DNA of 64,000 nucleotides from Eledone cirrhosa (lineage: Eukaryota), in contig OZ024740.1 in the NCBI GenBank assembly GCA_964016885.1, positions 203,608,001 through 203,672,000 on the forward strand. The letters are read 5' to 3'. The notes under the pieces were generated by a model. It was not told where the DNA came from. It did no database searches and worked only from the letters and a program-made list of their open reading frames with translations. Position 1 is the stretch's first letter. Each line of letters begins with the position of its first letter. A program made the translations under genes and the position numbers. Of this stretch, positions 1 through 64,000 are shown piece after piece.

Positions 1-561
1 ATTTGTTTTGCTTCCACATTTTATGTCATTTCGTTTGTTTTTAAATGACCTAGGTTTTTTTATTGTTGTTTTTTGTTCTTTTTTTAGCATTTACACCAAC
101 ACACACACCTAGATCGTTCGATCGTTAGCTTTCTCACTAGAAAGGGGTTTCTATAACGGAATAGTCCTACATTTCATCAGCGAAGCTTCGAAACCGAATC
201 TGAGCTTTTCCGCCTAGTAAGTTCATACTGTTTGCATTTTACACTCACCCTTTCTGTTTGTCATATTGTATCTTTCAGATACAATACAAATTATATTATA
301 TCGTATTCTGTGATACTTGCATTTACGTGACTCGAAGAGCCACCAACTTATTGTACGAATATTTCATGTTATAGATTTTATCATTCAATGTTCAAATTGA
401 ATATTGTTATTGTAAAATAAACATTGTAACAACACAATCCTGGTATTATTCTTTTCATCAAAACCATCATACCAACAATCCATTCTATTCGTTATACACG
501 TTATAAAATGGTAGTACTACAAGGTTTAATGAGAAAGCAACGAAGTGAATCATTTAATAAC

Positions 562-745
562 TGTTTCTACTTTTGGCATAAGGCCAGCAATTATCCCAGT
601 GTATTACTGGTACTTTATTTTATCGACCCCGTAAGGATGAAAGCCAAAATTAACCTCGGCGGGATTTGAACTCAGACCATAAAGGGCCGTAACTCTTTGC
701 TGCGAAGCATGGCGTCCGACCCTCTACCGATACTGCCAATCCTTA
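562..745 (-). mobile_element. tRNA-derived SINE, family A
   Basis: B-box GAGTTCAAATCCC and core CTTTCATCCTTACGGGGTCGATAAAATAAAGTACC; flanked by duplicated TGAATCATTTAATAAC. Full or partial copies also near 1911, 4712, 4915, 5505, 6334, 6716, 8835, 9020, 11810, 24100, 29010, 32725 and 45390. Confidence 0.85.
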
Positions 746-1179
746 TGAATCATTTAATAACATTCGTAAAATGAACTGATTACTTAATTGCTGTACAAAT
801 TCATTAAAAGCCCGTTTGACAAGAAAAACCAATATCACCTATGATTTCAAACACAATAGCTATTAAAAATAGCTATTGTTGTTTATTCCCATAGGAGAGC
901 AACTACCTTATAACTGTGGCGTGTGTCTTCGATGTCATTCGGTAAGTACAATGAATAACATATATATGTAAATGTAGCACATAAAAATTGATAACTTGTT
1001 GAATAAATCGTAGACTACAGTTGTCGTGTGCTTATACAGAAACAACTTCAGTGACAACTGTTTTCATTTATTACAAAGCAGAGTAACAAGGATCTAATAA
1101 AACAAAACAATAAAATAAAAAATAAACAAAACAAAAACTAACATGGCGAGTATTTTATTCCTTTATTTGATGTATGAAG

Positions 1180-1620
1180 TATCCCCGTGTGCTTCACTAA
1201 GACCCTGGCAAAGAGGATTGACAGCTTCGATAGCAGAGCCCTGAGGACCATCAAAAACATCAGATGTGACCACCAAGTTTCCAAAAAAGTGTTGCGTGCG
1301 TGCATGCATCAGCCCACGGCTTCCCGCCTCATAGCTATCCACTGCTTGCGCTGGTACGGACATGTCCTCCGCCTTCATCCTACACAAGTCTTACACTCAT
1401 TCGACGCAGCGGCTGCAGGCTGGAAGACGCCCCGCACCAGATGGCTGGATATCATCAAGGAAGATCTCCGGATGCTCGACATCACGTTGGAGGATGTAGA
1501 GGAGCTGGCATGGGACCGCCAGCGATGGAGGGCGCTGGTGGACCTGGACGGCTCTACACACAAGGCTTTGGGGTCGTTGGCTTAAGATAACCCTGGCCTC
1601 GTTGAGCAAGAGCAAGAAGA
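1180..1620 (+). mobile_element. 3' fragment of an RTE-like non-LTR retrotransposon
   Basis: Translation LRWYGHVLR...PRTRWLDIIKEDL...DRQRWRALV is typical of LINE ORF2 C-termini; short CAAGAG-like tail. Confidence 0.75.
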
Positions 1621-1910
1621 TTTCTGTTAAATAAACTAGACATGGGCAACCTTTTTCAACCATTTGGTCGCATGAGATATGGCTCACCATAAGACAAGCC
1701 GTGTTACTAAAACATTCAAAGTGTTTTTCGTTAAGCGTGCCATTCAGAAAGCCAAAATGGACCGCAGTTTGCGTTTGCCTATGGCTACTTTAAATGATAT
1801 ATAACAGACCTGTCAACTCTCCCCGTCCGACGGGGAGATCTCTCACCCACCCTGTGGGTGAGAGATGTCTTTTGTGAAAATGGGTATAGCTTTCATTATG
1901 TAAAATATTC

Positions 1911-2088
1911 AAGGGCGGTGAATTGGCAGTATCGGTAGAGGGTCGGACGCCATGTTTTGACGCATAGAGTTACGGCCCTTGCCATTCTGAGTTCAAATCC
2001 CGCCGAGGTTAACTTACGGGGTCGATAAAATAAAGTACCAGTAATGTACTGGTTAATTGCTGGCCTTGTACCAAAAAGTAGAAACAAT
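1911..2088 (+). mobile_element. tRNA-derived SINE, family A, with target-site duplication
   Basis: A/B boxes; direct repeat ATTATGTAAAATAT on both flanks. Confidence 0.85.
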
Positions 2089-2374
2089 TATGTAAAATAT
2101 CCCCATTTTGCCTATTTTCATACATGCATACAATTATATATATATATAAGTATGTACACGTACATACATATATGTATACAGACGTACAGTAGTATGTATA
2201 TATATATACATACATGCACACAAATATATATGTACGTATGGATTCACCGAACATTTATTATAATGCTCGGTGTGTTTGTAAACAAACATCCCGTATTAAG
2301 CCGTAGTGTCCAGCAACCAGCCGTTAATATGCATAAGGTAAGTATATACGTTCAACAATCTGGCAGGAAGGTAT

Positions 2375-2417
2375 ACGTTGCTGACGATAGCTAATAAGCT
2401 TGAAACTAGTACACCGT
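2375..2417 (+). ncRNA. Minimal type I hammerhead ribozyme
   Basis: ACGTTG-CTGACGA-tAGCT(aata)AGCTt-GAAA-CTAG-TA-CACCGT: canonical core, palindromic stem III, GUA triplet, stem I with one mismatch. Confidence 0.75.
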
Positions 2418-2611
2418 TCCTTTGTCAGTGTTGAACAAACGAGCAACGATGGTTGCTGGACACGGCATACGTCAAGACGGGCGGTCTCAAAAGTGAAACT
2501 AATTTTTGACATTGTGAATTTTTTTTTTTTTTTTTACAACGCAATTGTATGGATTTCTTAATATATATATATGTGTGGGTGTGTATATGTGTGTATATAT
2601 ATGTGTGTGTG

Positions 2612-2658
<47 letters not shown>

Positions 2659-2995
2659 TTGTATATATATATGTGTTTGTGTCATCATCATCGTTTAACG
2701 TCTATCTTCCACGCAAGCATGGGTTTAGACGTATATATGTTTGTGTGTATATATGTGTTTGTGTGTATATATATATGTGTGTTTGTGTGTATATATATGT
2801 GGCCACATACACATATATATATATACAGACACACATATATACACACAAACACACATATATATACACACAAACACATATATACACACAAACATATATATAC
2901 GTCTAAACCGATGCTTGCGTGGAAGATAGACGTTAAACGATGATGATGACACAAACACATATATATATACAAACACACATATATATATATAAGTG

Positions 2996-3112
2996 AAGGC
3001 GTGTGACTGAGTGGTTAGAGAATTGGATTCGCAATCGTAAGGTTGTGAGTTCGATTCCTGGACCAGGCGATGCGTTATGTCCTTGAGCAAGACACTTTAT
3101 TTCACGTTGCTC
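2996..3112 (+). mobile_element. tRNA-derived SINE, family B (CORE-like GTCCTTGAGCAAGACACTT)
   Basis: A-box-like TGACTGAGTGG and B box GTTCGATTCC; inverted copy at about 3722-3841; relatives near 11566 and 23880. Confidence 0.75.
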
Positions 3113-4184
3113 CTTCTACCTGGAGTTGCGACCGATAGATAGTATTAGCAATTGTAAAGACCAACGGAAACATTGTTCCCTCGGTCCGATTTGACGAAAG
3201 TCGATCGATTTTTTTTTTTTTTTAATATATATATATATACATACACACACACATATATATACACACATATACACACCCACACATATATATATATTAAGAA
3301 ATGCATACAATTGCGTTTGTAAAAAAACAAACAAATTCACAATGTCAAAAATTAGTTTCACTTTTGAGACCGCCCGTCTTGACGTTTGCCGCTGGACACG
3401 ACGGCTTAATACGGGATGTTTGTTTACAAACACACCGAGCATTATAATAAATGTTCGGTGAATCCATACGTACATATATATATATGTGTGCATGTATGTA
3501 TATATATATATACATACTACTGTACGTCTGTATACATACTTATATTTAAGTAACAGCCGTACTAAGAGTGGGAAATGAAATTTCGTTTCATTTTTTCCGA
3601 TTATATATATATATATATATATTCTAGTCGATCGACTTTCGTCAAATCGGACCGAGGAAACTATGTTTCCGTTGGTCTTTCCAATTGCTAATACTATCTA
3701 TCGGTCGCAACTCCAGGTAGAAGGAGCAACGTGAAATAAAATGTCTTGCTCAAGGACATAACGCATCGCCTGGTTCAGGAATCGAACTCACAACCTCACG
3801 ATTGTGAATCGAATACTCTAACCACTCAGCCACACGCCTTCACTTAATATATATATATATATATATATATAAACATGTATAAATACATAGCATATCTGAT
3901 ACACACACGAATAAACATATTTGTGTACTCAAACTTTGCTAGGTCTGTAATCAGGCTTGTTTGATTCAATATAAAACTGAAAACGTGACATAATAGAGAT
4001 AATCCGGAAAACGAAACACCGTATCAACGCACGTTTAATTATTTCTTGCATAAAGTCAAAAAACAAACAAACTCGTAAAAGTAGTCTGCCTGTCCCGTGA
4101 TTATTTCGCATTTCGACCACAACATCAACGAGGGCATTAACAAAGAGCCTGTAAAATCTATTATTCAACGAGTACATAATCTTT

Positions 4185-4404
4185 ATGGCATTGACGAGGT
4201 TACTGAAATACTCAGCTTCGTATTATATTGAAGCTGTAGTGCGTCACTCATCGCCAGCTTGTTACCTGAATAAATCGGGAGACTCTACTCGTTCTTGGCA
4301 TCGCAAACAAAACCAATATAGAAATTATTACAACCAGTGTGACCATAAAGACAATGCTTTGAACAAATATGGAATTATATCTGTTGCAACGGCGGCAGCC
4401 TTTG
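4185..4404 (+). CDS. SUOX: Sulfite oxidase exon 1 (mitochondrial presequence and start of hydrophobic sorting segment)
   Basis: ATG at 4185 encodes an Arg/Ser/Leu-rich N-terminus (MALTRLLKYSAS...). The 220-nt exon ends at donor TTTG|GTAAGG (4405) in phase 1, matching the phase-1 acceptor at 18586 and giving the continuous hydrophobic stretch GIISVATAAAFG-LYAYL. Confidence 0.7.
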
Positions 4405-4455
4405 GTAAGGCATTTTTCTTTGTTTACCCGAGCTCGTAAATTTGAACGCATACTA

Positions 4456-4511
<56 letters not shown>

Positions 4512-7149
4512 AATGTAATCTGAGTTTTTCGAATATTAATAATAACATTCGATTTGTTTTCAATTATGCAAACAAGCCTCAATTTTATAGCCATGTCACT
4601 AGAATGAACACTTAATTCTTGCTGGCATGAACACTGTATTCTTGTTGGCATGGCTATAAAATTGAGACTTATTTGCATAATTGCAAACAAATCAAATGTT
4701 ATTATTAATATGGGGTCGATAAAATAAAGTACCAGTAATGCACTGGAATAATTGCAGGCCTTGTGCCTAAAGTAGAAACAATTATTAATATTCGAAAAAC
4801 CCATTACATTTATTGTATTCAGCCATGCAGAGAGAAATTTTCTTATATATATATATAATGCATGTATAAGCATGTTTTTATTATATGTATGGTGTGTGTT
4901 TATTATGTGCACATAGAGGTCGGTGAATTTTCAGAGCTGTTTAACGTCGGACTAATGCATAACAGGATTTATTCCAGCTCTTTGCATTCTGTTTCAACTT
5001 CTGCCGAGGTCAACTTTGATTTTCATTCTTTGGAGGTTAATAAAATGAATTATCAACCAAGTATTGCGGTCAATTTAATCAACGTTTTCCTCTCCAGAAT
5101 TACTGGCCTTTTGCCTAAAGTAGAAATTATTACGTGCATTCATCAGACAAGGATCCCGTGGTTACAAAGGTGAAACTTCAGAGTAACAAGACTAATCACT
5201 TATAAGTGTATTGAGTACTCATGCTCACATTTGTCAATATCACATGGATATACAGGGTGTCCCAAAAGTCACTAGACAATTTTATACAAATATATATATA
5301 ACATTGTCTTGGGACTTTATATATATATGTGAGGTGAATGAATCCTGATAAATTATTGAAATAACGATGTGGATTCGATCCTCAAACCGAGCTATCGAAA
5401 ATATAAAACCGGTATATATATATAACTGTTTCTACTTTAGGCACAAGGCCAGCAATTACCCAGTGCATTACTGGTACTGGTATATATATATAACGTTATT
5501 TAATCTGAGTTCAAATCCCGCCGAGGTTGACTTTGCCTTTCATCCTTACGGGGTCGATAAAATAAAGTACCAGTAATGCACTGGGTAATTGCTGGCCTTG
5601 TGCCTAAAGTAGAAACAGTTATTTAATCCCAGGTCCACTCTAAGTGACCAGATTTGTGATCAGATTTTGCGTTCCAGCCATTTACAGTGTCTTTTTAAAA
5701 ATGTTATTTGATGGGAATTTGGCTGCTATTTCTTATAGTTCGAACGACTATTTCGAGGCTCCTTCGTAAACTTAGTTATAACTAACTTAATCTAACGTGT
5801 TGTTCCCCCTTTTTTAGAAGTTAGTTATTTGAGGGGAATTTGGCTGCTATTCTAACAGCTCAAACGACCACATAGAGGCTTCCCTGTAAATTCATTTATA
5901 GCTAACTTATCTGCTGTGTCCTTTCTTTTTTAGTAGGAAGTGTTGAGGGATATATAGCTGTTATTTCTGATATTACGAACTACAACCTAGAGATTTCCCC
6001 ATTAAGCTCGGTTATATTTTGATGTGTGTTTGAGATGTATTTTGTCAAGTATCATTTCTATATAAAAAAAAAATTGCTATAAACATTTTGTATAATTTTG
6101 GAAACTCAATTGTTAAAAAATAAGAGGACAACCCCATTCTGGTGTTTGATTGAGTGTGCATGTTTCCTCCCTTCTTTCTTTTATTTTCTTCACTTTTTAA
6201 GTACTCTATATGTGTGTGTGCGTGTGAAAGGAATATATATATACATATATATAAATCTGAAAAAAAAAATGGGATAATATTTTCTTATAATTATATTTAA
6301 AAAAAATCCATCCTGAATATTTGTGTTTGTTATATCGGTAGAGGGTCGGACGCTATACTGTCCAGCATAGTTACGTCCCTTTACGATCTGAGTTCAAATC
6401 CCGCCGAGGTTGACTTTGCCTTTCATCCTTACGGGGTCGATAAAATAAAGTACCAGTAATGCACTGGGTAATTGCTGGCCTTGTGCCTAAAGTAGAAAGA
6501 GTTATGTTACCCACTTCGATGTTTTGTTTTAATGTTGCTTTGATGGAAAAATAAACAATGGTTAATATGCCAGAATGGCTAGAGTGTCTGAGAAAATACC
6601 TCGTGGCGTTTCTTTACGTTGAGTTCAAATTTCGACTAAGGTCGACTTGTTTTTTTACTTCGTAATAGCGAGTTATCTATTGTATCTGGTATTATGAAAG
6701 TGGTATAGTGGGCGATGGCGGCGAATTGGCAGAGTTGTCAGAACGTCGTAGAATGATATGCGGTATTCATTCCAGTTTTCTGCGCTCTGAGTTCAAATCC
6801 ATCCGAGGTCAACTTCGCCTTTCATCCGTTCGAGATCGATAAATAAAGTATCAATGTTGTGGTCGATTCTTCCTCTACCCCTCTTTCTTACTTCGCATTT
6901 TCTCTCGGTAAATTTTTACTTAAAATCAGTCCCGGGTTCGAAAGAATTTTTTTCTAAGTTTTTATTCGTGTGTTTTCAATAATTCTGACCTCCAAACCTG
7001 TCGGAAATTACTTATTTTTCCGATATGGGAGGAGGAAGAGGGAGTTAACCTTGGAGTTTCCCATTCTCAAAGATTTCATTACAATTTTTCCTACTTTTAA
7101 AAAAAATTTTTTTTTTTTTAGAGTTTTGAACGAATCTGACTTTCGAAAC

Positions 7150-7740
7150 TTTGAAATTATGGTAAATTTATAGAAAGACACTCCAACCGATTTCAATGGG
7201 AAATATTTATATCCCGCCCTCCAGTCTGCTATTAATTAAACTTACTTTCTAAGGACTATTTTCCGCAGAAAAGGAGAGGTGAGGGATCCTCAGACCCCAC
7301 CGTCTACCAAGTTTACTTTACCATTTCATTTTTTTTCCCGCGTGCTACTTACCTTACCTTCGAACATGCTGCAAAGGACTTTTTTATCCCTGGCAAACGG
7401 AGGTGGATGATCCCCCACCACTCCTCAGAGTTTTTCTTTACTCCCAACTTCAATCCTAAGCTCCGGGAGGGTGTGTTAAATGTCCAGGGGGAAAAAAGTC
7501 CTTTGCAGCTTGATAAGAGGTAAGATTAGTTGGTAGCACATGAAAATTAAAAAAACAAAAAACAAAAAAAAAAACGAGGGGAAAAAGTGGTAAAGAAAAC
7601 GCCGAGAGTTCTTGCCCTGCCTTTTCCTGGGAAAATGTCCTTAGGTAAGTTTAATTGATAGCACGCGAAAAACTCGAAGAAAAAAACATTCCCGCTGAAA
7701 TCGGTAGGGGTGTCACTCTATAATAATACTGAAATTATTT
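7150..7740. mobile_element. Old degenerate fold-back element / MITE
   Basis: Several nested inverted blocks, e.g. GACACTCCAACCGATTTCA (~7177) versus TGAAATCGGTAGGGGTGTC (~7696), and CTGCAAAGGACTTTTT versus AAAAAGTCCTTTGCAG. Confidence 0.55.
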
Positions 7741-9135
7741 TAGTTCCATAGGTGTGTGGGGTGGGGGTAGTAATTGTACTCAGTATTTTCTTAGCCCTAA
7801 TCCTTCTCCATTCTGTCCGCCGGGGCTGTGGGGAGGCCAGCATGTGGGACCCCATTTACTCATCATACGGAGAGATGGAGAGGGCGAGAGAGATGGATGC
7901 AATGACAGTGGGAGTTCGGCTCTTCCACGTTCGGACCATATCCTTGTGGTTGTTTTCATCAAACCCTAGTGCAGTAGTGAAATCAGTGCCTTGTGAGTGG
8001 GATATAATCTTTATGTATGTTGTTAGGTTAAGCTAATTACATACCAGGAAACACTGCTTTTAACCTGCGTGTTTTGTTTGATGAGACACTTCTTTGCCAG
8101 TATCCTTCTCTTGACAGGTTTCATTGGATTGTTTATTCAATTTGAAATCACTTTGATTTATCAATATGGCTTAGTGTGAAATAAGGGGATTTGAATTTTT
8201 AAAAAATATTCCTCCTGGTTTCAGGTCACATAATGATTATGTAGGTTTTTGTCCGCTGTGAAGTTTTCATCATGGACTGGACTGATATATTTTTTTTTTA
8301 TTGAGCCAGAAAGGATGTCAGGCAAAGTAGATCTCAGCTGGATTTGAACACAAAGTGCGGAGACAGAACAAATATCGCAATGTATTTCTGTTTAACGACT
8401 CTGTCAAATCGACCACTTTTTGCGTAAATTCAGTCTAACTCCATTAACACAATATACTAATTTTATTTACAATTGTATTAATAAAATTACGAATGGGGAG
8501 AGGGTAAAGAAGGGCAGATCTGGCTGTATGGGAAAGTAGAGGAAAGGATTATAAAAACCATAAGGGGGGGGGGGAGCAAGGGGTCTATGGCCACAGAAGA
8601 AAAGGTGAGGAGAGGGTGATGGGCTCTGAGCCTAGGGCATGGTGGTGTTGGGGCTGTGCATACAAAACTTTATTAACTGAAACTGATTATATTTACAATA
8701 ATTCTGTTCTTATTATCTTGTTGTAATTTGCTTTATAAAATTTGATTATACATATTGAGAACAGATAAGCCAAGTAAGCTAACAGTACATACTGAGATAA
8801 AGTCACGTTTAAAGTGGTATTATGTACAGAAACAGCGGTGGTTTGGCAGTATCGATAGAGCGTCAGATTCCATGATTTGCAACGTAGTTATGGCCCTTTG
8901 CGTTCTGAGTTCAAATCCGCCGAGGTTAACTTTGCCTTTCATCCTTACGAGGTCGATAAAATAAAGTACCAGTGATGCACTGGTATAATCGCTGGCCTTG
9001 TACCAAAAGTAGAAACTCTAAGGGTGGTGGATTGGCAGTATCGGTAGAGGGTCGGATGCCATACTTTGCAGCAAAGAGTTACAGCCCTTTATGGTCTGAG
9101 TTCAAATCCAGCCGAGGTTAACTTTGCCTTTCATC

Positions 9136-11425
9136 TTTAGGAGATTAGTATCGGTGTATATAAATATTATCAAGAATGACAATAAATGCAGGTGAGAGTT
9201 GTGACATGGTTTTACTTCACAGAAGTCAAATAAATTGTTATAAATAATTGTTACCACATGTTGATGTTCAGGTGGTCACAACTCCCAGACTGGAGTGTGT
9301 AAGGTTCAAGTGTTTCTTTAGGCTGCCGGTGTTCTTCTTCTTGGGTGCGAAGGAAGTGAAACAGGAGTCATCTCTTGACAAGGTCTCGGGTGTTCTTGTC
9401 CCTTCGAAGTTCAGGAGTAGAGTGTGTCTTATGGCTTGATTGTCCTCGACTATATAGTCCCCAGGGGGACGCAACTCCGTTTAGTACATGAATCTGCCGC
9501 TGGGAGTCGCACCGTGCTGAGTCACAGCCGTAAGGGGCCGCTTCAGTACCCTCCTCCAGACGCTAGGCGAAAAGCCCGAAGGTAACTGTAGCGAACCCAC
9601 AAGCATGGGCTCCCAGCCAGGCATGAAATATCAACGCAAGGGGTACATGTATGAAATCAGGCATGAAATGGTAAAGAAAAGGTACATAGTAATACAATAA
9701 AGAGAAAAACAAAAAAAAGACTCCAGTGGCCAGTTCACATGAAAACAGTTTGGCAGAGTTTGTTTCCAAAAAGGCTCCAGTGGCCAGTTCATATGATAAA
9801 AGTTTGGAAGAGTTCCTTGGGCCAGTGGACTCTTCGACCGGAACGGGTCGTGGTCTTGTATCTTGGTGATGAGGGGTGGGGGGCAAAGAAACAGGTGTGT
9901 GTGCAAAAGAGAAAGATGGGGGTGTATGTGGCTCAGGTGTGAGCATCTGTGTGGACCCATTTAAGTCTATCAACCGCAATGGTCTCTCTGGATCCCTTAA
10001 TGTCTACAGTGAAATGTTTATCAGAACGAGCTAATACACGGTAGGGTCCAGAGTACGGTTGTGTGAGAGGTGGTCTCACGGCATCGTTTCTTACGAACAC
10101 ATGGGTCCACGAGGCAATATCCCTCGGAACTGCAGCTTTAATAGTTTGTTTCCTAGTATTCATGGGCGGTAAGTCCTGAAAATAGGAGCGCAAACGAGAT
10201 ACATAGGAAACAGGGTCCTGGAAAGCAAGATCAACAGGGGCAAGCATTTGCCCAGGCAACGCTAGAGGAGCACCATACAGTAATTCGGCCGGGGAGAACC
10301 CAAGGTCCTCCTTTATTGATGACCGAATTCCTAACAACACAATAGGAAGGTACTCGCTCCAACGTTGAGAGTCTGGATAGGTGCGAAGAGCGGCCTTTAA
10401 TTGGCGGTGGAATCGTTCCACCATTCCGTTCGAAGCAGGATGATAGGCTGTGGTCCGAATCCGTTGAGCGCCAATGATCTTTGTGAGCTCAGAGAAAAGA
10501 TGTGACTCAAATTGTCTACCACGGTCTGTGGTGACTGTAGTTGGTACCCCAAAGCGAGTAATCCACCCTGATACCAGGGCACGCGCTACAGTTTCGGCAG
10601 TTATATCTTGTAAGGGGGTGGCTTCAGGCCATCGCGAAAAACAATCGATACAGGTCAAGAGGTACGAATATCCACTGCTGAATGGCCAAGGTCCAACGAT
10701 ATCAATGTGGATGTATTGAAACCGAGCATCTGGAGTACTGAAAGTACCAAGTGGAGTCCGGATGTGTCTGTGGACTTTAGATTTTTGACACTGTGTGCAG
10801 GAACGGCACCAGACAGTAATTTCTCGCCTCAGATTGGGCCAGAAAAATCTAGCCGTTATAAGCTTTACTGTGGCAGAAATTCCTGGGTGAGAAATGCTGT
10901 GCAAAGCAAGGAACACAATTCGACGGTGAGTCTCAGGAACAAGTGGTCATGGTGAATCCGTAGATACATCACATATAATCTGCCTGTCGGTGGTCGACAA
11001 GGCCAGATATTTGAAGATGCAAGTCGCAAATTCGGCAGAAAGAGTGTCCAACGATTGGAGTGCAGGTTGGTTTGCAGCTAAACGATCTAAGTCAATCTCC
11101 TGGGAGATGATGAGATGGAGCTGATTGGCAAACATGACAATGCGTCTGCAGCTATGTTATGCGAGCCAGCAATGTGCTGGATATCGTTTGTAAATTGTGA
11201 AACGTAGTCCAGGTGCCTTGTCTCTCTGGGCGAATATCTGTCGACTTTAGCCCTCAAAGCGAAGGTCAGAGGTTTGTGGTCGGTTGGCTTGATTGTCCTC
11301 GACTATATAGTCCCCAGGGGGACGCAACTCCGTTTAGTACATGAATCTGCCGCTGGGAGTCACGCCCGTCGCAAAGGGACGTAACTCTTATACGTGCTGA
11401 GTCACAGCCGTAAGGGGGCGCTACA
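9136..11425 (-). mobile_element. Internally deleted Ty3/Gypsy LTR retrotransposon
   Basis: 3' LTR at 9136-9545 with adjacent polypurine tract (reverse complement of GTACCCTCCTCCAG); partial 5' LTR at about 11284-11425; 4-bp TSD CATC; interrupts a family-A SINE. Confidence 0.9.
9933..11283 (-). pseudogene. Gypsy pol remnant: RNase H end and integrase
   Basis: DHKPL...QHIAG (RNase H end), HHCC zinc finger (HSISHPG...CTQCQ), DDE core ([23 protein letters not shown]) and GPY motif; frameshifted. Confidence 0.92.
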
Positions 11426-12107
11426 CATCCTTACGGGGTCGATAAAATAAAGTACCAGTAATACACTGGGATAATTGCTGGCCTTGTGCCAAAAGTAGAA
11501 ACAATTATGTACAGAAACAGCATAAAGTGCGAATGTTTATTTTTCAGTAATATTTGCCAGTTGTAAAGGCGCGTGGCGTAGTGGTTAATGTGTTCGGCTC
11601 ACGATCGTAATCTCGTGAATTCGATTCCCTGCAGCGAGTTGTTTTTGAGCTCCAGTCCATTCAGCTGACAAGAATTACGGTAAACGTATAGTATAGTGAA
11701 CCAATGTAAGGGACGAAATAAAAAAAAAAAAAAGGTTATTTTTCGACTATATTAACTATATATATATGTGTGGTATACATATAGGTATTAATTCTGTGTG
11801 TATATATAATTGTTTCTACTTTTTTGGCACAAGGCCAGCAAATACCCAGTGCATTACTGGTACTTTATTTTATGGACCCCGTAAGGATGAAAGGCAAAGT
11901 TAACCTCGGCAGGATTTGAACTCAGAATGGCAATGGACGTAACTCTATGTGTCAAAGCATGGCGTCCGACTCTCTACCAATACTGCCAATCCATCGCCCT
12001 GTATTAATGTAATAATACAGTACGAAATGAAGAGAAGTATAATAATATTATAAATAGAAATGAAAAAAAAATTGGAGTAGGGTTAGGCGTGCATTATATA
12101 TATATCC

Positions 12108-13043
12108 ATCTTGTTGCAAGCTGACCATGCTTGAGCCTTTCTGGTGGCGAAACCCTTCTCAGAGTCCATGATCCAGGACGCAAGATACTTGAAATCCTTG
12201 ACTTGCTTGATATCACTGCTGTTGATTGGTTTGATGCTGTTGCCTGTACAGTTTGATATGTACTCTGTTTTACCCTCGTTGAGATGAAGGCCAATGATGG
12301 CGGCTGCTTTCTGCTGAGCTGTCAAAAGTTGTTGCGCATTTTCTAGGCAATCTGCAGGAGCTGCAATGTCATCCGCAAAGTCAAGGTCAGTGAGATGTTT
12401 AGAGGGGTGCCTAGAGCTCATGCAGGGTTTGATGGTTATACCTTTGTTATTGATTTTGTCAATTGAGAGTCTCAGGGCATAGTCTAGTGCATTGATGAAG
12501 AGGAATGGGGCAAGAGTGTCACCCTGCAGCACATCTGCCGAGATGTCAAAGAACTCTGTTGGGCCATCAGGCAATCGAGTGTGGCACTCAAATCTTTCCA
12601 ACCACACTAAAATCAGACTCTTCCAAGTAACAATTCAACCAATTTTGCTATATGGAAGTGAAACATGGACGCTTTCATCCAAACAACAAAAGCACCTTGA
12701 TGGCACCTACAGTCGCCTGCTTCAACGCATTCAGAACATAAGCTGGCGACATCTGCCTTTGAGAGAGATATATGCCGGCCTCCCACGCATATCTGTCGTT
12801 GTACATAACAGGAGAGTAAGATTTGCTGGCCACTGCCATCGTGCCACCTATGAGGCTGTGGCCCCATTAGTGCTTTGGAAACCACAAGCAGTCACTAATA
12901 ACAGGGGATGCAAGCTCTCATACCCCGATTGCTATCCAGAGATTCTGGTGTTGAAATCCAGGACTTGGCAACGGCAATGAACGACAGACCCACGTGGAGA
13001 TCAATGGTTGAGTCCATTTCGGCTGAGGCCACCGGATGATGAT

Positions 13044-13045
<2 letters not shown>
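12108..13045. mobile_element. 5'-inverted RTE-like LINE fragment in (TA)n
   Basis: Minus-strand RT segment at 12108-12572 (QGDTLAPFLF, DFADD) abuts the plus-strand C-terminus at 12573-13045, which ends in an ATGATGAT tail. Confidence 0.85.
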
Positions 13046-13074
<29 letters not shown>

Positions 13075-13529
13075 CATGTCTATAAATACATTTATAAAGA
13101 TGCATGGTATGGTTATTATATATACACATATATAGAGTTAATACCTATATGTATACCACATATATATATAGTTAACATAAAGGGTCAGCTTGGTCACGTG
13201 CTGTCAGATCGAATTTCCATGAGAATTACGTTAAGAGTACACTTGTCTGCAGAATTCTCAGCCATTTACATGTTAATTTCATGAACAGGCTGTTCCGTTG
13301 ATCGAAAAACTGGAATACTCATTGTTGAAACCGATGTAGGTCTTCCATAGTAGGTTTGGGCTCATGACAAAAATAAACATACCAGACGAAAAAAAAAAAA
13401 AACTCCACATAGTATAAAGTAATACAGAAGTTGAATATATAGTGTTAGTTTCTTTATCTAATAAATTCTTCTTTTCTTTTCTTTTCTCTTCTCTTCGCCC
13501 ACTTATTCCTGAGAGGGTTGTGGAGGCAG

Positions 13530-14675
13530 AGTCCTCAAACACTCCTTCCAACAGGTCCTGTCAGAAGCAACCATCTCCAACTGATCTGGCTGGATCCCCA
13601 AGCGAGATCAGCTAAGCTCATGAATGTAATCCAACCATCTTGCTTGAGGTCTACCCCTGGGTCTCCTGCCAGTTGGTTTTCCCCATAAAATATGTCCAGC
13701 GATTCTTTCCTGAGACATTCTAACCACTTGCTGACAGTATTGGAACTGTGATCTCTCAATTCAGAGAAGTAGCGGCTCTATCTGGAGTGACTGTCTGATC
13801 TCTGCGCACTTTCAGGAAACCATTATTTGACCGCTTGTATTCATGATGATATTGTTTCGGTTATTACCCAACATTCATAACCTTAAGTAAGGGTTGGCAC
13901 GTATACCGAATTGAAGATAGCGAGTTTGGCTTGTAACACCTACCTCCCTTCTGATTACTGAATGCTGAAGCTGCCGCATTACTGCACCAGCTTTTGCAAT
14001 TCTTGCACTTAATTCAGTCTCTTGCCTTCCACCACTCGTGAACATGGCCCCGAGATACTTGAACTTCTCCACCTGCTTCAGTGGAACTCCATTCACATGT
14101 TGAGTGCACTGTGCAGGTTTCCTTGAGAGGAAGAGTGTCTCAGATTTTGCAGCACTGATTTTCATTTCAGCCATGCAGCACTCGGCATCAAACCTATCAA
14201 GTGCAAGTCGGAGATCACCTTTTGTCGAGTTAAATAACATGTCATCTGCAAATTGCAGCCAACTGGTTTTACACCTGCCAGTCGCAATACCACTTCCAAC
14301 CTGGCTCCGCATGTCAATCCTGTTCATGAAAATAATGAACAGGAGAGGTGACAGTACGCAGCCTTGGCGGAGTCCGACTCCTAAATTGAATGATTTCGAT
14401 TTAGCACTATTTATCCGAACACAAATAATCAGGCATTCGTATAGAGACAACAGGACAACAAGAAGCTGACCATTGATCTCATACTCCTGCAAAACTTTCC
14501 ACTGCAGATCCTGAGGAACATGGTCATTTGCCTTTTTGAGGTCTCCAAAACAAGAATATACCTTTTGGCAATACTCCCACGATTTCTCAAAGACCTGCTG
14601 CAGGTTGGCTGTGCTGCGTCCAGGGCCAAAACCACACTGTTCATCAGCTAGCTTTGATTCAACAATCTTCCTTAA
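13530..14675 (-). mobile_element. RTE-like LINE reverse transcriptase fragment
   Basis: EQCGF, RQGCVLSPLLF, QFADD and FKYLG motifs; degenerate. Confidence 0.88.
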
Positions 14676-14919
14676 TATTATACACAAAAATATACAATAA
14701 AAGGGAAAAACAAAAAGCCATCAATTCAGCACTAAGTGCATTAATCAGTTACACACCACAAGGGTCATCGGGACCTCCCTCAAATCCAGAACTACTTTAC
14801 CATGCCTGCACTATGTATGTGTGTAGATGAAAGATGTTCTGTATATCTGTAGATCAGTACACCTCTACCTGTGGTGATTAATGTTATAGGGTGTAGTGAC
14901 AATCTGGATGTAGTGTATG

Positions 14920-15192
14920 CAGGGCCAGATTTAATGGGGAGCAAAGTGGGAAATTGCTCCAGGCCTCCTGTAGTAGTGGGGGTACCCACCAGCAATGGCC
15001 ATAGCAATTTATTTGTGCCCTCAGCTGGGCTTTTTAGTTTTAGGATGGTTAGAATCTTAGAATACCTGTATATATAACTTTTCAACTCTAATTACTTGTG
15101 CCAAGTTAACTTTGATATGTAAAGTTGAGGGGTTTTCTGTATATTCTAAACCTGAAGTGTCCTGGGCCTGCCATGGTCTAAATCCAACCCTG
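14920..15192. mobile_element. hAT-like MITE
   Basis: Ends CAGGGCCAGATTTA and TAAATCCAACCCTG; related ends near 23600 and 27160-27332. Confidence 0.55.
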
Positions 15193-15234
15193 CTGTCCTG
15201 TATTTGCATTTGTAATGAAAATGTTCATCCTTAA

Positions 15235-15442
15235 CCCTTTAGTATTTACATTACTCTATATTTACTATTGTATTTTCATGGTAAAGGCTTTATCTCACAT
15301 AATGTCGAATCTATGAGATTTTGATGTTATTTATTTTGAGAACAATACCTTAACATCAGTATGAGCGGCTGGTTACAGCCGGTTTGAATAGAAAGAGGTG
15401 AGAGAATTCTAGCAGCATATGGCCAATTTAAATGTTAAAGGG
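15235..15442. mobile_element. piggyBac-like MITE
   Basis: TTAA|CCCTTTA...TAAAGGG|TTAA; second copy at 17451-17660. Confidence 0.8.
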
Positions 15443-16054
15443 TTAATAAAATGATACCGAAATGAATTTTTAAAATCAATGATAAAATGACTTTCTTTTG
15501 GTAATTTAGGAAAGCTAAGTTATATTTTGTAATATTCTCCATTATTGTTGGCTTGATTTATAATTATACTGCATTTTTCATGTTTTCATACATAATTTTG
15601 ATAATCAATGGCAGTGTTCCAGCATGGCCTCAGTCTCTCGGCTGAAACATATAATAGAGTAATGTATTGTTTTGTATGTGTGTTTTTTTTTTTGTTTTTT
15701 TTTGTAGTTGCAACTATGAGTTCTCTATGTTTGTGCATAGTTTTGTTTGCTTTACAATGTGTTTTATGTGTGTTGTGAATGTTGTGGAAAGGTTTTATGT
15801 AATTCAAGGTATTTTTGTATTGTGCATTGTGTGATATGTGATATGTTTGAGTGTGAAGGTATTTAATGTTTTCTGGTGTTACTCGTAATAAAGGAGACAA
15901 TGGATTTGGTATAATTCTGTTGTTGTTAGGTATCTTGTTGTGGTGTTAGATATCTTGGTGATTTTAAGTGGGTATCGAGTAGTTGGAGTGGTTATGGGAG
16001 GAGAATACTGGGAGGATAACAGTGTGATGTTGGTGGGAAGATGTGAGGGGTGTA

Positions 16055-16599
16055 CAAGGTACACTCAAGAAGATTTGAGATTTTTGCTTTTCAGGCACTT
16101 GACCTAGGTAACTGTCACTAAAACATCCTTGATATGGTTATAATAAGATAACATGCCAAATCTTTTTTTATCCAGGTTGAAGGTTCAGGTCACTACAGCA
16201 CTTTAAACACTATCCATCATACATGTCTTATCACAGCTGACTGGTTCCACAATGCAGTCAGGACATAAGGACAACTTGGAGGCTCTATATGTAATAAAGT
16301 TTTGTGTCAAGCTTGGAAAAAAAAACACTGCAGAAACCTATGAAATGGTCAAAACTTCTTACAGACTAACTTTCATGAGTCGGGCAATTGAAAGGAAATG
16401 AAGGAAGCTGTGACAAGTGCCCTGGACACATTCATTTTGGAGGACTACAAAGGGGGGGGGGGCTTCCAGAAGTGGTTGGAGCAATACAACAATTGCAATG
16501 AAGTTGGAGGATCCTACTTTGATGGAGACAAGAGTTTTGTGATGATCTCAGTTAAATAAATGTCTCTGATAAGTCTCAAAACTTCTTGAGTGTACCTCA
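16055..16599 (+). mobile_element. Internally deleted mariner transposon
   Basis: TIRs AGGTACACTCAAGAAG and CTTCTTGAGTGTACCT with TA flanks; transposase N-terminal IKFCVKLGK..AETYEM and C-terminal FQKWLEQYNNC.EVGGSYFDGD remnants. Confidence 0.8.
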
Positions 16600-17134
16600 T
16601 ATCATCATCATCATCATCATCATCACCGTTTTATGTCCATTCTTCCACGCTAGCATGGGTTGGACGGGTTGTCCTGTTGTGGGACGGGTAGTCCTGTTGC
16701 TCATACGAGAACTGATTTTGACTTGATTTCTACAGCTGGATGCTGAAATATATAATAGATTAATGTATTGTTTTGTGTGTGGTTTTTTAATTTTTTTATT
16801 TTTGTACTTGCAACTATGAGTTCTCTATGTTTGTGCATAACACCAACCTCATTTACAGTGAGTGCTGAGTGCTTTTTTCCGTGGCGCCTACACGACCACT
16901 TTACAGTGTGGGCTGGGTTCTTTTTTGTCGTGACACCTCCATGACCACTTTGCAGTGGGAGGGGGTGGGGGCATATTGTCTATATGCTTCAGCTTCGGCT
17001 TGTACCCATGGGAAGTTGGGTCTTCTGTATTACTGCATGATGCCAGAGGTCACAGTCCTGTATCATCACCTTTGTTGGTTTAAATCTCATTTTATGCTGT
17101 AAAACGTGAAAGTAACTTGGAGATGTTTCATTGA

Positions 17135-17248
17135 CAGGGCTGGCACTACCATATAGGTAAACTAGGCAACCGCCTAGGGCGCTGATTTCACAGGCGGCGC
17201 CAGAATCTAACCTTGCCTAAGGTGCCAGATAGTCTGGCACCGGCCCTG
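17135..17248. mobile_element. hAT-like MITE
   Basis: TIR CAGGGCTGG / CCGGCCCTG; 8-bp TSD TTCATTGA / CTCATTGA (7 of 8 match). Confidence 0.75.
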
Positions 17249-17450
17249 CTCATTGATATTGTTGATCATCCTTAGGAAACACTGTGACCCATTATTAACC
17301 ACTGGATTTTACCAGGTACATATTTAATCTCATTCTCCTAATTTCACTCATGAAGCCCAACCATCTGAGATTAGATGTATACCTGGTAGAATAATAACCA
17401 CCACATAGTTTCCCTGAAAACAATGGATGATGTCGAGACAACCTCCTTAA

Positions 17451-17660
17451 CCCTTTAGCATTCACATTACTCTATATATACTATTATATTTTCATGGTAA
17501 AGGCTTTATCTTACATAATTATCTAACATAATATCGAATCTATGAGATTTTGAAAGTATTTATTTTGAGAACAATACCTTAACATCAGTTTGAGTGACCA
17601 GTTACAGCCAGTGTCAACAGAAAAGGGTAGAGAATTCTGGCCGGTTTGAACATTAAAGGG
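17451..17660. mobile_element. piggyBac-like MITE, second copy
   Basis: TTAA TSD and CCCTTTA TIRs; body homologous to 15235-15442. Confidence 0.8.
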
Positions 17661-18159
17661 TTAAGTTACTTTCACATTTTTTGCAGCATAAAATAAGATT
17701 GAATCATATGTTGTGTGTATGAAGCTATCTGTTTTGTGGAGGTGTGGCTGAGAGGACAAATCCCTGTGGTTCACCATTCAGGGGAATTTACAGATTCTGT
17801 ACAAGATTCTTGTACACTTAGCAGCCTAACCTGTAGTTTACTAGCCAGTGTTTTGGTGTCGTTTCTTAAGGTGGTATTGAGTATTTTGTGTATGAGTGGA
17901 TAGTGAGGGATGCAGTGGAAAGCTTTGGTGATTTTTTTTTTTTTTTTCTTTTAGGGATCCTACTCTTGGGTCCCAAATAATAGGGGCAGAGGTTGGATAT
18001 TTGCTGAGAGTACATGCTTCAAGTTCTAGTTATTCTTCTGTTAGTTGTAAGTTCTTCATATACATTACATGACTTGTATATATATCAATAACCATTACAT
18101 AAATCCCATGCATTTAGCATTGATTACTGCATTTCTTAATGAACAGTTTGAAATGGGGT

Positions 18160-18480
18160 CTACATATTGTATCTAGCTTGGGCCTATTACCACTTTTGGA
18201 GGGAGAGGTCTACATTTTACATGTGGTTTGGTACTATTAGCAGCTGGGGATTGGGGGAACATTTTATATCCGACCTGGGACTATTACCAGAACTGTTGGA
18301 GTTGCTTTGCATCTGGCCTGGGCTTATTACCCAGGGGTGTGGGGGGTGCAGATACTATATTTTACATCTGGCTTGACCCTATTACCAGTGGGGGGTGCAG
18401 ACACTATATTTTATATCTGGCCTCTACCTATTACCAGTGGGGATGCAGATATATTTTATATCTGGTTTGACCCTATCAGC
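18160..18480. repeat. Degenerate minisatellite (about 40-50 bp unit)
   Basis: Repeated ATTTTATATCTGG...CCTATTACCAGTGGGG motif just upstream of SUOX exon 2. Confidence 0.7.
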
Positions 18481-18586
18481 TTTGTACAGGTTTGTATGTG
18501 TATTTAACTATTTCTTTACTTACTAAAACTGTGATTTTGTATTATTCATGTTTATTCCATCTGTATTATTCATGTTTATTCCACAG

Positions 18587-19554
18587 GGTTATATGCTTAC
18601 CTTAAGGCCAACCCGGAAGAAGCTGCACAATTTGTCCCAGCTGGAAGACATAAAGACAATTTACCAACATATACCAAGGAGGAAATAGCCAAGCATTGTA
18701 CAAAAGATACCAAAATATGGGTCACATATAAAAATGGGGTTTATGACATCACTGACTATGTACAGAGCCATCCCGGAGGCAAGAAAATTCTCCTGGCAGC
18801 TGGAAAGTCTATAGAACCCTTTTGGTCACTCTATGCTGTTCATATGAATTCAGAAATTTTTGGAATCTTAGAAAGTTTCCGGATTGGTAATTTCAAGCCT
18901 GATCCAAAGGATTTAATAAAGTTGCAAGATGCTAATGATCCTTATGCTAATGATCCAGTGAGACACCCAGCACTGATTCCATCGTCTTTGAAACCTTTTA
19001 ATGCTGAACCACCTATAGAAATTCTAACTGAGAAATTTGTGACTCCAAAAGAAATCTTCTTTGTCAGAAACCACCTTCCTGTGCCAGAAGTCAATGGGGA
19101 AACCTTTAAGCTTGATGTAAAAGCAGAACAATCTAAAAGGACAATCAGTCTGTCACTGGAGGACTTGAAGAAGAAATTTCAAAAACATGATGTCACATCA
19201 GTGGTGCATTGTGCAGGTAATCGGCGCAGTGAAATGAAAGAAGTCAAACCAGTAAAGGGTTTAAACTGGAGTAACGCTGCGATTGGTAATGGTGTTTGGA
19301 GTGGTGTACGGTTAATTGATGTACTTCGACATGCAGGCATTGACTTCAACAATACAAGCTATAAACATATTCAGTTTGAAGGGTTGGATTTAGACCCCAC
19401 GGGAGCACCATATGGGGCTTCGATACCTATTGATTTGTTCAAGATTATTCAAGATGATGTCATTCTTGCATATGAAATGAATGGTGACGAGTTAACTCAA
19501 GATCATGGTTATCCATTACGAGCCATCATTCCAGGTGTGGTAGGAGCTCGTCAG
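18587..19554 (+). CDS. SUOX: Sulfite oxidase exon 2 (cytochrome b5 heme domain and Moco-binding domain)
   Basis: Acceptor CCACAG at 18581-18586. The open frame upstream of the listed ORF gives WVTYKNGVYDITDYVQSHPGG (b5 HPGG motif), then FFVRNHLPVP, CAGNRR (Mo-ligand Cys) and DHGYPLR. Donor CAG|GTAAGT at 19555, phase 0. Confidence 0.96.
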
Positions 19555-20679
19555 GTAAGTTGATATATACACCCAACTTATTCTTTCATTTTCTTTCATT
19601 GTTTCCTTCTTTTAACTACAGGCAGTGAGTTGGCATTTGTTAGGGTGTAAATTGTCTCGGTATTTGTTTTAGCTTACTGTGCTCCGAGTTCAACTTTGTC
19701 TTTCATCCTTTTGAGGCCATGTAAATAAAATACCAGTGAATTACTGGGGTCAGTTCTCTCTCTTCCTCTTTGGAAGAAATCGACTTTTCTCTGACCTGGT
19801 GAGGGATGAACTTCATATTTAAAATGCCCAAGACTCACTATCTGTCAGGACAGCACCCCGACAATTCCATTAAGAGTTAAGGGTCCTTTATTTTGAATTT
19901 TTTAATCTCATTTGTCTGCAGTAATTGACTGGTTAATGTATAAACTTGGGCCGTGTATTCTGGGAGAACACTGCATACCCACTAAAGATGGTAAATAATT
20001 CTGGTCTTGCAGTGTCATTAATAGAACTCCAGAGATTTCGATGATGAGTCTTCCAGTTGATCAATCAACTGAACAAACTGCTCATGAAATTAACATGTAA
20101 GTGGCTGAGCATTTCACAGTCATGTGTATTGTTAACATAATTCTCAGGGAGATTCAGCATGACACTGTATGTGACAAGGCTGGACCTTTGAATTACAGGT
20201 GCAGTACATCCAGTGGGTCTCCAGACAATTTCCATCTATCCAATTTCACATGCAGTAACACTTTCTCCAGTGGCAACCTTGTGCAGTCTGTGACTAATCC
20301 AGGCTCTGCTGCACTTCAGGCCAAATATTGGTTGCTCTCCAACAGGTCGAACCTGTAAGCAGTGGAGACTTTTGATGTCACTTCCTGTACTAGGTGATAC
20401 ATTGTGTCCTAGGGCATGACACTTTATTTCATGTTATTCCAGTTCACTCAGCTGTAGAAATGAATTGCAGTGTCACTGGTGCCAAGCTGTATTGGCCTTA
20501 GCCTTTTCCTTGGATGATATTGGTGGTGTGGAGAGGGGAGGCTGCTGGTTTTCCACAAAATACCCTTGCTCCAGCTTGTGCTTCAGAGAGGAATTTTTGT
20601 TCCAACTCTCTGCTCTGTGGCTTTCATTAAAAATATCGTAGTGAAAAGGTTAAAGTAGTTTTTTTTCTCTTACTTTCAG

Positions 20680-21204
20680 GTGAAATGGTTACAGAAGATA
20701 ATATTGAGTTCTGATGAGAGTACCAGTCATTGGCAACGCCGAGATTACAAAGGGTTTAACCCCTCAATTGACTGGCACAATGTGGATTTTGATTCTGCAG
20801 AATCTATTCAGCAGTTTCCAGTTCAATCTGTGATCAGTAATCCGTCCCCAGATAGTTATGTTAATGAAGATGAGGAGGAGATTGAAATCCAAGGGTATGC
20901 CTGGAGTGGTGGTGGTCGTGGTATTATACGTGTTGATGTTTCTATTAATGGAGGTAAGACTTGGCATGATGCTACTCTTCAGACAGCTGACCAGTCCCTA
21001 TATCAAACGTATTCCTGGACATTGTGGTCAGCAACAGTTAAAATCCCCCCAAACCACAAGGGTAGATTGGATCTTGTTTGTAAAGCAACAGATATATCTT
21101 ATAATACACAACCTGACTCTTTTGAAGGTATTTGGAACCTTAGGGGAGTATTAAGTAATGCATGGCATCGAATCACGGTAAATGTTGAAAAAGATAATGC
21201 ATAG
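20680..21204 (+). CDS. SUOX: Sulfite oxidase exon 3 (C-terminal dimerisation domain)
   Basis: Acceptor TTTCAG at 20674-20679 joins GARQ|VKWL. Contains GYAWSGGGRGIIRVDVS and WNLRGVLSNAWHR; TAG stop at 21202-21204. Confidence 0.96.
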   Translation: MKWLQKIILSSDESTSHWQRRDYKGFNPSIDWHNVDFDSAESIQQFPVQSVISNPSPDSYVNEDEEEIEIQGYAWSGGGRGIIRVDVSINGGKTWHDATLQTADQSLYQTYSWTLWSATVKIPPNHKGRLDLVCKATDISYNTQPDSFEGIWNLRGVLSNAWHRITVNVEKDNA

Positions 21205-21437
21205 ATTCTACACATCAGAAGTAAAGCTTTTCAAGAGAAAACTATTTTACCCTAGAATCACCCTAGAATTACCCTAGAATCACCCTAGAATCACATTCAC
21301 ACTCACACACATACACATACACACACTAATACACACACACACACACACACACACACTAATACACACACACACACACAAACATCTCACATTTATAGATTAC
21401 AATGCATACATATATGTATGTATGTGTGTGTATATGT

Positions 21438-21836
21438 ACGAGGGCAGTCCCAAAAGTAAGAGGTCTCCTTCCGATATTGAAACTTTTCCATTAAAATCCT
21501 GTGGATGGTGCTTCGGAAAACCTCAGGAACCAAAATGCAGAGAGCATCCAGAGTGATCTGCTGATCTTTACGCATATTTTCCTCGAAAGGAGACCTTACT
21601 TTTGGGATTGCCCTCTATATAATAACTGCACGAAATTCGCACTTGGCGGTAGCGTTCAACGGGAGCTCCATTCTCAACGGCTGCCAAGCCAAGATTGAGC
21701 ATCCCAGCGAAGCACGCGCATGCTTGTTTGGGAGTGAAGGAAGAACCAATCACAACAGTGTTGCCAACAGCTGTACAAACAGTTTCTCTGTGTCCCCATC
21801 GCTTTGGAGACCTTACTTTTGGGATTACCCTTGTAT
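21438..21836. mobile_element. Mariner/Tc1-type MITE with two right ends
   Basis: TACGAGGGCAGTCCCAAAAGTAAG at about 21437; complementary CTTACTTTTGGGATTRCCCT at about 21596 and 21812, each followed by TA. Confidence 0.7.
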
Positions 21837-22113
21837 ATATATATATATGTTTATGTTTGTATATATATATATACACTATTGTACCTTCAATTCCCACCAT
21901 AAAAAATGCACACGCATACACACACATATATATTTATATAGGGATAATGATGCGAATATAAGTGTGTGTGTGTATATATATATGTGTACATATACACAAC
22001 ACTTGATATGACCTGTCCAACCCTTGCTAGCAGAGAAAGCAGACATTAAATGATGATGATGATGATATATATATATACACCTGTATATAATATATACATG
22101 AATGTATATACGT

Positions 22114-22153
<40 letters not shown>

Positions 22154-22337
22154 CCTACACACATACATACACACCTGTATGTTTATATGTTTGAGTGTGT
22201 ATATATGTGTGTTTATGTGTATATATATCTATATATCTATGTGCATGTGTGTGTACATATGTATATATATATATATATGTATATCATCTTCATCGTTTAA
22301 CGTCCATCTTCCACGCTACCATGGGTAAGACTAGGTG

Positions 22338-22392
<55 letters not shown>

Positions 22393-23365
22393 TAGTACCA
22401 TGAAAAAAAACACCCAGTTTACACTATAAAGCAGTAGTGCTGGTGCCATGGTAAAAAGCACCCAGGCCACCCTGTATGTTGATAGTGCTGGTGCCATGTG
22501 AAAATGTTCCCAGTACATTCTTATAAAGTGATTGGTGTTAGGAAGGGTGTCAAGCTGTACAAACTAAACCATAAATAGAGCGTATGAGCAAGATATGGTC
22601 ACCTGACTAGTCTAGCCTCAGAATTTGCCAACCTGTTTAACCCATGCAAGCATGGAAAATAAACTTTAAACGGTGATGATGCTGATATATATAACACTTA
22701 TAAAATATATGTATAAAGTGAAAAATAAAAAGGTTTATCCAAATAGAAGCACACCGCCATCATAATCATCATCACCATTTAATGTTTATTTTCCATATTT
22801 GCATGCGTTAGATAGGTTGTCATTTTCTGATGCTAGACTGGTCATATGACTGTGTCTCGCTCATACATTCCATTCTGGCATGGTTTCTATGGCTGGATGC
22901 CCTTCTTAATGCCAAACACTTCACAGTATGTACTGGGAGTATTTTTGGCACCAGTGCTACCACCTTACTGGGTGCTTTTTGTCAGGTGATCAGCACTAAA
23001 ACTTCACAGTGTGCACCGAGTGCCTTTTATCTTAGCATCAGGTCTACTCCCTTACTGTGCTGACTGGGTGCATTCAATCAGCAGGGTGGACTTAGTAACA
23101 GCGATGAAAACAACCAAAAGTGTGGGATGTATTTAACTTTGAAAGCAAGGTACATTAAATTAGTTACTTACTGTGATGCCTATACTGAAGTTTGATTCCT
23201 TACATTTGAGTGATGTAACAATTATGTTGAAATCATTCCAGATAATTCTTTATGAAATATTACTTTTCCAACAGATACTGATGATTTCCAACTACATATG
23301 GTTTAGAATTCCAAATATTATTTTTTTATATGACTCTCTCACTCTCTCTCTCTCTCTCTCCCTCT

Positions 23366-23399
<34 letters not shown>

Positions 23400-25039
23400 A
23401 TTTTATTTATACTTGGATAATAATTTAATAAAAGGTATTTAATATAAATTAATTGGTTCCTTATATTTTATTGCTGTTTTATCATAATTGTCATGTAAAA
23501 TTGGATGGGGGGTTGTTGTGTGTTCTATTTTTTTGTGTATGAAGCCCCCCACCCCCCTCCCCCAAAACCCCGAAGTGCCGCTGGGCCCCCGAAGGTCTAA
23601 ATCCCAACCCTGCTTGTCAAAGATACCATGCTGTGGGATGGAACCCAGGGCCTTATGGTTGTGAAGCGAACTTCTTAATCATTCAGCATGCTACCTTCAC
23701 ATTCTAGTCTAAAGTCTGTCTCAAGTCTGGAGACTCATCAAGCCAGTGCTTATCCCGGTTTCCTTGGCATGAAACAACTGAGAGTACAAGACATCCCCCT
23801 GGACAGGACGCTAGTCCATCGCAGGGTAAACCCTCCCAGCTATTGCTGGTACTCATTTTTTTTTTTTTATTGCTGAGTATACTGGAACAACGTGAAAGGA
23901 AGTGTTTTGCTTAAGAATACAACACGCAATCCAGTTCAGGAATCGAACCCATGACATTATGATCGTAAGTCGAACACCAAACCACTAAGTCACATACCTC
24001 CACATTCACATCCAGAAGTATATTAATGACTGCGGAGCATTGAACCAGCAAGCCTATTATTAAGTGTGCATTATCCATAAACTATCTATTTTTCCTCTCA
24101 TGGATTGACAGTATCGGTCGAATGTCAGACGCCATGCTTTGCAGCATAGAGTTACGGTCCTTTATGTTCTGAGTTCAAATCCTGCCGAGGTTAACTTTGC
24201 CTTTCATCCTTACGGGGTTGATAAAATAAAGTACCAGTAATATACTGTGATAATTGCTGGCCTTGTGCCAAAAGTAGAAAAAAACAAACAAAAAATTATT
24301 ATCCAAGACTACATTATCTAATGTGTCCTTTTGTAATACGGTAAGGTATGATTTGAGGGAGACTTGGTTGTTATTTCTAGAAGCTCAATGATTGTGAAGA
24401 CTATTTAGTCAAAGAGTGCATAAGATTGTTTAAAAATTAATTTTTGATGTATATAAATTAAAAACTGAAAATTTGAAGAAAAAAAAACAATGAAAAGGAA
24501 AACAAAAAATTTAAAGGGAGTCAACTTCCTTAACTTTAAGAGGGAGTTGGAGATAACAATAAAGATTTTTTTTAATTACAATAAGATCTGATCATTAATT
24601 GAAATAATAGAAACACTATCGGTGGTGGTGGTGGACAGGAAGGCTATTTTGCCGATAGATATTTTTATTATGAAGGCAGGTAATAAAAATAACAACACAC
24701 AGATTACACACAGGAATTTATTAATTTTCACCACCAATCTAACCCTAACACTATATTTACTGGCAGTATAGCCTGTGGGTCTATTTTACTGGGACTGGTA
24801 AAATAAGCTTAAAATGCATGTTTGTCTATTTTACCGAGACTGGCATTGGCGAATTAGCAGAGTTCTCGTTCTTTGCGTTCCGAGTTCAAATCCCCGTTAA
24901 CTACTTGTTTGGTAGACTCAATCGATTGTTCAATTTAACACCACCACATGGTTCTTGGGTGCCTTCAGTGGAGTCCATTCTTTTTGCAAGCGTTCAGACT
25001 AGGCCTCTCGTTTGAGGATAACTTTCTCTTTTTCTCCCA

Positions 25040-27140
25040 TTGCCACCACCACCAAACAAAGATTTATAACGGGATCACGTAAATTGCAGGCTCGCTGGTG
25101 GTTGACAAGACCAATATGAGACAGACCGTCCTGGCCGCAGCAGTTGCAAGAAAAATTCTGAGAACGGTGTTGTTATGCCACGTTTCCTGCAATGGCTCCT
25201 TTTGTCCTCTACATCAGCCCTGCGAGCATTCTCGAAGGAGGAAACAGACTGGTGGATGGTGTGTCGCCAGATCATATGACCAGAGGCTACATCAGACCAC
25301 TTAAGGTTGTACCTTTTTTTTTCCGACGCTCCACTTTTACGGTGGCCAGTAGGCAATTCATCATACTGTGCTATCTTGGGTAAGCGATGATTCTCCACCA
25401 AGGAAACATAATCTGCCCTGCACAGCTGCGTCTTTAAGAGCAAATCCTCGATGTTGGTGACATCTTCCTGTTCAAGAATTTCAATGTTGTGGATATTAAT
25501 GATTGTGTGAAGGCAGAACTGGTGAAAGCACTTAAGGAAATTATGGCAGTAATCCACAACAGTAAGACATACCGGAGGAGGGCCAGCACAAAAACTTCTT
25601 ACATGCTGATGTTTGTGCCTTTACTCAGATGTCTGTTGTTCCATTTTTGTACAGCCACTGAATGCACTGTTTGCTTTGCCCGTCTGTTGTCAACCTCATT
25701 TGTCGAGATCGTGCATCCAACTAACTGATGGACTGTCTTCAGCTCCGTAACACTGATGGTAATACAAGGAGAAAGGTAAATTCGTGAGGTGCAGGCTGGT
25801 GAAGAACCTTCCAGTCTGAAGACCTCAGTAGTTTCTGCAAAAATGGATGTTATACACTGCTTGGTTGATTCTGTGAGGGCAACAAGGATAGTATCATTAG
25901 CGAAGAATAATTCTCGAATGAGCTGCTCCATTATCTCGCAGTATATTGGAGTGTGACTGCAGTCAACTCAGATTAAATAAACTGCCGTCAGTAAAGTATG
26001 TGACTTTCATCTCGTCCTCCTCCATCTCAAGGCCCTATCTCGTGACTACCGTGAAGAGTATCGGCGCAATGACACAGCTCTGTTTTACGTCGTTTCCTAT
26101 TGAGAGTTGTTATCAAATCTTAATTGGCTATGCTGATTCTCATGTAGCATTCCATGATCTTCCATAGACCTTTCCTGCTCACAGTGCTGAATGCTTTGGT
26201 AAGGTCTACAAAAGTAACGTGCAGTCTCTTATTCTTTTCCCTACATATCAGTGGTGCCCCTGTTAGCTCTGAATACACACTGGCTCACTGGTAGATAATG
26301 ATTTTTCCTGCAATAAAGAGCAGAGTTATTTCCCTTCGTTCATGCACAGGGTGGTGATGACTGCATCACAAGTTTTGTCGTTTGCCTTGTTCTCAGCAGC
26401 AGACGTATATCTCCTCTCCTCTCCTCTCCTCCCCTCCCCTCCCCTCTCCTCTCCTCTCCTCTCCTCTCCTCTCCTCTCCTCTCCTCTCCTCTCCTCTCCT
26501 CTCCTCTCCTCTCCTCTCCTCTCCTCTCCTCTCCTCTCCTCTCCTCTCCTCTCCTCTCCTCTCCTCTCCTCTCCTCTCCTCTCCTCTCCTCTCCTCTCCT
26601 CTCCTCTCCTCTCCTCTCCTCTCCTCTCCTCTCCTCTCCTCTCCTCTCCTCTCCTCTCCTCTCCTCTCCTCTCCTCTCCTCTCCTCTCCTCTCCTCTCCT
26701 CTCCTCTCCTCTCCTCTCCTCTCCTCTCCTCTCCTCTCCTCTCCTCTCCTCTCCTCTCCTCTCCTCTCCTCTCCTCTCCTCTCCTCTCCTCTCCTCTCCT
26801 CTCCTCTCCTCTCCTCTCCTCTCCTCTCCTCTCCTCTCCTCTCCTCTCCTCTCCTCTCCTCTCCTCTCCTCTCCTCTCCTCTCCTCTCCTCTCCTCTCCT
26901 CTCCTCTCCTCTCCTCTCCTCTCCTCTCCTCTCCTCTCCTCTCCTCTCCTCTCCTCTCCTCTCCTCTCCTCTCCTCCCTCTCCTCTCCTCTCCTCTCCTC
27001 TCCTCTCCTCTCCTCTCCTCTCCTCTCCTCTCCTCTCCTCTCCTCTCCTCTCCTCTCCTCTCCTCTCCTCTCCTCTCCTCTCCTCTCCTCTCCTCTCCTC
27101 TCCTCTCCTCTCCTCTCCTGTTTCCGTTATCATTTACAGG
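25040..27140 (-). mobile_element. Degraded RTE (BovB-like) LINE fragment
   Basis: ELFFAND (degenerate ELLFADD), ENHRLPKI and WRHTIHQSVSSFE remnants; many stops. Confidence 0.7.
26410..27119. repeat. (CTCCT)n pentanucleotide microsatellite, about 700 bp
   Basis: Near-perfect homopyrimidine tandem repeat. Confidence 0.98.
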
Positions 27141-27689
27141 TCATAACTCTTGGTTGAAGCGGGGCCAGATTTAATGGAGGTGAGGTGTAGTATGAATTTA
27201 ATACCTGTATGTATAGCTTTCCAATTACTTCCGTTAAGGTAATTTCGATATGTCAAATTGACGTGATGGTGCTGTGTATTCTATTTTCTGTGTATGTGGG
27301 GGATCCCTGTCCCAAGGTCTAAATCCAACCCTGTGTAGGAGATAGGATTTGAACCCAAAACACACGATGTCTGATGAGATACCAGAAAACACCATGTCCG
27401 TCATTTTAACAAATCTGCCAATCCACCGCTCCTTCACTGGAAATTTATTTATCGACCCCGAAAGGATAAAGGGCAAAATTAAAAACGTCACAGTCATGTA
27501 ACAGCCATTTTGTCCGACAGGAAGCCCTGATGATTTCTTCCGAATAAAACACTTCTAGCCCTGTAGACGCCATTTCTATATATATAGGAAAAAGTATGAC
27601 CCCGACGGCAGAGCTCAAGCCGTTTCGACGGCTATTTCTGGACTAAATTAGAATTTTTAGCCTGGTGAATATATATATATAGCAAAGTA

Positions 27690-30635
27690 AAAAAAAAAAT
27701 AACAAAGAGTGGCCATTACGAACAGTGTTGCTATTAGGTTCACGCTTGAAAGAGGGGGGGGGGGGGCGGCGTTTCGGGCATAAGCCTTTCATCGGGAGAA
27801 AGGTGGGAAGGAAAAGAGTTCCGAGAGGGTTTGAGGGAGGAGTGGTGGAAAGACATTAAAATAAAGGGAAAAAAATTAAAATGAAGGAAAATTTTTTTAA
27901 TGAAAACAAGTGGTGAAAGGGTGCGAGGCGTGTAGAGGTGGTGGGTGGATGGAGGGAGAGGGAGAAGGAAAATGGGGTCCAAGCGGGGGAGGATGGAAGG
28001 TGGTGTGTGTATATGTGTGTAGGTGTACGTGTGTATGCGTGGATGTGAGTGTGAGAGTTTGGGGGGAAGACGGGTTCCATGCTAATGTATTAGGAAAACC
28101 AGTGTGTACATGGGGTGGAGTGTAAATCTGTGTGCGTGTGGATGGAGAGGGGTCGGAAGGGGTGGGGGAAAGGGAGCGTGTGGAGTATGGAGGCAGAGTA
28201 GGTGTATGTGAGGATACGCACGTGTGTGTGTGTTTTTTTGTGTGGTGTGGATACGTGGGAATGTATGGTTGCGTGTGTGCGAAAATGGTGTAAGTGTTTG
28301 TGTGTGTGTTTCTGAATGTTTTTCCGGTGTGTGGACAGATGGTGAAACATCCGGGTATTACAAGGTGGATGTCCAGTGAGTGTGATCAGTGGTATAGGAT
28401 CCGTGGAATTGGTGAGGAGGAAGTAGAAAGTTGTAGGGCGCGCGTAACAGGAAGTGGTCAAGAAGGTCAAGGCAGGGGATGGAGAAGGCAGGGCGAAGGA
28501 TGCGAGAGAGGAGATAGCAGTCAAGAGGGTAGAGGACAGTTGGCAGGTGTGGCCTGTATGTGTGTGTAGAATGTGTGTGTGCGTGTGTGTGCAGAGGTGC
28601 GGTGGACAGGAGAGGAGGTGGGTGAGTGTGAAAAGTTGAGGGAGAGGGTGGCGGTGTGTGTGTATATTAGTGGAGGTATTAGTAGGATGTGTGTGTCTGG
28701 GGGATGTGTGTTGGTAGTACGGGGGAAGAGAGAAGGTGCTGGGTACTGTATGAGTGAGTGTAATATACTGGTGTATCAGTGGAGGTTAGTGGTGGTAGTG
28801 CGGGTGTGGAGTGGGTTGTGTATCGGTGTGTACGTAGGTGTGGGTGAGTGTATATATGCTGGTGTGTTTTCGTGTGTGCGTTGTGAGGGGGAAGGTAGGT
28901 CTTGTGGAGTGTTCAGTATTATTAGTGGTGGGGTGGTTGGATGTGTGGGTGGGGGTTAGTGGTGGTAGTATGGTGCGTGCTGAGGGTGTGGGATTTGTTA
29001 GTATTATTAGTGGTTGAATTGGCAGTATCGGTAGAGGGTCGGACGCCATGCTTTCCAGCATAGTTACGTCCCTTTACGGTCTGAGTTCAAATCGCGCCGA
29101 GGTTGACTTTGCCTTTCATCCTTACGGGGTCGATAAAATAAAGTACCAGTAATGCACTGGGTAATTGCTGGCCTTGTGCCAAAAGTAGAAACAATTATTA
29201 GTGGTGGGGTGAACCAAGGCGGTGGGCGTGGCTGGAAGTGGAGGGGACTGAATCATGGGAGTGTTTTAGTGGTGTTAGTAGGGTGTGTGTGTGTAGGGGA
29301 GGAGGAGGGGAACAGTCGAAGGCTAAAGGAAAAATGGGTGGGGAGTTCAGGCCTGGGGAGGGGGGGGGGTCTGTAGGGTGAAGATGGTGTGTTGTTCGGC
29401 CCTAAGTCGGGTTTCGGGGGTCCCATGGCATTCAATCAGGCCGCAGACGGTGAGATTGCTGGCGGAGTGTCCAGCGGAACTAAAGTGGCGGGCGATGGGG
29501 GAACTTCCGCCGAGACGAATGTCCGATCCGCCAGGTGACGTCCGGTCTGTCCGACATAGGTCGTCCATAGACGAGGTTGCAGGAGGTGCAGCGGAAGGCA
29601 TGCCGGACAGAGGGAGAGTGACCATTGGGACCCTGGAAGGTGGTGGTGTTGGTAATGTGGGGCAGTGGGGTCTGGAGCAGGGAAGGTAACCGGGAAGAAC
29701 GGGTGTGTGTGGGGGGGGGGAGCTACGGACGAGGAGGTTGCGGAGGTAGCGCGCGCGTTTCAAAGGAGGGAGGGGTGTGGATGGGAAGATGGGGGAAGTG
29801 GAGGCGTCGGAAGAGGCGGAGGATGGTGCAGTGGTGGGGTAGGGTGTAGGAGTGGTAGGTGAGGGGAAATGAGAGATGGTGGGCGGGGCTGTGGAGGGAG
29901 AGAGGTGATTTGCGCGGGCGCGGGTGAAGGCGGCGTGGATGAGGGTGAGGTGGGGTGGGGCTAACCTCTCCGGGTGAAATGGCTGACCAGAGACAGGGCC
30001 TGGGTCTCGAAGTCAGCATCTCGGCTGCAGAGGCGGCGGATCCGGAGGAGTTGGGAGTAAGGAATGGAGTGTTTAGTGTGTCTAGGGTGGGGGGAGGTGA
30101 AGTCGAGGTAGGAGTGGGAGTCGGTGGGTTTGAAGAAGACGGAGGTGACGAGGGAACGGTGGAAAGGGTCGATGGCGACGAAGATGTCCAAGAAGTGGAC
30201 GTGGGTGGTGGAGATAATGGTGGTGAAGTGGAGGGAGGGGTGGAAGGAGCAGAAGAAGGAGAGGATGGAGTCGAGCTGTTCTCGGGTGAGGGTCGTGGCC
30301 CCGATGCAGTCGTCAATGTATCGACCGTACAGTTCGGGCATGGGGCCAGTGTATTGGGCAAAGATTTGGGCCCGTAGTTGGGGCCCATTCTTGTGCCCAT
30401 GGCTACCCTAGTGACCTGCTGGTACAGCTCACCCGAGAAAGAGAAGCAGTTAAGAGTAAGGACCAGCTCGGGGAGGCGGCGGAGGGTGGAGATGAAGGGG
30501 ACGGGGGAGGGGAGAAGGTCAAGGTAGTGCTGGAAGGCGCGTAGGCCGTCGGCGTGGGGGATGACGGTGTAAAGGGACTTAATATCTAGGGTGAAGTGGT
30601 GGGTGTGTGTGCCGAGTGGGAAGGTGAGGGAGTCA

Positions 30636-30636
<1 letters not shown>
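27690..30636 (-). mobile_element. GC-rich Penelope-like element remnant (RT, Cys linker, GIY-YIG and 3' UTR)
   Basis: GVAMGTRMGPNY, RYIDDC, FLDI, KPTDSHSYL, SIPYSQLLRIRRLCS and PIARHFSSAGH; frameshifted; SINE inserted at about 29010-29195; degenerate hammerhead at 27765-27800. Confidence 0.85.
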
Positions 30637-30668
<32 letters not shown>

Positions 30669-30676
30669 GTCTAATC

Positions 30677-30730
<54 letters not shown>

Positions 30731-30854
30731 GTATGAGGTGAGTTTTATTGTAGCACAATAAAGCAATGCAAATATCGGATAAGTAGCACTCAACAGTTTA
30801 TAGGACTGGAGTATACATAATATAAAATCAAAAGATGGTTAAAAGAGTTCCATG

Positions 30855-30925
30855 TATTTTATTATGCGCATTTCAAAAACAAATATCATCATGGGATGAT
30901 ATTTGCGTTCTCATCAGATAAAATA
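30855..30925 (-). ncRNA. Type I hammerhead ribozyme in PLE pseudo-LTR
   Basis: TATTTTAT-CTGATGA-[stem II containing CAAATATCATC / GATGATATTTG]-GAAA-TGCGCA-TA-ATAAAATA. Confidence 0.85.
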
Positions 30926-31160
30926 GGGAGACATGATATGAAGTTTCAAAAACACTTGCGAGCAGTGAAGTGTCAAATGAACATATGAAAAATAAAATAA
31001 GATGGATATATGAGATTGGCCAAAAGGAAAGGAAGGGGGGAAGGAAAAGGAAAGGAAGAGGAAGAAAGAATATAGATAGAAGAAAAAATAATAATAATAA
31101 GGAAAGGATGACGGAGGAGGAGTATAAGAAGGAAGGATGAGAGAGGAGGAGAAAATGAGT

Positions 31161-31191
<31 letters not shown>

Positions 31192-33610
31192 TTTAATACT
31201 GAGAAACACTGTCTCACAGAGAAAAAAAAACTGTTGTAAGATAATACATAATTAAAAAAAAATTTAGAAATTAAAAGTTAATGAGGTTTATGAATGGTGA
31301 TGTTTATGATTAAAGAAAAAGGAATTAAGAATACTATTTATTTAAGATTTATATATTGAAGGGTTTAAAAAGATGTGTGAAAAGGAATTTATTAAAATGT
31401 ATTATTAAAATAAAATATATTAAGGAGATAAGGTGAATGAAGATAAGGTTAAATGAATTATGAACTTAGAGGAATTAATTAGGTTCCAAGTTTGTTTCTA
31501 TATAGTGTAATAGGAAAAAGTAAACAATAGATTTAATACGAGCACGGAAGGAGAGAAGAAAGAAGAGATTCAAAGAAGAAAAAATATAACGTCAAAAAAA
31601 TATGTTTACAAAATTTCTCTAATGGTAATATTAGTATATATTAAAAATAAAATTTTGTATGGCCAAGAATATAAGGAAAATGCTATAGTGAGTTATAATA
31701 TGAATTAAGAAGTAATTGAGAAGTAAAAGTTGCAGATTAAAGATTAGAAATTAAAAAAGAAGAAAATTAGGGGACCGCTAACGACATAGTATGAGTAATA
31801 TTGTATAATATACTGAAATAAGGTAGAAAGATGGGCATATTTGTAAAAATATAAAAGCGTTTGAGAAAAGAAGATTTTAAACTAATTAGGTAGTAAGATA
31901 TTAGCTGTATACTTTATGGAAAGTTCTATGGGATTTATGCAAGCAGAGCGAAAATAAATCAGTACGTCTATTTATTATAGAATTAAAATTAAAGATAATA
32001 GTAAATTTCTCCGCTAGGCAGAGATTACATGTTCTGGATAGGGAAGAATTAAGGTAAGGAGAGGCGTTGCAAACTTTCCCCCAAGAAATGTTGTAGTTAA
32101 TATTTTTGTCCTTTAAGGACCATATGAGTTCTGAGAGTGCCGTGTTAGTTCTTTTAAGTTGGTATTTAAAAGAGAAATTGTGATTATAAAATCTTGCTTT
32201 AAAGGAAGTGGAAGTGGAACCAAAATAAGTAAAAGAATTAGTACCAGTTATAACCTTACATTCATACACTAAATTTTTATCAAGATATTGGTTACTAGTT
32301 CTAATAGGGCAATTGCAATTACGATTAGAGAAATTACCAGAGTTATTAGCAAGTGACCCATGATTATTTATAGAAGGAATTGGATTGGAGAAGTTACTTA
32401 CGATAGGTGCTAAAGTTTCCTGATTTAGATTGGTATTATGAATATTCGACAAAGTTACGTTTAACGTCGTATTTAAATTTACGGAATCTAGCCTAGAGTT
32501 AACATTGACGTCGGGCTTACTATTGTTATTATTATGACGCTCAGTGTTGGATGGATATAATTTATTACTTAATATTTTATTATTATGTTTAGAGATAATG
32601 TTAGAGATGCTGGAAGTGGTGGAATAAGAGAATTTAATTGTGTTTATTAAAGATCTTACTATAAACATGTGAAGGAGGGAAGCATTTATCTAAGGCCCTA
32701 AAAATAGTTTAGGAATATTACTAATAATTGTTTCTACTTTTGGCACAAGGCCAGCAATTACCCAGTGCAATACTGGTACTTTATTTTATCGACCCCGTAA
32801 GGATGAAAGGCAAAGTTAACCTCGGCAGGATTAATAGATAGAGAAAAAGGAGCGTTGTACCAAATCATATTTTTATATCTAGGTCTTTTCTTTATGTTAT
32901 TGGAATGCTTATAACTATATTACTATAAGTCCCTCGATGATTGGTTTCTTTACTGTATTTAATTTTGTCAGGATAACCGGCTCTGGAAAGCGGTCAAAGA
33001 TAAATTTATTATAAGATAGATTTGAGATTCTTTTTTCAACATTACTGACTATAGCATTTTTAACGTTAATAGGGTGGTTAGATTTAAAATTAGCATAATT
33101 TAGATTTTCATTGTCTTTATGGTAAGGGTAATATAGGCCGGTGTCAAGATTAAGGGATATATCCAGGAAGTTAGCTAGTTTGACGTTGTTTTCAAATTCA
33201 ATTTTTAGGTTATGGTGTTTAAATAGATCAAGTATATTATTCTTAATAATATTAAGGTTAACTAAGTTACAGTTTAAGACAGTAAAAAGGGCATCGTCAC
33301 GATAAATTCCACCACGAAGTTGAGGAATTTGCCGATTTAAAGAATTCAAAATAAAAATTTCAATATATAAACCTTAAATAAATAGTATTCTTAATTCATT
33401 TTTCTTTAATCATAGGCATCACCATTCATAAACCTCATTAACTTTTAATTTCTAAATTTTTTTAAAATTATGTATTATCTTACAATGTTTTTTTCAAATT
33501 TTTTCTCTGTGAGACAGTGTTTCTCAGTATTAAAGGTTATATATCTCTCTCACTCATTTTCTCCTCCTCTCTCATCCTTCCTTCTTATACTCCTCCCCCT
33601 CATCCTTTCC

Positions 33611-33678
<68 letters not shown>

Positions 33679-33816
33679 TTTCTTCTATCTATATTCTTTC
33701 TTCCTCTTCCTTTCCTTTTTTCCCAATCTCATATATCCATCTTATTTTATTTTTCATATGTTGATTTAACACTTCACTGCCCGCAAGTGTTTTTTAAGCT
33801 TCTGATCATGTCTCCC

Positions 33817-33887
33817 TATTTTATCTAATGAGAACGCAAATATCATCCCATGATGATATTTGTTTTTGAAATGCGCATAATAAAATA
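33817..33887 (+). ncRNA. Hammerhead copy with G5A core change (CTAATGA), probably inactive
   Basis: Mirror of 30855-30925 with the core mutated. Confidence 0.7.
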
Positions 33888-34079
33888 CATGGAACTCTTT
33901 TAACCATCTTTTGATTTTATATTATATATATATATATATATAGTATATGTTGGTTGTTTACCGACACCTCAGTATGCAGATTGGAGCACTCGACGAAGTA
34001 CGCAGGCTGGTTTGTTTACTCCGGAGTAATGTAAAATAAGTAAGTCAAACATGTAAAATTTGGCTTCGCTCATTATAAA

Positions 34080-34730
34080 CTAGCAGTTGTACCCGGCGTT
34101 GCACGGGATAAGGTATTTTGGAACGCGGGCCGCCAACAGACCTAATAGTGGAAAAACTGCATGCTTGGACAATATGTAAAGAAAATAAACCGAATACTCT
34201 GATGGCTGGATAATCTTTAAGATTTTCCTCGATGAAGCAGGAAAAATGCAGGTTTTCACCTAATGCGGGCCCTAGGGGATCAAGGAAATGATTTTTTTTA
34301 TGTGCATAATATGCCTTGAAATTTCGGGAAAATCGGCTAGACGTAACGCCTCAAAAAAGCCCTAAAAAGCTGAAAAAATGAAGTTTTTCACCTAATGCGG
34401 GCCCTAGGCCATAAAAAAGTTGGATTTTCTGTGCTCACGGTATGAAGAAGAGACTGACTAATACATAGTTACAATTTCAAGGAAATCGGTCTGACGTAAC
34501 ACCTAAAAAACCCCATAAAAAGCTGAAAGAAACACAGTTTTTCACCTAATGCGGGTCCTCGTGATCAAAAAGTTGAATTTTTTTTATGTGATATGCATAA
34601 AATTCCCTGAAACATAAGTAATACACATGTAAAGTTTGAAAAAAATCGGTTGGGTACTTCTCGGGTTTAACACACACATACACACACGTCCTTCCTTCCT
34701 CAGTTTTATATATATATATACATATATAGA
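34080..34730 (-). mobile_element. Non-autonomous Helitron
   Basis: On the minus strand: 5' TCTATATA...AAAACTGAGG and 3' hairpin CCCGTGCAACGCCGGG followed by CTAG|T; homologue at 53336-53948. Confidence 0.8.
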
Positions 34731-35158
34731 TTAACTAACAGCTTAAAGTTTAAGCAAAGAATCGTTGCTTTCACCATTAACGGGATCTTCTGAAACTACA
34801 AAAATCAATCTGTGAACGCAGAAGTAAATATTTCGAAAAACGTTGCAACCGAAGGAAAACAGGAAGATGATACTTTGGTTCGTGAAGACGTTCCCTGGCA
34901 ATGAACGGAAAATAGCGAACATAATACGTCATCAATGTTCGTCAGAATATCGTAATGCAGACAGCCAGGCATACAGACAGATATTATAAGAGCGGTACGG
35001 AGATGGATAACCGGCGCCTAACACCCATTTAACAACAGAAAATTGAAAAATAAAAGCCGCAGTTAATATCTTTAGACCGCAAGGAATATATAAATGAAAG
35101 TTTGAAGTCAATCGCAGTAGAAATGTGGATTTGTATAGATTTTGCAAAAATGAAGACA

Positions 35159-35244
<86 letters not shown>

Positions 35245-35278
35245 AACAACAGTTTTATATATATAGATTATAAATTCT

Positions 35279-35331
35279 CTGCTATATATATTTCGGTGAC
35301 AGCTATTATTGGCTGTGACCTCTTCAGGCAG
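35279..35331 (-). ncRNA. Type I hammerhead ribozyme (left arm of palindrome)
   Basis: CTGC-CTGAAGA-GGTcACAGC(caataata)GCTGTcACC-GAAA-TATATA-TA-GCAG. Confidence 0.8.
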
Positions 35332-35553
35332 TCCGAATTGGTGTGGAAAAGACAGGTACACATGTTGAAGTGTGTTCCACTCTGTCAATACATCGATATG
35401 TCCAGCTCTTGGGTGTGTTGTTAGTCCTCTGAGGAACTGGAATCATACCCAGGAAGACTAAAAACACACCCAGGAGCTGGACCTATCGATGTATTGACAG
35501 AGTGGAACACACTTCAACAACATGTGTACCTGTATTTTCCACACCAATTCGGA

Positions 35554-35606
35554 CTACCTGAAGAGGTCACAGCCAATAATAGCTGTCACCGAAATATATA
35601 TAGCAG
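35554..35606 (+). ncRNA. Type I hammerhead ribozyme (right arm of palindrome)
   Basis: Same motif as 35279-35331 on the opposite strand; one stem I mismatch (CTAC). Confidence 0.75.
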
Positions 35607-35669
35607 AGAATTTATAATTTATAATAAACGAGCCAAATTTTACATGTTTGACTTATATATATATATATT

Positions 35670-35719
35670 TACTAGTATCACAAAAATACTGGCCCACCCC
35701 CACACACACACACATTCTA

Positions 35720-35752
<33 letters not shown>

Positions 35753-35790
35753 CACATATATACATACACACGCGTACATTAACATACAAA

Positions 35791-35855
<65 letters not shown>

Positions 35856-35950
35856 CTCCGTATAAGACAAGAGCTGAAAAATATCTTTTAACATGTTAAA
35901 ATATCCCAGACACATTCCTACTGACCATCCCTCTACTACGAATTACTCTG

Positions 35951-36029
<79 letters not shown>

Positions 36030-36560
36030 TCTTAATAGGCATTTGAACTGTCAACAGGCTGCGGTTCGCACACACATCCCTGCTGACCATTATCACAACA
36101 ACGAACCTCTTTACTACTACTACTACTACACACACACACACACACACACATATTTGTTTTGAAAGACTTATTTTTCAGAGACTTCTCAATCAGCCGACAC
36201 AAACCTACATTTGGCGCAAAATCAATTTTTAACATTCACATGACCTCTACCGACCAATCAAAATTGTTTTGACCACAAGAATTTTTGCAACACCAATTGG
36301 CGAGAAACTTATTTTAATACATCTGGAGCCACTTTTTCCACATAAAACAGGTAGAATTTTCCAAACTAATCAGATTAGAGCAAACAACACGGGCGCTCTA
36401 TCTCAAAATTATTTTTGAAAAGCATTAGAAATGCGCAACCGGTAAAACTTAAAACCAAAACTGAATACTAACCAATACTATTACTAATTTTCACTTATTC
36501 CTAATTAAACTATTTTTCACTGTGAACAATTTATCAGCATTTTCTTTTCCGTTTACCGAT
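35670..36560 (+). repeat. About 900-bp dispersed repeat, probably PLE 3' UTR / pseudo-LTR; inverted homologue at 57690-58545
   Basis: Block-by-block reverse-complement similarity; (CA)n-rich; carries CCAAT, GAGCCACTTTT and a hammerhead-like motif at 36412-36447. Confidence 0.75.
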
Positions 36561-36786
36561 ATATATATATATATATTTCGTTTCTGAATTTGTTTAGCAA
36601 GATTCTTTATCTGAAAACGTGTGTTGAAACCGATATTGTTATACTTTGGGAATGTCATGTTGCCAATAAGAAACACACGCACCAGTTGCTTTCACTTCAA
36701 TTTATTATAATAAATTTATAAATTTAGGAATTTATAAATTTCCGGTTGGTTGGTTGGTTCCACAACCAGATGGTTGTTTATATATT

Positions 36787-36829
36787 GTCAAAGTTCTTTC
36801 GTCACACATTCTGTGACCTCTTCAGTGAC
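36787..36829 (-). ncRNA. Degenerate minimal hammerhead
   Basis: GTCA-CTGAAGA-g-GTCACA(gaatg)TGTGAC-GAAA-GAAC-TT-TGAC; stem III not palindromic and one extra G. Confidence 0.6.
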
Positions 36830-36934
36830 TGGGGATTCTTTTCTTTGTTTTTGTGCCTCTCCTTTGTTCTGTCTTACGCCATCGTGATATATATATATAT
36901 GATATATATATATATCTAATATATATATATATAC

Positions 36935-37420
36935 TAGCTGAAGTACCCGGGGGCGGGGGTATTCCCAGTTCCCATTAAAATGCCCAATGCCTCTCTGACC
37001 AAAAATGAAATCAAAATATAAGGACAGATAATCAAAAGCGAAGACAAATTCATTTACGAAACAATAATACAAACAAATATTGTTGATTGCATTGGTCAGG
37101 CGAAAACATGTCTGTCAGAGAAGTTGAGTGGTGCTATAAGGAAAAAAAATAGAACCCCATTAGGGGGTTTCATTGCTGAAATTTTGTGAATAGGCATCAT
37201 ATCTTGTCATTTACCTATGGTTTAGATTTCATATAAATTGAAGGGAAAAAATGTTCCGTGGGGGTTTGTGCCCCCTTTGATTAAAATGAAATATACTTAT
37301 CTAAGTACCCTGGGCAATGTAGTTTCAGAATATATATGGTTATAGGGGTCTATCTCCAAAACTATTGGAGGACTTCGTGAACAAACAAACAAACAAGAAC
37401 TACAACTTTATATACATAGA
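36935..37420 (-). mobile_element. Non-autonomous Helitron-like element
   Basis: Minus strand starts TCTATGTATATAAAG and ends GC-rich CCCGGGTACTTCAGCTAG|T; internal blocks are repeated at about 37650-38010. Confidence 0.55.
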
Positions 37421-38129
37421 TGTGTATATTAACCAAGAGTTGCATAACCCATTGGTTTCCTGTTGATTGTCATAAAACAATTTCAATTTTCTTGTTTATC
37501 TAACAAAGACAAAAATTAATAAACAAAAAAGCCACAACACCACCACCACCACCACCACCGCCCCGCCACCATGACCACGACGATGACCACCACCACCACT
37601 ACCACCACGACCACCACCACGACCAAAACCACCACCACAACCACCAAAAATTTTCAGCGGGGGTTTTCAGCGGGGTTTTGTGCCCTCTTTGATTAAAATG
37701 AAATATACTTATCCAGGTACTCTGGGCAATGTACTTTCAGAATTTGGGGGTCTATCTCCAAAACCATAGGAGGAGTTCGTGAAATCTTGTTCCATTTATT
37801 GGCCAACATTTTCACTATAGGGGGTTTCACCCCCATTAGGGTGTCTTAATATTATTGAAATTTGCTGAAATTTTGTGAATAGGAATCATATCTTGTCATT
37901 TACCCATGGTTTAATTTTTTATATTAATCGAAGGGAAAAATTAAGCGGGGGATCTCAGCGGGGTTTGAACCCCCGGGGAACCCTTTGATTAAAATGAAAT
38001 ATACGTAAGAAATCAAATGGGCATGAGCCCCACACACGTGTCAAGTTTCATCAAGATCTGTTCGGTAGTTTTTGAGTTTTAGGTCCACAAACAAACAGAC
38101 AGAAAGTGCCATTTATGTATATATATTAT

Positions 38130-40430
38130 TAGAAAGTGAGGTTTTTTTTACAAAATGAAAAATAACCAAGGTGTTCTACACGAGTGAAAGTATAAAGAAA
38201 AAAAGATGAATTCGAAAATGCAACTGGAGTCTTATTTAAACAAAAATATATATATTTATTTGGTTCCTTTACTGGTTTCGCAGTTCTTCTGCTTTTCAAA
38301 AGTAGAGTTGAGATGGAAGGTCTGTGTTTTTCTCACATCTGGTTGGTCTTTGAATGTTACTTGTTTTATATGGAAAAAAGTGGCTCGAAACGCCAGGTTT
38401 TTAGAGAAGTAATTTGATTGGTTGGTCAATAAGTATAATAAATTTCGCGCCAGTACGCGTTACAAAGTTCTTCAAACCAGGGTGTGTGTGTGTGTGTGTG
38501 CTCAGGTTGTTTTTTCATATATGAGTGAAGTGTTTGGTTGGTTGATGTAGTCACGTGACTAAGTATATCAGCTTTCGCGTAAGTTTGTTTGAATTTCTTT
38601 TTACTTAAAAAAAGTGGCTCACGAAGGCTTTTTTTAATAAATATAATTTGATTGGTTATAAATGAAATTATGACTGTAACGTGAACAAATTCATTAAATT
38701 TCGCGCCCGTATTTGGGAATTTATTTTGTATCCTTTTAAAGAATTTTATGACAAGCAAAAGATAATGGTCAAGAGAAATGGGATGGGAGAATTGTTCTGG
38801 TTCAGTGAATATGGTTGGTTCGCTGGGGTGTCAGAATTCAGATTTTTTATTGAAATAAAGAAAGTAAAGATATGTATGTTTATTTGTGTGCTTGTGTGTG
38901 TGTGTGTGTGTGTGTGTATAGGAAGATGATTCTATTAGTAGAAATGCGGGAGGATGTTGTGTGTGTGTATGTGGGTGTTATGTGTGTGTGTGGGAGTATG
39001 TTAAGATAGAGAGAATATATATATTTTGCGTGTGTGTGTATATGTGTGTAGGAAAGTGATTCTATTAGTAGAAATGGGGGAGGGAGTTGTGTGTGTGTGG
39101 GGGGGGGGTGTTATGTGTGTGTATGGGTGTTATGTGTGTGTGGGAGTATGGTTAGCATGTTAAGATGAAGAGAATATATATATATTGTGTGTGTGTGTGT
39201 GTAGGAAAATGATTCCGTTAGTAGGAATATTTTTGAATGAACATATTTTCCTTATTCGTATTTGTTCTGTTGTATTGTCAGCGCAAACGTATGTTAAGGT
39301 TTATTTAGTTCGGGTTTTTATTTTCTAAAGTAGAAGGTGTTATGTGTGTGTGTGTATGTGTCTGTTTGGATGGTTAGCATGTTATGGTGTTGACATAATG
39401 TATATTAAACCATATTTAATGCTGGTCTATATTTTTGAATAAACATATTTTCCTTATTTATTCGTATTTGTTCTGTTGTATTGTCAGCGCAAAGGTAAAA
39501 TGGGAAGACTTGGAATTTGGGTGTCTTATTACTTGCGCATATGTCTAGATGTGCGCTTAGTGGTATCTGTCTCGTGGTTGGATCTCGTAATTGTTGGCGA
39601 TGAACTGTCATTCTGTTTCTGAGTGTGAGTTTAGTTTGTCCTATATAATCTTCATTGCATCCTTTACATTTAATAGAATAAATTAGATTTTTTGATGAGC
39701 AAGTGAAGTGATTTTTTACAGCAAAATCTTGTCCTGATTTAAATGTATACGTGTTGCCTTCAATGAGGTGAGTGCAGGTTCCACAATTAGAGCAACCATA
39801 TTTTTTGACAGTTGGTTGTGGGTTTGTGGTAGGTAATTTGGCATCGGTAAGTAATATTTTCAGTGATTTCGGTTGTCTTTTGCTTTTGATTATTTTGTGT
39901 GTTTCAAGGGCTTTTTTCATTCTTGGTCCTTGTTTCAGTAGTGGGATGTTCTTGTGAATAGTGTTGTAAGCTTCCGCATTTCTTGGGTTGTGTGTTGAGA
40001 TATATGATAGAATATTGGACGTACCTTGAATTTGTTTCTGTTTTCGTAATTCATCAATGCCTATTGCTTTAGCCTTTTCTATTCCATTATTTATTAATAA
40101 TGGTGGGTACTCTCTCTCGAGTAGAATTTCCTTTAATTCTTGAAGTTTTTTATTTCGCGTTTCATAATTGGAGACAATTGTGCAAATTCTTCTTGCTAGG
40201 TTAAAAGGAATGTTCGTCTTCGTATGCTTTGGATGGTTGGAGGTGAATAGCAGGTATTGTTTGGAATCTGTTGGTTTGTAGTGTATGTCAGTTTCAATAT
40301 TTGTGTCTTTTTTTAAGATTAAGATGTCCAGAAATGGGAGTTGATCTTGGCTGTATTCCATTGTAAATTGGATGTGGTTATTGATGCCGTTTATTAAGTT
40401 TTTGAAATCATTCAGTTGGTCGAGTGTGTG
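38130..40430 (-). mobile_element. Penelope-like element 3' part (Neptune-like: RT thumb, Cys linker, GIY-YIG, 3' UTR)
   Basis: Uninterrupted 318-aa ORF at 39405-40361: PFLDIL, YKPTDSKQYL, CSNCGTC, LIYSIKCKGC..DYIGQT, RMTVHR and RPALN. Confidence 0.9.
38267..38302 (-). ncRNA. Hammerhead-like motif with U3-A8 variant core
   Basis: CTT-TTGAAAA-GCAG(aagaa)CTGC-GAAA-CCAG-TA-AAG; stem I is only 3 bp. Confidence 0.55.
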
Positions 40431-40431
40431 G

Positions 40432-40480
40432 GATATATATATGATATATATCTAATATATATATATATACATGATATATA

Positions 40481-40533
<53 letters not shown>

Positions 40534-40770
40534 ATATATCTAATATATATATATATGATATATATCTAATATATATATATATATATGATATATATCTAAT
40601 ATATATTTATATATATATATATATATATGATATATATATATATATGATATATATCTAATATATATATATATGATATATATCTAATATATATTTATATATA
40701 TATATGATATATATCTAATATATATTTATATATATATATGATATATATCTAATATATATTTATATATATA

Positions 40771-40855
<85 letters not shown>

Positions 40856-40871
40856 ATATATATCTAATATA

Positions 40872-40929
<58 letters not shown>

Positions 40930-41143
40930 ATATATCTAATATATATTTATATATATATATATATATATGATATATATCTAATATATATTTATATATATAT
41001 ATATATATATGATATATATATATATGATATATATATATATGATATATATTTAATATATATTTATATATATATATATATATATATATGATATATATCTAAT
41101 ATATATTTATATATATATGTATATATATATATGATATATATCT

Positions 41144-41208
<65 letters not shown>
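40432..41208. repeat. (TA)n-derived higher-order microsatellite
   Basis: Recurrent unit TGATATATATCTAATATATA(T)TTA interspersed with pure TA runs. Confidence 0.95.
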
Positions 41209-41211
<3 letters not shown>

Positions 41212-41350
41212 GAATTTGTATTTAATTTGTTGGAATTCCGACAAACATAAATGCTTATAACTGATTTAGAGCACTCAACAGATTAGTGGAGTAAATATTC
41301 CAAGATATTAAATAAATGGAAACTATATTTATAAAACCATATTTATTTTA

Positions 41351-42609
41351 TCTACTATATAAATTGGAAGTGGTCGGACGTTGTATATGTAGGTGTCGTC
41401 GGATAAACGTCGAAACGGCTTGGTGGAATGCAGCGAAAATTTACACAGTTATGCAGAATGACCCGAGGAGGCGTTGGGTCGACATTCAAGCTACAAGCTT
41501 CCATGGTTACGGAGAAAATCGATGAAACAGGAATTTCCCATGAAACGGCTAGCCAAAGGGAAGGCCGACTTTCAACGTCACGTCAGTATCGTGAACGCTC
41601 GATTACGAGATTTGATATTTTGCGCGTTCTAAGCAGACTTCTACTGCATAAACAACACATTCAAATTAATAAAGTTCCTCGATCGGCTTCCAGGGAATAC
41701 AGTTTCATTTAAGTCTATTGACACCAACAAAAATGCTGAGGATGCCACAATGTTTACCATTGAATTCCTCAACAGTCAAACACCTCCTGGACTTCCGCCT
41801 CACGTCCTGCAGCTAAAAGTTGGTGCGCTGGTTATGATGCTAAGGAACTTGGACTCTCCAACAATGTGCAACGGAACACGAATGATCATCAAATCGTTAA
41901 AGTCCAAAATCTGGTTGCGACAATCTTGAATGGATCAGCTGATGGCACATACGTTCTAATTCCTCCAGTACAACTCAGTCCATCTCACGTCGTCAACGAA
42001 TTTACGCGGCTGCAATATCCCATCAAACTCAGCTTTGCCATGACCATCAACAAAGCACAGGGACTATCGATGCAAGTGGTTGGACTGAATCTGAGTGAAC
42101 AGGTATTCTCACATGGCCAACTGTACGTTGGATGTTCCCGAGTAGGAAGTCCGCGGGGACTCTTCATTTACTCAACAAAAAGAGAAGTTAAAAATGTTGT
42201 CTACCAAGAGGCTCTACAATGATAACGCTCTTCATTGCCAGCCTCTTTTCCGTGCCATACATGGTTCGACTTCATGTCGATCTTCGCTTCTGTGCCAGCC
42301 CCATTTTAATTGCAAAGCAAATAAATGCACATAAGTTTGTGATTATTAATTTGGTTGATTTTTATGTTTGTCTTTGTTTGTGTTTTGTCTTTTTGGATTT
42401 CAATTTTTTTTCTCTTTTTGGGGTTTTCATATTTCTGTTTTCAACCTTATTTGACAGTAAATTTATTAGGATTTCGGTTTGTTATTCTTAATAATTTTTG
42501 TTTTTCGTGTTCCCTTTTTGTGATTTTTGTTGGTTTCTTGGTGGAGAAAAGAAGTTGAATTCTTATCAGTGAACCAAATCTCCCGGGTAAAACCGGGTTA
42601 AACAGCTAG
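41351..42609 (+). mobile_element. Internally deleted Helitron with Pif1-like helicase fragment
   Basis: A|TC start, subterminal hairpin CCCGG-GTAAAA-CCGGG (42582-42597), CTAG|T end and no TSD. Helicase motifs EFLNS..PPGLPPH.L.LKVG, FAMTINKAQG and FSHGQLYVGCSRV. The 5' end is repeated at 63039. Confidence 0.93.
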
Positions 42610-42795
42610 TTATATATATTTCAAGGGCAACCAAGGCAACCTTGGTGCGCTTTCATCAGATAAAATACAAAGTGTGTTTTATAAATAAAGACATATCCAT
42701 GATAATCAAACCTTATCGGTCGGAAATTCCAGTGAATTTCCGACCGATAAGGTTTGATTATCATGGATATGTCTTTATTTATAAAACACACTTTG

Positions 42796-42860
42796 TATTT
42801 TATCTGATGAAAGCGCACCAAGGTTGCCTTGGTTGCCCTTGAAATATATATAATAAAATA
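42796..42860 (+). ncRNA. Type I hammerhead ribozyme (right arm of perfect palindrome)
   Basis: TATTTTAT-CTGATGA-[AAG..GCA-CCAAGG ttg CCTTGG-t-TGC..CTT]-GAAA-TATATA-TA-ATAAAATA. Confidence 0.85.
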
Positions 42861-42902
42861 AATATGGTTTTATAAATATAGTTTCCATTTATTTAATATC
42901 TT

Positions 42903-42962
<60 letters not shown>

Positions 42963-43183
42963 TTAGTTAGTTAGAAAGTGAACAACACAAAATATAACTA
43001 CTTGTTATATTTTGTGTTGTTCACTTTCTAATTAAATAGCTCTGTTCTATATATATAGAGCACTCTTTTTTCCTTTGATTTTCCTTCGGAATTACCTAGC
43101 ATATATATAATATAATATATATATATATATAGTGAAAGATTGAAGAATAACATGGTCGGCTGTACAAAAAGGGTTTTATTTCA

Positions 43184-43296
43184 AGTATTAACAATTGTTT
43201 CATTGATCAGGTGAGTCTAAAGGCCGCTAATCACTCGAAGTTGCGTCACTCGACCTTAAATACAGTGTTTACCTCTAATCAATTCATCGGAATACT
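43184..43296 (-). ncRNA. Hammerhead with U4C core and long stem II insertion
   Basis: AGTATT-CCGATGA-ATTGATTAG...(about 65 nt)...CTGATCAAT-GAAA-CAATTG-TT-AATACT. Confidence 0.6.
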
Positions 43297-43355
43297 ATCC
43301 ACAATACAGAGTACTCACAACCTCTAACTGGATTACCTAACGATAACTTGTTATC

Positions 43356-43408
<53 letters not shown>

Positions 43409-43419
43409 TATAGATAGGT

Positions 43420-44450
43420 AAATATACACGGGTGTGTATGATTGTGTATAGAAGATTATATTAATAAGAGGAATTCCAACTTTGTCTGATTTACTCGTTT
43501 TATTTACAATCCTTTAAAATATATATAATGGTATTATAATGAAATAGTATGATAGAATATTAAATTCTAAGTGTTAATTGAACAAGTACTTTCATGCTTT
43601 CGCAATCTTCAGGTTCATAATATGTGGTAACAGTCGAGTTTGCAATTTTCAACTGTTATGAGATGGGTAAATTTCCTACCTTTTATACATTTTGTACAGA
43701 GAAAAGTGGCTCCAGAATGCTAAGCCCTGTAAACTGTATTTCGACCAATCAGTGTGTAGTTTCACTGAATTACTAAAGCAAAACTTCGGAATCTAAGGTG
43801 GACCGGGAAACCAAGTCAGTACTGGCCCTCTGGGTTGACGATGGACTCACTGCCCTCCAGTATGCAAGTTATCAACACGACTATGGTGACATCAAATGCA
43901 GTTTAACTTGCACGAAAATTCAGGCTCTCGTCTGCCTCAGGTCTGTCACGCAACCAAGCAGCAGTGCGTACCCTAATTTGATGCCTATCTCATCAGCCAG
44001 CACTCTTGTTGAGGGTGAGTGCACCCGCATATGAATGGTCATTGTGGATTCATAGTCAAAAGCTCGGATTACGTCTACTCTCATGTCGCCTTGAACGACA
44101 TTATCAACAGGAGCCTTGACACGGTCGGCTTCCCGTCATAACTGGAGCCTCCCAGCCTCGTTCGTGGTAAGGGTAAGCACCCAGATTGGATATCCCTTTT
44201 CTTGTTCAAGAAGTGTAAATCCCTAATCCGGAAGGCCATATTCTGCCACATGTTCTCCGGTTCCAACCTTGTCATTTCGGCCACATATCCAGGCACCGCC
44301 GCTTGTAATACAAAGGAGAAGATAACCAAAGACCATGTTTTGACCGACCGCTTTTTTGTGCTGATTACTGTCGAAACCTCCTGTGTCCTCAGTCTCATCA
44401 CCCACTAGATCGGGAGGTGTGCATTTGGCTCACAGGGAAATCCTGCGCAA
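43420..44450 (-). mobile_element. Heavily degraded Penelope-like element 3' end (GIY-YIG remnant)
   Basis: SLVIFSFV...GYVAEMTRLE and RVDVIRAFD resemble a PLE endonuclease; followed by a TATA box and the hammerhead at 43579-43617. Confidence 0.5.
43579..43617 (-). ncRNA. Minimal type I hammerhead ribozyme
   Basis: TGAAC-CTGAAGA-tTGC(gaaa)GCAt-GAAA-GTAC-TT-GTTCA. Confidence 0.75.
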
Positions 44451-46300
44451 CAGAATTTATGACAAGACTAGCCTATTGAATTATAGGCACAGTTCAAATA
44501 GTTTCCATCTACCCAATTTCACTCTCAAGGGTTCGACAATTGCCCAAGGTGCCATGTAGTGGGATCGAAATCAGGACCTAATGGTTACGAAGTGAAACAT
44601 TTGGCCATGCTGAGTCCACAAAGTACCCTACCGATTTATCGATAGCTGTTGAAGTTGATGAAATAGCAGCTGATTAGCATTCGTTGCTGTGTATGTCTAA
44701 TATTTCCTTCGTCAGTAATTTACACACATATCTATCTTATATGCTAACCGAGCATTTTAGAGAGTAATTTACCACATATCTACAAGTAAGTGTTAAATGA
44801 GAATTTCAAAACTTTAACTCCACTAGTGTTTGATTATGTATGCATAGGAGATCTCCTTTCTCTCAATTTATAGCACTGGTCAAACCAAAGAAAGAGTTTA
44901 AAATGCATTTATTCAGCGATTTACTCCACATAAATGTGTTCGTTGAAATATTGCAAAAGCAAACAGATTAATTGTGTTTTGGAGATTTTGAAAACCTCAT
45001 CAGCTAGCTGTGTAATGTATATAACTGAATGCAAATATACACTGAGCATAAAATTACGATTTGTGATGGACCTCCGTGGATTACAACGATGAGTGTTCGA
45101 GTTGTTCAATGAATGGAATACCTTGCTCATGAAATTAACTTGTGAGTGGCTGAGCATTTTAGAAACACGTGTACGCTCAACGTAATTAATACGAGGATTC
45201 AACGTCACATAGAGTGTGAATTACTCTTTCTGTTTACCCAGTTTCACTCACAAGGCATGGGTCAACCCGAGATTATGGTAAATGGCATTTGCTCAAGATA
45301 CCACTCAGTGGGATCAAACTCGAGACCTAATGATTGCGAAGTAAACTTCTTAATTATTCGGCCTTGCTGCGTTCACAGTACGTTGAAATATTGGTTTCTG
45401 ATTTAGGCGCAAGGCCAACAATTTTGGGAGAGGGGAAAGTCGATTAAATCGACCCCAGTGCATTACTGGTTCTTTACTTTATGGAACCTCGTAAGGACGA
45501 AAGGCAAAGCTAACCTCGACAGGATTTGAACTCAGATCATAAAGGGGCGTAACACTATGTTATAAAGCATGTTGTCCGATGCTCTACCGATACTGCTAAT
45601 TCACCGCTCAAGTACGTAGAAATATTTAGGTACAAGGCCATCATTTAGGTACAAGGCCATCAATTTTGGGGGAGGGGAAATTCGATTAAATCAATCCCAG
45701 TGCATTAAATAAATTTAATCGACCCCATAAGGATGAAAGGCAAAGCTAAAGTACGTTGAAATATTGGTTTCTGAATTAGGCACAATGCCAACATTTTGGC
45801 GGGGAGAAAGTCGATTAAATCTACTCCAGTACAAAGCTAAAGTACGTTGAAATATTGTGAAAATAAACAAATTGTATTTTGTTGATTTTGAGAATCTCAT
45901 TAGTGTAGCTCTATTACATACACGCATACACACAAACACCCACTCTTATCTTTCTATCTCTCAAACATTTAAACCCACTCATACACATAAACACACATAC
46001 AATTTACTCCAATCTAAGTCAAACATATATAACTGAATACAAATATTCACCAAGTATAAAACTATGATTTACTCGCCTGACAATTAACTTTAAGAGAATT
46101 ATCAGCAAAAAAGCTCTTCCAATAAGTTATGTAAATTAGTTCTGAATAAGAATAATGAAACTTTCTAGACATTTATTTCGTCGTTGGATTTCTACCAAGT
46201 TACTGCAGACAACTAAAATGTTATTATAGGTGACATACACAAATAGATGTCATAGAACGAAATATAGTAGACATAAGATATATGAAAAATGTTACACGGA

Positions 46301-46334
<34 letters not shown>

Positions 46335-46454
46335 GCCCCACCTCTCTCTCCCATCTATCTATCTGTCTGACTGTTTGTCTGTATGGCTCTCTCTCTCTCC
46401 CTCTCTTTCCACCCCCTCTCTCTCTCTCTCACTCACTCACTCACTCACTCACTC

Positions 46455-46520
<66 letters not shown>

Positions 46521-46890
46521 TTTTCAAATACCACTTTGGAAGAAGAATCAGGATGGAGAGAGAGGTGCTGTACCCCAGCAAGTTTTATGAAAGGTGGATG
46601 AAAGTGGCGAGAATGGCTCGAGTGAATGGGCCTTCTCTCTATATCAGCCTGTAGGTTGAGGAAAAGGAGGAGGAGAGGAAAGGAGTACAAACTCTTCGTA
46701 CTCCTGGAGATGAGGGTTGCACATTTTTTCGGGGGTATGTGTTACCCATATGAACTGTCTCCCCCTATTGGGGAAAATCGACTAATTTTTTAAATTGCAT
46801 TTGTGATAACATTTTACACGTTTATATTGTATGTAAACTTCCCCCTTTGTATTTGTCCCCTTCTTTTGTGCCCCTGTGGCTAATAAAGAA
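46521..46890 (+). mobile_element. 5'-truncated copy of a Tx1-type LINE 3' end
   Basis: FFKYHFGRRIRMERE...ARMARV is homologous to about 52310-52443; same GTGGCTAATAAAGAAAT end; flanked by (TCTA)n. Confidence 0.88.
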
Positions 46891-46910
46891 ATATATCTAT
46901 CTATCTATCT

Positions 46911-49900
46911 GCCTGACGCGTGGAACATCGCCGGTAAGATTTTTTGTAAATTTATATACGAAAAACAGAACAAATTGTTTGAAAAAACATATCATTTTGT
47001 AGATTAACCCCAAGCTGAATTGTCAGCTGGGTGGTAATCCCATTTTTCGCCCCTTTAGGGGCGAACATTTAATTTAAAAATTGTTTTCAAAAATCAAATT
47101 TTGCCAGCTATAAAACATGAATAACTCGAAAAGAACGCTAGAGAACGTCGACAGAGAGAAGAGAGGTAAAGAGGCAGATATTAACGTTATATCTGCTTCT
47201 GCCACTATGGACGTCGCCATAGATGCGACTGTCAACAGCGACAAAAAAATATTACCACTTGAAGATTTTAAAATTTCTACCGTCGAAGCGGAGAAAAATA
47301 ACAATAACACACAGGAAAACACAGGAATTAAACCTATTAACATACATACACATGAAAAAGACAACATCAACAACTCCACAGATACATCTACACATAAAGT
47401 TTCACCTCGTCAAGGAATTGAGATTTCCAACACCGAGGCTAACAACGATAACAACAAAAACAACAACAGCAACACCACACAAAAAAAAATGTCTTTCGCT
47501 GAAACTGAACGAAAAACAAGATTTTATAAATCTTGACATCTCCAATGCAAGGGAGAAAATTTGTAACTTTCGAAGACAAGAGTGGGTTTAGAATTAACTC
47601 ACCCCTCGAAATAAAAGAAGAGACAGTTCGAAGGACAGTGACCTTTAGGACTGTCTGCAACACAATGAGAAAGCCGATATTTGTTAGTCAAGGAGATATA
47701 GAAGTTACCTTGAAGGAAATTCTAGCAAATATTGACTTTCTCCAACGAGGAAAACAGTACGGAAGTGTTTCCGTACTGTTTAAAAGCCAGGCACTCGCTC
47801 AAAAACATTCTGTGACACCAATGGTGTCAAAAGCATTCACATCTTTCCCTACGTACATGGGAAAAAGGACACAAAAAATAAGAATAAAAAATATACCACC
47901 AAACATTAACATCTGGTAGATCTTGGTTGGCTTCGTAGAGCCAGAGACTGATATGATTCTTTCGATACGAAAGTCTATTAGACAAAGGTGGGCGGGTACT
48001 GATTTGGAGATTCTGATGCAAATGAGGCCGAAGAGAATCTCCAAAATACCCGACAAAGTCGTCATCGACGACAACAACAAAATAAACATTTCGGTAGAAG
48101 GGCGTAAATTTCATTGCTTTCGCTGTGGTAGCACAGCACACTTAAAAGCCTCCTGTCCTTCACAAACACACCACAACAACATCATTAAAAAAACACTATT
48201 ACCAACACCAACACCAAAACAACCACCACCACCACAAGTACAACAACAGACGAAACGAGCAACCACACCAAAACAAACAGCCACTCAACCAACAACAACA
48301 GAATAAACACAGACAACACCTCTGAAGAACACAGCCCCACCCTCATCCCACTCCATTAAACACTACCACAAACACACACACCGAAACACCACCACCACAC
48401 AACACACTCCTACCCCACACTCCTGACGATGATTATTCAACGACAGATGAGGCTACTTCTCCTTCTTTAAGTGAAGAAGAGGGAGAGCCTCGGAAATCTA
48501 AAAAACAAAAAAAAGAGAAACCACAAAACCCTCAAAACTCCAATCACCAACACCAACACACAACCACAGACACAAACAACAACACAAACAACACCACAGT
48601 CAAACATCCCCCTACCAACAAAACCAACACCAACACCACCCCAAACACAAGCATCCACCATAAAAAGAAAACTCCCAGATGAACAACAAACTAAAACAAC
48701 ACAAGAAAAACACAAACAACAATACGCATACATCAACACAAAGAACAAGAGTCTGATGGCGGTCATCTCCCAAAACCCCAAGGTGGAGACGGAGGGCAAA
48801 ACTTTCGTCAAAGTAGAATCGTCTCCACAACTTAAACTTATAACGGTTTCTATGGAAACCTATAGTGACCTAAAAAATAAATTTTCCCAGGACGTGGGCA
48901 CCCCCTGCCAGAAACCCATTAACCGCGTCCTGTTAAAATGTTTCCCCACCCCACCCAACACCCCATCCAGCACCCAAATGGAGATTGAACAGCTCGATCT
49001 CCAGGAAACGAAAAGGTAAGTGCACCTTTTCGTCCTTTTTCTCCAACTCTTCTTCACCAACATGGCTAGTTTAAGAGTTGGAAGCCTGAATGTGCGTGGC
49101 CTAGGGATGCCCTGGAAACAGGGCCAACTTTTAAACGACCTTAGGTCACACGGTATGGATGTGATAGCCATCACCGAGTCCAGGATCCACAACAGGCAGC
49201 AACTAACTCCCATCTTCGACGACTTTGAGATCTACGCATCTCTCTGTCAGCCAGGAGGTGGAGGAGGAGTGGTTGTCATGTTTCGGAAGAACCTGGACGT
49301 CGAAGTACAGCAAGTACACTTGGACCCGGAAGGTTGACTGGTAGTCCTAGACGTGAACAGTATCGGAGGTGGAGCGTTCAGACTGGTGGCCGTTTATGTC
49401 CCGACCGGGCAATCGCAATCACGGCCAGACTTCTTTAAGCGTCTAGAGTCTTTTCTGGGAATGTCTCGCTCCTTACTTTTAGTGGGGGACTGGAATGGTA
49501 TCCTAGATGCACGATGGGACTATGTGGGAGTATGTCCCAGTAGAGTGGGGTGGGGGTGGGTGGGTGCAACGCCTCAAAACTTTAATCGGCCAATTCCAAC
49601 TGGCCGATAGGTATCGACTGGATTTCCCGACTGCACCACAGTGGACGTGGGCAAACCGCAGCGGGACATCTAGATCGTATTTAGATAGGTTCTTCATTAG
49701 AGAAAGGGACAAGGAGATGTTAAGCTGTCCACGAATGCACATGGTTGCCTACTCAGATCACAAATTAGTCGTCTGCTTAATCAACCGTGATAGAACACAT
49801 AGACAGGGACCCGGATACTGGAAGCTAAACGTGTCGTTGCCGGCACGTAAAGCTTACAGTGAACGGATAAGTAGACTAGTCAAGCAACAGTTAACCGGAG

Positions 49901-52678
49901 CCATCGTCAACAATAAATGGTGGTACTCTCTCAAGAAAGCAATTAGAATAGAATCGATAGCATTTAGCAGAGAGTTAGCCTTAGAGAAAAACAAAATAGA
50001 AAGAGAAATAGTAGCTAAGGTAGAGGAGGCACTTAGAAGTGGCAACGCGGCTAGAGTGATAGCGTCGAGAACGGCACTGGACCAGTTCTTCGATACGAAA
50101 CACGAAGGCTGCGTAGTCAGAATCAAAACACGTGCTCTGGGAAACGAAGGAGCGAAAGCTGTCAGCTGGGCCCGAGTGGCGGAGGCAAAAAGTGGCAACA
50201 AGTCCACGATTCGGTCTTTGAAAGACCAAAATGGACGCGTGCTACTTGACCCCAAGCAAATGTGCGCGGCCTTTCAGCAGAACTTTGCGCGACTGTTTGA
50301 GCAGACGACGGTGAGCCGAACGGGGCAATGGACTTTAGTTCATACCTCGACGGCCTGCCGCGTCTCTCGAAGACGGACGCCGAGTTCTGCGAAAGACCGA
50401 TCACGGACACTGAGATACGGGACGCTCTGGGCCGCTGCGGGAAACGCAAGTCACCTGGTCTAGATGGTCTACCCTATGAGTTTTACATAGGCATGCCGGA
50501 CTTGTTCTCTGGCGTCCTCGAAGCTATCTACTGCAATTGGCTGCAGAACGGGAGAATTCCCAGTTCTGCAGGCAAGGGCGTAGTAAGGCTGATCAGGAAA
50601 GACGAGAACAAGGGGGACGAAATTCACAACTTCAGGCCCATAACTCTGCTCAACACAGAGTTAAAAATTTTGGCCAAGGTGCTAGCGACGAGGTTGGCGC
50701 TTGTCGTCGAGAACCTGGAAGGGAAAGCGCAAACGTGTGCAATCCCGACCAGGTCCATACACGACAACCTCCATCTCATGCGATACATCATAAAGGAGGT
50801 GAGTATTAAACCCGGCTTCGGTGGGGCTCTGATCAATTTGGATCAGTCTAAGGCATTCGATAGGGTCGACCATCGATACCTGGAAGCGGTTCTCAAGGCG
50901 GCCGGTTTCGGTCCCGTTTTCAGAGGCTGGATCGAGGCGATGCACACCAGCATCTGTTCGAGGGTCAAGGTGAACGGCTACCTATCGGAGCCGTTCGCAA
51001 TCACGCGTTCCATTCGACAGGGGTGCCCTCTCTCCTCCATTCTGTATGTATTGACTCTGGAGCCACTACTGCTGAAATTGGAGCTGCTGCAGAGCATCCC
51101 TCTAGAACTGGGGCTGCGCAAAGCGGCGTCGGCTTATGCCGACGACGTGACGGTAATGGTGTCGAGCACCTCGGAAATCGGGGTGATCGGCAACTTACTG
51201 AAAGAATACGAAACGCTGACGGGAGCAAAACTAAACCCGGACAAGTCTGTCGGTTTGCAACACGGTATGTGGAGAGGAAAACCGATGACGTCCGACAGCG
51301 TCTGTTGGACGCTGGACAGACGGACCGGTGAAATTGCTCGGGGTCTGGTTCGGTCCAGACCTCTAGGTGGAAAAAAACTGGAACGAGGTCACGGCCAAGG
51401 TGTTTGTGCTCACCCAGAAGTGGGCAGAGTGCAAACTGTCCTTGAAAGGTCGAGCGGAGGTGGCGAACACTTTCATAGCGTCCGTCATCTACTACCGCTT
51501 GACTGCCGTGCCTTGTCCCCGTGAACACCTCGCCAAGATGGAACGCATGCTCTTCCAGTTTCTCTGGAAGAAGCAGGCTCCGCTGGTGAGGAGATCCGTC
51601 TGCTGTCAGCACCCTTCCAACGGGGGGATGGGAATGCCGTGGCTGATGATGCGCAAACATGCGCTGAGGCTGCAGCACCTCCAGGTATTCCTCACCGACC
51701 CCCAACCGGTGTGGGCACCGTTTGTGAGACAGGCCTTCCCACAGCTCGTCTCGCTGACGGAGCTGCAGTCCTGGGTCAAGAAAAGACCGAAAACGATAGG
51801 CGCTTCGACATTCTATAGAGGGATTGTACGTTACAAGGGCGACGACGCGCTCGGAGAGACTCTGGGCGTCGAAGACGATGAGCTCACCAGTCTGTTTGGT
51901 AAGACTTTCCGCCCGGGACCTATGGACAACTTCTAGGTCCCTGACCGGGCAGTTCTACCGAGGAGTTCTACCGGTTCGTGACAAGATCTACAGGCACGGA
52001 CGCCCTGCAGGGATCCTTCCAAGAGGACGTGTCCAAGATGCGCGCAGGACATTGAAACAGTCCTGCACGCAATTGTACACTGCCCGGGCGTAACCGACCT
52101 GTGGAACTATGCAGAACAACTGCTGTCGCGTATGGGACAAATCCAGTTGACTGAGTCCATAGTAAGGATCAAACTGCCAGCCTCTTTCAAAAACGAAAGA
52201 GATGCGGTTTTCCTCTGTACAGTGGCTATGGTGAAAGAAGTTATATGGTGGACGAGATTGAGAGGACTGAGGACAGATGCCTTTCTCTTCGGACAACAAT
52301 TAATTCCCTTCTTTAAGTATCACTTTAGAAGGAGAATCAGGGTGGAGAGAGAGGCACTGCACCCCAGTAAATTTACTGAAAGGTGGGTGAATGAAGCGAA
52401 AATGGCCCGAGTGATTGGGTCTTCTCTGTTTATAAACCTGTAGGTTGAGGAAGAGAGCAAAAGGAAGAAAGGAGCACTTGCACAACACGCTCCTGGAGTT
52501 GAGGGTTGTTCTATCGACGGGGTATTAAACAACCCATTTGTGGCGCCTCCCCCCTATTGGGGATTTCGATTGTTGAAATTGTTTGTTTTTATATTTTTTA
52601 CACGACTGTATGTAAAATCCCCAGCATGTCTTTGTATTGTCCCCTTTTCTTGTTGCGCCCTTGTGGCTAATAAAGAAA
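46911..52678 (+). mobile_element. Near full-length Tx1/L1-clade non-LTR retrotransposon (inactivated)
   Basis: ORF1 at about 47117-49019 with CCHC knuckle CFRCGSTAHLKASC; ORF2 at about 49062-52443; AATAAA at 52669-52674; (TCTA)n on both sides. Confidence 0.92.
49062..52443 (+). pseudogene. LINE ORF2 (APE endonuclease, RT, C-terminal Cys/His motif) with frameshifts and stops
   Basis: SLNVRGL, VGDWN, YLDRF and SDH (APE); PGLDGLP, FRPITLLN, LDQSKAFDRV, RQGCPLS and YADD (RT); CPRC...H...HC. Confidence 0.92.
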
Positions 52679-52720
52679 TCTATCTATCTATCTGACTGTT
52701 TGTCGACCCCCCCTCCACCC

Positions 52721-52809
<89 letters not shown>

Positions 52810-52850
52810 GTAATAGGAACCAGTAAGACCCCGTCGGGGTCTTACTGGTT

Positions 52851-52899
<49 letters not shown>

Positions 52900-53270
52900 A
52901 GGAAGTCAAATATGTAAAATTTGGCTTCGTTTATTATAAATTATAAATTCTCTGCTATATATATTTCGGTGACAGCCATCATTGGCTGTGACCTCTTCAG
53001 AATTGGTGTGGAAAAGACAGGTACACATGTTGTTGAGGTGTGTTTCACTCCGTTAATACATCGATATGTCCAGCTCCAGGGTGTGTTGTTATTCCTCCGA
53101 GGAACTGGAATCATATTTTACATTATTCCGGAGTAAACAAACCAACCTGCGGATATGTTTCCAGTTCCTCGGAGGACTAACAACACACCCAGGAGCTGGA
53201 CATATCGATGTATTGATGGAGTGAAGCACACCTCAACAACATGTGTACCTATCTTTTCCACACAATTCGG

Positions 53271-53325
53271 ACTGCCTGAAGAGGTCACAGCCAATGATGT
53301 CTGTCACCGAAATATATATAGCAGT
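53271..53325 (+). ncRNA. Type I hammerhead ribozyme (same family as 35279/35554)
   Basis: ACTGC-CTGAAGA-GGTcACAG...CTGTcACC-GAAA-TATATA-TA-GCAGT; the mirror copy at 52952-53000 has lost the 5' strand of stem I. Confidence 0.8.
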
Positions 53326-53335
53326 AAATTTATAA

Positions 53336-53948
53336 TCTATATATATATAAAATTGAGGATGTCTGTGTGTGTGTGAGTTTGAATCCCTAAAACTCGAGAA
53401 GCACCCAACCGACTGTTTTCAAACTTGACACATGTAATACTTATGTTTCTAGGAGTGCTATGCACATACAAAATTCAACTTTTTGATCTCCTAGGGCCCG
53501 CATTAGGTGAATAACTGCGTTTTTAAAGCTTTTTAGGTTTTTTTTGAGGCGTTACGTCAGACCGATTTCCTTGAAATTGTAACTATGTATTAGTCATTCT
53601 CTTCTTCATACCGTGAGCAAAGAAAATCCAACTTTTTTATGGCATTAGGTGAAAAATTTCATTGTTTCAGCTTTTTAGGGCTTTTTTGAGGCGTTACGTC
53701 TAGCCGATTTTCCCGAAATTTCAAGGCATATTATGCACATAAAAAAAAATTATTTTATGATCCCTTAGGTGAAAACCTGCATTTTTCCTGCTTCATCAAG
53801 GAAAATCTTAAAGATTATCCAGCCATCAGAGTATTCGGTTTATTTTCTTTACATATTGTCCAGGCATGCAGTGTTTCCACGATTAGGTCTGTTGGCAGCC
53901 CGCGTTCCAAAATACCTTATCCCGTGCAACGCCGGGTATCACTGCTAG
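53336..53948 (+). mobile_element. Non-autonomous Helitron
   Basis: A|TCTATATA start, hairpin CCCGTGCAACGCCGGG and CTAG|T end; the empty site TTTATAA|TTTATAATAAACG is visible at about 35611-35630. Confidence 0.85.
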
Positions 53949-54098
53949 TTTATAATAAACGAAGCCAAATTTTACATGTTTGACTTACTTATTTTATTTT
54001 ACATTACTCCGGAGTAAACAAACCAACCTGCGTACTTCGTCGAGTGCTCCAATCTGCATACTGAGGTGTCGGTAAACAACTAACATATATTCAAAATT

Positions 54099-54142
<44 letters not shown>

Positions 54143-54153
54143 TACTCTCTCTC

Positions 54154-54185
<32 letters not shown>

Positions 54186-55408
54186 TGTATATATATCTTG
54201 TTCCGCCCCATATCCTCTAACTGGGCATGACATTATGACATTATATCATCGCTTTCTTATATTTGTGCGAGGCTAATCTGTTGGACTTCCGTCAGCTGTG
54301 ACGACGAGTGAACCAGTTGATCCAACAAACTCGCTCGTGAAAGTAACGTGCACCCTTAATATAATTCTCAGAATCGGTGTCACACAGCCTGTGGCATAGT
54401 CGGCCCTTTGAATCACAGTTATAACTCGTTTTCGTCAGTCAGCTGAGTGGACCGGAGAAACGTGAAATTAAGTGTCTTGCTCAAGGACGCAACGTACAGC
54501 CGGGAAAGGAACTTATGACATTACGAGCGTGAGTCGAACACCGCTATCCACTAAGACACAAGAAGAAGAAGAAGAAGAAGAAGAAGAAGAAGAAGAAGAA
54601 GAAGAAGAAGAAGAAGAAGAAATGCATCTCACCAGAGGAAGGGGTCCCCGTGAGGTACAATAGGTGATGCAGCGAGTGTCTTCGCCATTTTGGCCACGGG
54701 GTGCACCCGAGTCATACCACCTAGACAGGGGTGTAGCACACTTAATTTCGCCACGAAGAAGAAGAAGAAGAAGACGAAGAAGAAGAAGAAGAAGAAGAAG
54801 AAGAAGAAGAAGAAGAAGAAGAAGAAGAAGAAGAAGGAAAAGAAAATTGAAGATTACGAAGGTCAAGGAAAATTTTGGTGTTTTAAGCATCTTCATATAG
54901 AATGTTGCAGCCAAGGAATCATTAAATTAAATATTACTTTACTTTATACCTTATCATTTTTAACTTATAAGTGGCTGAGCATTCTAGAAGCCCTTAATGT
55001 AATTCTCAGGAGCATACGACGTGCTACGGTGTATAACAAAGCCGGTCCTTTGAATTACATGTATATATATGTTTGTAGATGTGCGTGTGTCTATGCGTGT
55101 GTCTATGCGTGTGTATGTGTGTGCACGTGTGTATGTATATGTGTGTATGGTGTGGTGTATATATGTGTGTCCATGTGTGTGTATGTATATGCACATGAGT
55201 GTGTGGTGTGTATATATATGTGTGTGTCTATCTGTGTGAATGTATGTGTGTGTGTAGTGTGGTGTATATATATATATGTCGGTGTGTACATGTTTATATA
55301 TGTGTATATATATATATATATGTGTGTGTGTGTATGTACATGTGTGTGTATCTATATGTGTGAATGTATGTGTGTGTAATGTGGTGTATATATATATGTT
55401 GGTGTGTT

Positions 55409-55468
<60 letters not shown>

Positions 55469-55814
55469 CGTGTGTGTATATGTATGTGTGTGTGTGTGTA
55501 GCTGTGTGAATGTATATGTGTGTAGTGTGATATATATATATGTCGGTGTGTACATGTATGTATATATATATGTGTGCGTGTGTGTGTGTGTGTGTGCGTG
55601 TGCGTATATGTATATGTGTGTGTGTGTGTCTGCCTGTGTCTGTGTGTGGTGCGATGTGGTGTATATATATATATATGTCGGTGTGTGTATGATACTATTG
55701 TTTTCCCCCTTAGCAGCAGCAGCAGTAACCGACGGAGGTCCACTCCAGTTGCTGTATTATTTACTTCTGAGTTTAAGCCATGCTAATGAGCCTGACATTT
55801 TTGAGGTGATTGAA

Positions 55815-55849
55815 ACCCCTTATATTCATAATCCACCACCACCACCACC

Positions 55850-55881
<32 letters not shown>

Positions 55882-56071
55882 CAACAACAACACCACCATT
55901 ACCACCACCACCACCACCACACCAGCAGCACCACCACCACCACCACCACCACCACCACCACCACCACACCAGCACCACCACCACCACCAGCACCACCACC
56001 ACCAACACCACAAACAAAAAGAACAACAACATAGTAATACACACAAAGACACACGCACAAGCTTTCTCTTT

Positions 56072-56149
<78 letters not shown>

Positions 56150-56272
56150 CACACACACACACACACATGCACACACTCACTCTCTTTATCTCTTTCTGTC
56201 TTTCAAACACATACATTCACACAGACGCGCACACACTTATATTCATAATCCACCACCACCACCACCACCACC

Positions 56273-56304
<32 letters not shown>

Positions 56305-56396
56305 CACCACCATTACCACCACCACCACCACCACACCAGCAGCACCACCACCACCACCACCACCACCACCACCACCACACCACCACCACCACCACC

Positions 56397-56445
<49 letters not shown>

Positions 56446-56826
56446 CCACCACTACCACCACCACCACACCAGCACCACCACCACCACCACCACCATTACC
56501 ACCACCACCACCACCACCACACCACCACCACCACCACCACCACCACCACAACCACCAACAACACCACCATCATTACCACCACCACCACCACACCACCACC
56601 ACCAGCAACACCAGCACCACAACCAACAACAACACCACCATCATTACCACCACCACCACCACACCACCACCACCAGCACCACCACCACCACAACCACCAA
56701 CACCACCACCACCATTACCACCACCACCACCACAACCACCAACAACACCACCACCACCACCACCACAACCACCAACAACACCACCACCATTACCACCACC
56801 ACCACCACCACCACCACACCACCACC

Positions 56827-56857
<31 letters not shown>

Positions 56858-56966
56858 ACAACACCACAACCACCACAACCACCAACAACACCACCACCAC
56901 CACCACCACAACCACCAACAACACCACCACCATTACCACCACCACAACCACACCACCACCACCACC

Positions 56967-56997
<31 letters not shown>

Positions 56998-57241
56998 ACA
57001 ACACCACAACCACCACAACCACCAACAACACTACCACTTTAGCAGAGTACTACTTCGCTGCAGAATTTCTTTAAGAAATGTCAATTGTATAAACAAATGT
57101 GCAAAGATTCTATATTTGTAGCTAATTGGCGAGTGTGCACGTCGTATTGGTTCCAATATTGCTAATGCGATAAAACACCACAAACAAAAAGAACAACAAC
57201 ATAGTAATACACACAAAGACACACGCACAAGCTTTCTCTTT

Positions 57242-57293
<52 letters not shown>

Positions 57294-57380
57294 CACACAC
57301 ACACACACACATGCACACACTCACTCTCTTTATCTCTTTCTGTCTTTCAAACACATACATTCACACAGACGCGCACACAC
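55815..57380. repeat. Compound (CAC)n/(CAA)n/(CA)n low-complexity array with duplicated blocks
   Basis: The block starting CTTATATTCATAATCCACC repeats at about 55818 and 56236; 56005-56230 repeats at about 57175-57375. Confidence 0.9.
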
Positions 57381-57623
57381 ATATATATATATATATAAAG
57401 TATGTCCATAGAATCATTTGATAATATATATACACCATTTCCTCTCTCAATTAGCATAATTAACCACATGCTAATTGGGAGAGGAAATGGTGTATATATA
57501 TTATCAAATGATTCTATGGACATATTCATAGTATATTGCTCTGATTATTTAATTTATTAATTCTTCATTGCCAAAACACATATATATCTGTGACTTTGTC
57601 TAGTTTGTGTATATGTAAATCTT

Positions 57624-57658
<35 letters not shown>

Positions 57659-58370
57659 ATATGTATATGTATATATATATATATATTGGTAAAAGGAAAA
57701 GAAAATGCTGACAAATTGTTCCCAGTTAAAAATAGTTTAATTAGGAATAAGTAAAAATTAGTAATAGTATTGGTTAGTATTCAGTTTTGGTTTTAAGTTT
57801 TACCGGTTGCGCATTTCTAATGCTTTTCAAAAATAATTTTGAGATAGAGCGCCCGTGATGTTTGCTCTAATCTGATTAGTTTTGGAAATTCTACCTGTTT
57901 TATGTAAAAAAAGTGGCTCCAGATGTATGAAAAAATGCTTGTGGTCAAAACAATTTTGATTGGTCGGTAGAGGTCATGTGAATGTTAAAAAATGATTTTG
58001 CGCCAAATGTAGGTTTGTCTCGGCTGATTGAGAAGTCACTGAAAAATAAGTCTTTTAAGACAAATATGTGTGTGTGTGTAGTAGTAGTAGTAGTAAAGAG
58101 GTTCGTTGTTGTGATAATGGTTAGCAGGGATGTGTGTGCGAACCGCAGCCTGCTGACAGGTCAACAGTTCAGATGCCTATTAAGACAAGTGTGTGTGTGT
58201 GTGTGTGTGTGTAGCAGAGTAATTCGTGGTAGAGGGATCGGTCAGTAGGAATGTGTCTGTACGTGTGTGGGGGATATTTTAACATGTTAAAAGATATTTT
58301 TCAGCTCTTGTCTTATACGGAGAAGTGTGTGGGTGTGTGTGTATATGTCTCTTTGTATGTTAATGTACGC

Positions 58371-58498
<128 letters not shown>

Positions 58499-58984
58499 AT
58501 GTGTGTGTGTGTGTGGGTGGACCAGTATTTTTGTGATACTGGTAAAAATGGTGTACATTATTCGATATTTTCAGTAAAAACGATTCTCTCAATAGAACAT
58601 CAAAAACCTTAATAATAAAAGGTGTGAAATGATATATAGTATTGGCATAAGACCAAGGTGTGTGTGAGTGTCCAGATTGTACGTACTGCAAGGGGAATCC
58701 ATTAGGCCTTGCCGTATTGGAATACTTGTGTACAAATATGTATGTGCCCATCAGTGTGCAATGCATGTGTGCGTATATGTATGTGTGTGTGTCGGCACGT
58801 TTATATCTATAGACATCAAAAGGTATTCAAATTTGTGTATATTTGTGTTGCACCATAGAACATGTGTGTTTACGTATGTCATTGTGTTTATATGTGGATA
58901 GAGATGTATGTAGGATGTATGCTGATGTAGGTATGTATGTTGATGTGTGTATGTTGTGGGTTCGTTTTAGGGAGAAGTGTTTAG

Positions 58985-61825
58985 ACGGGGTCCGTATTTG
59001 TTAATAAAGTGAGATTCCTTGCTGATGCGCTGGGTGTGGGTGGCATTATCTTTAAATTTGTAGAGGGGAAAGATTCTAAAGTTGGGATGATTTTGGGCGG
59101 CACAGGTATCAATGTGTTCACTCAGTGGTATTTTCCTGTATTCCCGTATTTAAATTTGGGATCTATGGACAGTCATGCGTTGGCGGAGGCTGTTTTTGGT
59201 CTGGCCTATCTATTGTTCTCGACAACCTGAGCAAGTTAATACATATATTAGATTTTCTGATGCACATGTGTGTTTTACTATAAAACGTTGTCCTTCTTTG
59301 AAATAGAATTCCGAACCCTCTATTAGGTTGATGCATATGGCACAGTTGGGTCTATCGCATTTTTTTTACTGTGGGTTTCGTTGTTGTGGTTGGCAGTACT
59401 TTGGCATGTGTTAGGATGTTTTTCATTGACTTAGATTGTCTTTTGCTCTTTATGATATCGTGTGTTCGTAGGATTTGGTTCATTCTATGGTCCTTTTTTA
59501 ACACAGGGATGTTCTGGAGGATGGTGTCAAAGGCCTTATTGTTGAGGGGGTTGTGTGTGGAGATGTATGGAAGAGCTTTTAGTTTCGGTTGATTTACTTT
59601 AGGGTGTCTAAGGTCCTGGGTACTGAGTTTTAGGGCACGTTGGATTCCATTGTCAATTAGTGATGCAGAGTAGTCCCTGCCTATGAGTGTGTCCTTTAGT
59701 TCTTGTAGCCGTAAGTAACAGGTGTTTTTATTGGAGACTATAGTACAGATTCTCTTGGCTAAGTTGTAGGGAATATTAATTTTAACGCGTCTAGGGTGGC
59801 AAGAGTTGAAAGGAAGATATTGCTTGGAGTCTGTGGACTTGTAGTATATGTCTGTTTCTATTTTTTTGTTATGAATCTTAATGAGGATGTCGAGGCTGTA
59901 TTCCATCGTGAAGTTAATATTCGTGTTGAGCCCATTTATAGGGTGTGAAATTCTTTAAGTTTCTCGATGTTTTCGTGCCAAAGGATGAAGCAATCATCTA
60001 GATATCGCTTCCAGTTCCTTTCTATGTTTAAGTGGAGAGTGTTTCCAAATTTGTTTAGTACTTTAGTGTAGAGGGTGATTTCCAGGTATCCCATGACTAG
60101 GTTGGCATACGTGGGGGCTGTTTTCGTTCCCATAGCGGTCCCAGATTTCTGCCTGTAGGGTTTGTTATTGAAAACGAAGTAATTGTTCTCCAAGATAAAT
60201 TTGAGTCCTTCTATCACGAATTCTTTTTTGATGCGTTGTGAGAGTTCATTGTGGTAATTAACCAGAATTGGATAGCTTCTATTCCTAGGTTGTGGGGGAT
60301 TTTGGAGTATAGGTTGACTACATCGAACGTCACTAGTAGGGTTTGTTCAGAAAGGGGCATATTAGGGAGGTGATTGAGCATATCTAGGTCGTCCCTTATA
60401 TAGCTTTTGATGTGTTTGAGAAAAGGCTTGAGAAGGGTATCAATGAAGTTGCTAAGGCGGTGGGTTTCACAAGCGGGGCCTGCTATTATAGGTCTTAATT
60501 TAAGATCATTGGGTGAGGGGACATTGATGACTATGTCTGTGGCTTCCTTGCATGCCTTACTTATTAATTCGCTTTTATGTACTTTAGGGATACCGTAGAA
60601 AAGGCTGGATTTACTTGTGAAGTCTGTGATGAAGCTGAATTCCTTGTTAGTGAGTCCTTCTTTGTATTGGTTGATCAGAGTTTTTAGGTTTCTCATAATT
60701 TTCTGTTGATTGTAGTGTTCAGCCTTTTCGTAGTATGTTTCGTTTTCCAAAGTGGAGAGCGCTAAGTTGATATAGAATTCTGTCTCCATTAGGACTACTG
60801 TACTCCCTTTATCAACCTCTTTAATTGTAATGGTTCTGTCGGTTTTTAATCTATTTAATTCTTCCCATTCTTTCTTGTTGAGGTTTGGCTTGTGTTTTTG
60901 TCTGTGCAAGTGTTGGTAAGGGAAGTTTGTGATGTGTTCACAGAATTCGTCCAGGATTTTATTTCTACCTTTTGATGGGGTGTAATTGCTTCTATTTCTG
61001 GCTAATGATTCATCCTCATTGTACTGGTCGAATAGTTCTTCACTGAGTCGTAACTTTCTACAGAAGTCTGTGATGTCTTCCTTCATTTCATAGTTGTTAG
61101 GACGTAGTGGGGTCGGTGTGAATTTAAGACCTTTGGAGAGTAAGTTGATAAGGTTGGGTGTTGGTTCTGCACTAGTTAGATTGATAATTTTTATTACTCT
61201 CGGTTTCTCCTCCCTGTCTTGTATTATTTTGTTTGCCTGTATCTGTGTGCTGTGTCTAAAAAATGGTTGGGATAGAGGGGTTGTCTGCTGATGTTAAGTG
61301 GTCTCCTGTGTTTGTTATATTCCTTGTTGTTGTAAAATGTGGTTCGGGTTCGTGGTTGTAGATTGAATGGGGTGTTCCTGTATTGCGAGTATGGATGTGT
61401 GTTTCTATGTGCCATGTTGGATTGTGGTGTTATAGGTGGCCTACGTTGTTGGTTGTATCGTGTTGTGTGGGTTTGTTGTGCATTGTGGAGGCGAGAGTTG
61501 AGAAAATGGAAATTGGGTTGCTGTCCCCTTGAAGCGGGGAAGTTGTTACATCTATCATGGTGGTGGTATCTTTTCCCTATGTTTGACGATGAGGCATCCG
61601 CGTAGTAGTTGAGTGATTTGGTATGGTGTCTCCTTGAAGGGGGAAAGTTGTAAATGTCATTCTGGGGGAAATTATTTTTTTTGTTCCTTCTTATGGTGCT
61701 TCCTTCTTCTTTTGTTAGTGGCTGGGGGGTGTGCGAAGTTGTTGTGCGGTTCGGTTATGGGTTTTCCTATTTTTATGAACGGGTTATTGGAGGTGTAATC
61801 TGTTTGAAAAGTCGATTCATAGTTC

Positions 61826-61830
<5 letters not shown>
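58985..61830 (-). mobile_element. Near-complete Penelope-like element (Neptune-like), frameshifted
   Basis: DKGSTVV, FYGIPKVHKS, LRPIIAG, FDVVNLY, GTAMGTKTAPTYANL, RYLDDC, YKSTDSKQYL, a Cys linker, then IGQTKNSLRQRMTVHR (GIY-YIG). Confidence 0.92.
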
Positions 61831-61893
<63 letters not shown>

Positions 61894-62048
61894 AACGAGT
61901 AGGACCCCGACGGCTGAGCTCAAGCCGTCGAAACGGCTTGAGCTCAGCCGTCGGGGTCCTACTCGTTCCTATTACCCACTCTACTACCCTAAGTATTGAG
62001 TACTTTGGTGCGTTATAGTCCACCTGGTTCCTTACCACATTTCTTCCG

Positions 62049-62090
<42 letters not shown>

Positions 62091-62898
62091 TTTGTGAAAT
62101 GGGCGGTGGTTGAAATTCAGATGTGCACGGTTAAATGGTAGTAGACGTGGTCGGACTGACATGAAAATTTACACACCTATGTAAAAAGTGCCAAGGAAGC
62201 AAATAGACGCGGTTTCAAATCTTTAACTTTAAAAATGTGGTCCCTGGGGCACCAAAACTATCGCGTTCGGTGAGTTATTTTCCCCTGTTCTAATACTTTT
62301 GTCTTATTTACAATTTCATACAAATAAAGCAGTAAATAAAGGATTATGAGTTCATGCAATTGACTTATGTTTCGTCACTATATATATATATAATATGAAA
62401 ACGCTTTAATAAAAAAAAAAATCAACTGTAATGTATGTATGCATGTATTTATGTGTTTATATGAGCGGGGATATGCAAGTAAATCTTACTTTGTGGACAG
62501 CTGCCCCTTAGCATAATATTCATGCTAGAACAGCATATATTTAAAAGTTTTCAGGGAGTTGAATTACTGATTCTGGTTCGGCAGCTTTAGCTTTGAAAAA
62601 ATGAAATGTGCAGGGTAAACATTTTTTATTATTCCTCCGGGGATGAATCTTCTCTGCATTTTTCCGTCTCTTTCTTTCTCTCTGGAAGAAATCAGCCGTA
62701 GTAAGACCTAAAAAATGGTTAGATACACCATGACGCACCGTGCATCACGGTGGAGTTGAAAAGCAGACTCAGAACATGGCGTTGTGTGGAGTGGCTCGCA
62801 GCCCAATGTTCCAGGAGGAGCAAAAGAAGAAGAAAAAGAAGAAGAAGAAAAAGAAGAAGAAAAAGAAGAAGAAGAAGAAGAAGAAGAAGAAGAAGAAG

Positions 62899-62929
<31 letters not shown>

Positions 62930-63038
62930 GAGCTGGAGTCCTATCAAATATGTAGGTTGTGTCTTAAATTGAAGGTTTAGTAGAAACAATTCATGTATAG
63001 TTTTGTACTTTTCTTTTTGTCATTCATATATAAACAAA

Positions 63039-63420
63039 TCTACTATATAAATTGGAAGTGGTCGGACGTTGTATATGTAGGTGTAGTCGGATAAACGTCG
63101 AAATGGCTTGGTGGAATGCAGCGAAAATTTACACAGTTATGCAGAATGACCCGAGGAGGCGTTGGGTCGACTTTCAAGCTACAATCTTCCATGGTTACGG
63201 AGAAAATCGATGAAACAGGAATTTCCCATTCAAATTGAACTGAGAGTAATCTGTGAACGCAGAAGTAATTATTTCGAGAAACGTTGCAACCGAACGAAAA
63301 CAGGAAGATGATATTTTGGTTCGTGAAGACGTTCCCTGGCAATGAACGGGAAAAAAGCGAGGATAATACGTCGTTATGTGGACCGTGAAGAACAATTTCA
63401 TGCAAAGACAAGACCAAGTT
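63039..63420 (+). mobile_element. Helitron 5' fragment
   Basis: A|TCTACTATATAAATTGG start is nearly identical to 41351-41540; about 63248-63370 matches 34807-34930. Confidence 0.8.
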
Positions 63421-64000
63421 TATGGTATAAATGGAGTCGTTAGACTAATATTCTATTTAAAATAACAGAATGATTTCCAGCCTCGGAGTTTAAGAATGAT
63501 GTAAATAAAATTGAAAACGAAAATGACAGAGGTTATTAAAATAGTAAAAGTAAATAGTGAAGATTTAGGCCAGTACATACGTATGCCCCGACGGACATAC
63601 ACATACATACGCAAACACAAATACATACACCCTCCCCCCACACACGAACGCACGCACGTATGTATAAACCTTATGCATTTCTACAGTATTTTCACCAAAC
63701 TTAAGACATAGGTTACTTATGTACTCCGGATGGTCATGGGCACTGTCATTTTTCCAGATATTGATTATAGGGCCCCCCGGCAGATAACCCCTTTAACCAC
63801 TTCAACCACTTCCTTGGAGTCGACTGAAGCACTGCAGTGCAATGCAACAAAACGTCATAACTTCTGGAGTTCGCAACCGAACTTGACACATGGGCTACGT
63901 TTGTCCTACAGATGAATATGAACTCTCAGAATTGGCACATATTGGGTAGGGGACCCCTTTTGGAAAAAGCCGATAATTTTGTAAAAGTATAGTTTTCGAA

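Follow-up and report, generated by a model that had tools for sequence, protein, structure and literature searches.

A Helitron-split hammerhead palindrome in Eledone cirrhosa as a probable insertion form of a Hydra-clade Penelope-like element

The window analyzed here is a stretch of 64,000 nucleotides from Eledone cirrhosa (assembly GCA_964016885.1, contig OZ024740.1, positions 203,608,001 to 203,672,000 of the forward strand), and the genome searches covered the whole 3.0-Gb assembly. Elsewhere in the window lie pieces of a sulfite-oxidase-like host gene with cytochrome b5, molybdopterin and dimerisation domains (18535-21201, plus strand) and, on the minus strand, the integrase and reverse transcriptase (RT) fragments of an LTR-type element (9936-14720). 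The locus of interest (Table 1) is a palindrome with an inserted Helitron. Positions 42610-42729 and 42734-42853 are exact reverse complements of 120 bp each with CAGT between them, as the first-pass annotation had reported. The pairing resumes across the Helitron, where 42854-42904 match 41300-41350 exactly over 51 nt, and the match ends there; the continuation of the left arm beyond the Helitron had been correctly recognized, with 41299 included one base too far. Over the split palindrome the arms are identical at 171 of 171 bases, which bears out the proposed ancestral hairpin without open reading frames (ORFs) and with arms of about 170 bp, though a 91-bp tail on the long arm, from 41299 down to 41209, had been overlooked. 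The unit, which belongs to a Penelope-like element (PLE), is 437 bp long and asymmetric, with a long arm of 262 bp and a short arm of 175 bp. Both of its ends adjoin (TA)n, and this repeat on both flanks masks any target-site duplication. C3 and H17 refer to the usual numbering of hammerhead positions, and signed arm positions are counted from C3 of the plus-strand hammerhead (42804).

Table 1. Features of the palindromic locus, in positions of the window.
Feature	Position	Strand	Basis or remark
(TA)n target microsatellite, left flank	41152..41207		end of a longer TA-rich tract
91-bp tail	41209..41299	-	confined to the long arm; +101 to +191 relative to hammerhead C3
Long arm, outer part	41300..41350	-	reverse complement of 42854-42904; carries the displaced stem I 3' strand of the minus-strand hammerhead
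Non-autonomous Helitron, 1259 bp	41351..42609	+	TC...CTAG
C-terminal helicase fragment within the Helitron, 152 aa	41764..42222	+	PF02689
Long arm, inner part	42610..42729	-	-70 to +49
Minus-strand hammerhead, broken	42667 to 42610	-	within the long arm; C3 42659, H17 42611
Inversion junction	42728..42733		2-nt microhomology (42728-42729) and 4-nt loop
Short arm	42730..42904	+	-74 to +100; 5'-truncated PLE end (pLTR/leader)
Type I hammerhead motif, intact	42796..42860	+	core letters and covariation
(TA)n target microsatellite, right flank	42905..42956

Two neighbors of the unit can be mentioned here. Adjoining the right flank is a small hairpin with 28-bp arms (42971-43031). Its arm represents the end of a repeat, of which 959 exact copies exist, some of them in close inverted pairs, and the hairpin is possibly another PLE-type stub. 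The same TA-rich tract that ends at the left flank adjoins a 348-aa frame on the minus strand (39408-40451) with a GIY-YIG domain (PF01541, E 2.6e-7), which is probably another PLE fragment.

The plus-strand hammerhead consists of an 8-bp stem I, C3 at 42804, a long stem II, a palindromic 8-nt helix III and H17 at 42852, and cleavage is predicted at 42852/42853. On the minus strand, the 3' strand of stem I has been lost to the Helitron, and the motif does not fold as a hammerhead in prediction. Only one hammerhead motif, that of the plus strand, is therefore intact today; because the minus-strand stem I has been displaced, a description as two ribozymes, one per strand, fits the state before the Helitron only. 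Rfam gave no hammerhead match at the gathering score or at E<=10, only hairpin-shaped chance matches, while the type I core (CUGAnGA, GAAA and UH) with helices I-III is recognizable from the core letters and from covariation. The 22 diverse copies compared were chosen by a pattern in which the core and portions of helices I and III are fixed, which inflates the values there; pairing is found in 89.9% of helix cells, against 39-55% when the helices are slid. Eight pairs have changed on both sides, helix II and helix III included; helix III keeps its palindrome in 100% of cells, and two of its four pairs show double changes. A single hammerhead of a third related family lies on the minus strand at 30740-30930, and its helix III palindrome carries compensatory changes to GC.

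The motif resembles the metazoan PLE hammerheads described in PMC4209133 in its type I core, large helix II and small palindromic helix III, which is the dimer-dependent type, but differs from them in an AU-only stem I of 8 bp with a possible distal extension; cleavage here is a predicted property. Dual hammerhead motifs on opposite strands, 100-700 bp apart, have been described in Schistosoma (PMC4209133), and related PLE hammerheads are described as inactive monomers that need a same-sense partner, or, in one related motif, as needing protein (PMC11167929). A transcript through the present locus would carry a single sense hammerhead motif, and in fold prediction the read-through hairpin, at about -210 kcal/mol, is far more stable than the ribozyme fold, at about -31 kcal/mol, in line with the earlier expectation that long dsRNA would compete with ribozyme folding. 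Since one copy is broken and the other needs a same-sense partner and would be buried in the 120-bp hairpin, the ribozyme would have no role at this locus. If transcribed, the hundreds of near-perfect hairpins per family could readily supply dsRNA. Splice-like letters had suggested an intron across the hammerhead, an idea that was dropped because a full-length copy (L155) carries an ATG of its own downstream of the tail.

The palindrome belongs to a large family. Searching the genome with the arm yielded 651 candidates, the best 30 of which have 95-100% identity, and a 28-mer from the arm occurs exactly 200 times, compared with 0 for a control. The other genomic copies that the first-pass annotation had asked for were thereby found, many of them as adjacent head-to-head pairs (48 of 90 surveyed insertions, see below). 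Frames for RT and endonuclease lie upstream of the arm on the same strand in the copies L006, L010, L015, L033 and L036, and a single ORF with both also occurs in L156, L157 and L158. In L155, the hammerhead and the tail are followed by a 741-aa frame, the ATG of which stands at +243 from C3, right after the tail, and in L138 the tail runs on into the ORF in the same way; the 91-bp tail thus leads into the ORF leader in full-length copies. Hammerhead and tail are placed 5' of the ATG in L155 and L138, and the same end sequence is placed 3' of the ORF in L033, L036, L157 and L158. As the arm sequence serves as both 5' leader and 3' end of the element, the arm is its pLTR.

The family protein has the motifs RWR, DKT, YRDD, CxCX5C, NY(V/I)G, CxxC and CxH and lacks CCHH. 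The Hydra clade of PLEs is defined by RWK-like, DKT, CxCX5C, CxxC and CxH motifs without CCHH (PMC8557442), and this set, with RWR as the family's RWK-like form, is found here together with a (TA)n target and a hammerhead. A single ORF with RT followed by a GIY-YIG endonuclease, tied to the end sequence, is present in other copies only and is recognized by motifs. Neither Pfam, searched with the element frames, nor sequence searches of the PDB returned an RT or GIY-YIG match, and the domains are accordingly named from the motifs and from the description of the Hydra clade. There are 31 full-length database homologues at 31-42% identity, unnamed save one that is mislabelled. The protein family was assigned by motifs and by by-eye comparison with the published Hydra-1_Obim sequence; compared by eye with this listed mollusc family, the proteins are alike, while the hammerhead and leader sequences differ. 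With the C-terminal EN+ PLEs of the Hydra clade, as described in PMC8557442, the family shares a single frame of ~740 aa, the same motifs without CCHH, a pLTR hammerhead, (TA)n targets, an inverted 5'-truncated neighbor copy and a tail at one end. It differs from that description in its tail, which is 91 bp instead of 30-40 bp (PMC8557442), and in that most copies are ORF-less stubs. We regard the locus as almost certainly the hammerhead-bearing end of a Hydra-clade PLE, inserted into (TA)n.

The arrangement of the arms was surveyed in the first 100 of the 200 28-mer matches, which represent 87 loci and 90 insertions; being drawn from matches of one 28-mer, this sample is biased to young copies with an intact core. 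Flanks of 1.5 kb were used for 31 of the 87 loci and longer ones for the remainder, and arm ends are BLAST ends with a precision of ~2 nt. The 90 insertions comprise 48 adjacent head-to-head pairs, 13 cases in which the inverted partner lies at a distance, and 29 single insertions. In 43 of the 48 pairs, this locus included, one arm extends to ~+100 and the other to ~+191; the others are two long-long pairs, one short-short pair and two unclassified. Of the 46 pairs that could be classified, 43 hence combine a short and a long end (p 5e-10), where independent choice of ends would make half of the pairs mixed. PLE insertions that pair an inverted, 5'-truncated copy with a tail at one end have been published (PMC8557442, PMC3846280), and the arrangement recurs here as an adjacent inverted copy in 48 of the 90 insertions, 43 of them with one short and one long arm. 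The palindrome is thus not a special arrangement but the family's standard insertion form, and its architecture has already been described (PMC8557442, PMC3846280, PMC4209133).

A second hammerhead family, with 2444 candidates in the genome, has left two head-to-head pairs in the same window. One is located at 35260-35660 (cores 35327-/35558+, arms identical at 159 of 165 bases) and the other at 52895-53345 (cores 53000-/53276+, arms identical at 170 of 181 bases), and each has one short and one long arm and TA flanks. A fixed 5' edge in this second family was considered and dropped, since the reference may end there in junction filler.

At the other end of the arms, 5' starts are concentrated in the first family. 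The 119 arm starts include 35 between -81 and -76, 4 between -91 and -82 and 30 beyond -174, and the interval from -173 to -92 is empty. A small native palindrome sits at this -80 edge, and it could itself attract junctions. Within the 43 short-plus-long pairs, it is the short arm that extends further 5' in 28 and the long arm in 8, with 7 ties (p 0.001); in 16 the starts of both arms lie between -91 and -55, and in 11 the long arm consists of the tail only. Of the 22 junctions without extra bases, 16 show microhomology of at least 2 nt (the null mean is 3.4, with as many as 16 in 0 of 5000 trials), and 26 of the 48 junctions have inserted bases instead. The 4 nt of loop at the present junction are native to the element and belong to the short arm, and the 24-mer across the junction occurs once in the genome. 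Because this 24-mer is unique and the junctions differ among the 43 pairs, each palindrome was built anew at insertion. The same facts make it very improbable that a non-autonomous palindromic element, MITE-like or a retrozyme, moves as a ready-made hairpin, as the many similar ORF-less palindromes of 430-480 bp might suggest. Moreover, the head-to-tail tandem arrays of hammerhead units that define non-LTR retrozymes were seen in none of the 87 loci, all units being head-to-head or single.

The family, the head-to-head geometry, the 3' ends at +100 and +191, the -80 edge, the junction microhomology and the ends and target of the Helitron can be read directly from the sequences. As for how such a unit arises, we think it somewhat probable that coupled double priming on one RNA built the palindrome. 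The endonuclease would nick both target strands, after which one strand would prime at +100 and the other at +191, both in the 5' leader of the same RNA. The two cDNAs would extend towards the RNA 5' end near -80, probably the transcription start, and their 3' ends would then anneal and copy each other; at this locus they would have joined through the 2-nt microhomology. Beyond the +191 end, full-length copies (L138:5900-6140, L155:1900-1990) continue with a short TA run of their own, and beyond the +100 end with AT-rich bases, so that pairing with the RNA may help priming from a (TA)n target. L1 twin priming is a comparable process, in which a second internal primer on the same RNA leads to a head-to-head inversion joined by microhomology; in contrast to L1, both sites are fixed here, most products are inversions, and complete overlap of the arms is frequent. 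A more specific version, programmed twin priming, is in our view about evenly balanced between true and false: one RT dimer would prime both target strands at +100 and +191 of a single RNA, the trailing copy would stall at or displace the leading copy, synthesis would run off at the fixed RNA start, and the ends would anneal.

Several described systems bear on these steps. An internal promoter with an initiator is described for Drosophila Penelope, and rotifer pLTRs contain the Inr-like sequence TCACT (PMC3846280); by analogy with both, a transcription start near -80 is plausible. In vitro, a PLE protein from the anole cuts and extends both strands, and two internal start sites bound the tail (PMC11167929). 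This anole Poseidon element, PAc, is like the present family in that its two start sites bound the tail downstream of the hammerhead, which is described as dispensable for insertion (PMC11167929). PAc differs in that it belongs to another clade and its sites are inside the ORF, whereas those found here are in the leader before the ATG; pairing of the two sites in one insertion is not known to be described for PAc. The inverted-pLTR insertions of Penelope elements in Adineta vaga likewise show head-to-head pLTRs, a palindromic junction, an optional single tail and an Inr-like sequence (PMC3846280).

The A. vaga case was attributed to self-priming on an antisense template (PMC3846280), whereas the counts obtained here favor two cDNAs. 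Fold-back, in which the mirror arm arises by self-priming of one strand and the endonuclease later cuts two different 3' ends, has also been proposed for rotifer PLEs and for the tail (PMC3846280, PMC8557442). It would be helped by the small palindrome at the -80 edge and agrees with the 16 of 43 pairs in which both arms start close to that edge; it predicts microhomology as well and also explains the 8 pairs in which the long arm reaches further 5'. At this locus, however, the loop bases are in the short arm only and the tail is in the long arm only, which makes a simple fold-back impossible without later trimming. In 27 other pairs, too, the short arm has extra 5' sequence and only the long arm has the tail, so that, unless further trimming took place, neither arm can have served as the full template, and in 11 of 43 pairs the arms barely overlap. 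We therefore consider fold-back rather unlikely.

If double priming is programmed, this one mechanism would account for the tail of PLEs, for their inverted pLTR and for the abundance of ORF-less palindromes with hammerheads, and the family counts (43 of 46 with mixed ends, and the 28-to-8 lead of the short arm) are test data for it. The formation of the PLE tail and of the inverted end is treated as an open question in PMC8557442, and a literature search on Penelope twin priming with inversion returned no PLE paper, judged by title and start of abstract. The use of two 3' ends, once each per insertion almost always, ties the start sites seen in vitro to genomic architecture. The locus itself is of minor importance, being a dead stub hit by a second transposon, and the family is modestly informative on mechanism.

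The identical arms had been ascribed to recent origin or to arm-to-arm conversion, and the first explanation is the one that held up. A copy on another contig matches this arm at all 170 of 170 bases, and two further copies each depart from it at a single position. Across 37 pairs of the family, the median divergence between the arms is 3.0%, as against 2.2% to the nearest arm at another locus, and identical arms were found in 3 of the 37. Conversion is thus superfluous, as youth suffices and family arms diverge independently. Variants common to both arms and rare elsewhere do occur (9 in 5032 columns, versus 33 in 299504 for random pairs); a shared template explains them, and occasional conversion would too. 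The Helitron carries 10 private changes in 1259 bases relative to 19 relatives, and the older arms carry 0 in 171 (P ~0.07), a slight mismatch in age that shrinks if closer Helitron copies exist among those unscored. These shared variants, the mismatch and the absence of any difference in 171 bases, the Helitron-split part included, are what can be said for arms kept identical by conversion, or for a hairpin selected as regulatory dsRNA or ribozyme switch, with the Helitron site tied to ribozyme chemistry or structure. We hold this to be quite improbable: the arms have diverged in 34 of 37 pairs and are mutually no closer than to other copies, near-identical copies exist elsewhere in the genome, and the Helitron evidence given below points the same way.

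Identical arms could also result from an assembly or amplification artefact, namely a fold-back chimera. In seven sequencing runs the family is present and no record bridges either junction; these runs come from other samples or reduced-representation libraries, so that the gap in bridging among the matched reads and contigs proves nothing. Some reads show an uninterrupted arm, and such reads are not assignable to this locus. A chimera would have put the Helitron in both arms or in neither and would not obey the short-plus-long rule of the family, in which most other pairs have diverged arms. As the Helitron is in one arm only and the unit follows the family rules, an artefact is exceedingly improbable, and the youth of the insertion is the reading that we retain.

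Canonical Helitrons have TC...CTRR ends with a terminal hairpin and insert at A|T without target duplication. The element at 41351-42609 has the TC start, the CTAG end, a hairpin at 42582-42597 (12 nt from the end), the A|T target and no target duplication, and the same ends recur in other copies. Its helicase remnant matches PF02689 (E 7.7e-7, 27.9 bits against a cut-off of 27), with PF13538 below the cut-off; in distinction from canonical Helitrons it is non-autonomous and lacks a Rep domain. Of 1418 candidate relatives in the genome, 40 were scored; A precedes 10 of 10 clear 5' ends and T follows 10 of 10 aligned 3' ends. The Helitron would have inserted after the PLE palindrome had formed, splitting the long arm.

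The earlier placement of a Helitron of about 1.26 kb at A|T, 1 nt from the scissile bond of the minus-strand ribozyme, was confirmed: the element is 1259 bp long, its entry point is 42610/42609, and the bond predicted from H17 (42611) is 42611/42610. This proximity is very likely due to chance. Among 65 AT sites in the unit, 2 (3%) lie within 1 nt and 4 (6%) within 2 nt of a cut site, and 14 (22%) lie in or beside the 3' strands of the ribozymes. The targets of this Helitron family are mostly TA-rich DNA, and helix III is a TA run; with the A|T and TA-rich preference and 3-6% of AT sites this close, chance suffices. A link to ribozyme chemistry is further disfavored because Helitrons target DNA, because the TA-rich A|T site resembles the other targets of the family, and because a scan for its two end motifs in the other 86 loci found none. 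In a literature search on Helitron insertion into hammerhead ribozymes, none of the records listed dealt with such an insertion. Taken as a whole, the locus is likely a young, ORF-less, head-to-head PLE stub that was double-primed and later split by a Helitron at a chance site. Six Helitron copies (L044, L045, L047, L049, L051 and L053) have a variant 3' end without CTAG and the same downstream flank, which suggests a composite or captured subfamily.
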